From Tepidanaerobacteraceae bacterium (GTDB taxonomy: Bacteria; Bacillota; Thermosediminibacteria; Thermosediminibacterales; Tepidanaerobacteraceae): a stretch of 64,000 nt of DNA. The DNA lies in assembly GCA_029982615.1 (NCBI GenBank), contig JARRBK010000004.1:3822-67821 (forward strand), given 5' to 3'. Position 1 is the first letter of the stretch. The number at the start of each line of letters is the position of its first letter. Both the position numbers and the translations under genes were made by a program. Shown one piece after another: positions 1 through 64,000 of this stretch. The notes under the pieces are model-generated. The model did no database searches, was not told the DNA's origin, and was given only the letters and a program-made list of their open reading frames with translations.

Positions 1-2
1 TC

Positions 3-260
3 CACGACATCATTTTCAGGGCATGTGACAGCAGGCCGCTGGAATCGGTGCTTACGAATTTCCATCATTTCATTCAGCGGGCAAGACTGGTATCCATAAA
101 ATCTACCGGAAGAGCGCCGGTTTCTTTGGAGGAACACCGCAAAATTTATAACGCGTTAGCATCCCACGACCCTGATGCTGCTGAAAAAGCAATGATTAGG
201 CATGTTGACAAAGCCAGATCCAACTTATATCCATTTCTTGAAAACCATAAAGTATTTTAA
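3..260 (+). CDS. C-terminal fragment of a GntR/FadR-family transcriptional regulator (FCD-type ligand domain); 5' end lies outside the window
   Basis: The frame is open from the window edge to TAA at 258-260. The helical pattern ...HHFIQRARL...EEHRKIYNALASHDPDAAEKAMIRHV is typical of FadR C-terminal domains. A hairpin terminator follows. Confidence 0.5.
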   Translation, partial: HDIIFRACDSRPLESVLTNFHHFIQRARLVSIKSTGRAPVSLEEHRKIYNALASHDPDAAEKAMIRHVDKARSNLYPFLENHKVF

Positions 261-262
261 TT

Positions 263-300
263 AAAAAAAATCCTTGCGTTGCGCAAGGATTAATTTTTTT
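263..300. terminator. Bidirectional rho-independent terminator between convergent genes
   Basis: Stem AATCCTTGCG/CGCAAGGATT (269-291) is flanked by an A-run upstream and a T-run downstream. Confidence 0.6.
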
Positions 301-646
301 CAAGCAGTTTCATCAGCACGGCTCGGTTTGAAACCGGATACAGGGATGTTAATCTACCCTGGGTGGTACCGGAATTTATCATCAGGTCCAGGTCTTTGGT
401 GCTCTTTTCGAGCAGGTCGATTTTTTCTCTGATGGTTTTTAAATCAAAACCGTTGTCTTTTAAGTACTTGATTCTGGTCAGCCTGATTACATCCTTTTCT
501 GTATATCTTCTCTGCTTTCCCTGAGTTCTGATGGGGGAAATCAAGCCCATATTTTCATAATACCGGATCTGACGGCTTGTAAGCCCGGTCTTTTCTTCTA
601 CCATCCCGATAGGGTAGATCCCCTTTAAAGAAGTGTAAGCAGCCAT
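290..646 (-). CDS. glnR: MerR-family nitrogen regulator of the GlnR/TnrA type
   Basis: PIGMVEEKTGLTSRQIRYYENMGLISPIRTQGKQRRY matches the GlnR/TnrA helix-turn-helix region. The start is placed at the ATG (MAAYT) 7 nt after GGAGGTG. The gene is divergent from glnA. Confidence 0.8.
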   Translation of the reverse strand: MAAYTSLKGIYPIGMVEEKTGLTSRQIRYYENMGLISPIRTQGKQRRYTEKDVIRLTRIKYLKDNGFDLKTIREKIDLLEKSTKDLDLMINSGTTQGRLTSLYPVSNRAVLMKLLEKN

Positions 647-664
647 TGCAACCACCTCCTGAAA

Positions 665-683
665 TGTTAACAATATACTAACA
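665..683. promoter_or_regulatory. Inverted repeat TGTTA-N9-TAACA in the glnR/glnA divergent region (candidate operator)
   Basis: TGTTAACAATATACTAACA was read directly. It resembles the TnrA/GlnR half-sites (TGTNA/TNACA) but has a 9-nt spacer instead of 7. Confidence 0.25.
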
Positions 684-750
684 CATCAAAACTTTAATGT
701 CAACGAAATGTAAGAAATAAATTTTTTTGATAAAAAAACCTGACATTTAG

Positions 751-779
751 TTGACGTTTGGCAGATTTGCTGTTATTAT
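751..779 (+). promoter_or_regulatory. Sigma-A-like promoter for glnA
   Basis: TTGACG (751-756), a 17-nt spacer, then TATTAT (774-779), about 35 nt upstream of the glnA start. Confidence 0.45.
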
Positions 780-815
780 TCTAATATAAAATTAACGAAT
801 GTGGAGGGGAGAAAA

Positions 816-2144
816 ATGAGTTACACAAAAGAAGACATTATAAGTCTTACCAAAGATCTCAAGGTAAAATTTATCAGGCTTCAGTTTGTGGATATTTTTG
901 GAGTGGTGAAAAATGTAGCCATTCCCATAAGCCAGCTGGAGGACGTGCTGGACGGGAAGCTCATGTTCGACGGCTCTTCCATCGAAGGCTTTACCAGAAT
1001 TCAAGAATCGGATATGTATTTAAAGCCTGATCTGGACTCTTTTGCTATATTCCCGTGGAAGCCTAGAGATGGTGCGGAAGCGAGATTGATATGCGACATT
1101 TACAATCCTGACGGCACTCCCTTTCAGGGAAGCCCCCGCCAGGTTTTGAAAAATGTAATTGAAGAGGCAAAGAGCATGGGATTTACCATGTATGCCGGGC
1201 CGGAACCTGAATTTTTCATGTTCTTGACAGATGAAAAGGGGAAACCTACCATTGAGACGCAAGACACAGGAGGATACTTTGATTTGTCACCCATTGATTT
1301 GGGTGAGAATGCTCGCAGGGATATTGTATTGACATTGGAGGAAATGGGGTTTGAGGTAGAGGCTGCCCACCACGAAGTGGCACCTGGCCAGCATGAAATC
1401 GACTTCAAGTATTCAGATGCACTAAAGACTGCTGATAATATAGCCACATTCCGTTTTGTTACCAAAATAATAGCAAAACAGCACGGGTTGCATGCAACGT
1501 TTATGCCTAAACCGGTTTTCGGTATCAACGGTTCAGGGATGCACATACATCAATCGCTATTTAAGGACGGCAAAAATGCATTTGCGGACGAAAATGGAGA
1601 AGCAGGCCTGAGCGAAATCGCCAGATACTATATAGGCGGTATATTAAAACATGCCCCCGGATTTACGGCTATAACAAATCCTCTCGTGAACTCCTACAAG
1701 CGGCTGGTACCTGGGTATGAGGCTCCGGTATATATCTGCTGGTCGGCGAAAAATAGGAGTGCACTTGTGAGGGTGCCTGCCGCTGGAGGCGTAAAGACGA
1801 GAATAGAATTGCGCAGCCCTGATCCTGCTGCGAACCCATATCTAGCGCTAGCAGTTATTCTGGCTGCAGGCCTTGACGGAATAAAGAACAAAATTGATCC
1901 CGGCCATCAAGTTTACAACAATATTTACCATATGACTGACGAAGAAAGAGAAAAAGCCGGTATCAAGAGCCTTCCCGGCAGCCTTAAAGAAGCTCTTGAG
2001 CTTTTGGAGCAGGATGAGGTTATAAAGAAAGCCCTTGGAGAGCATGTATATGAACATTTTGTGAGGGCAAAGAAAATAGAATGGGATATTTATAGAACAA
2101 AGGTACATTCCTGGGAGCTGGAACAATACGCTGAAACCTATTGA
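816..2144 (+). CDS. glnA: Glutamine synthetase type I (alpha subtype), copy 1
   Basis: Motifs [16 protein letters not shown] and [13 protein letters not shown] are present. The ATG (MSYTKEDI) follows GGAGGGGAG. Length and end-to-end similarity fit GS-I. Confidence 0.95.
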
Positions 2145-2235
2145 TGCAAAAAATGAGTTTTATTCCGCAAGTGCCGGAGTCTGGAAAGTGGCCCGGCACC
2201 CTTTAACTCCCTCTATATATATCTTTTTCCCGGAA

Positions 2236-2269
2236 GGAGCGGCTGTCCGCTCCTTTATTTTTTTTTTTT
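2236..2269 (+). terminator. Rho-independent terminator after glnA copy 1
   Basis: Stem GGAGCGG-CTGT-CCGCTCC is followed by TTTATTTTTTTTTTTT. Confidence 0.7.
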
Positions 2270-2398
2270 GCAAAAATACATAAGAACACTTATGATTTAT
2301 CTTATGGTTTAATATTGAAAAATATGGTATACTTATTAATAATTACTATCGATTTTAATTGGCTTTTGCCAGTAGGTTGAAAAAGGAGGCCCTTTTCA

Positions 2399-4207
2399 AT
2401 GAAAGCCACTGTGGTTTTGACATGGGTTAAAACAATGGGAGAAATGTATGGCGATGATCTGGTGCAGAGACTGGTAGAAGAGGTTCAGATAAAAACCGAG
2501 GACCTTCATTCGCCGCTGTCCGATGTGCCGGATGAAAAAGTTAATTTGCTCATAGATGCTGTCAGCCGGGAAACCGGAAACCCACCCGATAAAATATGGA
2601 AAAAACTAGGAGAGAAGAATATATCAACGTTTTCCAAATGGTTTCCATCGTTTTTTGAACACAGAAAACTAAGACCTTTTCTTGTAATGATGGATAAAGT
2701 CCACGAAATTTTGACAAAAATGATACCGGGCGCAGGACCACCGCGACTTTTTATAGTAAGCGAAACTCCTTACGAGGTGGTAATGAGATATGAATCTCAC
2801 AGGAAAATGTACGATTATTTCTTGGGCCTGTTAGAAGGCAGCCGGAATTTTTTTAAAGAAAAAATGGAAATTGAAAAGATAGAACAGGGCTCCCGAGATG
2901 GCCGCAATTTCATGACTGTTAGACTCAGATTTGAAACACCTTACTACTCAGAAAAGAAATTTTTGACAAATATTTTGCTTTCCTTCGGTTTCCTTCGTTC
3001 CATCGCTGCAAAAATTGCCTTAGCAACTTTTGTAATAACGGGAGCAGGGGCATTTTTGGCGGCGGGCGCTGCGCCGCTAGAAGCTATTATTCTGGCTGTT
3101 CTGGTTTCAATGTTGGTTTATATAATCTCAAGCTTATTGCTTTTGCCTATACGCGATATCAGGCAGGAGATACAGGCCTTATCGAAGCTGCAGTTTCAAG
3201 AAATGCCCAGAATAAAAAGCATGGATGTTTTCGAAGACATTATTGGGGATATAAATACAGCGAAAAAGAGTTTTCAGGATGATTTGCTTTTCTTAAAGGG
3301 AGGGACAGATGACCTTTCCAACTTTACTACCTATTTTAACCAAGTGGCGCAACAGATGAAGAATATTTCCGACGAAATCTCCCGGGTCGTGGAGGAAGTG
3401 GCAAATGGTGCAGTCCAGCAGGCGGAGGAAACTGAAAGCGCTGTAAATACTCTTGATTCAAACATAAACGGTCTCAACCTGATTTCTCAAAAAGAAGAGC
3501 AAAGCAAAGTGCTTCTGGCTGAATCCGCTGAACACGCAAAACAGGTGTCTGAAGAAGTGGCAAGAGCCATATCCGGCATTGAAGATGCCCTTAAAAATTT
3601 CGAGTATATTAGGGTACAGTCAGAAGAGCTGGCTAAAAGCGCTACAGCCATAATGGAAATTGTAAATACTGTGGAAAGAATTGCGGATCAGACAAATCTT
3701 TTGTCCCTGAATGCCGCGATTGAAGCAGCTCGTGCTGGGGAAACGGGGCGGGGGTTTGCTGTGGTGGCAAATGAGGTCCGAGCCCTTGCGGATGAAGCAA
3801 AACTTGCAGTTAAAAAAATAAGCCAAAGCCTGCAGGATTTTTCTGGAAAGGTGCTTACATTGGCCCAGCATTTTTCAAAGCAGTTCGAGAAGCTTAAGAG
3901 CAGTGGCGAATCGCTGAATAAAGCAGGCAAAAGCATGGCCTTGAGCAATCAAAGGGCTGAGGAAGTGACCAATGCAGTAGTAGACCTTGTAGAACAGCTT
4001 AATGCAGAAAACATGAAAATACGAAATGTGGTGGACAACCTTCATTCGTTAGCAGCTATAGCAGAAGAAAACTCGGCTTCATCTGAAGAAATGAGCGCCA
4101 GCATCAGCGATTATTCCGCCAGAATAAAAGAATTGACCGATTATATTGCCCGTTTGGAAAAATTATCGTTGAAATTTAAAGACCAGCTTAAAAAATACAT
4201 AATATGA
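2399..4207 (+). CDS. Methyl-accepting chemotaxis protein with an N-terminal H-NOX (heme NO/O2-binding) sensor domain
   Basis: The N-terminal ~185 aa align by eye with the Caldanaerobacter (Thermoanaerobacter) tengcongensis H-NOX of Tar4 (MKxTxVxTWxKT..., FLxMMDxVHxxLTKMIxGAxPPRL, [18 protein letters not shown]). Two TM segments follow, then a HAMP-like region and the conserved MCP signalling hairpin [38 protein letters not shown]. The RBS is AAGGAGG. Confidence 0.9.
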
Positions 4208-4325
4208 TATGAACGCTACATAATCTTACACTTGCTAGACTATATGATATAAAGATGATATATTAATATATGCGATTAATTATTAAAATGAATCTTACAA
4301 ACACATAATTTTTGGGAGGGATAAA

Positions 4326-5660
4326 ATGCCAAAGTTCACTAAAAGCGATATTCTTCACAAGGCGCAGGAGCTGGATGTAAAATTCATAAGGCTGCAGTTT
4401 ACAGACATTCTTGGCATAATAAAAAATGTCACCATAACTGTGGAACAGCTTGAAGATGCCCTGGACGGAAAGATAATGTTCGACGGCTCTTCCATTGAAG
4501 GTTTTACCCGGATACAGGAATCTGACATGTACCTGCGGCCGGATTACGACACTTTTGCCATCCTGCCGTGGAAGCCCAGGAAGGGTGCTGAAGCCAGGCT
4601 CATGTGCGATATTTATGATTCCAACAATGAACCCTTTGAGGGGTGCCCCCGTGGAATACTTAAAAAAGTGGTGGAGGAAGCGCGGCAGATGGGGTATGAG
4701 ATGTACGCCGGTCCCGAGCCGGAGTTCTTCCTTTTTGAGACGGACGAGGAAGGCAATCCCACGGTGAAGACCCATGATAAGGGCAGCTATTTCGACCTTT
4801 CTCCGGTGGATCTGGGGGAAAATGCCAGAAGGGATATAGTGCTGGCCCTGCAGGAGATGGGGTTTGACGTGGAGACATCTCACCATGAGGTGGCTCCCGG
4901 CCAGCATGAAATAGATTTCAAATACACAAAGGCTGTGCAAACAGCAGACAACATAGTTACGTTCAAATTTGTGACGAAAGCCATTGCTGCAGAGCACGGG
5001 CTGTATGCTACCTTTATGCCAAAGCCAATTTTTGGTGAAAACGGTTCTGGCATGCACATACACCTTTCTCTGTTCAGAGACGGAGTGAATGCATTTTATG
5101 ATGAAAATGAAAAGGATACGGGGCTTTCCCAGGTGGCGAAATATTTTATAGGCGGTATACTGCAGCACGCAAAGGCATTTACTGCTATAACCAATCCTAC
5201 GGTAAACTCTTATAAGCGTCTGGTACCGGGGTATGAAGCGCCGGTTTACATATCCTGGTCGGGCAAGAACCGCAGTGCCCTGGTGAGAGTTCCCGCTGCC
5301 CGGGGCAATGCCAGCCGTATAGAACTTCGAAGCCCGGATCCTTCGGCAAATCCATACCTTGCTCTGGCAGTCATTCTAAAGGCCGGCCTTGATGGAATCA
5401 AAAACAAAATAGACCCTGGGCCTCAGACCTTCAACAACATTTTTGACATGACTCCGGTGGAAAGGCTGGAAGCGGGGATTGAAATGCTTCCGGGAAGCCT
5501 GAAGGAAGCCCTTGACTACCTGTCTCAAGATGAGGTCATTAAAGAAGCTCTGGGGCCACATGTTTATGAGCATTTTGTGAAAGCAAAGCTCATCGAATGG
5601 GATATCTATAGGGTTCAGGTGCATAAATGGGAGCTTGACCAGTACCTGGGCGTGTTTTAG
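4326..5660 (+). CDS. glnA: Glutamine synthetase type I (alpha subtype), copy 2
   Basis: It has the same GS-I motifs as copy 1 and is roughly two-thirds to three-quarters identical to it by eye. The RBS GGGAGGG lies 6 nt before the ATG. Confidence 0.95.
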
Positions 5661-5673
5661 ATTAAAATTTAAA

Positions 5674-5701
5674 AAGGGCTGTGGGCCCTTTCTTTTTTTT
5701 T
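5674..5701. terminator. Bidirectional terminator between glnA copy 2 and pfk
   Basis: Stem AAAGGGC/GCCCTTT has an A-run on one side and a T-run on the other. It lies between convergent genes. Confidence 0.6.
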
Positions 5702-5714
5702 CAAAAACAATATC

Positions 5715-6800
5715 TTAATCTCCAAAACTGATGCCGATGCTGCGGGCAGCCTGGATGAGAGGATGGTCCAGCGGTACCGTCCTGCAGCCCTGGGGAATTT
5801 CTTCAAATGGCATCCAAGTAATAATGCCATTTTTTAAAGAGACCATCTTGCCGTATTCCCCGGCAAGCGCCAATTTTGCGGCGGCTTCGCCGTATCTGGT
5901 AGCCAGAATCCTGTCAAAGGGCGATGGAGACCCTCCTCTTTGTACATGGCCCAATATCGTGGCCCGGCTCTCAAAGCCTGTAACTTGTTCCACCATTTCC
6001 GCTATCCTGTAACTTATTCCTCCCAGCCTTATGGGATCCCCGCTGCCTTTGATAGTTTCGCGCACCACTTTTTCTCCGTCCGGCAGTTTTGCCCCTTCTG
6101 CCACCACAATGATGCTGAACGGCTTTCCCTCTTTCTGGCGGGCGAATATTTTTTCCGCCACTTTTTGCATTTTCCATGGAATTTCGGGAATTAGAATTAC
6201 ATCAGCGCCGCCGGCCACTCCACTGTATAGTGCAATCCAGCCCGCATATCTTCCCATGAGTTCCAGCACCATGACTCTATGATGGGATTCAGCGGTGGTG
6301 TGCAGTTTGTCTAGGGCTTCAGTTGCTGTAGCCACAGCAGTATCGAATCCGAAGGTCTGATCGGTGCCCTGCATGTCATTATCTATGGTCTTGGGCACAC
6401 CAATTATTCTAGCACCTTTTTGGGTGAGTTCCCGAGCTATGGCAAGGCTGCCGTCGCCACCGATTACAATCAGGCAGTCGATGCTGAGCATTCTAAGATT
6501 TTCCAGGGCAGTATCCGACATGTCTTTGAATACCAGCTCATTGCCCTCCTTGACAGGGAAATTAAAAGGATTGTCCCGATTGTTGGTGCCGAGCACCGTG
6601 CCTCCTCTGTGAAGCAGCCCTGATATATCGCGTTTCTCCATTTTTCGAAAATTTCCCCGTATCAGTCCGCTGTAACCGTCCAGGAAACCGTACAATTCCA
6701 CGCCTGCTGATTCGGCTACCTTGGCCACTGCTCTGATAACAGCATTCAGCCCTGGAGCGTCCCCTCCTCCTGTCAGTATGCCCAATCTTTTGACTGCCAT
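5715..6800 (-). CDS. pfkA: 6-phosphofructokinase (PfkA family; phosphoryl donor ATP or PPi not resolved)
   Basis: Motifs GILTGGGDAPGLNAVIR, IGGDGS, PKTIDND and MGRYAGW are present. The RBS is GGAGG. Confidence 0.9.
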   Translation of the reverse strand: MAVKRLGILTGGGDAPGLNAVIRAVAKVAESAGVELYGFLDGYSGLIRGNFRKMEKRDISGLLHRGGTVLGTNNRDNPFNFPVKEGNELVFKDMSDTALENLRMLSIDCLIVIGGDGSLAIARELTQKGARIIGVPKTIDNDMQGTDQTFGFDTAVATATEALDKLHTTAESHHRVMVLELMGRYAGWIALYSGVAGGADVILIPEIPWKMQKVAEKIFARQKEGKPFSIIVVAEGAKLPDGEKVVRETIKGSGDPIRLGGISYRIAEMVEQVTGFESRATILGHVQRGGSPSPFDRILATRYGEAAAKLALAGEYGKMVSLKNGIITWMPFEEIPQGCRTVPLDHPLIQAARSIGISFGD

Positions 6801-6841
6801 TGATTTTCCTCCTTTTGCATAAAATTTGACCTAAAACATAT

Positions 6842-6869
6842 TTTACAGTTCGATCATATGTGTTATAAT
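6842..6869 (+). promoter_or_regulatory. Candidate extended -10 promoter upstream of ilvN-ilvD
   Basis: TTTACA (6842-6847), a 16-nt spacer, then TGtTATAAT (6861-6869). This would give a leader of about 160 nt. Confidence 0.35.
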
Positions 6870-7033
6870 AAAATTCAAATATATTAATTTTGTTTTTTAA
6901 TCAAGTCCTGTCCTAATTATACCAGATAAATTAAAATACACAATTTTAATAAATGGTGCAGATAGCATTGACCCAAAGGAAAATCTCAGATTTTCCCCCT
7001 TAAGGTTAATTAAAACGGAAAGGCGGTGTTTTT

Positions 7034-7579
7034 TTGCGCAAGGCGATTTTTTCAGTACTGGTTCACAATGAATATGGCGTGGTTACAAGAATATCAGGGC
7101 TTTTTACCCGAAGGGGATTTAACATCACCAGTTTTACCGGCGAGGAGACCGAAGACCCCAGGATTTCGCGCATTACCATCGTGGCCGAAGGGGACGAGAG
7201 GGAACTTTCACAGATAAAAAGCCAGGTGGAGAAACTGGTGGATATCATTAAAGTCGTAGAACTGGATATAAAAGCTTCGGTGCAGAGGGAACTGGCTCTT
7301 GTTAAAGTGAAGACCCAGGATAACAACCGTGCGGAGATATTCCAGATAGTGGAGTCGTTTAGAGGTAAGGTTGTGGACATAGAGCCCGAGGCGATCATCA
7401 TAGAAATTACCGGGGACCTGGATAAAGTAAAGGCGTTTCTGAACATGATGAAACATTACGGTATTATCGAAAGTGTTCGGACCGGCATCATTGCCCTGCA
7501 GCGGGGAAAAGAAAGCATTCACAATGAACCGGCCCCTGCAAAGGAAACGTCCTGTGGTTGCTGTGAGAGAGCGGATTAA
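7034..7579 (+). CDS. ilvN: Acetolactate synthase small (regulatory, ACT-domain) subunit
   Basis: [28 protein letters not shown]...ISRITIV is the classic IlvN/IlvH ACT signature. TTG start after GGAAAGGCGG. Confidence 0.85.
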
Positions 7580-7665
7580 ATTGGTTTGTAGGGGTATGCC
7601 GAAACTTGTTTGTGAAAAAACTTTTAGAAGATGAATCTACATTTTGGAGAGGAGAAGTTCAAAAA

Positions 7666-9324
7666 ATGAGAAGCGACAGCATTAAAAAGGGTGCTATGAG
7701 GGCTACCACTAGAGCACTTTTTTACGGCATGGGATTTACCGATGAGGAAATAAATCGCCCCCTCATAGGCATAGTGAATTCACAAAACGAAATTGTAGCA
7801 GGGCATGTACACCTTGACCGAATAGCCCAGGCGGCAAAAATTGGCGTTGCCATGGCCGGCGGCACCCCCATAGAATTTCCTACCATTGGCATATGCGACG
7901 GCATAGCCATGGGACACATCGGCATGAAGTATCCGCTGGCAAGCCGTGAGCTCATCGCCGACTCCATTGAGGCTATGGCGATAGCTCATGGCTTTGACGG
8001 CCTGGTGCTCATACCGAACTGCGACAAAATAGTGCCCGGTATGCTCATGGCAGCGGCAAGGCTAAATATTCCTTCAGTGGTGGTAAGCGGAGGCCCCATG
8101 TTTGCCGGCCGTTACAAAGGTCAGGCCATCGATTTTTCCACCTGCATAGAAAAGATAGGGGCCCTGGAAGCCGGTGAAATTACCGAAGAGGAGCTTTCAG
8201 CCATTGAACACGAGGCATGCCCCGGCTGCGGTTCCTGCTCAGGCCTTTTTACCGCCAATTCCATGAACTGCCTCACCGAGGCACTGGGCATGGGGCTGCC
8301 GGGCAACGGTACCATACCTGCTTATCACGGTGCAAGGATTGCTCTGGCCAAAAAGGCCGGTATGCAGGTTATGGAAATGGTGCGAAAAGATATAAAGCCC
8401 AGGGACATCCTCACAAGAGAGGCTTTCGAAAACGCCATTACGGTGGACATGGGCATGGCGGGCTCCTCCAACACCGTGCTGCACCTGCCGGCCATAGCTC
8501 ACGAAGCGGGTATCAAACTGGAGCTTGAGCTTTTCGACGAAATCAGCCGGAGAACGCCTTATCTTTGCAAATTGAGTCCCAGCGGTCATCATCATATGCA
8601 AGACCTGCACGAAGCGGGCGGTATTCCTGCTTTGATGAAGGAGCTGTCCAAAAAAGGTCTGCTGCACCTGGATTTAATCACCGTCACCGGCGAGACAGTG
8701 GGAGAAAACATAAAGGATGCCTACGTACAGAACCATGAGGTAATAAGACCGGTGGAAAATCCATACAGGGATACCGGCGGCCTTGCCATACTGAAGGGAA
8801 ACCTGGCACCAGACGGTGCGGTGGTAAAAGAAGCCGCAGTGGCGCCGGAAATGATGTTCCACGAAGGGCCAGCCAGGGTGTTCAACTCCGAAGAGGAAGC
8901 TGTAGACGCCATATTTTCCAGAAAGATAAACAAAGGCGATGTGGTGGTAATACGCTACGAAGGCCCCAAAGGCGGTCCGGGAATGCGGGAGATGCTTTCC
9001 CCCACGTCAGCCATAGCGGGCATGGGACTCGACAAAGACGTAGCGCTCATCACGGATGGAAGATTTTCCGGAGCAACCCGCGGCGCTTCCATCGGCCATG
9101 TATCTCCCGAAGCTATGGAAGGCGGGCCGATTGCCCTCCTGGAAGAAGGGGATATTATAAGAATAGACATAAAGAACAAGCGCCTGGATGTGGTGCTGTC
9201 CGAGGAAGAGCTGGAACGCCGCAGGGCAAAATGGCAGATGCCGGAGCCCAAGATAAAGACCGGATACCTTGCCCGGTACGCCAGGATGGTGACATCCGCC
9301 AACACCGGCGCAGTGTTGAAATAA
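7666..9324 (+). CDS. ilvD: Dihydroxy-acid dehydratase
   Basis: Motifs [22 protein letters not shown] and ITDGRFSG are present. The start is placed at the ATG (MRSDSIKKG) after GGAGAGGAG rather than the upstream ORF-track start. Confidence 0.95.
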
Positions 9325-9432
9325 ATGAAACAGATGATTTTGGTGTAAAAAGTCACTTCCCTGCCGGAGATGGTCCGGGACCGCAGCTTTCTGCCGCTCT
9401 CATATGATGCCAGAAGTCGGATGTCGGAAAAT

Positions 9433-9463
9433 AAAAGGAATTTGCGAGCCGCAAATTCCTTTT
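9433..9463. terminator. Bidirectional terminator (inner hairpin of a longer imperfect inverted repeat, 9399-9489)
   Basis: Stem AAAAGGAATTTGC/GCAAATTCCTTTT lies between the convergent ilvD and nucleotidyltransferase genes. Confidence 0.65.
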
Positions 9464-9497
9464 AATCTGATATCTGACATCTGGCATCTGATTTGTG

Positions 9498-10064
9498 CTA
9501 TATTATTTCTGCTTCGTCTTTTATACGCTTCCACAATGTTTCCACACCTAATTTCTGTGCCCAGCGATCTATATATCCCATATCCAATCTTTCATATTGC
9601 ACTTCATATACCCTTAAAGCGTCTATAAAATGTTTTTCACTGCCTCCGGCCATTTTTGCCCACCTTAATTTTGCAAGGATTGTATCTTCGGGACTTGAAA
9701 CCATAATTTTTATTCCCATAAAATCTTCCGAGTATCTTCTGGAAAAACGTGATATGTCAAAAGGTTCATTGGTCAGTATCCAGAAATCAACCTTGTCTCC
9801 TTCTTTAATGTCGATAAGATTAAACATAGTTTTGTCTTTAATAGCATTATAAATGCCATTTTCACTAATGTAAAACTCAGGTGTAGAAAACGCTTTAACT
9901 ATTTTTTTTACATCCTTTTTTTGGATAGCGATTATTAAATCAATATCATGAGTTAGACGAGGTTCACCCTGTAAACTTGAGACAATAGAACCTGTAATCA
10001 TATATTGAATGTTGGCATTTTCAAGAGCTTTAACCACTATTTTTAATAATTCCTGTTGTGACAT
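9498..10064 (-). CDS. Minimal nucleotidyltransferase-fold (MNT-like) protein
   Basis: ITGSIVSSLQGEPRLTHDIDLII fits the GS-x(n)-DxD polymerase-beta-type nucleotidyltransferase motif. It overlaps the upstream small ORF by 22 nt. Confidence 0.6.
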   Translation of the reverse strand: MSQQELLKIVVKALENANIQYMITGSIVSSLQGEPRLTHDIDLIIAIQKKDVKKIVKAFSTPEFYISENGIYNAIKDKTMFNLIDIKEGDKVDFWILTNEPFDISRFSRRYSEDFMGIKIMVSSPEDTILAKLRWAKMAGGSEKHFIDALRVYEVQYERLDMGYIDRWAQKLGVETLWKRIKDEAEII

Positions 10065-10276
10065 TTTTCTATACGCTCCAGATAAATCTTTTTTATTTCT
10101 TCATTACTAAAGTTAGGGAATCTCTTGTGAAGCCCATGAATAAAAAGTTGCTTGGCAAACTCTGATAGCTCGAAAGCTTTTAAAAGTCTTTCTTCGGGTG
10201 ACATTCGCTTAAGAATCTGCAAATATATTTTACGGTCGTCCGGTTGTTGGAAATACATATTTACCCAGCGCTCCAT
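10043..10276 (-). CDS. Small helical protein co-transcribed with the nucleotidyltransferase (putative cognate partner; start uncertain: 10276 or 10258)
   Basis: The ORF overlaps the downstream gene. An extended -10 (TGgTATAAT) lies just upstream on the minus strand, inside the ORF-track N-terminal extension, so the TTG at 10336 is unlikely. I recognise no family. Confidence 0.4.
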   Translation of the reverse strand: MERWVNMYFQQPDDRKIYLQILKRMSPEERLLKAFELSEFAKQLFIHGLHKRFPNFSNEEIKKIYLERIEKCHNRNY

Positions 10277-10449
10277 TTTGTTTAAAAGTTTATGACAATT
10301 ATCTTCATGAAATATTATACCATAATTCAAAATCAAAGTTACTTTAAGCGTAGAAAAATAATTTTTTGGCTGACTGCATGTGCCAGGCCGTCACAACCAC
10401 TGAAAGCGATTTTTTGCACCTGAATCAACCTTTATCAGCTCGTATCAAT

Positions 10450-10562
10450 TGTGGATAACTGTGGATAACTTATCCCCAATGGGGAAAACTCGGTTAAATA
10501 AAGGACGTACCTAAAGGACAAGCCACAGACTTATCAACACCTGTGGATAACTTTGTGGATAA
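10450..10562. promoter_or_regulatory. DnaA-box cluster (4 perfect and 2 one-mismatch boxes)
   Basis: Perfect TGTGGATAA at 10450-58, 10460-68, 10542-50 and 10554-62 (the reverse complement of TTATCCACA). TTATCCCCA at 10470-78 and TTATCAACA at 10531-39 lie in the opposite orientation. Confidence 0.7.
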
Positions 10563-10702
10563 ATATTATGGACAAATAAAGTGTTCGTACCCGCTCAAAA
10601 TCGGTGTAAAAATTAGAGGATTTTGGGTTTTCGTGTCGAATTATTAATTTAACACCAGATATGGAAATTACAGGATATAATATTCAGCAGGGGGTTGCTG
10701 CC

Positions 10703-13663
10703 ATGAGGCTAAAAAAAACACCGGCACTCATAATTGTTTTGGCGATGGCGTTTTCTTTGTCCTTCTTGAAAATAGATTTTGCAAGAGCTGACAGCGGCAT
10801 CGTCGTTTCCACATATCCCGCCCAGAATCAACAGGGTGTGGAAATAGAACCTGTCATTAAATTCAACTTCAGTTCCCCTGTTGAAATACTGGATAAAAGC
10901 AAAATCAGCATAAACTTTGGAGAAGAAACCTATCCCCTCGACTATGATAAAGATATCTACCTCTCCAACGACGGCAAGACTCTGAATATCGAAATAAACG
11001 ATGAGCCATACCCTTTAAGGCGAAACACGCCTTACACCGTTGTCCTGGAAGCGGGATGCGTCATCGACATCAATGGAATTACCAATGAAAAAACCGAATT
11101 GAATTTTGTTACCACTGGAGACGGGCAGCGGCCTGCTGTGTCCGGATATTCCTCGAGCCCTTCCGGCGGCGACGACATAACTTCGCTTTCCGGCACGCGG
11201 CTTTCAGACGGAGGAACCATTTATATACGTTTTGATAGGAATATAAAGTGGGACAAGGATAAAGACGATATGAGCCTGCAGGATGCGGTAAAGCTATACA
11301 AGATCCCCAAAGCCCTGGAAACGGCCCTGGATCCATCGGGGAATCCTTATGACAGCGTGGTGGAATACGTTTACGGGCAGGGCGTTCCGGGCACGGATCC
11401 CGATGAATCCCAGAGGGTGCCGGTGGGCAGCATAAGCATAGTGAACAACAATACTCTGGCGGTAAAGCCCGAATCCTCGCTGCTCAGCCTGAACCGATAT
11501 AAACTCATAGTGGACAGGGATATTGTAGAAGACGCGTACGGCTATAATCCGGAAAAGGATATACAGTTTTATTTCTGGACCGCTTCGTCCGGCACTTTGT
11601 CGGCAAGCTGGGCGGGGGTGAGTTCTTCCAGGACGTACGGCGCTCCGGCCTACGACAGTTCGAATCCCATTGTTCTTTATGCCGACGGCGAGGTGATCGT
11701 AAAAGCGGGGGACGACTCAGCGCTGGACAGGATAGTCCTTTCGGAAGGATACAACAGCAGTGCCGGTGTGGGCATAGAGAAAATCCGGCTGGGATATTAT
11801 TTTGAAAACGGCGCAAAAAAGACGAAAATCATGATTTACCCGAAGGAGCAGCTTGGATGGGGGAAATTCTACAAATTGAGCATAAGCGGCGATGTTTTTG
11901 AGACTAGGTCGAGCCGTTTCCTTCCAGCCATCAACATGGAATTTGTGGTGAGGGACAAATCCGGAGAATCCCGAGGCATTTACGGCGTATCCCCCTCTTC
12001 ATTGAGCGTGCTGGATGTCAAGGGCGGCAGTGCTGCATTTACCGTGACCGGATACAATTTCAACGAAAGCGTTGAGAAAGTGGAACTTCTGCCTGTGGCG
12101 GGGAATGCGGCCGGCGGCGGAGCTGTTACTATTGAAAAAACCGACATTGATTTTGTGAATGTAACCGAGCTTCTGGTAAAACTTCGAAGCGACGCTGTCG
12201 TAAAAAAACTTGGCGCAGACAGCGGCAGCGGGACGTACAGGATAAAAATCTATTTTTCCGACCAGGCGGAACCGGTAGAAAACAGCAGCGTCTCTCTTAC
12301 GATTACCCCCAGGGGCAAGCCTGAAGTGAAAGAAAAATATCCTTCGGAAGACGGATGGGTAAACGAGAAAAATTTGAACCCTAAGGTAATCGACGGCACC
12401 ACAAGATATTTTTTGAAAATTACTTTTGACGATTCCGACGGCAGCCTGGCCTTTGACGAATCCGGGGGCCTGGACCTTATTAAATCTTCCGGCGTGCATG
12501 CCGGGGGCGAAAACGCCACATCCATGATAGACACCGAATTCCTGGGATATATCCAGAATATACAGGATACAAGCCAGAAAAAGTTATATATAGATAAATA
12601 TATATTTGTAAAAGACAGCGGGCAAAAAGAAGCTTACCTTTTCATACCCGTAAAACAGTTAAGGACCCAGACGACTTACACGGTTACTATAAATGCGGGT
12701 GTCGTGTATTATACCGACAGCTCCGGCAACCTTCTTTCGGGAAACGATATCATCGAATGGAGTTTCACGACCACGGCAAATCCGGTGGTGACCGGCGTTG
12801 TAACCGGCAGCGTGCCGGAAAACTACGATGAAGATGTGCCCATAATTTTGCAGGGAGATTTTTTTGACGCCGATAATGTGGAGGTGTATTTCAATGACAT
12901 CCGGGCCGACAGGGTAAAAGCCGACACTGACGAGAGCGGAAATCCGGTGCTGAGGGTATACCTGCCTTCCGGCAGTCGACGGCTGGACCCAGGCATTTAC
13001 ACAATCCGGGTGGTAAATGATGACGACCATGAATATGAAATATACGGCGCTTTGAGCGTCGTAAAAGAGGGAGATTTTATTCCCACCAGCGAATATGTTC
13101 TAAAGTCTGACGGCAAAATGGGTGAAGTGCGGGGGGATATAAACTCTAGCGAGGACACGCTGGTGCTGGACAGCGATTACATCGATAAAAGCAGGGTTAC
13201 TATTGATCTGGATAGCCTCATGGGCGAAAATGTGCTGGTGAGGAAGATAAGTTTTAGAGGCAATACTAAAAAGGAGATAGGTATGCTGGAGACCTATTCG
13301 AAATGGGCGGATGTGACGCTGTATGGCCTTGCGCTGGATTCATCGGCTGAAAGCCGAAACATAGAAATAATCCTGGGCCGCGCGGAGCCGGTACAGGCGG
13401 CGAAATTAAAATCCAGCCTGACCGCGGGCAAAATAAAGTCCGATTTTATCCGCGTGGCGGGCGAAAACTTCAAGGTCAGCGGTATAAAAGTGGTGATTCC
13501 ATTCACATCAAGTAGCGGCGACTGCCTGAAAGCCCTGAGGTACGACGAGGAGCTTCGAGCGTGGAAAGAGGAATATTCCGTCGTGGATAAAGCCGATAAG
13601 ACAGTTACCGTAACAAGCACAAACCCCGGCATTTTTGTGGTGGTGGAGCAAGGAGGGGAATGA
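10703..13663 (+). CDS. Large secreted surface protein (~986 aa) with SbsA/bacterial Ig-like and IPT/TIG-like modules
   Basis: Signal peptide MRLKKTPALIIVLAMAFSLSFLKIDFARA follows AGGGGG. Beta-rich modules repeat (P..NQQGVEIEPVIKFNFSSPV...), and there is an IPT-like module (VPIILQGDFFDADNVEVYFND). Confidence 0.75.
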   Translation: MRLKKTPALIIVLAMAFSLSFLKIDFARADSGIVVSTYPAQNQQGVEIEPVIKFNFSSPVEILDKSKISINFGEETYPLDYDKDIYLSNDGKTLNIEINDEPYPLRRNTPYTVVLEAGCVIDINGITNEKTELNFVTTGDGQRPAVSGYSSSPSGGDDITSLSGTRLSDGGTIYIRFDRNIKWDKDKDDMSLQDAVKLYKIPKALETALDPSGNPYDSVVEYVYGQGVPGTDPDESQRVPVGSISIVNNNTLAVKPESSLLSLNRYKLIVDRDIVEDAYGYNPEKDIQFYFWTASSGTLSASWAGVSSSRTYGAPAYDSSNPIVLYADGEVIVKAGDDSALDRIVLSEGYNSSAGVGIEKIRLGYYFENGAKKTKIMIYPKEQLGWGKFYKLSISGDVFETRSSRFLPAINMEFVVRDKSGESRGIYGVSPSSLSVLDVKGGSAAFTVTGYNFNESVEKVELLPVAGNAAGGGAVTIEKTDIDFVNVTELLVKLRSDAVVKKLGADSGSGTYRIKIYFSDQAEPVENSSVSLTITPRGKPEVKEKYPSEDGWVNEKNLNPKVIDGTTRYFLKITFDDSDGSLAFDESGGLDLIKSSGVHAGGENATSMIDTEFLGYIQNIQDTSQKKLYIDKYIFVKDSGQKEAYLFIPVKQLRTQTTYTVTINAGVVYYTDSSGNLLSGNDIIEWSFTTTANPVVTGVVTGSVPENYDEDVPIILQGDFFDADNVEVYFNDIRADRVKADTDESGNPVLRVYLPSGSRRLDPGIYTIRVVNDDDHEYEIYGALSVVKEGDFIPTSEYVLKSDGKMGEVRGDINSSEDTLVLDSDYIDKSRVTIDLDSLMGENVLVRKISFRGNTKKEIGMLETYSKWADVTLYGLALDSSAESRNIEIILGRAEPVQAAKLKSSLTAGKIKSDFIRVAGENFKVSGIKVVIPFTSSSGDCLKALRYDEELRAWKEEYSVVDKADKTVTVTSTNPGIFVVVEQGGE

Positions 13664-13664
13664 T

Positions 13665-16600
13665 TTGACAGGGAAAGACAGGGCGTACATGCGATTATTA
13701 AAATGTAACAGAATAAAATGTGCATCTTTTAGGTTTGTTTCTCTTGCCCTCGTTATTGCAATTCTGTTTTCTCTGCTGGCGTGGGGAGCAAAACCGGCAG
13801 CAGCTTTCGACGCCGACAATTTTTATGTGACCAATGTGACCATCGGAAAGACTTTTGATTCCAGCCAGCTGCAGACATCCATGTACATAACAGTGGAGGG
13901 CAGAAACATAAAGGACGCAAATGTTCAGGTATTTGTCTCGGGGCAGCCCAGGCTGCTGACAAACCCCAAAATAAACACCGATGATACGCTGTATTTTGAA
14001 TTCACCAATCCAACCGATTGGGAGGCGCTCAAAGGCATAACCAAGATAACGGTGGGAGGCGCGTCGATAGACATTGGAGAAAAAGGGAGCATGCCGGCCA
14101 TAAGCAGCGTAAGCCCGGTGACGGTGGCAAAGGGCGGAGGCAGCATCACCATATACGGCTCTGACTTTAACCTGATAAATTCTGCACCCGACGAATTCAC
14201 AGTATCGTACGGCCGGGGCATTGCCTTCACTAAAATAGACAACAGCCTCTTTACATCCGACAGCAGTGTAACGCTGGATAACCCCACCGGCGAGCTGGGC
14301 CTTCAGGACATAGTCATAGAGCGCAAGTGGCTGACGGATGATATAACCTTCAACAGTACATACACGAAAAAGGTGAACGTGAACCTGTACTATCGCTACT
14401 CTGACCAGTTCAGGCTTATTTCGCCTCTCAACATATCGAGTGATTTGGAGATGTTCCCCAACAGGGGGCCTGTGGGCAGCACGATATATTTTAAAGCAGA
14501 CACTTTAAGCCTTTATGATGTGTTTTTCCTGAAGAAAGTGGACGGCACTGATCCTTATACCACTTCGAATAAAGGCGTAAACCCCACATATAAGATAGAT
14601 GCCGAAGGGGAAAAGGATATTCTTACCGTACAGGTCCCTAACCTGGAGAAGGGGGAATACTATGTTGTCCTCACCAATAAGGTTCCAGACGGTGCAGACC
14701 CCATGGATTATGTCACGGGCGAAAAGGTGCTTGACCAGAAGTTTACGGTGATAGACGGATACAGGAGCGCCAGAATTGATGCCATACAGCCCAACACTGG
14801 GCCCGACACCGGTTCTCCCGCCGTCATATCCGGCAGATATCTTGGGAGCCTGAATATAGACAACCTGATTATGGAATCGGGCGTCACCGTCACCGATTAC
14901 TGCTACAACGAACAGCAGGACCATCCCGTGCTGGTGAGGACATGGCAAAAAAACGGAGAGAAGGTGGCCTCCTACGGTGGGAAGGATATAACCGAGGTTA
15001 CAAAAAAAATTACCGTGATAATAGGCAATATGGCTACTTTCAAGGACGATTCCAGCTTTTCCGCGGAGCTGGACAAGCTCAGCATTATGGTTTCCCCGAT
15101 AACCATCGATAATGGGGATTATGTAAGGGATGTAGTGGTGGAGACGGAAACCACGTTAAAATATGATACCGGCCAGTTCGTGTTTACCGAGAGGGCGGAA
15201 CTGTCAAAGGCGTATACGTTTATTCCGAGCACCGTAAAACCCGAAGTGCAGAGCGTAACACCGGATGAAATATTTGTTAAAAAGGATGCCAGCGGCAAAT
15301 ACGTTGTCGGTCAGGACCTTCTGATTGCCGTAACCGGCAAGAATTTTTTGATACACAGGTACAATGACGAGTCGGAAGGTTTCGTCACCCGTTACCCCAT
15401 AATTCAGTTCAGCAACGCCGCAAACAAGGTGGTGCTGGATAAAAATACCAATCCAGATCTTCGCGTTTATGTGGAAGACAGCAGCGGGAACGTGCTGGAC
15501 GGCAGCACCGGCAATGAGATAGGGACCAGGATTGTGGCGGTGATCCCCGCCGGAACGGAGGTGCCCGAGGCCTTTGTGGGAACAGCCATACCCGTTATAA
15601 TAACCAACCCCATAAGAAATTCTTCTCAACCAGGGCTTTCTTCAGATGCCTCGGTGAGCGTAAAATTCCTGCTGCCCAGCGAAAACAAAATCCCGGTCAT
15701 AGAAAGCGTCAGCCCCGATGTGGTGACAGTAGACGGCGGTGAAACGGTGACCGTTAAAGGAAGCAATTTCCAGGATGGGGTCAAGGTATACATTGCCGGC
15801 AATGAGGTTGGCGGCATCACAAGGTCCGGAGACGGCAGAACCATTACTTTCAAGGCGCCCTCAGGAAAAGAAGGGCAGACCCAGCTGCAGATATTAAATC
15901 CCGGGGGCGGTATGGCCGTATGGGACTTTTACTATGTAAAAACTTATACCGACCCGAAGATTACGGATTTTGCGCCAAAAGCCGGCAATACGGGGACTTT
16001 AGTGCAGGTAAAGGGAGATAATTTCCTTTTGCCGGACCCCACGGCCACAGCGGATGAGATATACAAGCTTATAGGCACCAGAATTCTGCTGGAGGGGCAG
16101 GACATAAATCAGTACAATATCGACCCTTCGACAAAAAAAATTGTGCTTCAGGATTATCTGGCACCGCCTGGCGATGAAATCATCAGCATTGGGGAAAATT
16201 CCGACGGCAGCAAATTCGTTAAAGTGGCGGATTACTGGCACAGCGTGCTGCTCAAAGATACCAGCGCAAACAAATTTTATACTATAAGTTTTGACACCCA
16301 GGGCAACCCTGTGATATCGGACGGGGCGAGCAACACCTACAAAGTGAGCATATCAGGCGAAAGCTTAGTGGCGAGCCAGGTGGGCGGAAGCGATTACATA
16401 TTGACGGTGGAGCAAAGCAGCAGTGCCACGCAGATCGTCATCGGCTCTCTGCGCCTGGTGCTGCAGACGCCCTTTAAAGTAGAAAACGGCGTGATAGTGG
16501 GTGACATGGTAAAAGTGGTGGATAAAAACACCATAATATTCAGAGTGCCCATACTTACGCTGGGAGACGGCTGGTATGATCTGACGGTGTTAAATCCCGA

Positions 16601-19600
16601 CACCAAAAAAGACAGCCGCATAAACGAACAGGGGTTTTATTACTACACGCAGCCCCAGTCGAGGCCTTCGATAGACGAAATCGTCCCAGACTCCGGCTCT
16701 GTGGACGGCGGATATACAGTGGATATAGTGGGAAAGGAGTTCTATGATGACGGGACCAATAAATCCAGGGTCTTCATCGACGGTGTGGAGGTGGCAGCAA
16801 GCGATACTTCCGTGAGCGTCGACGGAAAGACAATTACTGTAAAAGTGCCTCCCTTTTCCGGCGAATTGTCCGGAACGGATCGCAAAACCGTGCCGGTGGT
16901 GGTGCTCAACCCCGACGGGTCCAGCGCCGGCAAAGAGGACGGGTTCACCTATGTGGTGCCCACCAGCCATCCCAAAATAACGAAAATTGTACCCCAGAAA
17001 GGAAGCGCCGCAGGGGGGGAAATAGTTGAAATTACAGGCCAGGACTTTAGATTCTTCGAGCCCTTCAGCGATGACGACAGAGACCAGGTAAAAGACGATG
17101 ATGAGGCGTATAGAGATAAAAATGCGAACAATCAATGGGACGACTTCAGGGGCAAAACCGTTGAGGAACTGAGGCAGCTTTATCCCGACGACAGCGATTA
17201 TGAAAAATATGTGGTTCCAGTGCTGCCCAAGGTATATTTCGGAAGCAAAACGGCAAAAGTGCTGGAGTTTTCAAACGGCTACCTGAAGGTTGCCACACCG
17301 CCCGGCACTTCGGGGGATGTGGAAGTTTATGTGGCAAACAACGACTCCGGGATTTCAAACAGCGTGAAGTTCACCTACCAGTCTTCAAACCCGTCCATAA
17401 CCAGCATAGTGCCTTCTGAAGGCAAAAAACAGGGCGGCGATCGGGTGGAAATCTTCGGCAGCGGTTTTGTAAAAAGTGATATAAGCGTTTACGGCAGCGG
17501 CACGCCTCCAGAGGTGCTGGTGCGTTTTGGAGACATAACCAACAGGGATATTCCCAGGGAACAGGAAAATTCCGGCCGCATCGACAACGGCAGGACCACC
17601 GTGACCCTCGACGGAGGGCTCAAGGTGCAGTATGCCAGCGGCCAGATTCTGCTGGAGATAAGCGAGAAGGGATTGACCTATACCAGCGGCGCCATAAATT
17701 ATGACGGGAGCGTGTTATTTTTCCCGGTAAGCCTGCTGACAGCCAATAACGGCACCGACGAAGTGCGCTATTCCGGCAGCGAGCTTATCCGACTTGAAAT
17801 ATCGGACAGGAGGCTCTATGTGGAAAGGGGCTATGCCCCCGAGGCTGAATTCATGGACAGCGGTCATCTGGTGGTTACAACCCCAATCTATTACACCATC
17901 GGCATCGTAAATGTATATGTCATAAACCCCGATGGAGGTACGGCAAAAGGTAAGTTCGAATACAAAAACCCTGCCAGCAATCCGGTCATAGTTAATCTTC
18001 TCAAAGAGGGCAACGGTCCCCAGGATGTGAATATCAACGGCCAGGACGTCAGGGTGATTTACCTTACCTACAAAGGCGGCAACACCGTAAGCGTCATAGG
18101 CAGCGACTTCAGGGAAAATGCGAAGATTCAGGTTTCGGACCTTGTGACGATTGCGCCGAAAGACATAACTTATATGCTCCCCTCAAAAATGACCTTTACC
18201 ATGCCCGCGGTGCCCGAAAGCGCGGTGGGAAAACTGCACCGGCTGGTGGTGGTCAATGAGGACGGGGGCACGGCATCCTCGGACGAAGCCAGCCCGAAGC
18301 CCATATATATAATATTCATAAAGGGAGAAACATCGCCTTCAATAGAAAAAATCACTCCAGACCACGGCCCGGCCGCTGGAGGGACCACGGTCAAGATAGA
18401 AGGCAAGGATTTCCGGGAAGGGCTTAAAGTTTATTTTGGCGGCATCACCGTTCAGGAGTCGAATGTAAAAGTTGTAGACTACAAGACGATTACCGTCGTC
18501 ACGCCGTCCCATGATGCGGGCAAGGTGGAAGTCAGAGTTGAAAATCCCGACGGTGAGCTTTCCAACTCCGTATATTTTACATACATCAGCGGCCCGAAAA
18601 TCACTGCAGTGGTAGACCCCGATGATTCCACAGAGACCAGCCGTATCACGAGCATCTCCATAGAGGGCGGGCAGGAAATAAAACTGAAGGGTTCCGGCTT
18701 TGTGTCCGGAGCAAGAGTGGTGTTTTATCCCGAAATCGAAGAAGTGGAAGACGAATCCTCAGCCGGAGGCACTGTAGTATATATTGACGGAACCCCATAC
18801 ATCCTGAAAGGCGGTGCGGACGGCAGCAATGTCAGGTTTATAGATTCAGAGACATTGACAGTCGTAACGCCTGCTGGAAAAGTCGGGGCAAAGGGGGTAA
18901 TGGTGATAAACCCTGACGGCGGGGCAACAGATATATATGAGAACCTTGTTTACGGCCTCCCCAAACTGGAGGCTCCGATGAATGTAAGGGCAGAGCTGGT
19001 GTATGACCGATACATCAGAATAAACTGGTCCAAAGTGGAAAATGCTGTCGAGTACGAGATATACGTGGTAATAGACGAAAGCGAGACGGACTTTGTGGGT
19101 TCCACCCAGCTTACAAGCTTTTTGTATACGGACCTTGCGCCCAGAACGAAATACAAGTTTATCGTAAAAGCCATCGGCCCGTTCGGGTCATCGCTGCCCT
19201 CGGAGGAGAGTAATACGGTCAAAACCGGCTCCTCCGTGGGGCCGGAGGATGAAGACGGCAGTCCTGTGGAAAACACCCGCATGCAAAAATCAGGCGACAC
19301 AGTAAATGTGACCGTAGGATACGGAGACTACAGGGAAAAGACTGTCATAGATATTACCGCCGGAGAACTGGCGGGCGCGAAGAAAGTGGTGGTGAGCATA
19401 CCCGCAAGAGTGGTGGTGAAAAAGGATTCGGGAGACATCACCATAATCGGGGCCGACTTTGCCGTAAAATTAAATCCCGGCGCGTTCAATACATCAAAAG
19501 TCGCTGAAAAGAGTGACAGGGATGACGCGGGCGTCAGATTCGAGATTTCTCCGTGCGCAGCAACCGGTGATATGGCTGGGAAGGTGGGGCTTTCGACTCA

Positions 19601-19859
19601 GTATGAACTAAAGGCCGAGTTTTTTGTGGGGAATGCAGAGACTTCTATGGAATATCTTGCTTCCAGAATCCAGCTGACCATAGACTATGATTCAGCTAGG
19701 GCTGCTTTAAGAAGGGTGGGTTCTATTGCTCTGAGCCGGTATGATGACTATAAAGGGACTTGGGAGCAGGTAGCGAAAAGCAGTGGAGACAAAGGTGCAT
19801 CGCTCACGGCTAATGTGGAGAGATTGGGATGCTACATGGTAATAGGGAACAGGAGGTAG
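13665..19859 (+). CDS. Giant secreted surface protein (~2060 aa) with many IPT/TIG repeats and one fibronectin type III domain
   Basis: The TTG at 13665 lies 1 nt after the upstream stop and follows AGGAGGGG (an alternative ATG is at 13689). A signal-anchor segment is present. At least 8 repeats have the form P.I..V.P..G...GG..V.I.G..F. One FN3 module is present (LEAPMNVRAELVYDRYIRINWSKVENAVEYEIYV). Confidence 0.8.
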   Translation: MTGKDRAYMRLLKCNRIKCASFRFVSLALVIAILFSLLAWGAKPAAAFDADNFYVTNVTIGKTFDSSQLQTSMYITVEGRNIKDANVQVFVSGQPRLLTNPKINTDDTLYFEFTNPTDWEALKGITKITVGGASIDIGEKGSMPAISSVSPVTVAKGGGSITIYGSDFNLINSAPDEFTVSYGRGIAFTKIDNSLFTSDSSVTLDNPTGELGLQDIVIERKWLTDDITFNSTYTKKVNVNLYYRYSDQFRLISPLNISSDLEMFPNRGPVGSTIYFKADTLSLYDVFFLKKVDGTDPYTTSNKGVNPTYKIDAEGEKDILTVQVPNLEKGEYYVVLTNKVPDGADPMDYVTGEKVLDQKFTVIDGYRSARIDAIQPNTGPDTGSPAVISGRYLGSLNIDNLIMESGVTVTDYCYNEQQDHPVLVRTWQKNGEKVASYGGKDITEVTKKITVIIGNMATFKDDSSFSAELDKLSIMVSPITIDNGDYVRDVVVETETTLKYDTGQFVFTERAELSKAYTFIPSTVKPEVQSVTPDEIFVKKDASGKYVVGQDLLIAVTGKNFLIHRYNDESEGFVTRYPIIQFSNAANKVVLDKNTNPDLRVYVEDSSGNVLDGSTGNEIGTRIVAVIPAGTEVPEAFVGTAIPVIITNPIRNSSQPGLSSDASVSVKFLLPSENKIPVIESVSPDVVTVDGGETVTVKGSNFQDGVKVYIAGNEVGGITRSGDGRTITFKAPSGKEGQTQLQILNPGGGMAVWDFYYVKTYTDPKITDFAPKAGNTGTLVQVKGDNFLLPDPTATADEIYKLIGTRILLEGQDINQYNIDPSTKKIVLQDYLAPPGDEIISIGENSDGSKFVKVADYWHSVLLKDTSANKFYTISFDTQGNPVISDGASNTYKVSISGESLVASQVGGSDYILTVEQSSSATQIVIGSLRLVLQTPFKVENGVIVGDMVKVVDKNTIIFRVPILTLGDGWYDLTVLNPDTKKDSRINEQGFYYYTQPQSRPSIDEIVPDSGSVDGGYTVDIVGKEFYDDGTNKSRVFIDGVEVAASDTSVSVDGKTITVKVPPFSGELSGTDRKTVPVVVLNPDGSSAGKEDGFTYVVPTSHPKITKIVPQKGSAAGGEIVEITGQDFRFFEPFSDDDRDQVKDDDEAYRDKNANNQWDDFRGKTVEELRQLYPDDSDYEKYVVPVLPKVYFGSKTAKVLEFSNGYLKVATPPGTSGDVEVYVANNDSGISNSVKFTYQSSNPSITSIVPSEGKKQGGDRVEIFGSGFVKSDISVYGSGTPPEVLVRFGDITNRDIPREQENSGRIDNGRTTVTLDGGLKVQYASGQILLEISEKGLTYTSGAINYDGSVLFFPVSLLTANNGTDEVRYSGSELIRLEISDRRLYVERGYAPEAEFMDSGHLVVTTPIYYTIGIVNVYVINPDGGTAKGKFEYKNPASNPVIVNLLKEGNGPQDVNINGQDVRVIYLTYKGGNTVSVIGSDFRENAKIQVSDLVTIAPKDITYMLPSKMTFTMPAVPESAVGKLHRLVVVNEDGGTASSDEASPKPIYIIFIKGETSPSIEKITPDHGPAAGGTTVKIEGKDFREGLKVYFGGITVQESNVKVVDYKTITVVTPSHDAGKVEVRVENPDGELSNSVYFTYISGPKITAVVDPDDSTETSRITSISIEGGQEIKLKGSGFVSGARVVFYPEIEEVEDESSAGGTVVYIDGTPYILKGGADGSNVRFIDSETLTVVTPAGKVGAKGVMVINPDGGATDIYENLVYGLPKLEAPMNVRAELVYDRYIRINWSKVENAVEYEIYVVIDESETDFVGSTQLTSFLYTDLAPRTKYKFIVKAIGPFGSSLPSEESNTVKTGSSVGPEDEDGSPVENTRMQKSGDTVNVTVGYGDYREKTVIDITAGELAGAKKVVVSIPARVVVKKDSGDITIIGADFAVKLNPGAFNTSKVAEKSDRDDAGVRFEISPCAATGDMAGKVGLSTQYELKAEFFVGNAETSMEYLASRIQLTIDYDSARAALRRVGSIALSRYDDYKGTWEQVAKSSGDKGASLTANVERLGCYMVIGNRR

Positions 19860-19863
19860 GATC

Positions 19864-21540
19864 ATGAAGAAATTTATCATTGTTATCGCTTCAATGGCAA
19901 TATTCATAGCAGGAACGTTTTCCGCCTCACTGGGCGTGCCGCCGGGATTCAGCCCCGCTGCTGCTCCCCTTCGGTCAGGATACATAGAAGGATTTTTGAA
20001 AAGCAAGGGGCAGAGCATAGAAATAGAAGAATACAGCGGAAGAATGCAGACCATGCCGCTGGCGCCTGGAGCTGTGCTGGAGATAGACGGCATACCCGTA
20101 TCGCTAAACGATTTTCAGCCCGGTATGGAAGTTTATGCAAAATACTCCGGCGGTAGCATTGTTTATTTGGAAGGATATTCCACAGAAAATCCCGGCTATA
20201 TTCCTGCTGGCGGGAAGGTAAGGAGCGGAGTCGTGAAAAAAATAGACAGAAATCAAATTGTACTGAAACTTGCCACTGGGAAGGAAGAGGCATATTTCAC
20301 TTCTCCTGCGACCATCGCGTTGAAAAAAGGCGAGAATGTCCCTTTGAGCACCCTGTGCGAGGGTGACAACGTGAGTCTTTTTTTTGATGAAGCAAATTCC
20401 AATATTGCCAGCAGAATAAAAATTCAGGGGTATTCGTCAAAAATAAAAGGGGTGTACCGGGGAGTGTTGCAGGCAGCGGACGCGCTTGGGGGAACTATTA
20501 CCCTGAGCAATGCTTGCGCTTTGATTAACGGCGAATGGGAGGAAATGCAAGGCATCTTAAACCTTGACGTCTCAGGGGATTTTAAAGCCTTTGCCGGAGG
20601 CTATGAAGTTTCCCCCGAAAATCTGAAGTATTATAAGGGCAAGACCGTTTATCTGGCGATAAAGGACTTTTTCGGCACGGATAAAATTGAGAAAATGGTC
20701 ATAAAGAACCAATACGAGATTGCATATACCGGCAAAATAGAGGAAATAAACTGGTACTCCTGTGTATTTGAGCTTTCCAACAAAAAAAATGTGGGTTTCC
20801 ATGACGGCACTATTATTATAAAAAACGGCAGGATGGTGGATAAATACTCAATTAACCCTGATTCCGACGTTCTGGTGGTGGCCGAAGGCGTGGGTAGTGA
20901 CAATACAGCCGACCTGATTTATGTGTACAACGAAGACATTAACAACTCGAATCCGGGCCAGAACTACCTTTATGCGGGCAGGCTGGATGAAATCGTTGAG
21001 GATAAAGTGGTGCTCCAGGACTTTTATATACTCGACAAAAACGAGTGGGAATCCTTTGATGAAGCCAAAGAATTTTACTATGACGACGATACATTTATTT
21101 ACGATGCGAAGAATCATACTCAGATATCCCGCAAAGAGTTCTATTCAGAAGAATATGCCGTGGACGAAGACAGCTCCTACGCCCGCCGCAACGGGCTGAA
21201 AGATTGGTATGGCTATGTATATGCCGACGGGGACAGGATTATGGCCATATCGGCTCAGAAGAGCATGGATTCGGTGTTGAGCCAGAGAGTAACCACCGGA
21301 ATCGTAGAAACAGTGAAAGACGATGATACCTTTGGCCCCATGCTCACTGTTATAAACGCTGCGGATTGGAGCGCGCGCAAAGACAGCTGGGTGCCGAAAA
21401 CAGTATCAGTGAAAATACTTTTGCAGGACGCCATCATAATCAAAAACGGGAAAGTGGCATCTTGGGAAGATATCAGGCCTCAGGATACGGTTTACGCCGT
21501 AAGGGATGACATATACGGCAAATTCGTTTTAGTTAAGTGA
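19864..21540 (+). CDS. Secreted protein of unknown function with repeated small beta-barrel-like modules
   Basis: Signal peptide MKKFIIVIASMAIFIAGTFSA. The gene starts 4 nt after the upstream stop. The periodicity G.V..ID...I.L....G....Y is repeated. No family recognised. Confidence 0.6.
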   Translation: MKKFIIVIASMAIFIAGTFSASLGVPPGFSPAAAPLRSGYIEGFLKSKGQSIEIEEYSGRMQTMPLAPGAVLEIDGIPVSLNDFQPGMEVYAKYSGGSIVYLEGYSTENPGYIPAGGKVRSGVVKKIDRNQIVLKLATGKEEAYFTSPATIALKKGENVPLSTLCEGDNVSLFFDEANSNIASRIKIQGYSSKIKGVYRGVLQAADALGGTITLSNACALINGEWEEMQGILNLDVSGDFKAFAGGYEVSPENLKYYKGKTVYLAIKDFFGTDKIEKMVIKNQYEIAYTGKIEEINWYSCVFELSNKKNVGFHDGTIIIKNGRMVDKYSINPDSDVLVVAEGVGSDNTADLIYVYNEDINNSNPGQNYLYAGRLDEIVEDKVVLQDFYILDKNEWESFDEAKEFYYDDDTFIYDAKNHTQISRKEFYSEEYAVDEDSSYARRNGLKDWYGYVYADGDRIMAISAQKSMDSVLSQRVTTGIVETVKDDDTFGPMLTVINAADWSARKDSWVPKTVSVKILLQDAIIIKNGKVASWEDIRPQDTVYAVRDDIYGKFVLVK

Positions 21541-21557
21541 TTCGGGGAGTGAATATT

Positions 21558-23054
21558 GTGAAAAGAATCGTAGCCATTTTAATCGCTGTGGCCCTGGCAA
21601 TTCATCCGACTTTTGCATGGGGGGCTCCGGCGGATTTTAACGGCGGCGTAAACAACGAGTACAGGTATGAAGAGGTGGTATTTGTCACCGGTGAGCCTAT
21701 AACCTTTTCAGGCACTGTGAAAATCGATGAAAGGGAAAAGGGCAATATCAAAACCGTGCGCTATCAATTCGACCTGAAAGCGGAGGATTTGAGCGAAAAG
21801 ACCAGGCTCACAAGAAGAATAACCTATGTCACAGAATACGATCCAATAACAGATAAGGGTCAGACCATAGCTGCTACACGCCTGAATGGATTTAGGGAGA
21901 CAATAGAGATAGGTAAGGACAAATACGAGCTGGAGGATTATCAGTTCTCGAAATCCGATGTAATTGATAAAAGGCCAGCCTCGGATTTTTATTCAGGGAA
22001 TTTCAAAGCAAGAAAATATTACACCATAAACAGAGATGAAGGAGAAGTAACGATAGATATTTCCGGTGGAGATGTGGGTTATGAGAATTTCTGGGGCAGC
22101 ACCGAAACGCAGTTGATTGAGTTTTCCATATCGTCAAAGAGAAATATACCGAATGAAGACGATTCCACCACAACAACCGAGCATACGTGGAACGGAACCG
22201 TAAATATCCAGGTATCCGACAGCCAGGTGAAAACCCTCAGCTATGAAAAAAGTGACGTGGATTTATCCAGTTTCATCGGCGGATACATCAGGACCACCAA
22301 TCGCGAGATGGTGTCGAAATATGAATATGATTTGCCGGTGATGAAGGGGAACATACCGGACAATAAAAAAAGGAATAAAGACGATATAAGCCTGTCGTTG
22401 AAGATGGTGCCGAAAGTGGAGCGCCTGATGGTGCCCAAGTTCAGGGATGTACAAGGCCACTGGGCGCAGACGTATATAGAAAAACTCTATTCCCTGGATG
22501 TCTTTGATACGGGAGAAAACTTTTTTGTTCCAGATGCTCCAATGACCAGGGAAAACTTCATAAGGGGAATAATTAGGGCATGCAACATAAGAACCTCTGA
22601 GCAAAATCAGAAAAAAACTTCAAGTTCGCGCAAAAAGACCCCTGAAGTGTCGCCTTTTAAAGATGTATCTCCTGACGACCCCAATTATGAATACATAAAA
22701 GAAGCCCTGAGCAAGGGCATTATAACCGGCGCTGCCAAGGATTTATTCAAGCCCAAAGAACCCCTCACCAGAGCTCAGGCGATAACCATACTGATCAGGG
22801 CCCTGGGATTTGCCGGCAAAGCCCCGAATCCCGGATATTACACCGACTTTTCTGATGACGACAAAATACCCTCCTGGGCAAAAGACAGCATATACGTGGC
22901 AAGGGAAATAAATCTCATAGAAGGCGACAGCTACAACCGTGTAAATCCTGACAAAGCAATGACCCGGGCCGAAGCTTCAGCCATGCTGGTGCGCTTTCTT
23001 GAGTTTTTGCAAAAGGATTTGCAGAAAGACTACCGCGAAAACATCATCTTTTAA
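21558..23054 (+). CDS. S-layer-homology (SLH) domain cell-wall-anchored protein
   Basis: GTG start after GGGGAG and signal peptide VKRIVAILIAVALAIHPTFAWGAP. Three C-terminal SLH repeats are present (FRDVQGHWAQTYIEKL..., FKDVSPDDPNYEYIKEAL..., FSDDDKIPSWAKDSIYVA...). Confidence 0.8.
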   Translation: MKRIVAILIAVALAIHPTFAWGAPADFNGGVNNEYRYEEVVFVTGEPITFSGTVKIDEREKGNIKTVRYQFDLKAEDLSEKTRLTRRITYVTEYDPITDKGQTIAATRLNGFRETIEIGKDKYELEDYQFSKSDVIDKRPASDFYSGNFKARKYYTINRDEGEVTIDISGGDVGYENFWGSTETQLIEFSISSKRNIPNEDDSTTTTEHTWNGTVNIQVSDSQVKTLSYEKSDVDLSSFIGGYIRTTNREMVSKYEYDLPVMKGNIPDNKKRNKDDISLSLKMVPKVERLMVPKFRDVQGHWAQTYIEKLYSLDVFDTGENFFVPDAPMTRENFIRGIIRACNIRTSEQNQKKTSSSRKKTPEVSPFKDVSPDDPNYEYIKEALSKGIITGAAKDLFKPKEPLTRAQAITILIRALGFAGKAPNPGYYTDFSDDDKIPSWAKDSIYVAREINLIEGDSYNRVNPDKAMTRAEASAMLVRFLEFLQKDLQKDYRENIIF

Positions 23055-23063
23055 TAGATAAAA

Positions 23064-24233
23064 TCAAAAACAGCGCACTTTCGCGACTTTCGCCCCGAAC
23101 ATTTCGATGCGGTTTAACGCTTCATTTATATTTTCCATGGAAGTGGCGTAGGAGCAACGCACATGCCCGCGGCCGCTCGAGCCGAAGGCGCTGCCCGGCA
23201 CAACTGCCACCTTTGCCTTTTTAAGGAGGTTTTCGGCAAATTCTTCATCCGAAAACCCGGTCTGGCTCACCCGGGGAAAAACGTAAAATGCTCCTTGGGG
23301 TTCTGGCACTTCGAATCCCAAATCCCTCAAGCCCTGGCAAATAGCTTTTCTCCTTTTATCATATTCATCCGCCATGCGCTTTACATCAAGCTCCCCGCTG
23401 CATAAAGCCTCCAGTGCCGCTGCCTGGCTTATGGTGGGCGGGCACATAACCCTGTACTGGTGGACTTTGCGGGCCTGCTGCACTCCGTCTTCCGGGCCGC
23501 ACAGATATCCTATGCGCCACCCGGTCATGGCGAAGGCTTTTGAAAAACCGCCGATGACAAAAGTGCGATCCTTCATCCCTGGCAGAGATGCTATGCTGGT
23601 ATGCCTTATTCCGTACGTGAGCTCCGCATATACCTCGTCTGATATCACAGCTAAATCGTATTTTTTGGCAAACTCCGCAATGGGTTCCAGGTCCCCATAA
23701 GTCATAACCGCGCCGGTGGGATTATTGGGATACGACAACAAAAGCGCCCTGGTCTTGGGAGTAATATTTTTCTCCAAGTCTTCCACCATCAACTTAAAAC
23801 CGTGCTGAGCAGAAGTGGGCACCATTTTCGGCACGCCGCCGCAAAGCGCGGTACAGGGAGCGTATGAAACGAAGCAGGGTTCTGGGATGAGCACCTCCTC
23901 TCCTGGCGAGATTATAGTTGCAATGGAAATGTCTATTGCTTCGCTCGCTCCCACTGTAATTATTATTTCTCCCTCGGGATTGTATCCTAACCCGAAGCGT
24001 TTTTTCAGATATTCCGACAGCTTCCTCCTCAGAGCAAGGCTTCCGTCATTGGACGTATAATGGGTATCGCCGCAGGCTATGCTTTTTTCCGCTGCTCGAA
24101 GTATAGTGCCGGGGGTTACAAAGTCTGGTTCTCCCACCCCCAGGGAAATCACTTCAGGGTCATTTTCCGCTAAATCAAAAAATTTTCTGATGCCCGAAGG
24201 CTTTAAATTCTGAACCACGCTTGAAATGCGCAT
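23064..24233 (-). CDS. Class I/II pyridoxal-phosphate aminotransferase (AspC/PatA-like)
   Basis: Motifs SGIRKFFDL, GEPDF, YPNNPTG and GFSKAFAMTGWRIGY (PLP lysine motif SKxxxMTGWR) are present. The start is the ATG (MRISSV) after GGAGGAA, not the ORF-track start. Confidence 0.9.
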   Translation of the reverse strand: MRISSVVQNLKPSGIRKFFDLAENDPEVISLGVGEPDFVTPGTILRAAEKSIACGDTHYTSNDGSLALRRKLSEYLKKRFGLGYNPEGEIIITVGASEAIDISIATIISPGEEVLIPEPCFVSYAPCTALCGGVPKMVPTSAQHGFKLMVEDLEKNITPKTRALLLSYPNNPTGAVMTYGDLEPIAEFAKKYDLAVISDEVYAELTYGIRHTSIASLPGMKDRTFVIGGFSKAFAMTGWRIGYLCGPEDGVQQARKVHQYRVMCPPTISQAAALEALCSGELDVKRMADEYDKRRKAICQGLRDLGFEVPEPQGAFYVFPRVSQTGFSDEEFAENLLKKAKVAVVPGSAFGSSGRGHVRCSYATSMENINEALNRIEMFGAKVAKVRCF

Positions 24234-24340
24234 TTTGGATTCCTCCTGAAAATTTGGTGATTGCACCAATGGGTCATTTGCTGGTGAACGCTTTTTGTTT
24301 GCTTCAAGCCTGAGATACCACAGCACCGGAGCTTTTACCG

Positions 24341-24452
24341 AAAAAAATCCGCCCCATAAAAAGGGACGGATTCCGCGGTACCACCCTAGTTGAACTCCGA
24401 CTCAGACCGGATGGCTTGCCGCGCCGAATAAAATCATATCGGTAATAAATGC
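24341..24452 (-). promoter_or_regulatory. Second, Stem-I-less T-box antiterminator/terminator unit
   Basis: On the minus strand: T-box sequence CUAGGGUGGUACCGCGG (24389-24373) and terminator AAUCCGUCCC-UUUUUAU-GGGGCGGAUUUUUUU (24372-24341). Only about 65 nt separate it from the first terminator. Confidence 0.6.
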
Positions 24453-24700
24453 AAAAAACCTCGCCCCTAAGGGACGAGGTTTACTCGCGGTACCACCCTG
24501 GTTGAGCCGAAGCTCCACCTCATTTGGATAACGGTAAAACAACCGGCTGGGCTTACTGGAAAACACCGTTCAGCCTGCAGCTCAGGAGCGGCCCGAAGTC
24601 ATCTACCTGCCGGCTTTCACCTTCCCCGGCTCTCTTTTGAGGCGTTATGACTCCTTCTTCTCCGTCATGGCTTTTAAAATCCATTATTTTAAAATCTTAT
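24453..24700 (-). promoter_or_regulatory. T-box riboswitch leader (complete: Stem I, F-box, T-box sequence, terminator)
   Basis: On the minus strand: AGAGA bulge; distal hairpin GCCGG-GGAAGGUGAAAG-CCGGC; F-box CCGUUA; CCAGGGUGGUACCGCG (24501-24486); terminator AAACCUCGUCCC-UUA-GGGGCGAGGUUUUUU (24482-24453). Confidence 0.85.
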
Positions 24701-24761
24701 TTCTTTATAAAATACCATTTTCGATTAAAAAAGTCAAGTATTAATTTTAAATACTACATTG

Positions 24762-26126
24762 TTAATTGGTGAGGCTCTGGATGGGAGGCGGTATTTGCCC
24801 TCCCCGCCTTATGAACACCGAAGCGTCAAAAGTGTTTACACGCATGACAGGAGCGCGGCCCAGCAGTCCACCGAATTCCACAAAGTCCCCGGCTTTTTTT
24901 CCGGGAGCAGGGATTATCCTCACCGCAGTGGTTTTCCTGTTAATTACTCCGATAGCCATCTCATCGGCAATAACAGCTGATATGGTTTCTTCGGGAGTGT
25001 CTCCCGGGATGGCTATCATGTCCAGGCCCACGGAACACACGCAGGTCATGGCTTCCAGTTTTTCCAGCGTGAGGGCGCCTTCGGAGGCGGCCCTTATCAT
25101 TCCGGCGTCTTCACTCACTGGGATAAAAGCTCCCGAAAGCCCGCCTACATAAGATGTAGCCATGGCCCCGCCTTTTTTTACGGCGTCGTTCAAAAGTGCC
25201 AGGGCTGCAGTGGTGCCAGGCGCCCCACAACGTTCCAGGCCCATGGCTTCCAGTATGTTTGCGATGCTGTCGCCCACAGCAGGTGTGGGTGCAAGGGATA
25301 AATCAATTATGCCGAAAGAGGCACCCAGCCTCCTGGCAGCTTCCCTTCCTATGAGTTCTCCTGCCCTGGTTATCTTGAAAGCCATGCGCTTTACGGCTTC
25401 CGAAAGCTCTCCGAAATCCGCGTCCTTTGGAAGCCTTCTCACTACGGTGTTGACCACTCCGGGCCCGCTGATTCCTATATTTACTGCGGTTTCCGGCTCC
25501 CCCGGCCCGTGGAAAGCCCCTGCCATGAAAGGGTTGTCCTCCACGGCATTGGCAAACACCACCAGCTTGGCACAGCCTATGCCATCATCTGCAGCGGTGA
25601 GCTCTGCGGTCCGCTTTATAATGCGGCCCATGGCCCTTACCGCATCCATGTTTATACCAGCTCTGCTTGAGGCCACATTTACGGAAGAGCAGACCTTGCT
25701 GGTGGAAGAAAGGGCATCCGGGATAGAGTTGATCAGGTTTATATCGCCTTTTGTGAATCCCTTCTGCACCATGGCGGAAAATCCCCCTATAAAGTCTATT
25801 CCCAATTCTTCCGCCGCCCTGTCCATGGCCAGGGCAATGGGCGTATAGTCCTTTTCGCGCGAACTTTCCGCCACCATGGCTATGGGGGTCACGGATATCC
25901 TTTTATTTATGATGGGAATGCCGAATTCCGTTTCCAGCTTTCGGGCTACCGGCACCAGTTCGCATCCGGCGGACAAAAGTTTATCGTAAACCTTGCGGGC
26001 CGCAGCTTCAATACTGTCTGCTGCACAATCGCGAAGGCTGACTCCCAGCGTTATGGTCCTTATATCCAGATTTTCTGCCTGCACCATGCGGATAGTTTCA
26101 ATTATCTCATCTCGAGTGAAATTCAT
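24762..26126 (-). CDS. UPF0210 (DUF711, PFL-like) family protein
   Basis: [31 protein letters not shown]... and the length (454 aa) match UPF0210 proteins, which characteristically pair with a small ACT-domain (UPF0237) gene. Confidence 0.8.
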
Positions 26127-26294
26127 AATAGTCCTCCCACAAAAAGATTGTATCTTAGGCCAGCATTTTCCCTAAAGCGACTTGTGTAGCATAGGTAACG
26201 GCACTAAACCGGCCTCTTGAGGTGGGGCAACACCAAAGAAAACTGTAAAGTGAGACAACAAGTCAAACGGCAGGTTTCGGGTATTGCTCTCTTC

Positions 26295-26744
26295 TCATAT
26301 CCTGTGCATGAAATGAAATACTTCTTCCCTCTGGGCATCAACCCTTACGCAAAGCTTTTCGCCGCGCAACGCCAGCTGCTCTTTCAATTCTTCGAAGCTG
26401 GCGGAGGATTTTGTGATATCCACCACCATTATCATGGTAAAGAGGCCTTCTATAGCTGTCTGCGTGATATCCAGTATATTTACGTTATTTTTTGCCAGAA
26501 CATCGGATATGCCGGCGATAATACCTACTCTGTCTTCGCCTACCACAGAAATTACCGCCTTTTGGCCGGAAGTGCCGTTTAAAAGTGAAGGTTGAGGTAG
26601 CTTTTCTTCTCCCACATATATTTCTATTCCCTTTTTGGCGGCATAAACCCTGGCCTCCCTGGTGACCAAAGTATCCGGTGGAAAACGGAGTAATTTTTCT
26701 TCTTCCAGGTTTTTTAAAGAATCCAGAGTTACCAATATTTCCAT
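26295..26744 (-). CDS. ACT-domain protein (UPF0237-like) with a ~55-aa N-terminal extension
   Basis: The C-terminal 90 aa (KAVISVVGEDRVGIIAGISDVLAKNNVNILDITQTAIEGLFTMIMVVD) form the UPF0237 ACT module. There is no in-frame start near the module boundary. Confidence 0.7.
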   Translation of the reverse strand: MEILVTLDSLKNLEEEKLLRFPPDTLVTREARVYAAKKGIEIYVGEEKLPQPSLLNGTSGQKAVISVVGEDRVGIIAGISDVLAKNNVNILDITQTAIEGLFTMIMVVDITKSSASFEELKEQLALRGEKLCVRVDAQREEVFHFMHRI

Positions 26745-26783
26745 AATATTACCCGCCTTTCAATCCAAGTCGATTTTTTTTCT

Positions 26784-26812
26784 AGTATAAAATAAAAATC
26801 GAGGGTCGGCAA
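26784..26812 (-). promoter_or_regulatory. Candidate sigma-A promoter for the ACT/UPF0210 pair
   Basis: On the minus strand: TTGCCG (26812-26807), a 17-nt spacer, then TATACT (26789-26784). Confidence 0.35.
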
Positions 26813-26976
26813 GTTTTTTTAATTGTAAGTTTTTTCTTTGTGTGAAGTGGATGGTTTTATTTTTATACCATAATGCAGTTTAATGGAGTTTGAATCATAA
26901 AAAAGGTATTTGCAACAAAAAATAAAAAGAGACTTCGCGATTACAAAACAATATATAACAAAGGCGGAATAATGCG

Positions 26977-27198
26977 ATGACAAAAATAATACAAGCGCTG
27001 ACGGGTTATTTGAAAGGGAATGTCACCCTGGGCACGGTGGCGGTCTTTATGGCTGCAGGGCTTTATATTCTGGCAATTGACTGTGCTGACCTAAAAAACA
27101 AGGGGCTGAAAAAGGAACTGGCCGCTGCCAGGATAATAGGCGTGCTCTATATTTTTGGTTCAGCAATCGTATTTATAATATCCCGATATATACTGTAA
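26977..27198 (+). CDS. Small two-TM membrane protein, function unknown
   Basis: 73 aa with two hydrophobic segments and a weak RBS (AAGGCGGA). It sits directly upstream of the germinant receptor operon. Confidence 0.45.
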   Translation: MTKIIQALTGYLKGNVTLGTVAVFMAAGLYILAIDCADLKNKGLKKELAAARIIGVLYIFGSAIVFIISRYIL

Positions 27199-27232
27199 TT
27201 AACATGCTTTTATGAATAGGGCAGGTGACGAT

Positions 27233-28840
27233 ATGACTAACGTGTTTTCAAAACTGTTTTCTGGCAAAAAGCGGGATATCTATTTTGAAATGGATATCTC
27301 CCCGGATAAAAATAAAAAACTAAAAAAAAATATTAAAGAAAACGAAAAGCAAATTCACGAATACTTGTACGACTGCGACGACGTCATAACCAGGGATTTT
27401 TACATGGGTCAAATGCAGAAGCACGAGATGGCTCTTATGTATATAGATGGCATGGTAAACAAAAATGACGTGCAGGAGCAAATTATGAAATCGCTCATGC
27501 TGCTTTGCCGCAATTCTCCATTGGAATATACCCTGGGCCAGAACTTTTTCAACATGGTGAAAGAAGGTTTGCTGACCGCAGCCGACGTAAAAGAAGTGGA
27601 CAATTTCGGCGAGGTGGTGCTGGGGATTTTGTCGGGGGATACAATACTTTTTATTGATAAATTTGAAAAAGCATTGATAATAAGCACCCGCGGCTGGGAA
27701 AAGCGCGGTGTGCAGGAGCCCACCACTGAAGCCGTAATCCGGGGCCCCAGGGATGGATTTACAGAAACATACAGGGTAAACATTGCCCTTATACGGCGTC
27801 GGATAAAAGATCCGAACCTCAAGGTAAAAACCATAAAACTGGGGCGGCACACTCGTACTGATGTGGGGGTGCTTTTCATCCAGGGAGTAGCCAATCCCAA
27901 CATTGTGGATGAAGTTTTAAAGAGACTCAACACCATAGATATGGCGGGAGTGTTGGAGAGCGGATATATCGAACAAATGATTGAGGGGGATTGGCTTTCA
28001 CCCTTTCCCCAGCTCCGGCGCACCGAAAGGCCTGATGTGGTTGCGGCAGCGCTCATGGAGGGCAATGTGGTAATAGTAACCGACAACACCCCTTTTGTGC
28101 TTCTGTGCCCCACTACCTTGCTCAGCCTTTTACAGTCGCCGGAAGATTACTACGAGCGCTGGTACATCGCCTCTATGATTAGGCTTTTGCGCTTTACAGC
28201 AGCTTTTTTTGCCATGACTTTTCCAGCGCTGTATATAGCCATGACCGCCTTCCATCCCGGGATGCTCCCCACAGATCTTGCACTTTCCATTGCTGCCACC
28301 CGGGAGGGAGTTCCGTTTTCCGCTGTAGTGGAAGCCCTTGTAATGGTCTTTTCTCTAGAGGTGCTGAGAGAAGCAGGCGTGAGGCTGCCCGGTCCCATAG
28401 GCCAGACCATCGGCATTGTTGGGGGCCTCGTGGTGGGCGAGGCGGCGGTAAGGGCTGGCATTGTGAGCCCTATCATGGTAATTGTCGTGGCTGTAAATGC
28501 CATATCGTCCTTTGCCATACCAAACTACAGCTTGGCCATAGGCTTCCGGCTGCTCACATTTATATTCATATTTCTTGCAGCCTTAGCAGGACTTTATGGC
28601 GTCATGCTGGGGCTTTTGTGGCTGACCGTACACCTGGTGAGCTTGAAGAGTTTCGGAGTGCACTATCTCTCTCCGTTTGTATCTTTCAGGTTTTCCGAAG
28701 GCAAGGATTTTGTGGTGCGTGGCCCCATGCCTTCGATGGAGATAAGGCCGGGATATACCAGGCCAGAGGATATGGACAGGATTAATGACAGGCGCCACGA
28801 CAATATGGAAAAGGCAGAGGATGAAAATGCTGACAAATAA
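27233..28840 (+). CDS. Spore germination receptor subunit A (GerA/GerKA family)
   Basis: It has the typical GerAA architecture, with a soluble N-terminal domain (IDGMVNK..., RGWEKRGVQEPTTEAVIRGPRDGFTE) and a C-terminal membrane domain. The ATG follows AGGTGA. Confidence 0.85.
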   Translation: MTNVFSKLFSGKKRDIYFEMDISPDKNKKLKKNIKENEKQIHEYLYDCDDVITRDFYMGQMQKHEMALMYIDGMVNKNDVQEQIMKSLMLLCRNSPLEYTLGQNFFNMVKEGLLTAADVKEVDNFGEVVLGILSGDTILFIDKFEKALIISTRGWEKRGVQEPTTEAVIRGPRDGFTETYRVNIALIRRRIKDPNLKVKTIKLGRHTRTDVGVLFIQGVANPNIVDEVLKRLNTIDMAGVLESGYIEQMIEGDWLSPFPQLRRTERPDVVAAALMEGNVVIVTDNTPFVLLCPTTLLSLLQSPEDYYERWYIASMIRLLRFTAAFFAMTFPALYIAMTAFHPGMLPTDLALSIAATREGVPFSAVVEALVMVFSLEVLREAGVRLPGPIGQTIGIVGGLVVGEAAVRAGIVSPIMVIVVAVNAISSFAIPNYSLAIGFRLLTFIFIFLAALAGLYGVMLGLLWLTVHLVSLKSFGVHYLSPFVSFRFSEGKDFVVRGPMPSMEIRPGYTRPEDMDRINDRRHDNMEKAEDENADK

Positions 28841-29924
28841 TGACAAAATAACCGTTTCCCAGACAGTGGCTCTGCTCATCACCACCATGCTGGCCACCGG
28901 CATACTGGCGCTCCCGCGGCATGTGGCAAACATAGCGGGTTCCGACGGCTGGCTGCTGGTGATCTTCGCAGGGATAACGGCTTTTGCTTCCAGCCTTATA
29001 GTAGGAGCCTTAGTAAAAAGATTTCCCCAGGACACCTTCATTGAATACTCGCAGAAAGTTGTAGGAAAGGCCCCGGGGTTTTTCCTGGGAATAATCCTTA
29101 TACTATACTTCATATTTCTTTCAGCCATGTCGGTCAGGGTGTTTTCCGAAGTCATGAACGCTTTTATGCTCATCAATACGCCCCGGGGCTTCATAATTGG
29201 TACCATGCTCATAACTTCAGCGTACTTAATGCGCCATGGAATAGAACCTATAGCCCGGACGGGAGAAATCCTTCTGCCTGTACTGGTAATTCCCATATTC
29301 GCCATGTACCTCACGGCCTTGCCTCGGGCGGATTTCAGCGAACTTTTGCCGTTTCTTGACACTCCCGCCAAGACCCTTGCCATCGGCACGGTACAGACCG
29401 CATACAATTTTTTAGGGTTTGAAATACTGCTCATGGTAGGTCCTTATATGCGTAGCCCAGAAAGAGTCATGTGGGCACTGTATTTCGCAATGGGTTTCAT
29501 CACACTGATGTATCTGTTTATAGTGGTCATAGTTTTCGCTTCTATTGGAGTGGAAGATACCCGCATATTGATGTGGCCTGCTATGTCCATCATCAGGACC
29601 ATCATGGCTCCTGGCGGAGTATTCGAACGCCTGGATGCGCTTGCTTTAGCTTTGTGGACCATTGCGTCTTTTACCACCATAAACGGCATGTATTACGCAG
29701 GGACCCTGGCGGCAGCCCATCTGACCGGCGCCAGGGAATTCAAATTCCTCGTTACTGTTTTTCTTCCGTGGGTATATCTTATATCCATTATCCCCACAAA
29801 CCCCTTGGATACCATGCGATGGACGCGGCTTTCAGGGATGGCGGGGCTCGTCACAGCGGTGATAATCCCGGCGATTATACTGGCAACAAGCATTGTTACA
29901 AAAAAGGGAGGCAGCACTTCATGA
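28821..29924 (+). CDS. Spore germination receptor subunit B (GerAB, APC-type permease fold)
   Basis: MKMLTNNDKITVSQTVALLITTMLATGILALPR is the typical GerAB N-terminus, followed by about 10 TM segments. The gene overlaps the end of subunit A. Confidence 0.85.
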   Translation: MKMLTNNDKITVSQTVALLITTMLATGILALPRHVANIAGSDGWLLVIFAGITAFASSLIVGALVKRFPQDTFIEYSQKVVGKAPGFFLGIILILYFIFLSAMSVRVFSEVMNAFMLINTPRGFIIGTMLITSAYLMRHGIEPIARTGEILLPVLVIPIFAMYLTALPRADFSELLPFLDTPAKTLAIGTVQTAYNFLGFEILLMVGPYMRSPERVMWALYFAMGFITLMYLFIVVIVFASIGVEDTRILMWPAMSIIRTIMAPGGVFERLDALALALWTIASFTTINGMYYAGTLAAAHLTGAREFKFLVTVFLPWVYLISIIPTNPLDTMRWTRLSGMAGLVTAVIIPAIILATSIVTKKGGSTS

Positions 29925-31084
29925 TTTCATCAAGAAGATTTTTTCAAAGATGTCTGTTGTTTGGCTTGGCAATGCTTGCTTTTTGCATCATTTCAGCATG
30001 CTGGGATTACAGGGATATAGATAGAAGAATATTCGTCGGGGGCGTGGGGGTGGATAAAAGCTTGCAGGGAGGCAGATTAAAAATATCATTCCTTATACCC
30101 ATAGTTAGAGCTATAGCTGGCGGTGAAGGCGGAGGAAGCGGAGGAGGAGGCGGAAGCGGTGGGGAAAAACCTGTGATTGTGGAAGGCACTGTAGCCGACA
30201 CCATTACTGAAGGTGCAAGAAATCTGGCTTTGCGCCTGAACAGGGATCTTTTCTTCGAACATATGAGGATAGTGGTGATTGGAGAAGAAGTCGCCAGGAA
30301 TGGGCTTGAGTCCGTGATAAACCCTTTTATGCGGCAGACCGAGTTCAACCGCCGGAGCCGTATAGCTATTGTGCAAGGCAAGGCTGAAAACATAATGGGA
30401 ATTAAAACCATTATCGAAAAATTGCCATCGTCATATTTGGATTCACTATACGGAAACGCGTCATTTTCAGGAAAATTTGTGGAGGGCGATCTGGGAGATT
30501 TCCTCCACCAGATTCATTCTTTTGGGGGAAATGCCCTGATGAGCAAAATGGTACCAGACACTAATGAAGTGAATATAGGGGGAGGAGCAGTAATAAAGCA
30601 TTATAAACTGGTGGGATGGCTTTCAGAAGAAGAAATCCAGGGGATAAACTTTTTCCTGGGGAAAATCACTGGAGGGAGCATCACCGTGGACGACCCCCGG
30701 GGCAATGGAAAATGCACGTTTGTGATTTTAAACGCCCATCGCAAGCTTCAATTGTCTGCGGAAGAGCCAGTGCCTGAATTTGAATTGAAGGTATTGGCAG
30801 AGGGGAATATATCGGAAGCCACCGAAGGCGTCAGCATAGATATAGAGGATGAGGAAATTATAGAAAGGCGTGTATCCGAAAAAATAAGAAACGAAATATT
30901 GAAGGGAACCACAAGGCTTCAAGATGATTACCGAGTGGATTTGCTCAGACTAGGTGAATTCCTCCATAAATACCATCCGAAGCTATGGAAGATTTATGAA
31001 TCCAGATGGGAAGACTTGTTTCCCGATGTGAAAATTTCGGTGAGCGTAACCGCAGACATAAAAAATATCGGTGTTACAAAATGA
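29921..31084 (+). CDS. Spore germination receptor subunit C lipoprotein (Ger(x)C family)
   Basis: The ATG at 29921 overlaps the gerAB stop (ATGA). The lipobox is LAFCIISAC, followed by WDYRDIDRRIFVGGVGVD, typical of GerAC. The upstream part of the 537-aa ORF-track entry is rejected. Confidence 0.85.
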   Translation: MISSRRFFQRCLLFGLAMLAFCIISACWDYRDIDRRIFVGGVGVDKSLQGGRLKISFLIPIVRAIAGGEGGGSGGGGGSGGEKPVIVEGTVADTITEGARNLALRLNRDLFFEHMRIVVIGEEVARNGLESVINPFMRQTEFNRRSRIAIVQGKAENIMGIKTIIEKLPSSYLDSLYGNASFSGKFVEGDLGDFLHQIHSFGGNALMSKMVPDTNEVNIGGGAVIKHYKLVGWLSEEEIQGINFFLGKITGGSITVDDPRGNGKCTFVILNAHRKLQLSAEEPVPEFELKVLAEGNISEATEGVSIDIEDEEIIERRVSEKIRNEILKGTTRLQDDYRVDLLRLGEFLHKYHPKLWKIYESRWEDLFPDVKISVSVTADIKNIGVTK

Positions 31085-31185
31085 ATTTAAATCATAATCT
31101 AAAATTTTTTCAAATGATTAATTTTGGCTGCTTCCGGGAATAATGGTAACAGGATAGATTAATGAAAATTAGAGGAGAGATCATC

Positions 31186-31908
31186 ATGGGAAGGAAATTA
31201 GCGTTTCTTAAGAAAATAGCGCTGGCCACTGCAGGCATAGCAGCGCTTTCACTTCTAGCGGCAATATTCAGCGGCACAGGGATTGCCGGAGGCCCTGTGG
31301 AAAATTTTGCAGAAAGCGGCAGGGTAACGGCAGATGAAATATCGGGAAAAATCATCCGGCTTCATATCATAGCAAACAGCGATTGCCCGGAAGATCAGGC
31401 TTTAAAGCTCCGGGTGCGAGATGATATAATAAAAGCATTTGATAATAAAATAGAAGGAATAGACGATATCGATGCCTCCAGGGAATATATAAAGACACAC
31501 CTAAAAGACATCGAACAAATAGCCCTTCAGGAAATAAAGAAAAGCGGCAAAGATTATAGTGTAAAAGTTGTTTTCGGCAAATTCATGTTTCCGGTAAAGA
31601 CCTATGGATATATTACCCTTCCTGCGGGGGAATACGAAGCCCTGCGGGTAATCATTGGAAAAGGAGAGGGAGCCAATTGGTGGTGCGTGCTTTTCCCCCC
31701 GTTGTGTTTTGTGGATATAACCCATGGCCTCACCTCAGAGGAAGCAAAAACCCGCCTGCACACCGTCCTCTCCGAGCGTGAACTGGCTGCTGTAGAAACC
31801 GCTTCGTCGCCAGAGGAAATACCGATTCAGGTACGCTTTAAAATAGTGGAATGGTGGAATATAGCGAAAAGCAGGATAAATAAGAGTTTCAGGCTGGCAT
31901 TCAAATAA
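31186..31908 (+). CDS. spoIIR: Stage II sporulation protein R
   Basis: IRLHIIANSDCPEDQALKLRVRDDI and GEGANWWCVLFPPLCF are SpoIIR signatures. The ATG follows GAGGAGAG. Confidence 0.9.
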   Translation: MGRKLAFLKKIALATAGIAALSLLAAIFSGTGIAGGPVENFAESGRVTADEISGKIIRLHIIANSDCPEDQALKLRVRDDIIKAFDNKIEGIDDIDASREYIKTHLKDIEQIALQEIKKSGKDYSVKVVFGKFMFPVKTYGYITLPAGEYEALRVIIGKGEGANWWCVLFPPLCFVDITHGLTSEEAKTRLHTVLSERELAAVETASSPEEIPIQVRFKIVEWWNIAKSRINKSFRLAFK

Positions 31909-32188
31909 CAAACAAAATTGTGAGGCAGGGGGCGGTTACACTTAATTCAATCCCCTGACCTTACATACAGTCCTGAGGCGAGCTATTCCACGCTATTTGT
32001 AATTTATACGTCCTATCAGCATATATTCGCAATAATCCCCGCCGTTTAAATATGTTCTCAGCTTTTTCTCTTTTTTTCTATATATCTTCACAAAAAATTA
32101 ACAAAAATCGGCCATGTGTATTATTGAATTTTCATGTCAATTGTGCTTTAATTTATTTGTTTAAAAAGAAGGGAGTGTGACGATCAAG

Positions 32189-33697
32189 ATGAAAATTGAA
32201 GAGCAGCAGGAAACGCCTCTTTTTGCCGCCTTGAAGAAGTACGTGGACGATAAAACCATATCTTTCCATGTACCCGGACACAAAGGCGGCAGAGGAATAC
32301 CAGAGTTTTGCGATTTTGTTGGGAAAAACATCCTGGCCATTGATGTCACCGCGGGGATTCTGGACCTGGATACCATATGCAATCCGCTAGGAGTTATACG
32401 TAAAGCGGAAGAGCTGGCAGCCTGGGCCTTTGGTGCGGATCATGCCCATTTTCTGGTAAACGGTACCACTTCGGGCATCCAGGCCATGATTTTGGCTGTG
32501 GCAGGTCCCGGTGATGAGATCATCCTTCCTAGAAATGCCCACCGTTCGGCTGTAGGCGGGCTAATTTTGAGCGGTGTGAGGCCGGTTTATATAAAGCCCG
32601 TGATTGACGATTTTATGGGAATAGCCATGGGCATAACTCCCGAAAGTGTCAGAAAAGCTCTTGTGGAGCATCCCAACGCCAAGGCAGTGTTTGTCATAAA
32701 TCCCACTTATTATGGCGTTGCATCAGACCTTCGAGAGATTGTGGAAATTGCGCACTCCTTTGGAAAACCGGTGATAGTGGATGAAGCCCATGGTGCCCAC
32801 TTCGGGTTTCACCCTGATTTGCCTCTTTCGGCCATGGAAGCAGGGGCGGATATGAGTGCTGCCAGCGTTCATAAGCTCATCGGTTCCATGACACAGAGCT
32901 CCATATTGCTGGTGAAAAGCCAGCTGGTGGACGACAGAAAGGTCAAAGCTGCCATGAACCTGACCCAAACCACCAGCCCTTCCTACCCGCTGATGGCTTC
33001 GCTGGATGTGGCCCGCAAGCAAATGGCTCTGCACGGCAGGGAGATGTTGGACAGGACGATGGCGCTGTGCGAAAGGGCCCGAAGAGAGATGAACACCGTA
33101 AGCGGCGTGTATGTAATGGGACAAGAAGTGGAAGGCAGCGAAGGGTGCTTCCGGTACGATCCTACCAAACTTGCCATAAACGTCAGGGAATTAGGGCTTT
33201 CCGGATTTGAAGTGGAGAAAATTTTAAAGTACAAATATCACATCCAGGTGGAGCTTTCGGATCTTTACAACGTGCTGGCTGTAGGAGCTATAGGTGATAA
33301 TGAAGACAGCATTAATGCTCTTGTGACGGCAGTAAAAGATATTGCAGCCCGTTACAACCGCAAAAATGTAATCAAGATAACCACTGATTTGCCAGAAAAC
33401 CAGCAGCTGGTTGTTTCACCCCGCTTTGCCTTTTACAGCGAGAAGCGGGATGTGAGGCTGGAGGATGCAGAGGGGGAAATCAGCGCCGAAATGCTTATGG
33501 CGTATCCACCGGGAATTCCCATAATCTGTCCGGGAGAACGTATCACAAGAGAAGTGATAGAATACGCCCGGGCATTGAAGTCGGAAGGGTGCCATCTTCA
33601 GGGCACCGAGGATCCGGAAGCAGAAATAATAAAAGTGCTGGCGGAAAAAGATGTGGAAGAATATTACAGGAAAGTTTCAGGCATGATGGCCTGGTAG
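32189..33697 (+). CDS. Orn/Lys/Arg decarboxylase family PLP enzyme (SpeA/YaaO-like)
   Basis: FHVPGHKGG and the PLP-lysine motif SVHKLIGSMTQSS are present. Length is about 500 aa. The substrate cannot be assigned from sequence alone. Confidence 0.85.
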   Translation: MKIEEQQETPLFAALKKYVDDKTISFHVPGHKGGRGIPEFCDFVGKNILAIDVTAGILDLDTICNPLGVIRKAEELAAWAFGADHAHFLVNGTTSGIQAMILAVAGPGDEIILPRNAHRSAVGGLILSGVRPVYIKPVIDDFMGIAMGITPESVRKALVEHPNAKAVFVINPTYYGVASDLREIVEIAHSFGKPVIVDEAHGAHFGFHPDLPLSAMEAGADMSAASVHKLIGSMTQSSILLVKSQLVDDRKVKAAMNLTQTTSPSYPLMASLDVARKQMALHGREMLDRTMALCERARREMNTVSGVYVMGQEVEGSEGCFRYDPTKLAINVRELGLSGFEVEKILKYKYHIQVELSDLYNVLAVGAIGDNEDSINALVTAVKDIAARYNRKNVIKITTDLPENQQLVVSPRFAFYSEKRDVRLEDAEGEISAEMLMAYPPGIPIICPGERITREVIEYARALKSEGCHLQGTEDPEAEIIKVLAEKDVEEYYRKVSGMMAW

Positions 33698-33725
33698 GCG
33701 CCCGTTTACCGTATGAGGATTGTAA

Positions 33726-33750
33726 AATCCGGTTTAATCCGGATTTTTTT
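33726..33750. terminator. Bidirectional terminator
   Basis: Stem AATCCGG-TTTAAT-CCGGATT is followed by TTTTT. It lies between convergent genes. Confidence 0.6.
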
Positions 33751-33961
33751 ATGCTTTGTCGACTGTGGGAAGTTCCAGTTGCTTCAGTTCTTTCATGAGC
33801 TCGTCAACATTCAATTTGTGGAATGCGGCGCATTCTTCCAGAGTATTATTGAGCATTCCGTTGCAGGCCAAGCATTTTACCCCGAATCTTGCCAATATTT
33901 CATAGGCTTCTGGATAAAACTCCACGATGTCTTTTATCATTGTATTTTTTGAAATGATCAT
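33749..33961 (-). CDS. DUF1858-type small redox/disulfide domain protein
   Basis: MIKDIVEFYPEAYEILARFGVKCLACNGMLNNTLEECAAFHKLNVDELMKEL matches the ScdA N-terminal/DUF1858 pattern. Confidence 0.65.
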   Translation of the reverse strand: MIISKNTMIKDIVEFYPEAYEILARFGVKCLACNGMLNNTLEECAAFHKLNVDELMKELKQLELPTVDKA

Positions 33962-34079
33962 CCGCTGATGCTCCCTTCGCAGACATTGGTGTATCCCTTA
34001 AATTGAAGATATTTACATCATAAAAAAGTTATTGATTGGTACAATAATATTGTGCGTAAAAAATAAAGGAGGTATGCAT

Positions 34080-34286
34080 ATGGCCCGTCGCAACCGAGGA
34101 GTCATGTCCGAGAACCTCAAGTATGAACTTGCAAGGGAATTGGGAGTGGCAGACACGGTGGCGAGAGAGGGTTGGGGCAGTGTCTCTTCCAGAAACTGCG
34201 GCAATCTGGTAAGACTTGCCATTGAAAAGGCTGAAAAAGCTATGGCGGAGGATTACGCCCGAACCAGGGGAGAACCCCTCAAATAG
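34080..34286 (+). CDS. Small acid-soluble spore protein, alpha/beta type
   Basis: MSENLKYELARELGV...EGWGSVSSRNCGNLVRLAIEKAEK is the alpha/beta SASP signature. The ATG follows AAGGAGG. Confidence 0.9.
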   Translation: MARRNRGVMSENLKYELARELGVADTVAREGWGSVSSRNCGNLVRLAIEKAEKAMAEDYARTRGEPLK

Positions 34287-34421
34287 CATCTCCTTAAAAA
34301 CGCACAAAACCAGGGTGAAAGTCTGGCCCTGGTTTTAATTTGCCCTAATTCCGCACCAGTTTTTATATAGGAGAATAATATATATATATCCGTATTTTCG
34401 GAGGTTGGGGATGATGGTTTA

Positions 34422-35660
34422 ATGAAACTTCCGGCTATCACATTGGGCGCACGCGAATTGAAGAGGCAAAAGCCTCTCATGACAGGCACAGATATCAGAA
34501 GACTTCAACAGATGCTAAAATGGCTGGGATTTTTCAATTCCAGGATTGACGGGGTTTTTGGATACGAAACCGAACTTGCCGTAATGAAATTCCAAAAAGC
34601 TTTTAACATAAAACCCAGCGGAATTGTGGAGAAAAAGCTGCTTGATGTGCTGTGCGAAATGGAAAAAGGTGAAGCCTGGCGCTGGCGCACAATTCAAAAG
34701 GATTATAGCCACACAGCTTTTTCTCCGATGCCGGTGCCTTGGGACTTGAAAATTGTCGGGAAAAAAAGAATGCCGGGCATAATAATAGGGCTTTGCAGAT
34801 ATGGCGGCATCCTCGTAGCCGTGACCCGGAGCGGAGTGTGCGCCATGGATATTAAGACGTTGAAAACCCGATGGAACAACCGCAGTTTTATTCCAGCATC
34901 TTGGGCTTCAGTGTCGGCTGGCGTTGTTGCAGTGCCCGCGGAGAACCTCATGATTTTGGATGTTTTTTCCGGGAAGCTCCTGGCAAATATAAATTTTGAT
35001 ACGTTTTTGAGCCCTCCGGCAATCGCAGGCGGCATTATAATCGCTCAGGCGGGTGGTTCCACATACGCTTTTGATGAAAGAGGAAGCTTGCTGTGGCGCT
35101 ATAAAACGGAGGGAGCGCTCTGCTCCCCGCCCGCTGTGGCTTACGACTTAATATATTTTGCGTCATCGGACGGGAATATTTACTGCCTGGATAAAGAAGG
35201 TGCCCAGTATTGGAAGGTCAGAGTAAACGATATCATATCAGAACCTTTATCGATATGGGACGGCCGGGTGCTTGCCGTATCCCGCAGCGCCTGCTTTTAT
35301 GCTATAAATCCGCTCACAGGGGAACTGATGTGGAAAAAGGAATTCGCAGATGGCCAATTCCTGGCTCCAGCCTTCCAACGAGATTTTATGCTAACTGTAG
35401 ATATAAAAGGCTGCATTTTTGCTATGAGCCCCAGGAAGGCGGAGATAATATGGACGAAAGAATTAAAGGCCCAACCGTCGTCATTGCCGATTATTTGTTG
35501 CGACACAGTTTTTTTGGGGACGGAAAGCGGTATTGCAGCAGTAAGGATAAAAAGTGGAGAAACCAGGGTATTTTTAGAAGGCAAAAAGATAACAGCACTC
35601 ATACAGGCTCGATTTGGCATAATTGCGGCTGCAGGAGAAGAGATGGTGGTGCTCTCATAA
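34422..35660 (+). CDS. Peptidoglycan-binding (PG_binding_1) domain protein fused to a PQQ/BamB-like beta-propeller
   Basis: The N-terminal GTDIRRLQQMLKWLGFFNSRIDGVFGYETELAVMKFQ is PG_binding_1. Repeats of the form G.L.W.....G follow (LLWRYKTEG, GELMWKKEF, AEIIWTKEL). The start is uncertain (34422 or 34479). Confidence 0.7.
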   Translation: MKLPAITLGARELKRQKPLMTGTDIRRLQQMLKWLGFFNSRIDGVFGYETELAVMKFQKAFNIKPSGIVEKKLLDVLCEMEKGEAWRWRTIQKDYSHTAFSPMPVPWDLKIVGKKRMPGIIIGLCRYGGILVAVTRSGVCAMDIKTLKTRWNNRSFIPASWASVSAGVVAVPAENLMILDVFSGKLLANINFDTFLSPPAIAGGIIIAQAGGSTYAFDERGSLLWRYKTEGALCSPPAVAYDLIYFASSDGNIYCLDKEGAQYWKVRVNDIISEPLSIWDGRVLAVSRSACFYAINPLTGELMWKKEFADGQFLAPAFQRDFMLTVDIKGCIFAMSPRKAEIIWTKELKAQPSSLPIICCDTVFLGTESGIAAVRIKSGETRVFLEGKKITALIQARFGIIAAAGEEMVVLS

Positions 35661-35810
35661 GCTTTAAACTTCGAGGCTGCCAATGAAAAAATACAATATT
35701 TGCATCTGTCATTTTCTTCTCCTCAGTGTTATAATCAATTAAGCGTAGCATAGATTCGAAGCAGCGACAGCTTTTTAAAAAACATAGCAATTTCATCAGA
35801 GGTGAAATGC

Positions 35811-36638
35811 ATGGAACAGAATCAAAAACCCATCGGAATATTTGATTCCGGTGTTGGCGGCCTTACTGTAGCCAGCGAAATCATGCGGCAGCTACCTTGC
35901 GAAAGCATCGTATATTTCGGGGATACCGCCAGAGTCCCATACGGTTCTAAGTCCCGGGAAACCGTTACGCGCTTTGCTTTTGAAGGATTGAACTTCCTGC
36001 TGGCTCATGATGTAAAAATGGTGGTAGTGGCGTGCAATACAGTGAGCGCTACCTGCCTCGGACAGTTGCAGCAATCCTCCCCTGTGCCTGTTATAGGTGT
36101 CATTGAACCTGGTGCAAAGGCTGCAGTCGGGGTTACTCAAAATAAAATTGTGGGAGTAATCGGCACCGAACGCACCGTTAAAAGCGGAGCTTATGTAAAG
36201 GCAATAAAAAAAATCAATCCAGAAATTAAGATTTTATCAAAAGCCTGTCCGCTTTTTGTGCCGCTGGTGGAAGAAGGGTGGCTCGACAATGAGGCTGCTT
36301 TTTATACGGCCCAAACGTATCTTCTGCCCTTAAAAAACGAGGGAATTGATACTCTTGTGTTGGCGTGCACTCATTATCCGCTGCTTGCGGCGACGCTGCA
36401 GGCGGTCATGGGCGAAAAAGTGCGGCTGGTGGATTCGGCTTTCGAAACGGCCGTAGAAGTGGGCAGGATTCTGGAACGCATCGGCCTGAAGCGCTCTGTG
36501 GAAAACCGCCCCGTGTACCGGTATTTTGTCAGCGATAATCCAGCCAAGTTTATCGAGGTGGGGGAAAGATTCCTCCAGCGCCCCATAGACCCTATAGACG
36601 TGATTGATCCAGAAGTGCCGTATAAGTTTAAAATATAA
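35811..36638 (+). CDS. murI: Glutamate racemase
   Basis: Motifs IGIFDSGVGGLTV, VVACNTVSA and VLACTHYPLL are present. The ATG follows GAGGTGA. Confidence 0.95.
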   Translation: MEQNQKPIGIFDSGVGGLTVASEIMRQLPCESIVYFGDTARVPYGSKSRETVTRFAFEGLNFLLAHDVKMVVVACNTVSATCLGQLQQSSPVPVIGVIEPGAKAAVGVTQNKIVGVIGTERTVKSGAYVKAIKKINPEIKILSKACPLFVPLVEEGWLDNEAAFYTAQTYLLPLKNEGIDTLVLACTHYPLLAATLQAVMGEKVRLVDSAFETAVEVGRILERIGLKRSVENRPVYRYFVSDNPAKFIEVGERFLQRPIDPIDVIDPEVPYKFKI

Positions 36639-36724
36639 AAATAGAATTATGATGCGGTTTATGATAGAATTATCGGGGAGGTGAAGATTCGATACTATCT
36701 AAAAAAAGTATTGAACCGTATTTA

Positions 36725-37774
36725 ATGAAAAAGAAAATTGCGTTTTTGGCCACGGGCGGCACCATAGCTTCGGTGCGCGGCCCCAAGGGGATGCGCCCTG
36801 CCTTAACCGAAAGGGAAATTATGCGCATGATGCCGGAACTTTCAAACGTAGCTCACATACAGGGAAAACTTGTCATGAATATAGACAGCTCCAACATGCA
36901 GCCCGAAGACTGGAAGATTATTGCTGCAGAGACTACCGAAGCCCTGAGAACTTGTGACGGTGCTGTCATTTCCCACGGCACCGATACTCTGGCATACACT
37001 TCGTCGGCTCTTACATACATGCTCGTGGACCTTGAAAAACCCGTAGCAGTAACCGGAGCTCAAAAGCCCCTGGGAGAAGAAAAAAGCGATGCTGCGAAAA
37101 ACCTTGCGGACAGCTTCAAAGTGGCGGCATCGGGAGTGCCGGGAGTATTTGTGGTATTCAATGGTGACATAATTATTGGCGACCGAGCCTCCAAGATGAA
37201 GGCTGCAAGTTTTGACGCCTTTTCCAGCGTAAATGAGCCTCCAGTTGGGAAAATCACCCAGGAAGGCATACAATGGAATGATGCTGTAATGTGGCAGGAA
37301 AGGGCCAGGATAAAAAAGATTTGGGCAAGGTTAAAAAGCCGGCGGGAGAATGAACCAGGAGGAAATTGCTCTGGCTCGGACATTGATATAAAATTTCAGT
37401 TCTCAAGAGGTTTGAAAAAGGCCGAGGAGCAACTTTATGACGATCTGGACCCGAGGGTACTGTTGATTAAACTGTACCCGGGGATCGAGCCTGAAATACT
37501 TCTTTTGGCAAAAGAAAAAGGTTATCATTCTGTGCTCATAGAAAGCTTCGGTGCGGGAGGAGTGCCGTTTCGAGAGCCCCGCAACCTGATTCCTGCTATA
37601 CGGGAGTTGGTGTCTTCCGGCATCACCGTCGCAGTCACTACGCAGGTACCGTTCGAAGGTGTGGACCTTTCTGTGTACGAAACGGGTGTGAAAGTGTTGG
37701 AGGCAGGTGCCGTTCCTATGGGCAATGCCACCAGTGAAGCTGCCCTTGTAAGGCTCATGATGAAACTGATTTAA
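36725..37774 (+). CDS. ansA: L-asparaginase, type I family
   Basis: Motifs FLATGGTIAS, HGTDTLAYT and GAGGVP are present. The gene carries an internal insertion of about 45 aa. Confidence 0.85.
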   Translation: MKKKIAFLATGGTIASVRGPKGMRPALTEREIMRMMPELSNVAHIQGKLVMNIDSSNMQPEDWKIIAAETTEALRTCDGAVISHGTDTLAYTSSALTYMLVDLEKPVAVTGAQKPLGEEKSDAAKNLADSFKVAASGVPGVFVVFNGDIIIGDRASKMKAASFDAFSSVNEPPVGKITQEGIQWNDAVMWQERARIKKIWARLKSRRENEPGGNCSGSDIDIKFQFSRGLKKAEEQLYDDLDPRVLLIKLYPGIEPEILLLAKEKGYHSVLIESFGAGGVPFREPRNLIPAIRELVSSGITVAVTTQVPFEGVDLSVYETGVKVLEAGAVPMGNATSEAALVRLMMKLI

Positions 37775-37835
37775 TATGGCAATATATCACGGGCCATAAA
37801 TTGTTGCCGCCCCTCAACACCTGCAAAAAAATAAA

Positions 37836-37864
37836 TTGACAATAGCGTAATCACATGATATACT
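37836..37864 (+). promoter_or_regulatory. Strong sigma-A promoter of the pyr operon
   Basis: TTGACA (37836-41), a 17-nt spacer, then TGaTATACT (extended -10; hexamer at 37859-64). Confidence 0.6.
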
Positions 37865-37892
37865 TAAAACAATGAAAAACCGAATATGCGAC

Positions 37893-38001
37893 ACCTTTAA
37901 ACTGGTCCCGCGAGGCCGGTAAGGGAAGCCAGCAGTCAACTTTGGGCACGCAATGATTATGAGACCGCACGCCTTTCTCTGCCTCGGAGAAAGGCGTTTT
38001 T
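37893..38001 (+). promoter_or_regulatory. PyrR-type transcription attenuator 1 (binding loop plus terminator)
   Basis: CCUUUAAACUGGUCCCGCGAGGCCGGUAAGGG resembles the PyrR binding loop consensus (UUUAA..GUCCAGAGAGGCU..AAGG). Terminator ACGCCUUUCUC-UGCCUCG-GAGAAAGGCGUUUUU lies at 37969-38001. Confidence 0.7.
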
Positions 38002-38010
38002 GATGCGATT

Positions 38011-38119
38011 AATTCAGAGTGGCTGCTGAATTAAAAATATAAAACCTCCAATATTTTCTGCAAAAAGAAGATAAATGCCCATGCAACATATCCCTGCCGC
38101 CTCGACGGCAGGTTTTTTT
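38011..38119 (+). promoter_or_regulatory. Second attenuator: PyrR-loop-like hairpin plus terminator directly before pyrB
   Basis: Hairpin AAUUCAGAGUGGCUGCUGAAUU (38011-38032) contains CAGAG.GGCU. Terminator CCUGCCG-CCUCGA-CGGCAGGUUUUUUU lies at 38093-38119. Confidence 0.5.
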
Positions 38120-38184
38120 AAACTTTGGGATACAGAGGTTGTCCACTGAATTTCGGCATAAGAAAGAATGTGAGGAGGCATATT

Positions 38185-39108
38185 ATGCTCAGCCAGAAAA
38201 ACCTTCTAGGCCTGGAGAACATGACGCAGCAGGATATCGAATTAATCCTGGACACGGCGGATTCTTTTAAGGAAATAATCGATAGAGACGTGAAAAAAGT
38301 GCCCACCCTCCGGGGCAAGTGTGTGGTGAATCTTTTCTACGAACCAAGTACCAGGACCCGAACTTCTTTTGAACTGGCAGGCAAGTATTTGAGCGCGGAC
38401 ACCATAAATTTTTCTTCCTCCACAAGCAGCGTACAAAAGGGCGAAAGCCTGAAAGATACGGCAAAAACGCTGGAGATGATGGGGATAGATGCTGTAGTCA
38501 TACGTCACAGTTCATCGGGAGCTGCTGAATTTTTAAGTGAACATGTGAGCGCGGCGGTCATAAACGCCGGGGATGGTACCCATGAACACCCCACTCAGGC
38601 TCTCCTGGACATGCTCACTGTGAGAGAAAAGAAGGGCACACTAAAAGGCTTGAAAGTGGCGATACTGGGAGATATTCTTTACAGCCGCGTGGCAAGGTCC
38701 AATATTTTTGGCTTCACAAAAATGGGTTCTAGCGTTTATGTGGCTGGTCCCCAGACCCTCATGCCTCCGGCAATAGAAAAAACAGGGGCAAAGGTGGCAA
38801 AAAGCATAGACGAAGCTGTTGAAGGAGCGGATGTGGTGATGGCCCTTAGGATACAGCTGGAAAGGCAGAAAAAAGGATTATTCCCTTCCCAGCGGGAATA
38901 TTCCAGGTTGTTCGGTATAGATAAAAAGAGGCTGTCGCTGGCAAAGCCCGATGCACTTCTGCTCCACCCCGGGCCTGTAAACCGGGGGGTGGAAATAACG
39001 TCGGAAATAATGGACGGCACTCAATCAGTGATTAATGAACAAGTAAAAAACGGTGTGGCCGTGCGGATGGCCGTATTATATCTTTTGATAGGAGGAGCAG
39101 GCCGATGA
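38185..39108 (+). CDS. pyrB: Aspartate carbamoyltransferase catalytic subunit
   Basis: Motifs [19 protein letters not shown] and HPGPVNRG are present. The ATG (MLSQKN) follows GAGGAGG. Confidence 0.95.
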
Positions 39109-40394
39109 AACAAATTTTGAAGAAAGCCCGTGTGATAGATCCTTCTTCCAATCTGGATGAAATATTGGATGTTCTCGTGGTGGACGGCTGCATAGCTGCA
39201 ATAGAGAAAAGCGTGGATATAAGCGGAGCCCAAATACTGGATCTATCCGGAATGATATTAACCCCTGGACTCATAGATATGCACGTGCACTTTAGAGAAC
39301 CGGGTTATGAATACAAAGAGGACATGGAAACGGGAAGCCGCAGCGCTGCAGCAGGAGGGTTTACTGCTGTGGCCTGCATGCCCAATACCATGCCGCCGGT
39401 GGATAATGCGGCTATGGTGGAATATATACGCTCCAGAGCATCAAAAATCGGGCTTGTTAGAGTCTTCCCTGTAGGATGCGTATCAAAAGGCCGGGAAGGC
39501 AGAGAAATAGCTGAAATGGGCGATATGGTCCAAGCAGGAGCCGTGGCTTTTTCCGATGACGGCAATCCTGTGTCCGACAGTTCCCTCATGCGGAAAGCCC
39601 TTCAGTATGCTTCCATGTTCGACAAGGCCATCATAGACCACTGCGAAGATCCCGGCCTTTTTGAAGGCGGCCAGGTAAATGAAGGTTATATCTCAACGCT
39701 TCTGGGCCTGGCGGGTATACCGGCATCCTGCGAAGAGATCATGGTGGCTAGGGATATAATCCTGGCCCGGGATACAGGTGCGAGGGTTCATCTGACTCAC
39801 ATCAGCACAAAAGGTTCAGTGGAGCTCATCCGCAGGGCAAAAGCCGAGGGCGTAAGAGTGACGTGCGATGTCACCCCTCATCATCTAATTCTTACGGAGG
39901 AAGCGGTTATGGGCTATAACACATGTGCCAAAATGAATCCGCCTCTGAGGACAAGAGAAGATGTAAGGGCCCTGATGGAAGGTTTAAGGGACGGCACCAT
40001 AGATGCAATAGCCACCGACCATGCACCGCATTCTCAGGATGAAAAGGATGTGGAATTCGACAAGGCCGCCTTCGGCATAGTCGGCCTGGAAACTGCCCTG
40101 GGGCTCATACTGACGCATATAGTGGGGCAGGGGGAACTCACTCTTTACCAGGCCATCAGCAAAATGACAGCAGGCCCTGCGAAAATTCTTGGCGTAGATG
40201 CCGGCAGGCTGGCTGTCGGAAAACCCGCGGACATTACGGTTATAGACCCGGATATGGAATGGACTGTGGACAAGAATAAATTCTTGTCCAAAGGCCGAAA
40301 CACCCCCTTTGACGGGTGGAAATTAAAAGGCAGGGCCGTCATGACCATGGTAGGAGGTACCAGGCACTCGATTATCCCCTGTGAAAAATTTTAA
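39105..40394 (+). CDS. pyrC: Dihydroorotase
   Basis: Motifs [13 protein letters not shown] and ATDHAPH are present. The start overlaps the pyrB stop by 4 nt. Confidence 0.95.
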
Positions 40395-40471
40395 GACAGT
40401 ATTTTTAAATAATATAGACATGAATACCCGTAGAAATAGGGACTTTTCTAAAGCCGGAAAGGAGCATTAAA

Positions 40472-41623
40472 ATGAAAGCAATCATTGCACTGATAGACGG
40501 CAGCGTATACGAAGGAAGGGCTTTTGGTGCTGCCGGCACCGCCTGGGGAGAAGTGGTTTTCAACACCGGCATGACAGGATACCAGGAAATCCTGACAGAC
40601 CCCTCCTACGCAGGGCAGATAGTCACTCTCACCTATCCGCTGGTGGGGAATTATGGAACTTCAGAGGAATTTACTGAGTCGGATTCTCCGAAAGTGAGGG
40701 GTTTTATAGTGCGGGAAGCCTATTCTCGAAGTGAGGGGTTGGATGTTCGGGGTTCGAAAGGTCCGCAGGATGAATCAAACGGAAGTTATAATGCATACAG
40801 CATATGGACAAAAGAGCGCAAAGCACTGGATGAATACCTGAAACGGTACAATATCGTAGCCGTGGATGGAGTAGATACTCGAAGCCTTACGCGAAAAATA
40901 AGGCAGTATGGCGTAATGAAAGGAGCAATTTCCACCGAGTTTTCCGGGAAAGAGCTTCTTGAAATGCTCCAAGAGTGGCCCGATGTGGAAAGTCAGGATC
41001 TGGTGAACCAGGTGAGCACAAAGCAAGCGTATACCCGAGAAAAGGGAAAAGGCCCCAAAATAGCCCTTCTGGACTTGGGAGTAAAAAAAGATATAGTTGA
41101 ATCCCTGGTAGACCGAGGCGCAAGGGTTACCGTGTTTCCAGCGGTTACGCCGGCAGAAACCATTCTTTCCGGAAATTTTCATGGAGTGCTCTTATCCAAT
41201 GGGCCAGGTGATCCACAAAAAGCCGTATATGCTGTGGAAACAGTCCGTAAATTGCTGGGCAGAATTCCCATTTTCGGCATATGCCTTGGGCACCAGTTGC
41301 TGGCACTGGCCCTCGGGGGCAAAACCTACAAGCTCAAGTTCGGGCACAGGGGAGCCAACCACCCTGTAAAAGACTTAAAGAACGACAGGGTTTTTATGAC
41401 ATCTCAAAATCACGGTTATGCTGTGGACGCAGCCTCTATCGAAGGCAGAGCATTAGTAACCTTCGTAAATGCCAACGACGGCACTGTGGAAGGGCTGGAA
41501 GTGCCGAATGCGGCGGCCTTTTCTGTACAGTTCCATCCGGAAGCTTCCCCGGGCCCATGCGATGCTGCATATTTATTCGATAAATTTATTGAGCTGATTA
41601 AAAAACGACATAGATGTGAATAA
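40472..41623 (+). CDS. carA: Carbamoyl-phosphate synthase small (glutaminase) subunit
   Basis: Motifs GICLGHQLLALA and HRGANHPV are present, and the glutamine amidotransferase triad context is intact. The N-domain carries an insertion of about 25 aa. Confidence 0.95.
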   Translation: MKAIIALIDGSVYEGRAFGAAGTAWGEVVFNTGMTGYQEILTDPSYAGQIVTLTYPLVGNYGTSEEFTESDSPKVRGFIVREAYSRSEGLDVRGSKGPQDESNGSYNAYSIWTKERKALDEYLKRYNIVAVDGVDTRSLTRKIRQYGVMKGAISTEFSGKELLEMLQEWPDVESQDLVNQVSTKQAYTREKGKGPKIALLDLGVKKDIVESLVDRGARVTVFPAVTPAETILSGNFHGVLLSNGPGDPQKAVYAVETVRKLLGRIPIFGICLGHQLLALALGGKTYKLKFGHRGANHPVKDLKNDRVFMTSQNHGYAVDAASIEGRALVTFVNANDGTVEGLEVPNAAAFSVQFHPEASPGPCDAAYLFDKFIELIKKRHRCE

Positions 41624-41791
41624 CGATTAAATGTGCAATAGAAATACAGGGCGGGCTATACGAAGTTAAAATTATAATGCAAGATTAATTAGTATGATGT
41701 ATAATTATTTATAGAATTTATACAGAACGACGAACCATCGGAGTCTGCAGTCAAATGACTTCCGGCCTCCGATAAACAAAGGAGGAACATC

Positions 41792-44700
41792 ATGCCGAAA
41801 GAAAAAGCACTGAAAAAAGTCATGGTTATCGGCTCCGGCCCCATCATTATCGGGCAGGCGGCGGAGTTCGATTACGCGGGGACTCAGGCGTGCCTTTCTC
41901 TCAAGGAAGAAGGCCTTGAAGTGGTGCTCATCAACAGCAACCCCGCTACTATTATGACCGATTCCCATATAGCAGACCGGGTATATATAGAGCCTCTAAC
42001 ACTGGAATTTGCCGCCAGCGTCATAAGGCGCGAAAAACCTGACGGCCTTCTACCCACCCTGGGCGGCCAGGTGGGGTTGAACCTGGCAGTAGAACTGGCG
42101 GAAAAGGGCATTCTCGATAAAGAGGGCGTGAGGCTCCTGGGGACACCCCTTTCTTCCATCAAGAAAGCCGAAGACAGGGAGCTTTTCAAAAAACTGATGC
42201 AGGAGATAGGCGAGCCGGTGCCCGACAGCCGCATTGTGCATAGCCTCAAAGAGGCGAAGGCATTTGCCCGGGAGGCGGGATACCCGCTCATAGTGCGTCC
42301 TGCCTATACTCTGGGCGGCACCGGCGGTGGTGTGGCGTACAACGAAGAAGAGCTCATGGATATCACATCCCACGGCCTTAAGCTCAGCAGGATTCATCAG
42401 GTGCTGCTGGAAAAAAGCCTGCTCGGCATGAAGGAAATCGAATATGAGGTAATGAGGGACAAGAAAGACCAGTGCATCACCATATGCAACATGGAAAACA
42501 TTGATCCGGTGGGCATCCATACCGGTGACAGCATAGTGGTGGCGCCCAGCCAGACCCTTTCTGACAGGGAATACCAGATGCTGCGTTCCGCTTCCCTCAG
42601 AATAATACGGGCACTGGGAATAGAAGGCGGCTGCAATGTGCAGTTTGCCCTCGACCCGGATACCGGGAAATACTACGTCATAGAGGTAAACCCCAGAGTG
42701 AGCCGTTCCAGCGCACTGGCATCCAAAGCTACCGGCTACCCCATAGCAAAGATTGCAGCCAAGATAGCCATAGGGCTTACCTTGGACGAGATGAAAAACC
42801 CGGTTACCGGCAAGACCAGCGCATGTTTCGAGCCAGCCTTGGACTACGTCGTGGCCAAAATGCCCCGCTGGCCTTTTGACAAATTCACCGATGCCGACAG
42901 GACCCTAGGCACCCAGATGAAAGCCACGGGCGAGGTCATGGCCATAGACAGGACCCTGGAAGGGGCGTTGATGAAAGCGGTTAGGTCTCTGGAGCAGGGA
43001 GTCATAGACTTTTCTCTGAAAGGAATGAAGAATCAGCCGATTGAAGAAATCAAAAAACAAATCGAAAAAGCTACTGATGAACGCTTTTTCGCCATAGCCG
43101 AAGCCCTTCGCCGGGGGGTTAGCGTGGATGAAATATATGAGATGAGCAAAATTGACCGCTTTTTTCTGGAAAAAATAGAAAATATAATAAAAATGGAAGA
43201 GAGGATAAAGGAGAGCGATCTGTCTCCCGAACTATTAAAGCGGGCAAAACAGATGCAGTTTCCGGACAGAGTGATTGCCTCCCTAAAAAATATTCCCGAG
43301 GAAGATGTTAGGGCGCTAAGGCGAAAATACGGCATTGCCCCCACCTATAAGATAGTGGACACCTGCGCCGCGGAATTCGAAGCCGAGACGCCTTACTTTT
43401 ACTCCACCTTTGAGGAGGAAAACGAGGCGGACACGGGCCCTGAGCCGTCGGTGATCATAATCGGCTCCGGCCCCATAAGGATAGGCCAGGGCATAGAATT
43501 CGATTACTGTTGCGTGCATTCGGTTTGGGCCGCAAAGGATGCGGGCTATAGGACCGTCATAATAAACAACAATCCGGAGACTGTGAGCACGGATTTTAAC
43601 ACCGCCGACCGCCTGTACTTCGAGCCGCTTTACATTGAGGACGTCATGGCGGTCATAGAACAGGAAAAGCCCGTGGGAGTCATAGTGCAGTTCGGAGGCC
43701 AGACCGCCATAAATCTGGCAGGGCCCCTGCGGCAAAGGGGCGTTAAAATATTGGGAACCTCTGTGGAATCCATCGATGCCGCAGAAGACAGGGAAAAATT
43801 CGACGCACTTTTGAGCGAGCTCGACATACCTCGCCCCAAAGCCGGTGCGGCCAGGAGCGCGGAGGAAGCCCTGCAAAAAGCAGGGGACATAGGCTTCCCG
43901 CTGCTGGTGAGACCATCCTATGTGCTGGGCGGCAGAGCCATGGAGATAGTATATAATATGGAGGAATTGAAAACCTATATGGAGGAGGCAGTAGAGGCTT
44001 CTCCGGAAAGGCCAGTGCTCATCGACAGGTACATCGGGGGCACTGAGGTGGAAGTGGACGCCGTGTGCGACGGCAAAGAAGTGCTCATCCCCGGAATAAT
44101 GGAGCATATAGAAAGAGCCGGAATTCACTCCGGCGACAGCATAGCGGTGTACCCGCACCAGACCCTGAGCGATGCCGCTGTGGAAAAAATTGTGGAATAC
44201 ACCGAGAAAATCGCCCTGAAACTCGATGTCAGAGGCCTAATAAACATACAGTTTGTGGTAAACGGCAACGAGGTTTACATCATCGAGGTAAATCCCCGCT
44301 CCAGTCGCACTGTGCCGTACCTCAGTAAAATAACGGGGGTGCCCATGGTGGATGTGGCCACAAAAATAGCTCTGGGCAAAAGCCTCAGGGAACTGGGTTA
44401 CAAAGGGGGCCTCATGCCGAAACCCGATTTTGTGGCAATAAAGGCTCCGGTATTCTCCTTCTCAAAGCTGCGACAAGTGGAGCCTTCTCTGGGGCCGGAG
44501 ATGAAATCCACCGGAGAGGTGCTGGGGATGGAAAAGACCTTTCAAAAGGCGCTGTACAAGGCGTTCACCGCATCCGGCATAAAAATCCCTACCGACGGGG
44601 CTATCCTGGCCACCATAGCGGACAGGGACAAGCCTGAAGCCGTGAAGCTCTTGAAAAAATTTTACAAACTAGGATTTTCCATATATGCCACCTGTGGCAC

Positions 44701-44971
44701 TGCCAAAGCGCTGCAGGAAGCCGGAGTGCCAGCTGTGGTAATCAAAAAAGTGGAGGAGGGCTCCCCCAACATACTGGACCTTTTGCGGGAAGGCAAGGTA
44801 GACATGATAATAAATACCCTTACCCGCGGCAGGGCTCCCGAAAGAGACGGCTTCAAGATAAGGCGGGCAGCCGCCGAGGACGGCATTCCCTGCCTCACGT
44901 CACTTGATACCGCCAGAGCCCTGTACGAAGTAATCGAAGCCACTTCCATAAAACTGATGCCGATAAAATAG
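41792..44971 (+). CDS. carB: Carbamoyl-phosphate synthase large subunit
   Basis: The duplicated ATP-grasp halves are present ([24 protein letters not shown] / [22 protein letters not shown]), followed by a C-terminal MGS-like domain. Length 1059 aa. Confidence 0.97.
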
Positions 44972-45020
44972 ACCACAAGGTTTTCAATATAAATATAATA
45001 ATCAAGGAAGAAGGTGTCAG

Positions 45021-45929
45021 ATGTCGCTTTTTTGCGGACTTGTGAAAATAAAAGAGAATGCGGAAATTGCTCCCGGCATTTACCGCATGATGATGGAGTG
45101 CCCGGAAGTGGCTGAATGTGCCGTTCCTGGCCAGTTTATACACATACGCTGCTCGGATACCCACTCACCCCTGCTTCGCCGTCCGATAAGCATCGCCATG
45201 GCGGACAAGAGTGCAGGGCTGATTGAGATATTTTACCGCGTCGTGGGAGAAGGTACCGGGCTTCTTGCCAGGAAGGAAAAACAAGATATGCTGGACATAA
45301 TGGGCCCTCTCGGCAGAGGATTTCCTCTCCAGCCTGGCTTAAAACTTCCAATAATTGTGGGTGGCGGCATCGGCATGGCGCCCCTCCTCTTTCTGGCGAA
45401 ATCCTTAAAAGAAAATGCGACATCCAGCGATTACTGTTGCAGGGAAAGCTTCACCGGTCTTGCGTTTGCTGGTTTTGCCACTGAGATGGAAGCCTTTGGG
45501 ATGTCATTTCTGGAGGATTGCGGATTTAAAGTTCATATATGTACCGACGATGGGAGCATGGGATATAAAGGATATCCAACAGACCTGCTGGAAAAGTATT
45601 TGGGAGGCAGCATATTTTTGTCCTCGATATCAACCGGTGAAATTGCAGGAGCTGCCGGTGCACCGGGATGCCCTGCGACTGAGGCTGCAATGCTGCCGAG
45701 CGCCGTTTACGCCTGTGGCCCGGAAGCCCTCCTAAAAAAAGTAAAAGAAATAGTGTCCCGGGCAAAAGTACCGGCATACTTATCCCTGGAACAGCGCATG
45801 GCCTGTGGAGTGGGAGCCTGCCTTGGCTGCGCGGTGAAATCTGCCGGAAGCGGTTATCTGAAAGTGTGCAAAGACGGCCCGGTATTTGAAGTAAATCAGG
45901 TTATTCTGAGTCAGGAGACTGCTCCTTGA
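45021..45929 (+). CDS. pyrK: Dihydroorotate dehydrogenase B electron-transfer subunit (FAD/2Fe-2S)
   Basis: RRPISIA, GGGIGMAPL and the C-terminal cluster motif MACGVGACLGCAV are present. The gene is longer than usual because of internal insertions. Confidence 0.9.
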   Translation: MSLFCGLVKIKENAEIAPGIYRMMMECPEVAECAVPGQFIHIRCSDTHSPLLRRPISIAMADKSAGLIEIFYRVVGEGTGLLARKEKQDMLDIMGPLGRGFPLQPGLKLPIIVGGGIGMAPLLFLAKSLKENATSSDYCCRESFTGLAFAGFATEMEAFGMSFLEDCGFKVHICTDDGSMGYKGYPTDLLEKYLGGSIFLSSISTGEIAGAAGAPGCPATEAAMLPSAVYACGPEALLKKVKEIVSRAKVPAYLSLEQRMACGVGACLGCAVKSAGSGYLKVCKDGPVFEVNQVILSQETAP

Positions 45930-45998
45930 CTTATTTTCTCAAAAATTGTGAGTCAAGGGAACAGTACTCTGACTTACAATAAAGGGAGTATGTTATAG

Positions 45999-46994
45999 AT
46001 GGATGAGAGGTTTTTAAACACAGGCTGGAATCGATATGAAGTTGAACGCGCGGAAAAGCTTCAGCGCCAGACCGACGAGGTCGTTTTCGCGGACATTTCT
46101 GCAAATATCTGCGGCATTGCCATGAAAAACCCGGTTATGGTGGCGTCGGGCACCTTCGGCTTCGGCGAGGAATACGCAGGCTTTTATGATATAAGTCGGC
46201 TGGGAGCAATTGTGACCAAGGGCCTCACGCTGGAACCAAGGTGCGGCAATCCTCCCCCAAGGGTTTACGAGACACCAGCAGGCATGCTGAATTCCATAGG
46301 CCTGGAAAACCCAGGGGTGGAGGAATTTATCCGAAGGGAATGGCCCCGCCTTTGCCGGTTGGGCATCCCGGTTATCGCGAACATCGACGGGGATACCGTT
46401 GATGACTATTACCGAATGGCGCGTCGCCTTTCGGAATTAGACGGCCTTGCGGCTGTTGAAGCAAATATTTCCTGCCCCAATGTGGAAAAGGGCGGCATGG
46501 CTTTCGGCCAGTATCCGGAAAGCGCCTATGAAGCCGTAAAAGCTGTGAGGGAGGGGACAAATCTCCCCGTCATAGCCAAACTTTCGCCCAACGTCACAGA
46601 TATACAAAAGATTGCCGAAGCTGTGGTGGATGCTGGGGCTGATGCCGTTTCTCTGATAAACACCCTGCAAGGCATGGCCATAGATATACATACGAAAAAG
46701 CCCCTCTTTTGCCGCACTTTTGCAGGCCTCTCGGGGCCTGCCGTAAAACCGGTGGCTGTGCGCATGGTGTGGCAGGTATACGAAACGGTAAAGGTGCCCA
46801 TCATAGGCATGGGAGGCATCACGTCATGGAGGGATGCTGTGGAATTCATACTGGCCGGTGCTTCGGCTATCTCTGTGGGCACCGCAAATTTCGTAGATCC
46901 TTTTGCGCCGTTAAAAATCATATCCGGGTTGAGACAATATATGACGAATCAAGGCATTAAAACACTAAATGAAATTATAGGTGCGGCTCATTAA
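45999..46994 (+). CDS. pyrD: Dihydroorotate dehydrogenase B catalytic subunit
   Basis: Motifs [20 protein letters not shown] and GMGGI are present. The ATG follows AAGGGAG. Confidence 0.93.
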
Positions 46995-47201
46995 AAAACA
47001 TGCCCCTCCGGCATAAGAGCAGCTTATAAAACGGAATTCCCCTGCTGCGAAAACGGTACAAGGAATTTATGGACAGAAATTTTCAGGGGTTTTCCGCTTG
47101 CTTTGAATCGGATTTTTCTGCTGAGGTACAGCCGATAAGGCTCAGGAAAATTCAAAAAGAGTGGTGTAAAAAATGAGGATTTTAGAAAGGAGTAAAATAT
47201 A

Positions 47202-47774
47202 TTGGATACAAATGAAATTTTAACCTTATTTGAGCAATCGGAAGCCATGCTCACCGGCCATTTTATTCTCACTTCGGGCCGCCATAGTGACAGATACATG
47301 CAGTGCGCAAAGCTTCTCCAGTATCCTGATGCGGCAGAAAAAGTATGCTGGGAACTGGCAGAAAAATTTAAAGATATGGAGATTGAGACCGTCATAGGCC
47401 CCGCTTTAGGGGGAATACTGGTTTCCTACGAAGTGGCCCGTGCGCTGAAAGCCCGTTCCATCTTTGCGGAAAGAGAAAATGGGGTTATGAGCCTTCGCCG
47501 CGGATTTGCTTTAAAACCAGGCGAAAAAGTGCTGGTCGTGGAAGATGTGGTGACCACGGGGGGTTCAGTAAAAGAAGTCATAGACCTGGTAAGCTCCTAT
47601 GGCGCCGTAGCGGTGGCAGTAGGAGCCCTGGTGGACCGCAGCGGAGGCAAGGTGGATTTTAAAGTGCCTGCACGCTTTCTTTTAGAGCTCGAGATTAAAT
47701 CCTACCTGCCCGAAGAATGCCCTCTCTGCAAGCAGGGAATACCGGCGGTCAAACCCGGCAGCAGAAAAATATAA
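47202..47774 (+). CDS. pyrE: Orotate phosphoribosyltransferase
   Basis: GHFILTSGRHSDRY and the PRPP motif VLVVEDVVTTGGS are present. TTG start after AAAGGAG. Confidence 0.9.
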   Translation: MDTNEILTLFEQSEAMLTGHFILTSGRHSDRYMQCAKLLQYPDAAEKVCWELAEKFKDMEIETVIGPALGGILVSYEVARALKARSIFAERENGVMSLRRGFALKPGEKVLVVEDVVTTGGSVKEVIDLVSSYGAVAVAVGALVDRSGGKVDFKVPARFLLELEIKSYLPEECPLCKQGIPAVKPGSRKI

Positions 47775-47791
47775 AGTCAGGAGAGATTTCA

Positions 47792-48505
47792 ATGTCACAC
47801 GAATTTAGCCGAACCATTATAGCCCTGGATACCCCTGACGAGCAAAGAGCCCTTGAAATAGTAAGGGCGCTGAAGACCAAGGTAAACATTTTTAAAGTGG
47901 GGTTGGAACTTTTTTGCTCTGCCGGCCCTTCCGTAGTAGAAAAGATAAATACTGAAGGCTGCAGAGTTTTCCTCGATTTAAAATTTCACGACATTCCCAA
48001 TACGGTATACGGTGCAGTAAGGGCTGCCGTAAACACTGGAGCTTTCATGTTCAACATCCATGCTTCCGGCGGCAGGGAAATGATGAAGAAAGCAAAAGAA
48101 GCGCGAGATGCAGCCTTTGGTGAAACAATAAAAAATCACGGCTTCAAGCCCTTGCTCTTAGCGGTTACGGTGCTTACCAGCCTCACAGACCGGGATATGA
48201 AAGAAATAAACATTGAAAAGCCCTCCCAAGACCAAGTGGTAGCCCTGGCAAAGCTGGCAAAAGAATGCGGCATGGACGGCGTAGTGGCTTCGCCGAAGGA
48301 GATTGCAGCCATAAGAAGGGAACTGGGGGCAGACTTTGTCATAGTGACGCCGGGAGTGCGCCCGGCCTGGGCCGCCTCCAATGACCAAAAGCGCGTGGCC
48401 ACGCCGCGGGAAGCGCTGGATGCTGGAGCCGATTACATCGTCATAGGGCGGCCAGTCACCGCCGCCTCAGACCCTGAAAAGGCAATTGAAAATATTTTTT
48501 GCTAA
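47792..48505 (+). CDS. pyrF: Orotidine 5'-phosphate decarboxylase
   Basis: IIALDT and DLKFHDIPNT are present, plus a C-terminal GADYIVIGRPV. The ATG (MSHEF) follows GGAGAG. Confidence 0.93.
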   Translation: MSHEFSRTIIALDTPDEQRALEIVRALKTKVNIFKVGLELFCSAGPSVVEKINTEGCRVFLDLKFHDIPNTVYGAVRAAVNTGAFMFNIHASGGREMMKKAKEARDAAFGETIKNHGFKPLLLAVTVLTSLTDRDMKEINIEKPSQDQVVALAKLAKECGMDGVVASPKEIAAIRRELGADFVIVTPGVRPAWAASNDQKRVATPREALDAGADYIVIGRPVTAASDPEKAIENIFC

Positions 48506-48597
48506 TTTTATCAATGAAAATACTGCACCAAATTGAACATAGCCGTAGCCTTGTGGTGCCGTCATAAACTAACCCTTCCGTCCATGTTCACATTATA

Positions 48598-48633
48598 CTC
48601 CTCCGCCTCATAGTATAAAATGAGGAGGAGGAG
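48598..48633 (+). promoter_or_regulatory. Hairpin sequestering the Shine-Dalgarno of the downstream holin-like gene
   Basis: CTCCTCCGCCTCAT (48598-611) pairs 13/14 with ATGAGGAGGAGGAG (48620-633). The loop is AGTATAAA. The start codon is at 48641. Confidence 0.5.
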
Positions 48634-48640
48634 ATTTTTC

Positions 48641-48997
48641 ATGAATTGGGGGGCATGGCTGAAGTTTATCGTGCAAGTACTTACAAATGAAGCGGTAATG
48701 GAACCTATTATTGCAGTAGTATTGGGATACGGCGTGAACGCTTATACTAAAAACCGGCGTTATCGAATTATCATGGACCTTACTGCTGATATCGTCGACT
48801 ATATAGAAGAGCACTACAAGGAATGGGGAATTAAGGGCAGTGCAAAAATGGATAAATTTATGGAAATTTTTGTTAAAGAATATAAAAAGCAAATGGGGCG
48901 AAAACCAAAACAAATCGAATTGGAGAGTGCCAGAATCCGGGCAGAGGCCCTGGTGCAGCGTGCGCGCCGTTCGATGCCTGTAAAGCCTCCTAAATAA
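48641..48997 (+). CDS. Small membrane protein resembling LL-H-type phage holins
   Basis: It has one N-terminal TM segment (MEPIIAVVLGYGV) and a charged helical tail (DYIEEHYKEWGIKGSAKMDKFMEIFVKEYKK...), an architecture like Holin_LLH. The assignment is by eye only. Confidence 0.4.
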   Translation: MNWGAWLKFIVQVLTNEAVMEPIIAVVLGYGVNAYTKNRRYRIIMDLTADIVDYIEEHYKEWGIKGSAKMDKFMEIFVKEYKKQMGRKPKQIELESARIRAEALVQRARRSMPVKPPK

Positions 48998-49102
48998 AAT
49001 GGCAAATACTGTTTGTCCTTGCATGGATTGACATGAAATTATATAATAGTAGTGAAATTGAGATTAATGACTCTGTAGCATTTTTAATCACAGGAGGAGC
49101 TT

Positions 49103-50809
49103 ATGAAAGACATTAAGGCAAGGACGCAGCAATTGCTGAAAGAAAAAATCGTGGAAGCCATAACAAAGGCGATTCATGAAGGGGCTATACCGACGGACAG
49201 AGTGCCGGACTTTTATCTGGAAGTGCCCCAGGACTCCACTCACGGCGATTTTGCCGCCAACGTGGCAATGCTCATGGCCAGACAGGCCCGCATGGCGCCG
49301 AGAAAAATAGGTGAGATCATTGCGGCAAATATGGATATTTCCGCCACTCCAGTAGAAAAAGTTGAAGTTGCGGGGCCGGGATTTATAAACTTCTATCTGA
49401 AGCCCACCTGGGCCAACGGCGTGATTTTGGATATTTTGAGAAAGGGGCGGGATTTTGGCCGACAGGAGTTCGGCAAAGGCATAAGGGTCCAGGTGGAATT
49501 CGTCAGCGCTAACCCCACAGGCCCCATGCACATGGGCAATGCCAGGGGAGCTGCGCTGGGAGACGCTCTGGCTTCCATCCTGAAAATGTCGGGATACGAT
49601 GTGACAAAAGAATTTTATATAAATGATGCGGGAAATCAAATAGAAAACTTCGGGCTCTCCTTGGAAGCGCGCTATCTTGAGCTTCTGGGCAGGGAGGGGC
49701 ATATTCCCGAAGGGGGCTACCACGGAGAAGACATAAAGGAACACATGAAGGCCCTCATCGAGGAAGAGGGAGACCGCTTCCTGAACATGGATTCCCAGAG
49801 CCGCAGAGCCTATTTTATAAAATATGCGCTGGAGAAAAATATTCAGCGGATGAAGCAGGACCTGGCGAATTTCGGAGTGGAGTTTGACGTGTGGTTTTCC
49901 GAGCAAAGCCTGCACGATGCAGGAAAAGTAACCGACGTAATAAACCTTTTGAAACAAAAAGGCTGCACTTATGAAAAAGATGGAGCTCTGTGGTTCAGGG
50001 CTTCGGATTACGGAGCAGGCAAAGATGAGGTGCTCATCCGCGCCAATGGGCTTCCCACTTATTTTGCTTCCGACATAGCGTATCATAAAGACAAGTTCGA
50101 CAGAGGATTCGACAGGGTAATAGACATATGGGGTGCCGACCACCACGGCCATGTGGCCAGGGTCAAGGGGGCGCTCAAAGCCCTGGGTTATGACCCCGAA
50201 AAACTGACGGTCATCCTTATGCAGCTGGTAAGGCTGTACAGGAACGGAGAAATAGCCCGCATGTCCAAGCGTACCGGCAGAGCAGTGACGCTGGCGGACA
50301 TAGTGGAAGAAGTGGGCAGGGATGCTGCAAGATTCTTTTTCAACATGCGAAGCGCCGACACTCACCTGGATTTTGATTTGGACCTGGCAATAAAAACGTC
50401 CGATGAAAACCCTGTGTACTACGTGCAGTATGCTCATGCACGAATATGTAGTATCCTGAGACAGGCGTCGGAGCAGGGAGTAACCCTGCCAGATATCGGT
50501 GCTGATTCGTGGGGTTCAATGGAAAAATATGCATATATGCTGACTGAAAAAAATGAAATTGAATTAATAAAAAAACTGGCGGATTTCCCCGGGGAAATAA
50601 GGCTTTCAGCAGAGAATCTTTCGCCGTACCGCATTACCAATTATTGCATGGAGCTTGCTTCTATATTTCATTCCTTTTACAACAGCTGCCGGGTGCTGAC
50701 CGAGGATAGGGATTTAACCGCCGCCAGGCTCATGCTGGTGCAAGCTGTGCAGCAGGTGTTGAAAAATGCCTTTGGCATCTTGGGAATCAGCGCACCCGAG
50801 CGCATGTGA
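49103..50809 (+). CDS. argS: Arginine--tRNA ligase
   Basis: The class I HIGH-type motif (SANPTGPMHMGNARG) and KMSKS-type motif (ARMSKRTG) are present, with a C-terminal DALR anticodon-binding domain. The RBS is AGGAGG. Confidence 0.97.
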   Translation: MKDIKARTQQLLKEKIVEAITKAIHEGAIPTDRVPDFYLEVPQDSTHGDFAANVAMLMARQARMAPRKIGEIIAANMDISATPVEKVEVAGPGFINFYLKPTWANGVILDILRKGRDFGRQEFGKGIRVQVEFVSANPTGPMHMGNARGAALGDALASILKMSGYDVTKEFYINDAGNQIENFGLSLEARYLELLGREGHIPEGGYHGEDIKEHMKALIEEEGDRFLNMDSQSRRAYFIKYALEKNIQRMKQDLANFGVEFDVWFSEQSLHDAGKVTDVINLLKQKGCTYEKDGALWFRASDYGAGKDEVLIRANGLPTYFASDIAYHKDKFDRGFDRVIDIWGADHHGHVARVKGALKALGYDPEKLTVILMQLVRLYRNGEIARMSKRTGRAVTLADIVEEVGRDAARFFFNMRSADTHLDFDLDLAIKTSDENPVYYVQYAHARICSILRQASEQGVTLPDIGADSWGSMEKYAYMLTEKNEIELIKKLADFPGEIRLSAENLSPYRITNYCMELASIFHSFYNSCRVLTEDRDLTAARLMLVQAVQQVLKNAFGILGISAPERM

Positions 50810-51010
50810 AGCATACGATGTTTTTCGATTAACTTAAAAACAAAATGGTTAAAATATAAAAGTCAAGCAGGAATTTCACTATTTTCCAAGAATATATATT
50901 AGGTTAGAAATATTTTTTCTGGATTTGCTGATTGGCGCCATTTAGAGAAAAAAGAAATTAAATGACAGAACGCAAAACACAATCCTTTGAAGGAAAGGGA
51001 GGTCATTGTT

Positions 51011-51649
51011 GTGAAAATCCGGTGGCTGGGACATGCCAGCTTTCTTCTGGAATCGCAGAGCGGAACCAGGATAGTCACCGACCCCTTTGACGGCAGTGTC
51101 GGCTACAGAATACCCAAGATTGAAGCAGATATAGTGACGGTAAGTCACGATCATTACGACCATAACTATGTGGAAGGGGTACAGGGAGACCCGGAAATAT
51201 TGAAGACTGCAGGAGATTTCAACATAGGCGGGATCGGCATTAAAAGTATTCCAGCCTTCCATGATGAAGTGAAAGGCGCAAAAAGGGGTCCAAATCTTAT
51301 TTTTGTTTTTAAAATCGACGGGCTGAGAATCTGCCACGTCGGAGATTTGGGGCACCTACTGTCTAAGGCTCAGGAGGAACAAATAGGAAGGCCGGATGTA
51401 CTGCTGGTTCCAGTGGGCGGCACCTTCACCCTGGATGCCGAAGGGGCTGCTGAGGTGGTAAACCAGTTGTCTCCGAAAATGGTCATTCCTATGCACTTCA
51501 AGACCCCAGCCGTCAGCATGCCCATCGATTCGGTGGATAAGTTTCTGGAAAAGATGGGCGGAGGCGAGCGCCTGGAATCCACCACCATCGAAGTTACTCC
51601 CGAAGCCCTGAGCGAAAAGCTCCGGGTGGTGGTGCTAAACTACGAGTAG
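51011..51649 (+). CDS. Metallo-beta-lactamase-fold hydrolase (UPF0173-like)
   Basis: VKIRWLGHASFLLES...IVTDPF...VTVSHDHYDH is present. GTG start after GGGAGG. Confidence 0.8.
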   Translation: MKIRWLGHASFLLESQSGTRIVTDPFDGSVGYRIPKIEADIVTVSHDHYDHNYVEGVQGDPEILKTAGDFNIGGIGIKSIPAFHDEVKGAKRGPNLIFVFKIDGLRICHVGDLGHLLSKAQEEQIGRPDVLLVPVGGTFTLDAEGAAEVVNQLSPKMVIPMHFKTPAVSMPIDSVDKFLEKMGGGERLESTTIEVTPEALSEKLRVVVLNYE

Positions 51650-51772
51650 GAAAATGAACTACGAATAGATATTATTAATAATACAGTTGTCCATAAAAAT
51701 TTGCGACAACTAAAGACACAAATAAATACGGGTAAAAAAAGAATAATATACAAAATAAAGCATATAGAACAT

Positions 51773-51800
51773 AAAAGCAGCGGATAAAACCGCTGCTTTT
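51773..51800. terminator. Bidirectional terminator
   Basis: Stem AAAAGCAGCGG-ATAAAA-CCGCTGCTTTT lies between the convergent MBL and sortase genes. Confidence 0.7.
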
Positions 51801-51885
51801 AATACTCGGATATTTTTTATACTCTTTCTTGTCCTTTATAAAACTACTGCTTGTCCCATTTTGTTTTTTTATTTTTCAGCCCCTT

Positions 51886-52542
51886 TTATTTTGTGCTCTG
51901 TTCCACCAGCTTTCCCCTGACAATCAGCCTGAGAGGAGGCTTTTCGCTGTAGTCACATGTTATCAGGTTTATTAGCTTTTCTCTGCCCTGCGGCAGCAGC
52001 ACCCAGATGTCTTCCGGTTTTGCGATGATGCTTGCCTGTACTTCATAGATGAAATGTCCTTTATCTGTTAAAACTTCTATGATGTCACCTTTCTCAAGTT
52101 CATTCAGCCTATTGAAATGCCTTCCTCTGGTTCGGCTGCGGTGGCCGGCTATGCAGTAATTGCCGGGCTGCCCCGGACCTGCAGTACCCTCCAGGCTTGA
52201 TACTGAAAGGTTGAGATTCTGTTTGGTGGCCCCCTTTAATATGGGAAGGCGAAGGTTTATTTTTTTTATTATCAGGATACCTTCCATGTGTGCGGCAATG
52301 TATTTTTCTATGCTTTCTACCCTGTCGCCCGGTGTTGATGAAGACTCCTGACCGTCGAATTCGGTCGGGTTCAACGTTTCGCTTTGTCCCATATCTTCTG
52401 AACCATCCAGTTCGCTTAGACTTTCTTGCCAGGCCTGAAGGATTTTGTGCTGTTTGTAATCGTAATAACATTCTCTGAGCTTTGGATAGGATATTAAGGA
52501 TATACCAATGATTATAAGAAGGATTGGCGCGATTTTCTTCAT
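51886..52542 (-). CDS. Sortase-family transpeptidase (class not assigned)
   Basis: An N-terminal membrane anchor is present, with the catalytic His context YCIAGHRS, the TLxTC-type Cys motif LINLITCDY, and a C-terminal Arg (LRLIVRGKL). The RBS is GGAGG. Confidence 0.85.
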   Translation of the reverse strand: MKKIAPILLIIIGISLISYPKLRECYYDYKQHKILQAWQESLSELDGSEDMGQSETLNPTEFDGQESSSTPGDRVESIEKYIAAHMEGILIIKKINLRLPILKGATKQNLNLSVSSLEGTAGPGQPGNYCIAGHRSRTRGRHFNRLNELEKGDIIEVLTDKGHFIYEVQASIIAKPEDIWVLLPQGREKLINLITCDYSEKPPLRLIVRGKLVEQSTK

Positions 52543-52590
52543 ACATTGAGCCTCCAGTAAGAAAGGAAGCTGAGGAGATATCTTTCTCGG

Positions 52591-53412
52591 CTATAGCTTT
52601 TTGCTTCTTAGAAGCTTTATTCCTGCCAGGATGGCAAAGCCGCCTACTATATAGTACGGATACGGTAGAGACTCACCGGTCTTGGGCATTTCGAGCGCTC
52701 CGGCGGGCACCGGCTCCGGTTCGATTACCTTTTCGGAAGACGAAGGTTGCTGTTTTGGCTTTTCCGGCAGTGAAGGCTGGCCCTGTGGTATGGGTTCTTC
52801 TTCAACTATCTCAACAGGTGTTTCAGTAACTTTCGACCCATCTTTTTGGTCTCTTCTATTCCCGCTAGTGCTGCCTCCGCTGCTGCCGTCACCGGAGGTC
52901 TGGGCGGTGAATATCCACTTTATTTGGGCGCTCTTTCCCTGAAACTCATTGCCGGTTTCCGGTCCCGGAAGCTCGAGTTTTGCCACAAGTTCGCCGCTTG
53001 CACCGGGGGCAAAGGTGCCCAGACTTATGTTTTCTCCAAGGCCCGATTCACCGCTGGCGGGGCCGCTGTAAATCGTGTTTCCTTTATACTTTACTGTGAG
53101 CTGCAGCTGTTTTAAAAGATCCGGTTGTTCCTCTCTGTCCACCTGTTCAGCCCGTATGTATAATGTGAAGGGACCGCTATAGTTGTTCTGAATTTTAAGG
53201 GTGCTTTTCACAGTGTCGCCGGGGTTTAAGTTGTCGAGGTCAAAAAGCTTTGCCCCTTCGGGCACCAGCACCAGCCCCTGGGCGTTTCCGATCAATTCTA
53301 TATCTTTGGCCTGAGCCATGACTGATTTTTGGGCATAGGGCATAAAAAGGCCTGCGCCCAAAATGCAAAAAGCCAGCATTATATGTATCAATATTTTAAT
53401 TATCACTCTCAT
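52591..53412 (-). CDS. TasA/camelysin-family paralog with a C-terminal (M)PKTG cell-wall sorting signal
   Basis: Signal peptide MRVIIKILIHIMLAFCILGAG. Motifs NLNPGDTVKS and TGNEFQGKSAQI are shared with the adjacent TasA-like gene. The C-terminus is LEMPKTGE (MPKTG at 52689-52675), then a hydrophobic stretch, then RSKKL. The ATG follows AAGGAGGG. Confidence 0.75.
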   Translation of the reverse strand: MRVIIKILIHIMLAFCILGAGLFMPYAQKSVMAQAKDIELIGNAQGLVLVPEGAKLFDLDNLNPGDTVKSTLKIQNNYSGPFTLYIRAEQVDREEQPDLLKQLQLTVKYKGNTIYSGPASGESGLGENISLGTFAPGASGELVAKLELPGPETGNEFQGKSAQIKWIFTAQTSGDGSSGGSTSGNRRDQKDGSKVTETPVEIVEEEPIPQGQPSLPEKPKQQPSSSEKVIEPEPVPAGALEMPKTGESLPYPYYIVGGFAILAGIKLLRSKKL

Positions 53413-53469
53413 CTGCGCTACCCTCCTTTTTGGGGGGTGAATATTTTTGACGGCGGTTTTATCAGTTGA

Positions 53470-53492
53470 GGGCATGCGGCAACCGCATGCCC
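53470..53492 (-). other. Strong intra-operon hairpin between the two TasA-family genes
   Basis: Stem GGGCATGCGG-CAA-CCGCATGCCC (10 bp, GC-rich) has no U-tract on the minus-strand transcript. Confidence 0.5.
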
Positions 53493-53558
53493 TGCAAAGG
53501 TTATACCAATATCGCTTCGAAAATTATTGTATCGTAAAGTTATACTTTTTTTAAAGAA

Positions 53559-54128
53559 TTATTCTCCGGTGAATTCCTTAACGCCAGCGGGAAGGCTGGA
53601 TATGCCCCATGCATCCTTATAGGCTTCGTGAGATGCCTGCACGCCTTCAGCTTTGACGTTGATGCGCAGGGTTTTGCCCTGATAGTCGTTTCCCGTTTGA
53701 GCGCCGATGAGTTCCACTGCATCCAGCAGTAACGATGTTTCATCGTTTTGGTTGAGGATGTGCTTGTAGTAATACCAGCCGTTAGAATATACCCAGTCGT
53801 CATTATTTGCAAGGATAAGGTTTACATTGTCGACGGAAAGATTTGTAGGACTGCCGTTGGCATCAAGCCATTCCGGCGTCAGGCTCACCCTGACGTATGT
53901 TGCCTTTGAACCTTCGGAAATCACGCTTACATCCTTATTTGTGGTGTCGCCCGGATTCCAGTTGGTGATGTCTTCAAAGCCATGCTCGTTTACTTCGATT
54001 TTAACCGTGCCGGCGGTAAACGTATTTGCCACCGATTTTTCGCTGGTAAACCATGCCATGGTGCCTCCAACAATCAGAAGCGCCACAAGTAAGAACACCA
54101 AAGAACCGATTAATAAAGTCTTTTTCAT
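53559..54128 (-). CDS. TasA/camelysin-family fibre subunit with SipW-dependent-type signal peptide
   Basis: MKKTLLIGSLVFLLVALLIVGGTMAWFTSEKSVANTFTAGTVKIEV is the canonical SipW-type signal/N-terminus. Motifs NWNPGDTTNK and TGNDYQGKT are present. The RBS is AAGGGGGA. Confidence 0.85.
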   Translation of the reverse strand: MKKTLLIGSLVFLLVALLIVGGTMAWFTSEKSVANTFTAGTVKIEVNEHGFEDITNWNPGDTTNKDVSVISEGSKATYVRVSLTPEWLDANGSPTNLSVDNVNLILANNDDWVYSNGWYYYKHILNQNDETSLLLDAVELIGAQTGNDYQGKTLRINVKAEGVQASHEAYKDAWGISSLPAGVKEFTGE

Positions 54129-54214
54129 TTTAAAATTCCCCCTTAAATTTTTTGATTTTATTTTAAGTTCCTTTTGAACAGCCCCGGATGTCTTTCCGCA
54201 GCTTTTGCTGCCGT

Positions 54215-54775
54215 TTAATCATCAGTAGAGATTTTTTTATTTTTGCGCTCAATGGCGAGTGTTCTGGACAGTTCCATTAATATGAATATCACAAATGCCC
54301 CTAGCAGAATCATTATGCCATTTTTTGTTCTGGCGTAGGAAAAGGCGTAACCTACATAAGGTATTGAAAACACCACTTTGCCTATCAATCGGTTTGAGCG
54401 GACGGGCATCGGGTCTTCTACTTCATTGGCATCTCCTTTGGTCCGGAATAACAGTGTCTGGCTTTTTTCCACCTCAATTACCCGGTGGGTGGTTATGTTT
54501 CCTCCGTGATCATCACCCCGGAAGGTTATTATATCGCCAGGTGCGACGTCTCCAGGATCGATGGGGTCCACTATGATCAGGCTTCTGGTTTTCAGAGCCG
54601 GGCTCATGCTGCCGCTCATGACTATATACATCTTATAGCCAAAAACTGAGGGTTCCCGGCCGGTCAGCCTGCTCTGGACCAGGAAGAACGTCAATGTAAG
54701 CGCAGAGATTATCAGAATTATCAAGGCTGTTCTTATTATTATGTTGCAGACTGCTGTCAGATGTTTTTTTATCAT
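54215..54775 (-). CDS. sipW: Signal peptidase I, SipW (archaeal/ER-type) subfamily
   Basis: The catalytic Ser motif MSGSMSP and the His motif ITTHRV are present, along with N- and C-terminal TM segments. The gene is adjacent to a TasA-type substrate gene. Confidence 0.85.
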   Translation of the reverse strand: MIKKHLTAVCNIIIRTALIILIISALTLTFFLVQSRLTGREPSVFGYKMYIVMSGSMSPALKTRSLIIVDPIDPGDVAPGDIITFRGDDHGGNITTHRVIEVEKSQTLLFRTKGDANEVEDPMPVRSNRLIGKVVFSIPYVGYAFSYARTKNGIMILLGAFVIFILMELSRTLAIERKNKKISTDD

Positions 54776-54787
54776 GTTTTATCTCTC

Positions 54788-57289
54788 TCACCCATACGTA
54801 ATTTTATAAGGTCCTTTCCGGCTTTCGGGAAGAGCCCCGTCAGGCATCGCAAAAAGCGTTGCATATGAATCGCTGTTGCCGGCTGTGCCTGAATTATTTA
54901 ACACTAATACAAGGTCTATGTTAACTGTAAAATAATTATCTTTTTCATCATCATCTCTGAACCATCCGTAGTTGCTCCTTTTGTTTGTAACCGTTACGGT
55001 GACCGTAAGATTTTCCCTAGTTATGTTTACAACAGGCGAAGTTATGCTGACTAATTCATAGTCCATTGGCACCACTTCGCTGATTTTGTAAGTTCCCAAC
55101 CTGAGATTGCCGATTTGATAAGATTGATTTTCAATGGCGAATATATTCCATTTCTTGCCGTTCAGGCCGTCTATTTTGATTATGAATTCCTTGTCAGAGT
55201 CTTCGTTTGTCACGATTTTTTTGATTATTATCCTACCTTTTATAACCCTGACCAGAACCTTATCCGAAGCGGTGCACCCGTATTTGTCAGTGACCGTGAC
55301 GGTGTAGACAGCATCATCTTCGAGAGATACCTGAGGATTTACTTCACTCGATGACCATCCCGAATCTATATTGCATGACCAGGTGTAGTTGTATGGCGGA
55401 TATCCCCAGCTAACCTGGAGGTTGTCGCCTATGCCTATAACATCGCCTATGACGATTTCCCTGTCAGGACCGGCATTTACCGAAAGCGGCGGCTGAACAT
55501 ACACTGTCGGTACAGGAAAAGTTTTGCTCTTTCCGGATACGCCGTTGACGTCGGTGTAGCTCAGCGTGGCGCTCACATTGGTTGGCACATTGTCTCCGCC
55601 CTGGAATGTCTTTTTTGCCTTTATCTTGTAAGTCAGGGTGGCGCTGGTGCCGATGATTCCCGGTGCCCATGTGATGGTATGGGTGCTTTCATCATAGGAA
55701 ACCTGGGTGCTAGGGTTTGCTGCGATGCTGGCTGGCACAAGGTCGAAAACGTCTGTTATCACGTCGGTTACCACTGCATCAGTGGCGGATGTGCCCAGCT
55801 GTTCGGATATCTCGCTATAAATGCCGGAAAGGTCAGCAGCCGAGAAGGTTTCGTAATACCCGGCATTCTGCGCCCATTGCAGTGTTTCCCGAGCCATGGT
55901 AAGGCACTGGTTGGGCACCTGCCCGAGAAGGCCCACGGTGAAAACCTTGGCTACGTTCCAGCAGCTCTGTCCAGCCTCGTAAGCAGCAATGGTGTGAGCG
56001 TTGTGGGCGGTGGGTTCGCTGGGGCCATAAGGTCTGCCTATGCTGACGGTGGGCAACCCGTCAGTCAGCAGGATTATCGCTTTGGTTGCGTTGGCCCTTC
56101 CGCTAGATTCCATTAACTTCCTGGCCCTTATGAAACCCGCTTCGGTATTTGTTCCCCCGTCGGCGATGAGACCGTTGATAGCATTTTTTACTTGATTAAA
56201 ATCATAAGAAAAATCCCTATCAATCGATGTATCTGTATTTAAATTTCCTACCAGCTGCCAGTAACGCCATGACCATACTCCCTCATATGCAAAACTCACC
56301 ACTGCCACGCGGTTGTTCGGGTTTTGCAAGACCTGCTGAGCGAAATTTATGGCAGCCTGTTTTGCATAATATATGGATGACGGGTTGCCGTATGCCATGC
56401 TGCCAGACCTGTCGATTACAAGTATGACATCCAGTGGTTTTTGGGGCGGCGTGCCGGTGATGCTCAAGCTTACCTGGTATGTCCTGCAGCCTTCTGCGGC
56501 GCTGGCCTGTTTGTTCACCTGAATGGTGTCCGTGTAATTTGTGGCTGGTGATACTGCAAAAGTCTTTACAAGTGAAGTAGAGCGAAGAAGTGTTGTGTCG
56601 GATGAATTCAGGGATTTTGTCGATTCTACCGACGCGGCCTTTTTTAAATCTTTCTCAAAGTCTGGTGGAACGGGTATAACCTTGTCTGCTTTCACTTCTA
56701 TAAAACCGGGATTAGAAACCCTTCTGTTTACAGTCAAAGTCAATGAACTTTCCGCGCTCACAGTAGCATTTGCGCCTTTTCCTTCGCAAGATGCACTGAT
56801 GGTGAAGCTGTCTTTCGTATAGCCGTAAGGTATGTAGCATTTTCCCTTTATGGATTCTTCTTTTCCTGCATCAAGGCGGGATATTTTGGTTTCAATCCCT
56901 GTGTCTTTGCTGTATACCCACAGGCTGACTATGTCAGCATTGCCGGTATTTGTCAGGGTTACGGTAAACTCCGCCACATCTCCCAGCTCGTATTCCGCTT
57001 TGTCGGCGTTTATCCGAATATTTATTGAAGCATCCGATGCTTCGGGCAGCATCTCCTGTGGCGGCACTTCAGGTAATTCCAACGGCACTTGCTCTGCAAC
57101 GTCCTGCTCGGTGCTCGGCTCGGGATTTTTGGAATATACGGCTTCAAAAACCGTTTCCCCTTCTTCCGCCGTAGAACCTGCACATACTCCGGCTTCGTCG
57201 CCAAAGGCGCTGGTTTGTGTCAGGATGGGGCACAGGATGAGAATCAAGGCGAGCATTATGGCTGTGATTTTTCTTGGGGTGAGTTTCAC
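54788..57289 (-). CDS. Large secreted vWA-domain adhesin-like protein with PKD-like and SpaA/Cna-B-like C-terminal modules
   Basis: MIDAS motif DVILVIDRSGSM ... LLTDG. The signal peptide KLTPRKITAIMLALILILCPILTQTSAFG is present, and the C-terminal module has GTYKISEVVPMDYELV. The start is placed at the GTG at 57289, because the GTG at 57301 abuts the GGAGG with no spacer. No sorting signal is present. Confidence 0.8.
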   Translation of the reverse strand: MKLTPRKITAIMLALILILCPILTQTSAFGDEAGVCAGSTAEEGETVFEAVYSKNPEPSTEQDVAEQVPLELPEVPPQEMLPEASDASINIRINADKAEYELGDVAEFTVTLTNTGNADIVSLWVYSKDTGIETKISRLDAGKEESIKGKCYIPYGYTKDSFTISASCEGKGANATVSAESSLTLTVNRRVSNPGFIEVKADKVIPVPPDFEKDLKKAASVESTKSLNSSDTTLLRSTSLVKTFAVSPATNYTDTIQVNKQASAAEGCRTYQVSLSITGTPPQKPLDVILVIDRSGSMAYGNPSSIYYAKQAAINFAQQVLQNPNNRVAVVSFAYEGVWSWRYWQLVGNLNTDTSIDRDFSYDFNQVKNAINGLIADGGTNTEAGFIRARKLMESSGRANATKAIILLTDGLPTVSIGRPYGPSEPTAHNAHTIAAYEAGQSCWNVAKVFTVGLLGQVPNQCLTMARETLQWAQNAGYYETFSAADLSGIYSEISEQLGTSATDAVVTDVITDVFDLVPASIAANPSTQVSYDESTHTITWAPGIIGTSATLTYKIKAKKTFQGGDNVPTNVSATLSYTDVNGVSGKSKTFPVPTVYVQPPLSVNAGPDREIVIGDVIGIGDNLQVSWGYPPYNYTWSCNIDSGWSSSEVNPQVSLEDDAVYTVTVTDKYGCTASDKVLVRVIKGRIIIKKIVTNEDSDKEFIIKIDGLNGKKWNIFAIENQSYQIGNLRLGTYKISEVVPMDYELVSITSPVVNITRENLTVTVTVTNKRSNYGWFRDDDEKDNYFTVNIDLVLVLNNSGTAGNSDSYATLFAMPDGALPESRKGPYKITYG

Positions 57290-57584
57290 TATGGGTTTCA
57301 CCTCCTTTTACCGGTATTCGCTTGTAAATAATAGTTTAATTATCCCGCGACCTAAATTTTGCCAGCTCCTTTCCGCTTCTTTTGATAGCTTCTTCTATCA
57401 AATGCAAAAGTTCGAGAGTACTTCTGAACGCTAAAGACTGGTCTTCTTCTAGCCAATGTATATATCCCTGCATAGTGGCGTTTTCTGTGTACATTCCATC
57501 ACAGCAGCCTCGTGCATGCGATCCCCTCCTGCCATGATTTGTATTATATTTTCTTAAATTCTACCAGACGACGAATGCTGTTCG

Positions 57585-57634
57585 ATTTCACTTTGATTTC
57601 ATAAGCGTGATTTTTGAATTTCATTTGCATTTCA
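57585..57634. repeat. Four helically phased direct repeats ATTTCA (TGAAAT on the minus strand) upstream of the fibre operon
   Basis: ATTTCA at 57585, 57596, 57618 and 57629 (offsets 0, 11, 33, 44). A degenerate ATTTTT lies near the empty slot. Confidence 0.55.
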
Positions 57635-57692
57635 TATTAAATTTATTTGATTAAAATTAAATTAATAACAAAAACATGATTTTGGGAAAAAC

Positions 57693-57721
57693 AAAAAATC
57701 CGGCATTTAACCGGATTTTTT
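57693..57721. terminator. Bidirectional terminator (ends the 34-aa small gene)
   Basis: Stem AAAAAATCCGG-CATTTAA-CCGGATTTTTT. Confidence 0.7.
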
Positions 57722-57782
57722 AAAATAAAATTTTTATGTTATGTAATCTTATACCAATAATACTTGAATGTAAAACTTAAGC

Positions 57783-57887
57783 TTACCTCAATTCCAAATT
57801 CTTAAACATCCTCTTGTTTTTTTTCAGAATCGAAGTTCTGGCGGCCTTAATGTCGAAATCGCCGAAAGTAATAACTTCGATAGTCAT
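57783..57887 (-). CDS. Unannotated 34-aa small protein gene
   Basis: The ATG follows GGAGGAAAACC. The product is MTIEVITFGDFDIKAARTSILKKNKRMFKNLELR. The upstream promoter is TAGACA-17-TGaTATAAT, and a downstream terminator lies at 57721-57693. The ORF is below the 60-aa cutoff of the ORF track. Confidence 0.5.
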   Translation of the reverse strand: MTIEVITFGDFDIKAARTSILKKNKRMFKNLELR

Positions 57888-58080
57888 GGTTTTCCTCCAT
57901 ACGGGTTTTTGTTAAAAAATAATATTTTTGTTTATTATATCAACTCTGAGAGTATTTGTCTAGCAGAGTATTACACTTACTCATATACGACCGAGCACGT
58001 GGAAAACCTATATCTATTTGACAATGGCTTTTTAACCATATCCAGGGTTACCGTCATGCCTGCCGCTGGAAATTAACCCA

Positions 58081-58368
58081 TTATAACATCTCCTTGGTTA
58101 CGTTCTCCACCGTAAATCGGCCGTCGCTTTCCATAAAGTAGAGCGCACGGTCCAGCTGGCGGCCCGCATGTTCACCTGTGGTGGATACGCAGGCCATGCC
58201 GATTACCGCCCGCCTCAAATCATCCTGTCTGTCTACTTCTGCAACGGATATGTTGTAGCGGTTTTTCAGCCGCTCGATGATGCTTTTCACTATCTGCCTT
58301 TTATCTTTCAATGAAAACGTATCGCCCATGGATATTTCCACAACCATTGTGCCAACAACCATGTTCAT
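58081..58368 (-). CDS. DUF503 (YlxP-like) family protein
   Basis: MVVEISMGDTFSLKDKRQIVKSIIERLKNRYNISVAEVDRQDDLRRAVIGMACVS matches the DUF503 pattern. The RBS is AGGGGG. Confidence 0.75.
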   Translation of the reverse strand: MNMVVGTMVVEISMGDTFSLKDKRQIVKSIIERLKNRYNISVAEVDRQDDLRRAVIGMACVSTTGEHAGRQLDRALYFMESDGRFTVENVTKEML

Positions 58369-58424
58369 TCCGCCCCCTGTGCGTTTGATTTTCCAGGATG
58401 CCCGGGACTGCAGCCCACGAACCT

Positions 58425-59804
58425 TTACTTTTCGGCTTGGGGAATCATTTCAACGTTTTCAACACTCTGCCGCTCCAGGTGCCTGATTTCCGAAAGGATC
58501 CAAATGCCTGTGAGAATAGATGAACCGGCGTCGGAGACCGGTCCTGCCATGAAAATTCCATCCAGCCCGAAAAAGCGGGGCAGTATCAACAGGGATGGTA
58601 TGAGAAGTATTACCTGCCTGGAAAGGCTAAGGAACATGGCATGCTTGGGCTTTCCCACTGCTTGGAAATAGTTTGCGCTGACAATCTGAAAACCTATAAC
58701 CGGCAAAAGCAAAAGGAATATGCGCAGCCCTCTGGCTCCCAAGGCAATGAGTTGCTGGTCCTTGCTGTTGAACATCCGGATAAGGCTTGCCGGAAAAAGC
58801 TGCGTGACAGCAAAGCAAACGATGACGATACCTGTGGCCGCGGCAATGGCCAGCCCTAGTGTTTTTTTCACCCGGTCGAATTTCCTGGCGCCGTAGTTAT
58901 ATCCTATGATAGGCTGGGCTCCTTGATTGATGCCAAATATGGGCATCAAAATCAGCATTGCTATGCTGTTTATAATGCCCATGGCTGAAATGGCGATATC
59001 GCCTCCATAGATTCGCAAGCTGTTGTTTAAAATAATATTTAGCATGCTTGCTGCCAGCTGCATGGCAAAGGGAGCCGAACCAATGGCAAATATATTTTTT
59101 ACAATACTGATGCGAAGCCTTAGATTCTTCAGGTGTATTTTCAAAAGGCTTGCTCCGCCGAGGAAATAATAGAGCACCCATACAGCAGATACCATCTGGG
59201 AAAGTATTGTAGCCGTAGCAGCTCCGCTGATTCCCATGTCGAGAACGAATATGAATATCGGGTCCAGTATAGTATTTAATATAGCGCCTATCAGCATAGT
59301 GAACATGGCAATCTTGGGATTTCCTTCAGCTCGGATGAAATTGTTCATTCCAAACCCTATCCCTTGGAATACCGCCCCCCACAGGATGATGCTGAGGTAC
59401 TGCCTGGCATAGGGTAAAAGTGCTTTGCTTGCCCCGAAAAGTGTAAGCAGCGGGTCCAGAAAAGTGAGGCCAAAAGCAGATATGACTAAAGATACTACTA
59501 CCAAAAGCGTCAATGCATTACCCATGATGAGTTCTGCCTCTTCTTTTTTCTGCTCGCCCAGGCGTATGGAGATCAATGAAGTGGCTCCCAGCCCGATCAG
59601 CATTCCGAAAGCCATTATTATTATCATCAGCGGAAACCCGACGGTGATGCCAGCTATTCCCTGAGAACCGACTCCCCTTCCCACAAAAATCCTGTCAACC
59701 ACATTGTACAGCCCATTTACAACCATTCCGATAATCGCAGGAATGGAAAAGCTCAAAAGCAGGGAAAAAATGCTGCCTTCACCCAGCTGTTTTGACCTGT
59801 CCAT
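58425..59804 (-). CDS. MATE-family multidrug/sodium efflux transporter
   Basis: 459 aa with 12 predicted TM segments and the typical MATE N-terminus (LLLSFSIPAIIGMVVNGLYNVVDRIFVG). The RBS is GGAGG. Confidence 0.85.
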   Translation of the reverse strand: MDRSKQLGEGSIFSLLLSFSIPAIIGMVVNGLYNVVDRIFVGRGVGSQGIAGITVGFPLMIIIMAFGMLIGLGATSLISIRLGEQKKEEAELIMGNALTLLVVVSLVISAFGLTFLDPLLTLFGASKALLPYARQYLSIILWGAVFQGIGFGMNNFIRAEGNPKIAMFTMLIGAILNTILDPIFIFVLDMGISGAATATILSQMVSAVWVLYYFLGGASLLKIHLKNLRLRISIVKNIFAIGSAPFAMQLAASMLNIILNNSLRIYGGDIAISAMGIINSIAMLILMPIFGINQGAQPIIGYNYGARKFDRVKKTLGLAIAAATGIVIVCFAVTQLFPASLIRMFNSKDQQLIALGARGLRIFLLLLPVIGFQIVSANYFQAVGKPKHAMFLSLSRQVILLIPSLLILPRFFGLDGIFMAGPVSDAGSSILTGIWILSEIRHLERQSVENVEMIPQAEK

Positions 59805-59994
59805 ACATATCCTCCTTTTGCTTACTATTATAACATAAAAGGTAAACAGATGCAGGGCAATCTTAAACTGGAAGTTGAATTTGCATAATAAAAGGAAAGC
59901 ATAACAAAATAAAGCAAATATATGAAAGCGGGGCGTAAATTAAAAAACTTGCGCTGCCGCAAATTTTTTATTTATATAATTAATATATTAACAA

Positions 59995-60023
59995 TTAACA
60001 TAATAACAATTTATATATATAAT
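59995..60023 (+). promoter_or_regulatory. Candidate promoter of the marR-tolC-hlyD-ABC2 operon
   Basis: TTAACA (59995-60000), a 17-nt spacer, then TATAAT (60018-60023), within an AT-rich divergent region. Confidence 0.4.
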
Positions 60024-60059
60024 ATTAACATATACATTAAATATTCGGAGGCGAGAGCA

Positions 60060-60575
60060 GTGGACAGGCTGAAAAGGATGAAAAAGATGGCTGAAAGCTA
60101 TAAGTGGGTGGAAGGCATTGCGAGCAGGGCTATTATTGAATTTAAAAAGACCCATGAAATGCTTGAGGAGGTATTCGAAAACCACTTTCAAGCGTACGAC
60201 ATATCCGATTCCAAATTCAATTTGCTGGTTATACTGTACAATTCCTCGGAAAAGGGGTTGATGCTGTCGGAGATAGGAGACAGAATGCTGGTGACCAGAG
60301 CCAACATAACGGGCCTTATAGACAGGCTGGAAAAGCAGGGTCTGGTGAAAAGAATCAGGGATGATATGGACAGGAGGAAAATACAAGCCGTGATTACGAA
60401 GAAAGGGATTTCTTTCACTGAAGAAGTAATGAAAAAATATAAGGAATGGTCGAACTCCATTATGAATATCTTAAACGATGAGGAGAAGACCCGCCTCATA
60501 AACATAATGTCCAAATTGCAGAAAGGGTTGGTTCAAATGGAGACGGAAAGGAGAATCCCGCATGTTACGGCTTAA
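60060..60575 (+). CDS. MarR-family transcriptional regulator
   Basis: The winged-helix region is LSEIGDRMLVTRANITGLIDRLEKQGLVKRIRDDMDRRK. The start is uncertain: GTG 60060 after GGAGGCGAG, or ATG 60078/60087. The AT-rich N-terminal extension in the ORF track is rejected. Confidence 0.8.
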   Translation: MDRLKRMKKMAESYKWVEGIASRAIIEFKKTHEMLEEVFENHFQAYDISDSKFNLLVILYNSSEKGLMLSEIGDRMLVTRANITGLIDRLEKQGLVKRIRDDMDRRKIQAVITKKGISFTEEVMKKYKEWSNSIMNILNDEEKTRLINIMSKLQKGLVQMETERRIPHVTA

Positions 60576-62043
60576 ACTGCCAATCTTTATAATAACTGCA
60601 GCTTTTTTCCTTTGCTTTGGGATTCCGGCTCATGCAGAAGAAACCGGTGTGCTGAAGCTCACCATAGAAGATGCAGTGAAAAAAGGCCTCGAAAACAGCA
60701 TTTCGTTAAAACAAGTGCAGAACCAGATGGATATCAGCGACCTTACGCTGGAGCGGGCCAAGTACCAGAGCAAAAAGTTAAAGGATGCGGATAAAAAATT
60801 GAGCCGCGGAAAATCCCAACTCCAGGAAGCGCAATCCACTGTGGAAAACCTGGAGGGAATTCTTGAAGGCAAAGCTTCAAACCAAGACATCACATTACCG
60901 AATGGACTTGTGCTTAAAGCGGGTCAAACCATTGATGATGTTAAAAAACTGTACAATTTAGATGAAAATACGATTGATACATTAAAAACTCAATTTGAGG
61001 CGCAAATCGATATGATACAGACGCAGATAAAAGCCGGTTCCACATCCCTTTCCACAGGCGAATCCAAACTGGACGCAGCACTTCAGGAAGCTGCGGGCGA
61101 GTTTTCGGACAAATTGAATATAGAGGGCCTAAAATCCCTAGACATAAAATCCACGCAAGACCTAATGACCACCATGGCCGAAATATCCGATGAGGTTACC
61201 AACGCATCATATGACATATATAAAAATCAGATAGCCCTTCTCATCCAGAAAAGCTACTACGATGTTTTGAAAGCCCAGAAAATGCTGGAGGTAAAACAAA
61301 AAGCCATGGACAGGGCGAAAAAACAATTCGATTTGGCGACGGAAAGCTACAGGACGGGAATGAAGGCAAAGGATGACATGCTACTGGCAGAGCTTTATTA
61401 TAAAAAAACCCAGATAGAATATCAGCAGGCCTTGGAAGATTTGGACAACGCCATGATTGAATTCAAGAAAAACATAAACGTACCCCAGGACACACAAATT
61501 GAGCTTACAGACGTGATGGCGGAAGAAGTGAAAGATGAAGACTTGGAGCAGGGGCTCAAGAGCGGTCTGGTGAACCGGCTGGAAATAAAAAAGGCTTTTG
61601 GACAGCTGGTGGTAAATGATTTGAGCTTTGAATCCATCAAAAAGACTTATCCAGAAAACACCTTCCAGTACAGGGAAGCAGAGCTTTTAAAAGAAAAGGC
61701 CAGGCTGGAATATGAGAATACAAAGCTGGCGGTGGAAAGTTCCATCCGGCAGTCATACGAAACCATGAAAAGGACCGGAGAAATGCTGAAACTCACCCAG
61801 GACATGGTGGGAAGGGCAAAAGAAGTGGTGGATATAGCCAGCTATAAATACAGCGAAGGTTTCGGCGAAGACAACAGCCTGCTCAAACAGTTGAACCTGG
61901 AATCCGCATCAGGCACCATATTGGAAGTGCTGGCAGCCCAGGAAAATCTTGCGGATGTGGAAGAGAAGGTGGTGGAAATCATGTACGGATATAACCTGGC
62001 GAGGATGAAATATTTTAATGATATAGGAAAATTCGTGTATTAA
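60562..62043 (+). CDS. TolC-family (outer membrane efflux protein-like) protein
   Basis: It has a signal peptide (MLRLKLPIFIITAAFFLCFGIPAHA) and the two-repeat coiled-coil OEP architecture (LTIEDAVKKGLENS..., YYDVLKAQKMLEV..., ...YNLARMKYFNDIG). The start overlaps the marR end. Confidence 0.75.
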   Translation: MLRLKLPIFIITAAFFLCFGIPAHAEETGVLKLTIEDAVKKGLENSISLKQVQNQMDISDLTLERAKYQSKKLKDADKKLSRGKSQLQEAQSTVENLEGILEGKASNQDITLPNGLVLKAGQTIDDVKKLYNLDENTIDTLKTQFEAQIDMIQTQIKAGSTSLSTGESKLDAALQEAAGEFSDKLNIEGLKSLDIKSTQDLMTTMAEISDEVTNASYDIYKNQIALLIQKSYYDVLKAQKMLEVKQKAMDRAKKQFDLATESYRTGMKAKDDMLLAELYYKKTQIEYQQALEDLDNAMIEFKKNINVPQDTQIELTDVMAEEVKDEDLEQGLKSGLVNRLEIKKAFGQLVVNDLSFESIKKTYPENTFQYREAELLKEKARLEYENTKLAVESSIRQSYETMKRTGEMLKLTQDMVGRAKEVVDIASYKYSEGFGEDNSLLKQLNLESASGTILEVLAAQENLADVEEKVVEIMYGYNLARMKYFNDIGKFVY

Positions 62044-62094
62044 AATCCAAATTCTTATGCATGCTGTATGAACGAAAGGAGAAGGATTGTGAAA

Positions 62095-63135
62095 ATGAAA
62101 AAAACGGCTTGTTTGGCGGTTTTTGTGGCGCTGGTGTCGCTTATTCTGACGGGATGTGGTACCGGCAAGGCAACGGAAGCATCTTTGTTTGACGAAAAGG
62201 ACGGCATTGTTTCTCAGGGCGTGATAGAAGCCCAAGAGGTCAGCATAAACAGCAAAATACCCGGAAAGATCGCCAAACTGTACGTCGCAGAAGGCGATGA
62301 GGTGAAAGCGGGCGATATATTGGTGGAAATATCCAGCGATGAAATAAAAGCCAAGGAAGACCAGGCAAAAGCAATGGTGAATGAGGCGCAGGCAGCTTAC
62401 GACGCTGCAAAAGGGCAGTTGGAAGCGGCCCAGGCTATGCTGGAAAAAGCCAAAAACGGAGCCAGGAAACAGGAGATTGCCCAGGCTCAGGCGTCGTATG
62501 ATTTATGGCTCAAGACGTATGAAAGAGTGAAGAAGCTTTATGAAAAAGGGGCCGTTTCCGCACAGAAGTGCGATGAGGTGAAGACCCAGCTGGAAGTTGC
62601 AGCCCAGAACCTCAGCATGGCAAAAGAAGGTGCGAGGAGCGAAGATATCAGCGCAGCCCAGGCTGCAGTGGTTTCTGCCCAGGCGATGGAGCAGGCCGCA
62701 AAGGCCAAGCTTCAGGAGGCCAAGGGCGGGCTGGAGGAAGTCAGGGCGTACCTGAAGGACACAAAGATAACATCTCCCATCAGCGGGACAGTGACAGAAC
62801 TTGACGCCGACGAGGGCGAGCTGGTCTCCACAGGGATGTCTATAGCCACTGTGACAGATTTGAACGATATGTGGGTGGAGGTGCAGGTGAAAGAAACCGA
62901 CATATCCAAGATTTTTCTCGGCCAGCGGGTAAAAGTGAAAATCCCAGCCTATCCTGACGAAATTTTTTCCGGCAAGGTTGTGAGAATAAATCAAAAACCG
63001 GATTTTGCCGTAAAGCGCGCCACCAATGACAATGGTTCTTTTGACATCCAGGCCTTTGGGGTGAAGATTAAACTGGACAACAAAAACAAAGTCATGAGGC
63101 CGGGAATGACTGCATTCGTGCAGTTTCCGAAATAG
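62095..63135 (+). CDS. HlyD-family membrane-fusion (periplasmic adaptor) lipoprotein
   Basis: The lipobox is LILTGCG. A biotinyl-lipoyl-like motif (GDEVKAGDILVEI), a long coiled coil and ITSPISGTV are present. Confidence 0.85.
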   Translation: MKKTACLAVFVALVSLILTGCGTGKATEASLFDEKDGIVSQGVIEAQEVSINSKIPGKIAKLYVAEGDEVKAGDILVEISSDEIKAKEDQAKAMVNEAQAAYDAAKGQLEAAQAMLEKAKNGARKQEIAQAQASYDLWLKTYERVKKLYEKGAVSAQKCDEVKTQLEVAAQNLSMAKEGARSEDISAAQAAVVSAQAMEQAAKAKLQEAKGGLEEVRAYLKDTKITSPISGTVTELDADEGELVSTGMSIATVTDLNDMWVEVQVKETDISKIFLGQRVKVKIPAYPDEIFSGKVVRINQKPDFAVKRATNDNGSFDIQAFGVKIKLDNKNKVMRPGMTAFVQFPK

Positions 63136-64000
63136 GTGGTGGCGCAGGTGGTAAAAGAATTCTTCATAAGCTTTAAGAATGAATGGTTGATGGCAAAAAA
63201 AGAAAAAATGATATTAATTGTGCTGTTCGCCATACCCGTCATGGTGAATATCCTTCTGGGGTATGAGATGTCTCAAAATCAAATGAAACACATACCCATG
63301 GCGGTGTGTGACATGGACGATTCCTATCTCAGCAGGACGATTGTGCAGCAGTTTGCGGAAAACGAAACTTTTGATGTGAAGTATTATCTTCAGGACAGCT
63401 TGCAAATGCAAGAGTTTTTCAAGAAAAACATGGTTAGAGTGGGTCTTCTGATTCCAAAAGGCTTTGAAAAAGATGTGACCAACCTGAAATCCCCTGCCCT
63501 GCTCATGATTTACGACGGCAGCAGCATGCCCATGGCGAGCACAGCAAAGACCAGGGCTTCGGAAATCCTGCTCACCCTAAAAACCGGTATATTAATTAAA
63601 CAAATACAGGCAAGGCTGAACATCCCTGAAGATGAGGCGGAAAAGATGGCTATGGCTGTTAATTTCAGCAACAGGACCCTGTACAACCCCACGCGGGGCT
63701 ACAAGAACTTCTTAAACCTAGGGCTGTGTGCGGCAGCCATACAATCGGGCATCGGGATACTCGCCGCATCCAGCATAAGGGATGGAGAGCTTTCGCAAAA
63801 AAGAATACCGCGCATCGGGCTGGTGGTGGGGAAAATAGTGTTCTATGGCTTAATGGGCGGAATATCCCTCGGCATGACACTTACCATGCAGAATAAGTTT
63901 TTTGATATCCCCTTCAGAGGCAAATTGTGGGATGCGGTAATTTTGTGCGGGGCTTTTTCTTTTGCCGCTGCGGCTCTTGGGGTTTTGATTTCCGCATTCA
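63136..64000 (+). CDS. ABC-2-type transporter permease (YhhJ-like), 3' end outside window
   Basis: The frame is open from the GTG at 63136 (directly after the hlyD stop) to the window end. It has a VVKEFFISFKNEW N-terminus, a large extracytoplasmic loop, then TM segments. It is absent from the ORF track because no stop lies in the window. Confidence 0.7.
   Translation, partial: MVAQVVKEFFISFKNEWLMAKKEKMILIVLFAIPVMVNILLGYEMSQNQMKHIPMAVCDMDDSYLSRTIVQQFAENETFDVKYYLQDSLQMQEFFKKNMVRVGLLIPKGFEKDVTNLKSPALLMIYDGSSMPMASTAKTRASEILLTLKTGILIKQIQARLNIPEDEAEKMAMAVNFSNRTLYNPTRGYKNFLNLGLCAAAIQSGIGILAASSIRDGELSQKRIPRIGLVVGKIVFYGLMGGISLGMTLTMQNKFFDIPFRGKLWDAVILCGAFSFAAAALGVLISAF

What the first reader, a model, noticed from the sequence alone, without database searches (positions are those of the whole stretch)
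51886..57289. Hybrid SipW/TasA-type fibre operon with its own sortase and a TasA paralog carrying a cell-wall sorting signal
Five co-directional minus-strand genes are separated by gaps of 12, 86, 146 and 48 nt. (i) An ~830-aa secreted protein has a vWA/MIDAS motif (DVILVIDRSGSM...TDG), a PKD-like module and a SpaA/Cna-B-like C-terminal module. (ii) A SipW-type signal peptidase (SGSMSP, THRV). (iii) A 189-aa TasA/camelysin-family protein with the canonical SipW-type N-terminus (GGTMAWFTSEKSVANTFTAGTV). (iv) A second TasA-family paralog shares the NxNPGDT and TGN[DE][YF]QGK[ST] motifs with (iii). It ends in LEMPKTGE, about 20 hydrophobic residues and RSKKL, which is a sortase sorting signal with Met where Leu is usual. 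(v) A membrane-anchored sortase (AGHRS, LITCDY). The B. subtilis tapA-sipW-tasA paradigm has no sortase or LPXTG component, and sortase-built pili normally have no SipW/TasA component. This locus therefore reads as a fusion of the two assembly logics. The hypothesis is a TasA-like fibre rooted covalently in peptidoglycan through the sorting-signal paralog, with a vWA adhesin in the position tapA occupies in Bacillus.
Basis: partly seen in the sequence, partly recalled or inferred. Interest (0 to 1): 0.75.

Follow-up and report, generated by a model that had tools for sequence, protein, structure and literature searches.

The report
Sortase-anchored TasA/BsaA-type fibre operon
This is a compact five-gene operon in a Tepidanaerobacteraceae genome that most likely builds a TasA-like surface fibre with an adhesin at the tip and a cell-wall-anchored base; the gene set is real, but the same kind of locus has already been described in Clostridium perfringens and other Clostridia.

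Summary
Five co-directional minus-strand genes lie at the stated coordinates, flanked by terminator-like hairpins. They encode a vWA/GBS104-Ig adhesin, a SipW-type signal peptidase, a BsaA-family TasA-like subunit, a second TasA-like paralogue ending in MPKTG plus a membrane span plus RSKKL, and a sortase.

The paralogue really is TasA-like (Pfam just above cutoff; hhalign 97.4% to the BsaA family; best Foldseek hit is TasA). Its tail passes NCBI's LPXTG-anchor model.

In 69 related genome loci the paralogue almost always sits beside sipW and bsaA-like genes (41 of 42). A co-directional sortase follows in 13 of 61, so the link is recurrent but optional.

The "hybrid" is not new. The C. perfringens bsa locus (srtB, sipW, bsaA, LPXTG-bsaB, vWA-bsaC) has the same parts, and two recent preprints note LPXTG anchors and sortases beside TasA-superfamily genes.

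Two added points:
- The mature anchor paralogue lacks the N-terminal donor strand.
- The vWA protein carries a conserved C-terminal copy of that strand (WFx7NxFxV). More distant vWA homologues carry LPXTG there instead.

This suggests a tip (strand donor only), shaft, base (acceptor only, sortase-anchored) fibre. That model is inferred, not shown.

Verdict: new member of a known kind, moderate interest.

The parts
57692..57722 (-). Terminator-like hairpin that closes the upstream unit (a 34-aa ORF at 57783-57887). It marks the 5' boundary of the operon. About 400 nt of untranslated leader follow before the first gene.
   Evidence: 13-pair stem followed by a T run; sequence read; no Rfam match.
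54788..57289 (-). P1, an 833-aa secreted vWA adhesin. It has a Sec-type signal peptide, an acidic/Pro-rich linker, a DUF11/CARDB-like module (sub-threshold), a vWA/MIDAS domain, a GBS104-like tip-pilin Ig domain, a SpaA-like module (sub-threshold) and a C-terminal tail. It has no LPXTG.
   Evidence: Its only PDB sequence relatives are weak (E 4.7e-4): entries 3tw0/3tvy, named 'cell wall surface anchor family protein' and identified from my own knowledge as GBS104 fragments.
56024..56431 (-). vWA/MIDAS domain of P1 (DVILVIDRSGSM ... LLTDG).
   Evidence: VWA_2 54.5 bits, VWA 45.3 bits; translation checked.
55502..55786 (-). GBS104-like Ig domain of P1, the type found in sortase-pilus tip adhesins.
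   Evidence: PF21426, 55.4 bits, cutoff 26; translation checked.
54923..54964 (-). Donor-strand-like tail of P1, WFRDDDEKDNYFTV. It has the same pattern and spacing (WF-x7-N-x-F-T) as the mature N-terminus of P3.
54215..54775 (-). P2, a SipW-type (archaeal/ER-type) signal peptidase I of 186 aa, with SGSMSP (Ser) and THRV (His) motifs and N- and C-terminal membrane spans.
   Evidence: TIGR02228 112.9 bits, cutoff 51.85; Bacillus SipW equivalog 129.6 bits, below its cutoff of 190; motif positions.
53559..54128 (-). P3, a 189-aa BsaA-family TasA-like subunit with a SipW-cognate signal peptide. It is the presumed shaft subunit.
   Evidence: AF2 model pLDDT 84.9, with residues 20-35 disordered. Best Foldseek hit is the TasA fibre 8aur, E 7.4e-6.
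54003..54053 (-). Predicted donor strand of mature P3, W26-V42 (WFTSEKSVANTFTAGTV). It includes N35, which corresponds by number and context to the isopeptide Asn of C. perfringens BsaA.
   Evidence: N35 is 97% and K75 is 99% conserved across the family; numbering from PMC11580942; translation checked.
52591..53412 (-). P4, a 273-aa TasA-like paralogue. It has an AXA-type signal peptide, no donor strand, a TasA-like beta-sandwich (about residues 36-172), a Gly/Ser- then Pro/Glu-rich linker of about 70 aa, and a sorting signal. It is the presumed wall-anchored base subunit.
52594..52689 (-). Cell-wall sorting signal of P4: MPKTG, a 22-residue mainly hydrophobic stretch, then RSKKL.
   Evidence: TIGR01167 17.5 bits, cutoff 15.9; T245 and G246 are invariant in the family alignment; translation checked.
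51886..52542 (-). P5, a 218-aa sortase with an N-terminal membrane anchor. It has AGH at 132-134 and LITC at 193-196; H134 and C196 are invoked as the catalytic residues and R209 (in LIVRG) is a candidate catalytic Arg. It has no class C lid (no DP[FWY]) and no C-terminal membrane span.
51772..51801 (-). Terminator-like hairpin (12-pair stem) 85 nt after the sortase stop codon. It marks the 3' boundary of the operon.

Best explanation
The block is a bsa-type operon (the SipW/TasA superfamily) that builds a donor-strand-exchange fibre on the surface of a Gram-positive-type Clostridia cell.

Proposed mechanism:
1. SipW (P2) removes the special signal peptide of the BsaA-like subunit P3. This exposes an N-terminal strand, WFTSEKSVANTFTAGTV.
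2. Each P3 inserts this strand into the beta-sandwich of the neighbouring subunit, as in TasA and BsaA. The conserved N35 and K75 may lock the joint with an isopeptide bond.
3. The paralogue P4 has the same fold but no donor strand, so it can only accept a strand. It ends the fibre on the cell side.
4. The adjacent sortase P5 cleaves P4's C-terminal MPKTG signal and links P4 to peptidoglycan. P5 has a class D/E-like build and is not a pilus polymerase.
5. The vWA/GBS104-Ig protein P1 has no TasA fold but carries a C-terminal copy of the donor strand. It would fill the open groove of the outermost P3 and act as the tip adhesin.

Shown here: gene content, family membership, folds, the sorting signal, the absence of a donor strand in P4, the presence of the donor-like tail in P1, and the synteny.

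Inferred: who inserts into whom, the fibre polarity, the isopeptide lock and the wall linkage.
For: Family hits above curated cutoffs support P1, P2, P3 and P5.

P4 is homologous to P3:
- BLASTP E 1e-8.
- hhalign 97.4% probability, E 1.1e-11, over 157 columns.
- AF2 model pLDDT 78, with TasA 5of2 as the best PDB match and archaeal TasA-like pili also in the top hits.

P4 lacks the donor strand:
- In the hhalign alignment, P4's signal-peptide end (AQA|KD) falls where P3 reads FTA|GT, so mature P4 starts after the donor-strand position.
- Only 1 of 139 distant P4-family representatives has a SipW-type GGTxAWF N-terminus.

Sorting signal:
- TIGR01167 scores above its cutoff.
- 63 of 66 complete homologues in genome loci, and 117 of 139 distant representatives, have a motif plus membrane span plus basic tail.

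Synteny across 69 genome loci:
- SipW in 41 of 42 loci with enough upstream sequence.
- At least one BsaA-like gene upstream in 41 of 42.
- A co-directional sortase within 1.5 kb downstream in 13 of 61; any sortase within 6 kb in 18 of 61.
- All five closest relatives, L001-L005, have the sortase.

P1 tail:
- A scoring matrix built from 93 P3-family N-termini picks the tail as the best window in the window's own P1 and, by my reading of the listed windows, in 13 of 19 vWA ORFs. Only 2 of 3374 unrelated ORFs score as high as window P1.
- The reverse matrix, built from 31 tails, picks the mature N-terminus in 98 of 120 P3-family proteins. Window P3 scores 13.4, above all 645 unrelated ORFs of at least 150 aa.
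- The only local hhalign match between the two profiles is this same segment, E 9.4e-4.
- 30 of 58 P1 homologues match the motif within their last 110 residues and none of those has LPXTG. About 10 more distant vWA+GBS104-Ig homologues end in LPXTG plus a membrane span and lack the tail.

Literature:
- BsaA residues 28-38 form the donor strand, and N35-K74 form an isopeptide bond (PMC11580942).
- TapA donates its N-terminus to TasA (PMC10151520).
- AF3 predicts that LPXTG anchors co-assemble with TasA-superfamily subunits (10.64898/2026.01.04.697558).
Against: - There is no experimental data, and the source is a metagenome-assembled genome.
- P4's Pfam score is marginal (24.3 against a cutoff of 22.5).
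- The P1/P3 strand similarity spans only 14-17 residues, and hhalign gives it only 22% probability.
- In the window's P1 the tail is followed by 44 more residues, so it is not at the extreme C-terminus.
- P4 has Phe where P3 has K75, so the shaft-base joint could not be isopeptide-locked.
- The catalytic acid for a BsaA-type triad could not be assigned in P3.
- A sortase is absent from the 6-10 kb flanks of about 70% of related loci.
- In C. perfringens strain 13, deleting srtB changed neither BsaA polymers nor pellicles, and BsaA oligomers were membrane-associated rather than wall-linked. That strain has lost the LPXTG-bearing bsaB (PMC7395162; PMC11580942).
- No multimer structure prediction could be run here.
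Confidence: 0.6

Rival explanations
1. The fibre genes (SipW and P3) and the sortase pair (P4 and P5) work side by side but are not physically joined. P4 would be a free-standing wall-anchored TasA-fold surface protein, for example a nucleator, a docking site for matrix, or a cell-cell adhesin. P3 fibres would be released into the matrix as in B. subtilis and C. perfringens strain 13.
For: - BsaA polymers are mostly extracellular and membrane-associated, not wall-linked, and they are independent of srtB in C. perfringens strain 13.
- P4 lacks the conserved Lys of P3.
- P4 has an extra strand pair (GLVLVP...KLFDL) between its first strand and the NLNPGD motif. This insertion might fill its own groove.
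Against: - P4-family genes are practically never found without sipW and bsaA-like genes immediately upstream (41 of 42).
- P4 keeps the whole TasA core and specifically lacks only the donor strand. That is the pattern expected of a chain-terminating acceptor.
- AF3 models in the literature place an LPXTG anchor protein in a donor-strand complex with the fibre subunit.
Confidence: 0.22
2. The locus builds a classical sortase-polymerised pilus. The sortase would covalently join P4 subunits and the vWA tip adhesin, as in the GBS104/RrgA systems. The TasA-like protein and SipW would be a separate matrix system.
For: - P1 carries the GBS104-like tip-pilin Ig domain plus a vWA domain.
- More distant P1 homologues do end in LPXTG.
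- The class C sortase model gives the highest class score, 89 bits.
Against: - P1 has no sorting signal.
- The sortase scores far below the class C cutoff (89 against 160). It has no DP[FWY] lid and no C-terminal membrane span.
- Its closest solved relative is the class D C. perfringens SrtD.
- P4 has a TasA fold, not a CnaB/SpaA pilin fold.
- There is only one sortase and one sorting-signal protein in the 64-kb window.
Confidence: 0.05
3. The sortase is next to the fibre genes by accident, or as a recent insertion, and P4 is anchored by a housekeeping sortase encoded elsewhere.
For: - About 70% of related loci have sorting-signal P4 homologues but no sortase within 6 kb. These must rely on a distant sortase.
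Against: - 13 of 61 loci have a co-directional sortase within 1.5 kb downstream. That is orders of magnitude above what a few sortase genes per genome would give by chance.
- All five closest relatives keep the sortase.
- In the window, the sortase starts 48 nt after P4 and shares its terminator.
- Met-first signals are enriched among sortase-linked loci: 5 of 8 against 8 of 53, Fisher p = 0.008, not corrected for relatedness.
Confidence: 0.08

Closest known systems
Clostridium perfringens bsa locus: srtB next to sipW-bsaA-bsaB-bsaC (Obana 2020, PMC7395162; Kivimaki et al. preprint, PMC11580942)
   Same: - It has the same five kinds of parts: a SipW peptidase, a BsaA-family subunit with a SipW-type signal, a second TasA-like paralogue that carries LPXTG in most strains, a vWA protein, and an adjacent sortase.
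- P3 passes NCBI's BsaA-family model.
- P3 has V33, N35 and F37 at the same numbers as the BsaA donor strand.
   Different: - Gene order differs: vWA comes first here and last in C. perfringens.
- The sortase is co-directional and inside the operon here; in C. perfringens it is oriented in the opposite direction to sipW.
- No bsaRS two-component genes lie nearby.
- The sorting signal is MPKTG.
- Direct sequence comparison with BsaB and BsaC was not possible, because their sequences were not retrievable with these tools.
Bacillus subtilis tapA-sipW-tasA (Böhning 2022, PMC9674648; Roske 2023, PMC10151520)
   Same: - A SipW-processed TasA-fold subunit polymerises by N-terminal donor-strand exchange.
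- An accessory protein (TapA) supplies only a donor strand.
- P3's best structural match is the TasA fibre 8aur.
   Different: - B. subtilis has no sortase, no sorting-signal paralogue and no vWA adhesin.
- TapA's donor segment is N-terminal; P1's is C-terminal.
- TasA has Ala and Leu where P3 has N35 and K75 (alignment).
- P2 falls below the Bacillus SipW equivalog cutoff (129.6 against 190).
TasA-superfamily loci with tip, minor and anchor subunits (AbpX preprint 10.64898/2026.01.04.697558, which also cites archaeal Tafi pili)
   Same: - The concept is the same: a donor-strand fibre with a dedicated signal peptidase, a predicted tip protein, and a surface anchor that in bacteria is often an LPXTG protein with a sortase.
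- AF3 predicts the anchor joins the fibre by donor-strand complementation.
   Different: - The subfamily differs: this locus is BsaA/TasA-type with a short two-span SipW, not the ten-span peptidase described there.
- A vWA/GBS104-Ig tip with a C-terminal donor-like tail is not mentioned in the text I read.
Sortase-assembled pili with vWA tip adhesins (GBS104 of S. agalactiae, RrgA of S. pneumoniae)
   Same: - P1 shares the vWA plus GBS104-like Ig architecture.
- More distant P1 homologues end in LPXTG like these adhesins.
- Both have an overall tip-shaft-base layout with a wall-anchored base.
   Different: - The shaft here has a TasA fold joined by strand exchange, not CnaB pilins joined by a class C sortase.
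- P1 has a donor-like tail in place of LPXTG.
- The sortase lacks class C features.

Membership tests
BsaA/TasA family (Pfam Peptidase_M73; NCBIfam TIGR04090) - P3 | Profile scores above curated cutoffs | tested here: met
   PF12389 47.6 bits (cutoff 22.5); TIGR04090 80.8 bits (cutoff 60).
BsaA/TasA family - P3 | SipW-cognate signal peptide, and a sipW gene adjacent | tested here: met
   TIGR04088 36.8 bits (cutoff 19); sipW lies 86 nt upstream.
BsaA/TasA family - P3 | TasA-like beta-sandwich fold with a free N-terminal strand | tested here: met
   AF2 pLDDT 84.9, with residues 20-35 below 50; best Foldseek hit 8aur, E 7.4e-6, probability 1.0.
BsaA/TasA family - P3 | Polymerisation by donor-strand exchange | not testable with these tools
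   No multimer prediction or experiment was available.
BsaA subtype with intermolecular isopeptide lock (N35-E56-K74 in C. perfringens BsaA) | Conserved Asn in the donor strand, plus Lys and a catalytic acid in the acceptor | tested here: inconclusive
   N35 is 97% and K75 is 99% conserved in the P3 family. B. subtilis TasA has Ala and Leu at these positions. No acidic residue could be matched to E56 without the BsaA sequence or model coordinates.
TasA superfamily - P4 | Sequence, profile and fold homology to TasA/BsaA | tested here: met
   PF12389 24.3 bits (cutoff 22.5); BLASTP to P3 E 1e-8; hhalign 97.4%; best Foldseek hit is TasA 5of2, E 3.4e-4.
TasA superfamily - P4 | SipW-type signal peptide and N-terminal donor strand | tested here: not met
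   P4 has an AXA-type signal. Its mature N-terminus aligns after the P3 donor strand. Only 1 of 139 family representatives has GGTxAWF.
Sortase substrates (cell-wall sorting signal) | LPXTG-type pentapeptide, hydrophobic span and basic tail at the C-terminus | tested here: met
   The tail is MPKTG, 22 mainly hydrophobic residues, then RSKKL. TIGR01167 scores 17.5 bits (cutoff 15.9). Pfam Gram_pos_anchor gives no hit. Met-first motifs make up 41 of 117 signals in the family.
Sortase substrates | Cleavage after Thr and amide linkage to peptidoglycan | not testable with these tools
   This needs wall fractionation and mass spectrometry.
Sortase (Pfam PF04203) - P5 | Sortase domain with the catalytic His and Cys motifs (and a candidate Arg) | tested here: met
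   Pfam 103 bits and TIGR01076 73 bits, both above cutoff. AGH at 132-134 and LITC at 193-196 match the conserved His and Cys motifs; R209 (in LIVRG) is assigned by position only.
Class C (pilus-polymerising) sortase - P5 | Class model above cutoff, a DP[FWY] lid and a C-terminal membrane anchor | tested here: not met
   NF033745 89 bits (cutoff 160). There is no DP[FWY], and the C-terminus ...VRGKLVEQSTK has no membrane span.
Class D or class E sortase - P5 | Class model above cutoff | tested here: not met
   Class E 81.9 bits (cutoff 160); SrtD 73.9 bits (cutoff 140); class D 69.7 bits (cutoff 165). The closest solved structure is C. perfringens SrtD 4d70 at 61 bits. The class stays unassigned.
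SipW-type signal peptidase - P2 | Archaeal/ER-type SPase I model above cutoff; Ser and His motifs | tested here: met
   TIGR02228 112.9 bits (cutoff 51.85); SGSMSP at residue 54 and THRV at residue 96. The Bacillus SipW equivalog model is below its cutoff (129.6 against 190).
C. perfringens-type bsa locus | SipW, BsaA, an LPXTG TasA-like paralogue, a vWA protein and a neighbouring sortase | tested here: met
   All five are present. The comparison is with the published description, not with the C. perfringens sequences.
C. perfringens-type bsa locus | bsaR/bsaS two-component system in the operon | tested here: not met
   The flanking genes are an MBL-fold hydrolase, DUF503, a MATE transporter, MarR and an OEP.
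Sortase-assembled pilus (GBS104/RrgA type) | Tip, shaft and base pilins that all carry LPXTG, plus a class C sortase | tested here: not met
   P1 and P3 lack sorting signals, and the sortase is not class C. Only the tip-adhesin domain set is shared.

The most novel reading that the evidence does not exclude
A complete, polar donor-strand-exchange pilus in a Gram-positive-type bacterium, in which sortase only anchors and never polymerises.
- Tip: a vWA/GBS104-type adhesin that has exchanged the LPXTG of classical pilus tip adhesins for a C-terminal donor strand. The strand carries the Asn that could lock covalently to the shaft Lys.
- Shaft: the BsaA-like subunit.
- Base: an acceptor-only TasA paralogue whose MPKTG-type signal is read by a dedicated, so far unclassified sortase.

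If true, this would give C. perfringens BsaC, whose role is stated to be unknown, a concrete function. It would also define MPxTG as a specialised sorting signal.
Probability: 0.4. Interest if true: 0.7.

Novelty: new member of a known kind. Interest (0 to 1): 0.5.

Why it matters
If the model is right, this compact five-gene operon is a clean minimal system for asking how TasA-type biofilm fibres attach to cells and how they gain adhesive tips. The literature I read poses these questions and leaves them open: the role of BsaC is called unknown, and the LPXTG-BsaB/SrtB link is untested.

The model also suggests that one adhesin module can be mounted on two unrelated fibre types simply by swapping its C-terminal attachment signal.

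As a genome-scan hit, however, the locus is one more example of an arrangement that is widespread in Clostridia. The anchor-subunit family has 172 clusters at E<=1e-30 and 1686 at E<=1e-10 among 1.84 billion representatives.

Tried and rejected
- **Riboswitch or leader RNA upstream of the operon.** There is no Rfam hit at gathering threshold anywhere near the operon, and only chance-level hits at E<=1 in 57250-58100.
- **Sigma-70-like promoter in the 400-nt leader.** None was found between 57302 and 57690.
- **Assigning the sortase to a class.** No NCBIfam class model reaches its cutoff. PDB neighbours mix classes D, A, C and E. A real phylogeny was not possible without reference sequences.
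- **Is the closest solved sortase, CpSrtD, the bsa-linked srtB?** CpSrtD is CPE_RS01475, described as in the same operon as its own LPQTGS substrate. From its locus tag I judged it to be a different gene from srtB; this was not checked directly.
- **Retrieving C. perfringens BsaA, BsaB and BsaC.** I wanted them to align the isopeptide triad and to look for the tail motif. They were not among the listed hits of any of the three homologue searches.
- **The P1 tail as a signal-peptidase site.** Rejected, because the residues before WF are not AXA-like and no membrane span is nearby.
- **A TasA-like acceptor domain inside P1.** No Peptidase_M73 hit was found, and hhalign against the C-terminal 122 residues gave only the 17-column strand match.
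- **The longer ATG start at 53475 for P4.** Rejected, because it has no ribosome-binding site and homologues start at the hydrophobic N-terminus.
- **Other tail-bearing proteins in related loci.** Among 217 large co-directional neighbours, only vWA-class ORFs carry the tail.

Full report
**1. What is in the sequence**

The ORF list shows five co-directional minus-strand ORFs:
- P1, 54788-57301
- P2, 54215-54775
- P3, 53559-54128
- P4, 52591-53475
- P5, 51886-52542

An independent gene call on a 7.2-kb Logan contig carrying the same DNA gives products of 833, 186, 189, 273 and 218 aa. Ribosome-binding sites favour the GTG at 57289 for P1 and the ATG at 53412 for P4. The gaps are then 12, 86, 146 and 48 nt.

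Terminator-like hairpins sit about 400 nt upstream of P1 (57722-57692) and 85 nt downstream of P5 (51801-51772), both on the minus strand. The five genes therefore look like one transcription unit. The closest database entries name the source as a Tepidanaerobacteraceae MAG.

**2. What the five products are**

Pfam and NCBIfam give the following.
- P1 has a vWA domain (54.5 and 45.3 bits) and a GBS104-like tip-pilin Ig domain (55.4 bits).
- P2 is an archaeal/ER-type signal peptidase I. TIGR02228 scores 112.9 bits (cutoff 51.85). It is close to, but below, the Bacillus SipW equivalog cutoff.
- P3 is a BsaA-family, SipW-dependent matrix protein. TIGR04090 scores 80.8 bits (cutoff 60), Peptidase_M73 47.6 bits, and the SipW-type signal 36.8 bits.
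- P4 just passes Peptidase_M73 (24.3 bits, cutoff 22.5).
- P5 is a sortase (103 bits).

P1 has no sorting signal.

**3. Is P4 really a TasA paralogue with a sorting signal?**

Yes, on four lines of evidence.
- BLASTP of P3 against P4 gives E 1e-8, with the shared NxNPGDT and TGN[DE][YF]QGK motifs.
- A profile of 34 P4 homologues aligns to a profile of 46 P3 homologues with 97.4% probability and E 1.1e-11 over 157 columns.
- An AF2 model of P4 (pLDDT 78, with core blocks mostly above 85) has B. subtilis TasA (5of2) as its best PDB match. The TasA-like archaeal pili 7ueg and 7pnb are among the top eight.
- P3's own model (pLDDT 84.9) best matches the TasA fibre 8aur at E 7.4e-6.

P4's C-terminus is MPKTG, then 22 mainly hydrophobic residues, then RSKKL. 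It scores 17.5 bits on NCBI's LPXTG-anchor model (cutoff 15.9). With Leu in place of Met it scores 21.3 bits. Pfam's Gram_pos_anchor model does not hit it.

Met at the first position is not a one-off.
- Among the 52 close homologues, MPKTG is the commonest form.
- Among 139 further distant representatives, 117 have a full tripartite signal. Its first residue is Leu in 50, Met in 41 and Ile in 15.

I found no paper that discusses MPxTG signals.

**4. Is the sortase adjacency conserved?**

A scan of one genome per species found 70 loci encoding P4 relatives. They come mainly from Tepidanaerobacteraceae, Syntrophomonadaceae, Tissierellia, Peptostreptococcaceae and other Clostridia. I called ORFs in these loci and searched them with the five window proteins and with a sortase HMM.

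| Feature | Count |
|---|---|
| SipW gene, among loci with at least 4 kb upstream | 41 of 42 |
| At least one BsaA-like gene upstream | 41 of 42 |
| Two or more BsaA-like genes upstream | 34 of 42 |
| Complete P4 homologues with a sorting-signal-like tail | 63 of 66 |
| Co-directional sortase within 1.5 kb downstream (loci with at least 1.5 kb downstream) | 13 of 61 |
| Any sortase within 6 kb | 18 of 61 |

All five closest relatives (L001-L005) have the downstream sortase.

The sortase link is therefore recurrent and far above chance, but facultative. The link between P4 and SipW/BsaA is essentially obligatory.

Met-first signals are enriched among sortase-linked loci (5 of 8 against 8 of 53, Fisher p = 0.008). 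This is not corrected for relatedness.

**5. What kind of sortase?**

No class model reaches its cutoff: class C 89 bits, class E 82, SrtD 74, class D 70. The closest solved structure is C. perfringens SrtD (4d70, class D).

P5 has an N-terminal membrane anchor. AGH (132-134) and LITC (193-196) match the conserved His and Cys motifs, and R209 in LIVRG is a candidate catalytic Arg. It has no DP[FWY] lid and no C-terminal membrane span. By build it is an anchoring-type sortase, not a pilus polymerase.

**6. New points that bear on mechanism**

(a) Mature P4 lacks the donor strand.
- In the profile alignment, the end of P4's ordinary AXA-type signal peptide (AQA|KD) coincides with P3's FTA|GT.
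- So P4 begins where the P3 core begins.
- Only 1 of 139 P4-family representatives has a SipW-type GGTxAWF N-terminus.

(b) P1 and its orthologues carry a conserved motif about three to six residues after the SpaA-like module: GWF[RYH]D[DE]xE.xNxF[TK]V. In the window it reads WFRDDDEKDNYFTV, at 54923-54964.
- This has the same pattern and spacing as the mature N-terminus of P3, W26-F27-x7-N35-x-F37-T.
- A scoring matrix from 93 distinct P3-family N-termini picks this tail as the best window in window P1 and, by my reading of the listed windows, in 13 of 19 vWA ORFs from related loci. Only 2 of 3374 unrelated ORFs reach window P1's score.
- The reverse matrix, from 31 tails, picks the mature N-terminus in 98 of 120 P3-family proteins. 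Window P3 (13.4) beats all 645 unrelated ORFs of at least 150 aa.
- hhalign between the two profiles returns only this segment, with E 9.4e-4. Probability is only 22%, because the match is 17 columns long.
- Among 217 large co-directional neighbours of P4 genes, the motif occurs in 14 vWA-class ORFs and 2 dubious others.

(c) Among 58 P1 homologues, 30 match the motif within their last 110 residues and none of those has LPXTG. About ten more distant vWA+GBS104-Ig homologues end in a canonical LPXTG signal and lack the tail. The adhesin module seems to have been fitted with one attachment device or the other.

(d) P3's N35 and K75 are 97% and 99% conserved.
- In C. perfringens BsaA, residues 28-38 are the donor strand, V33 and F37 pack into the neighbouring subunit, and N35 forms an isopeptide bond with K74 (PMC11580942). 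P3 has V33, N35 and F37 at the same numbers.
- B. subtilis TasA, which has no such bond, has Ala and Leu at these positions.
- The Asn is invariant in the P1 tails.
- P4 has Phe at the K75 position.
- I could not assign the catalytic acid.

**7. Most likely mechanism**

SipW trims P3 to expose WF... as its first residues. P3 subunits chain by donor-strand exchange. P4 accepts a strand but cannot donate one, so it caps the end towards which the strands point. Sortase P5 fixes P4 to peptidoglycan through Thr245, with the roughly 70-residue Gly/Ser- then Pro/Glu-rich linker spanning the wall. P1 donates but cannot accept, so it caps the opposite, distal end and presents its vWA/MIDAS adhesin. In this scheme every groove is filled and every strand is used.

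The parts list and the presence or absence of strands are shown by the sequence. The pairings, polarity, covalent lock and wall linkage are inferred. TapA of B. subtilis is a precedent for a donor-only accessory protein (PMC10151520).

**8. Comparison with what is known**

The arrangement is not new.
- In C. perfringens, srtB lies next to sipW-bsaA-bsaB-bsaC. BsaC is a 70-kDa vWA protein.
- In ATCC 13124 and most strains, one bsaB gene carries LPXTG. The authors raise the possibility that SrtB links it to peptidoglycan (PMC7395162; PMC11580942).
- The same preprint states that BsaA/TasA family genes often sit in putative operons with genes for LPxTG, SpaA-domain, signal peptidase and sortase proteins.
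- A 2026 preprint on AbpX reports LPXTG anchors and sortases in bacterial TasA-superfamily loci, predicted tip proteins in archaeal loci, and AF3 models in which the LPXTG anchor joins the fibre by donor-strand complementation.

Three things I did not find described: the C-terminal donor-like tail of the vWA protein (BsaC's role is called unknown), its mutual exclusivity with LPXTG, and the prevalence of Met-first sorting signals.

**9. Verdict**

The anchoring hypothesis is reasonable and gains support. The claim of an unprecedented hybrid does not hold.

I rate the locus a new member of a known kind with moderate interest. The tip-adhesin tail is the part most worth following up.

Noticed in passing
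window 54923-54964 (-): The vWA protein carries a conserved C-terminal motif, WFRDDDEKDNYFTV. It mirrors the mature N-terminal donor strand of the BsaA-like subunit (WF-x7-N-x-F-T), including the Asn that forms the isopeptide bond in C. perfringens BsaA.
   Followed up: yes
proteins P0173-P0230 (homologues of window 54788-57289): Close vWA+GBS104-Ig homologues end in the donor-like tail and never in LPXTG. About ten more distant homologues end in a canonical LPXTG plus membrane span and lack the tail. This suggests a swap of the C-terminal attachment module.
   Followed up: yes
window 54791-54922 (-), and the C-termini of P0175-P0206: P1 orthologues with an extension after the tail share a second short motif, roughly [ED]A[VI]LP[DEK], 35-45 residues downstream. 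The window has DGALPES. Its function is unknown; it could be a processing or latch site.
   Followed up: no
window 52675-52689 (-), and P0231-P0369: Met-first sorting motifs (MPKTG, MPRTG, MPQTG and others) make up 41 of 117 signals in this anchor-subunit family. A full-text search found no paper that discusses MPxTG signals.
   Followed up: partly
window 57290-57887 (-): A 34-aa ORF (57783-57887) is followed by a strong terminator-like hairpin (57692-57722). An AT-rich leader of about 400 nt then precedes P1, with no sigma-70-like promoter match and no Rfam match.
   Followed up: partly
window 59922-62043 (+): A MarR-family regulator is followed, with a 14-nt overlap, by a TolC-like outer-membrane efflux protein (Pfam OEP, 70.5 bits). 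I did not expect an outer-membrane efflux protein in a lineage I assume to be monoderm (not checked) and that also uses a sortase.
   Followed up: partly
window 24467-24677 (-): A T-box leader (Rfam RF00230, 108.8 bits, full length). It is the only Rfam hit at gathering threshold in the window.
   Followed up: no
loci L047, L049, L052, L053, L055, L059: The SipW homologues in these related loci are 690-760 aa long. They may be the multi-span or fused signal peptidases described for AbpX-type loci.
   Followed up: no
loci L026, L047, L058: P4-like genes occur on contigs binned as Atribacteria, Desulfovibrio and Aenigmatarchaeota MAGs. This could reflect mis-binning or horizontal transfer.
   Followed up: no
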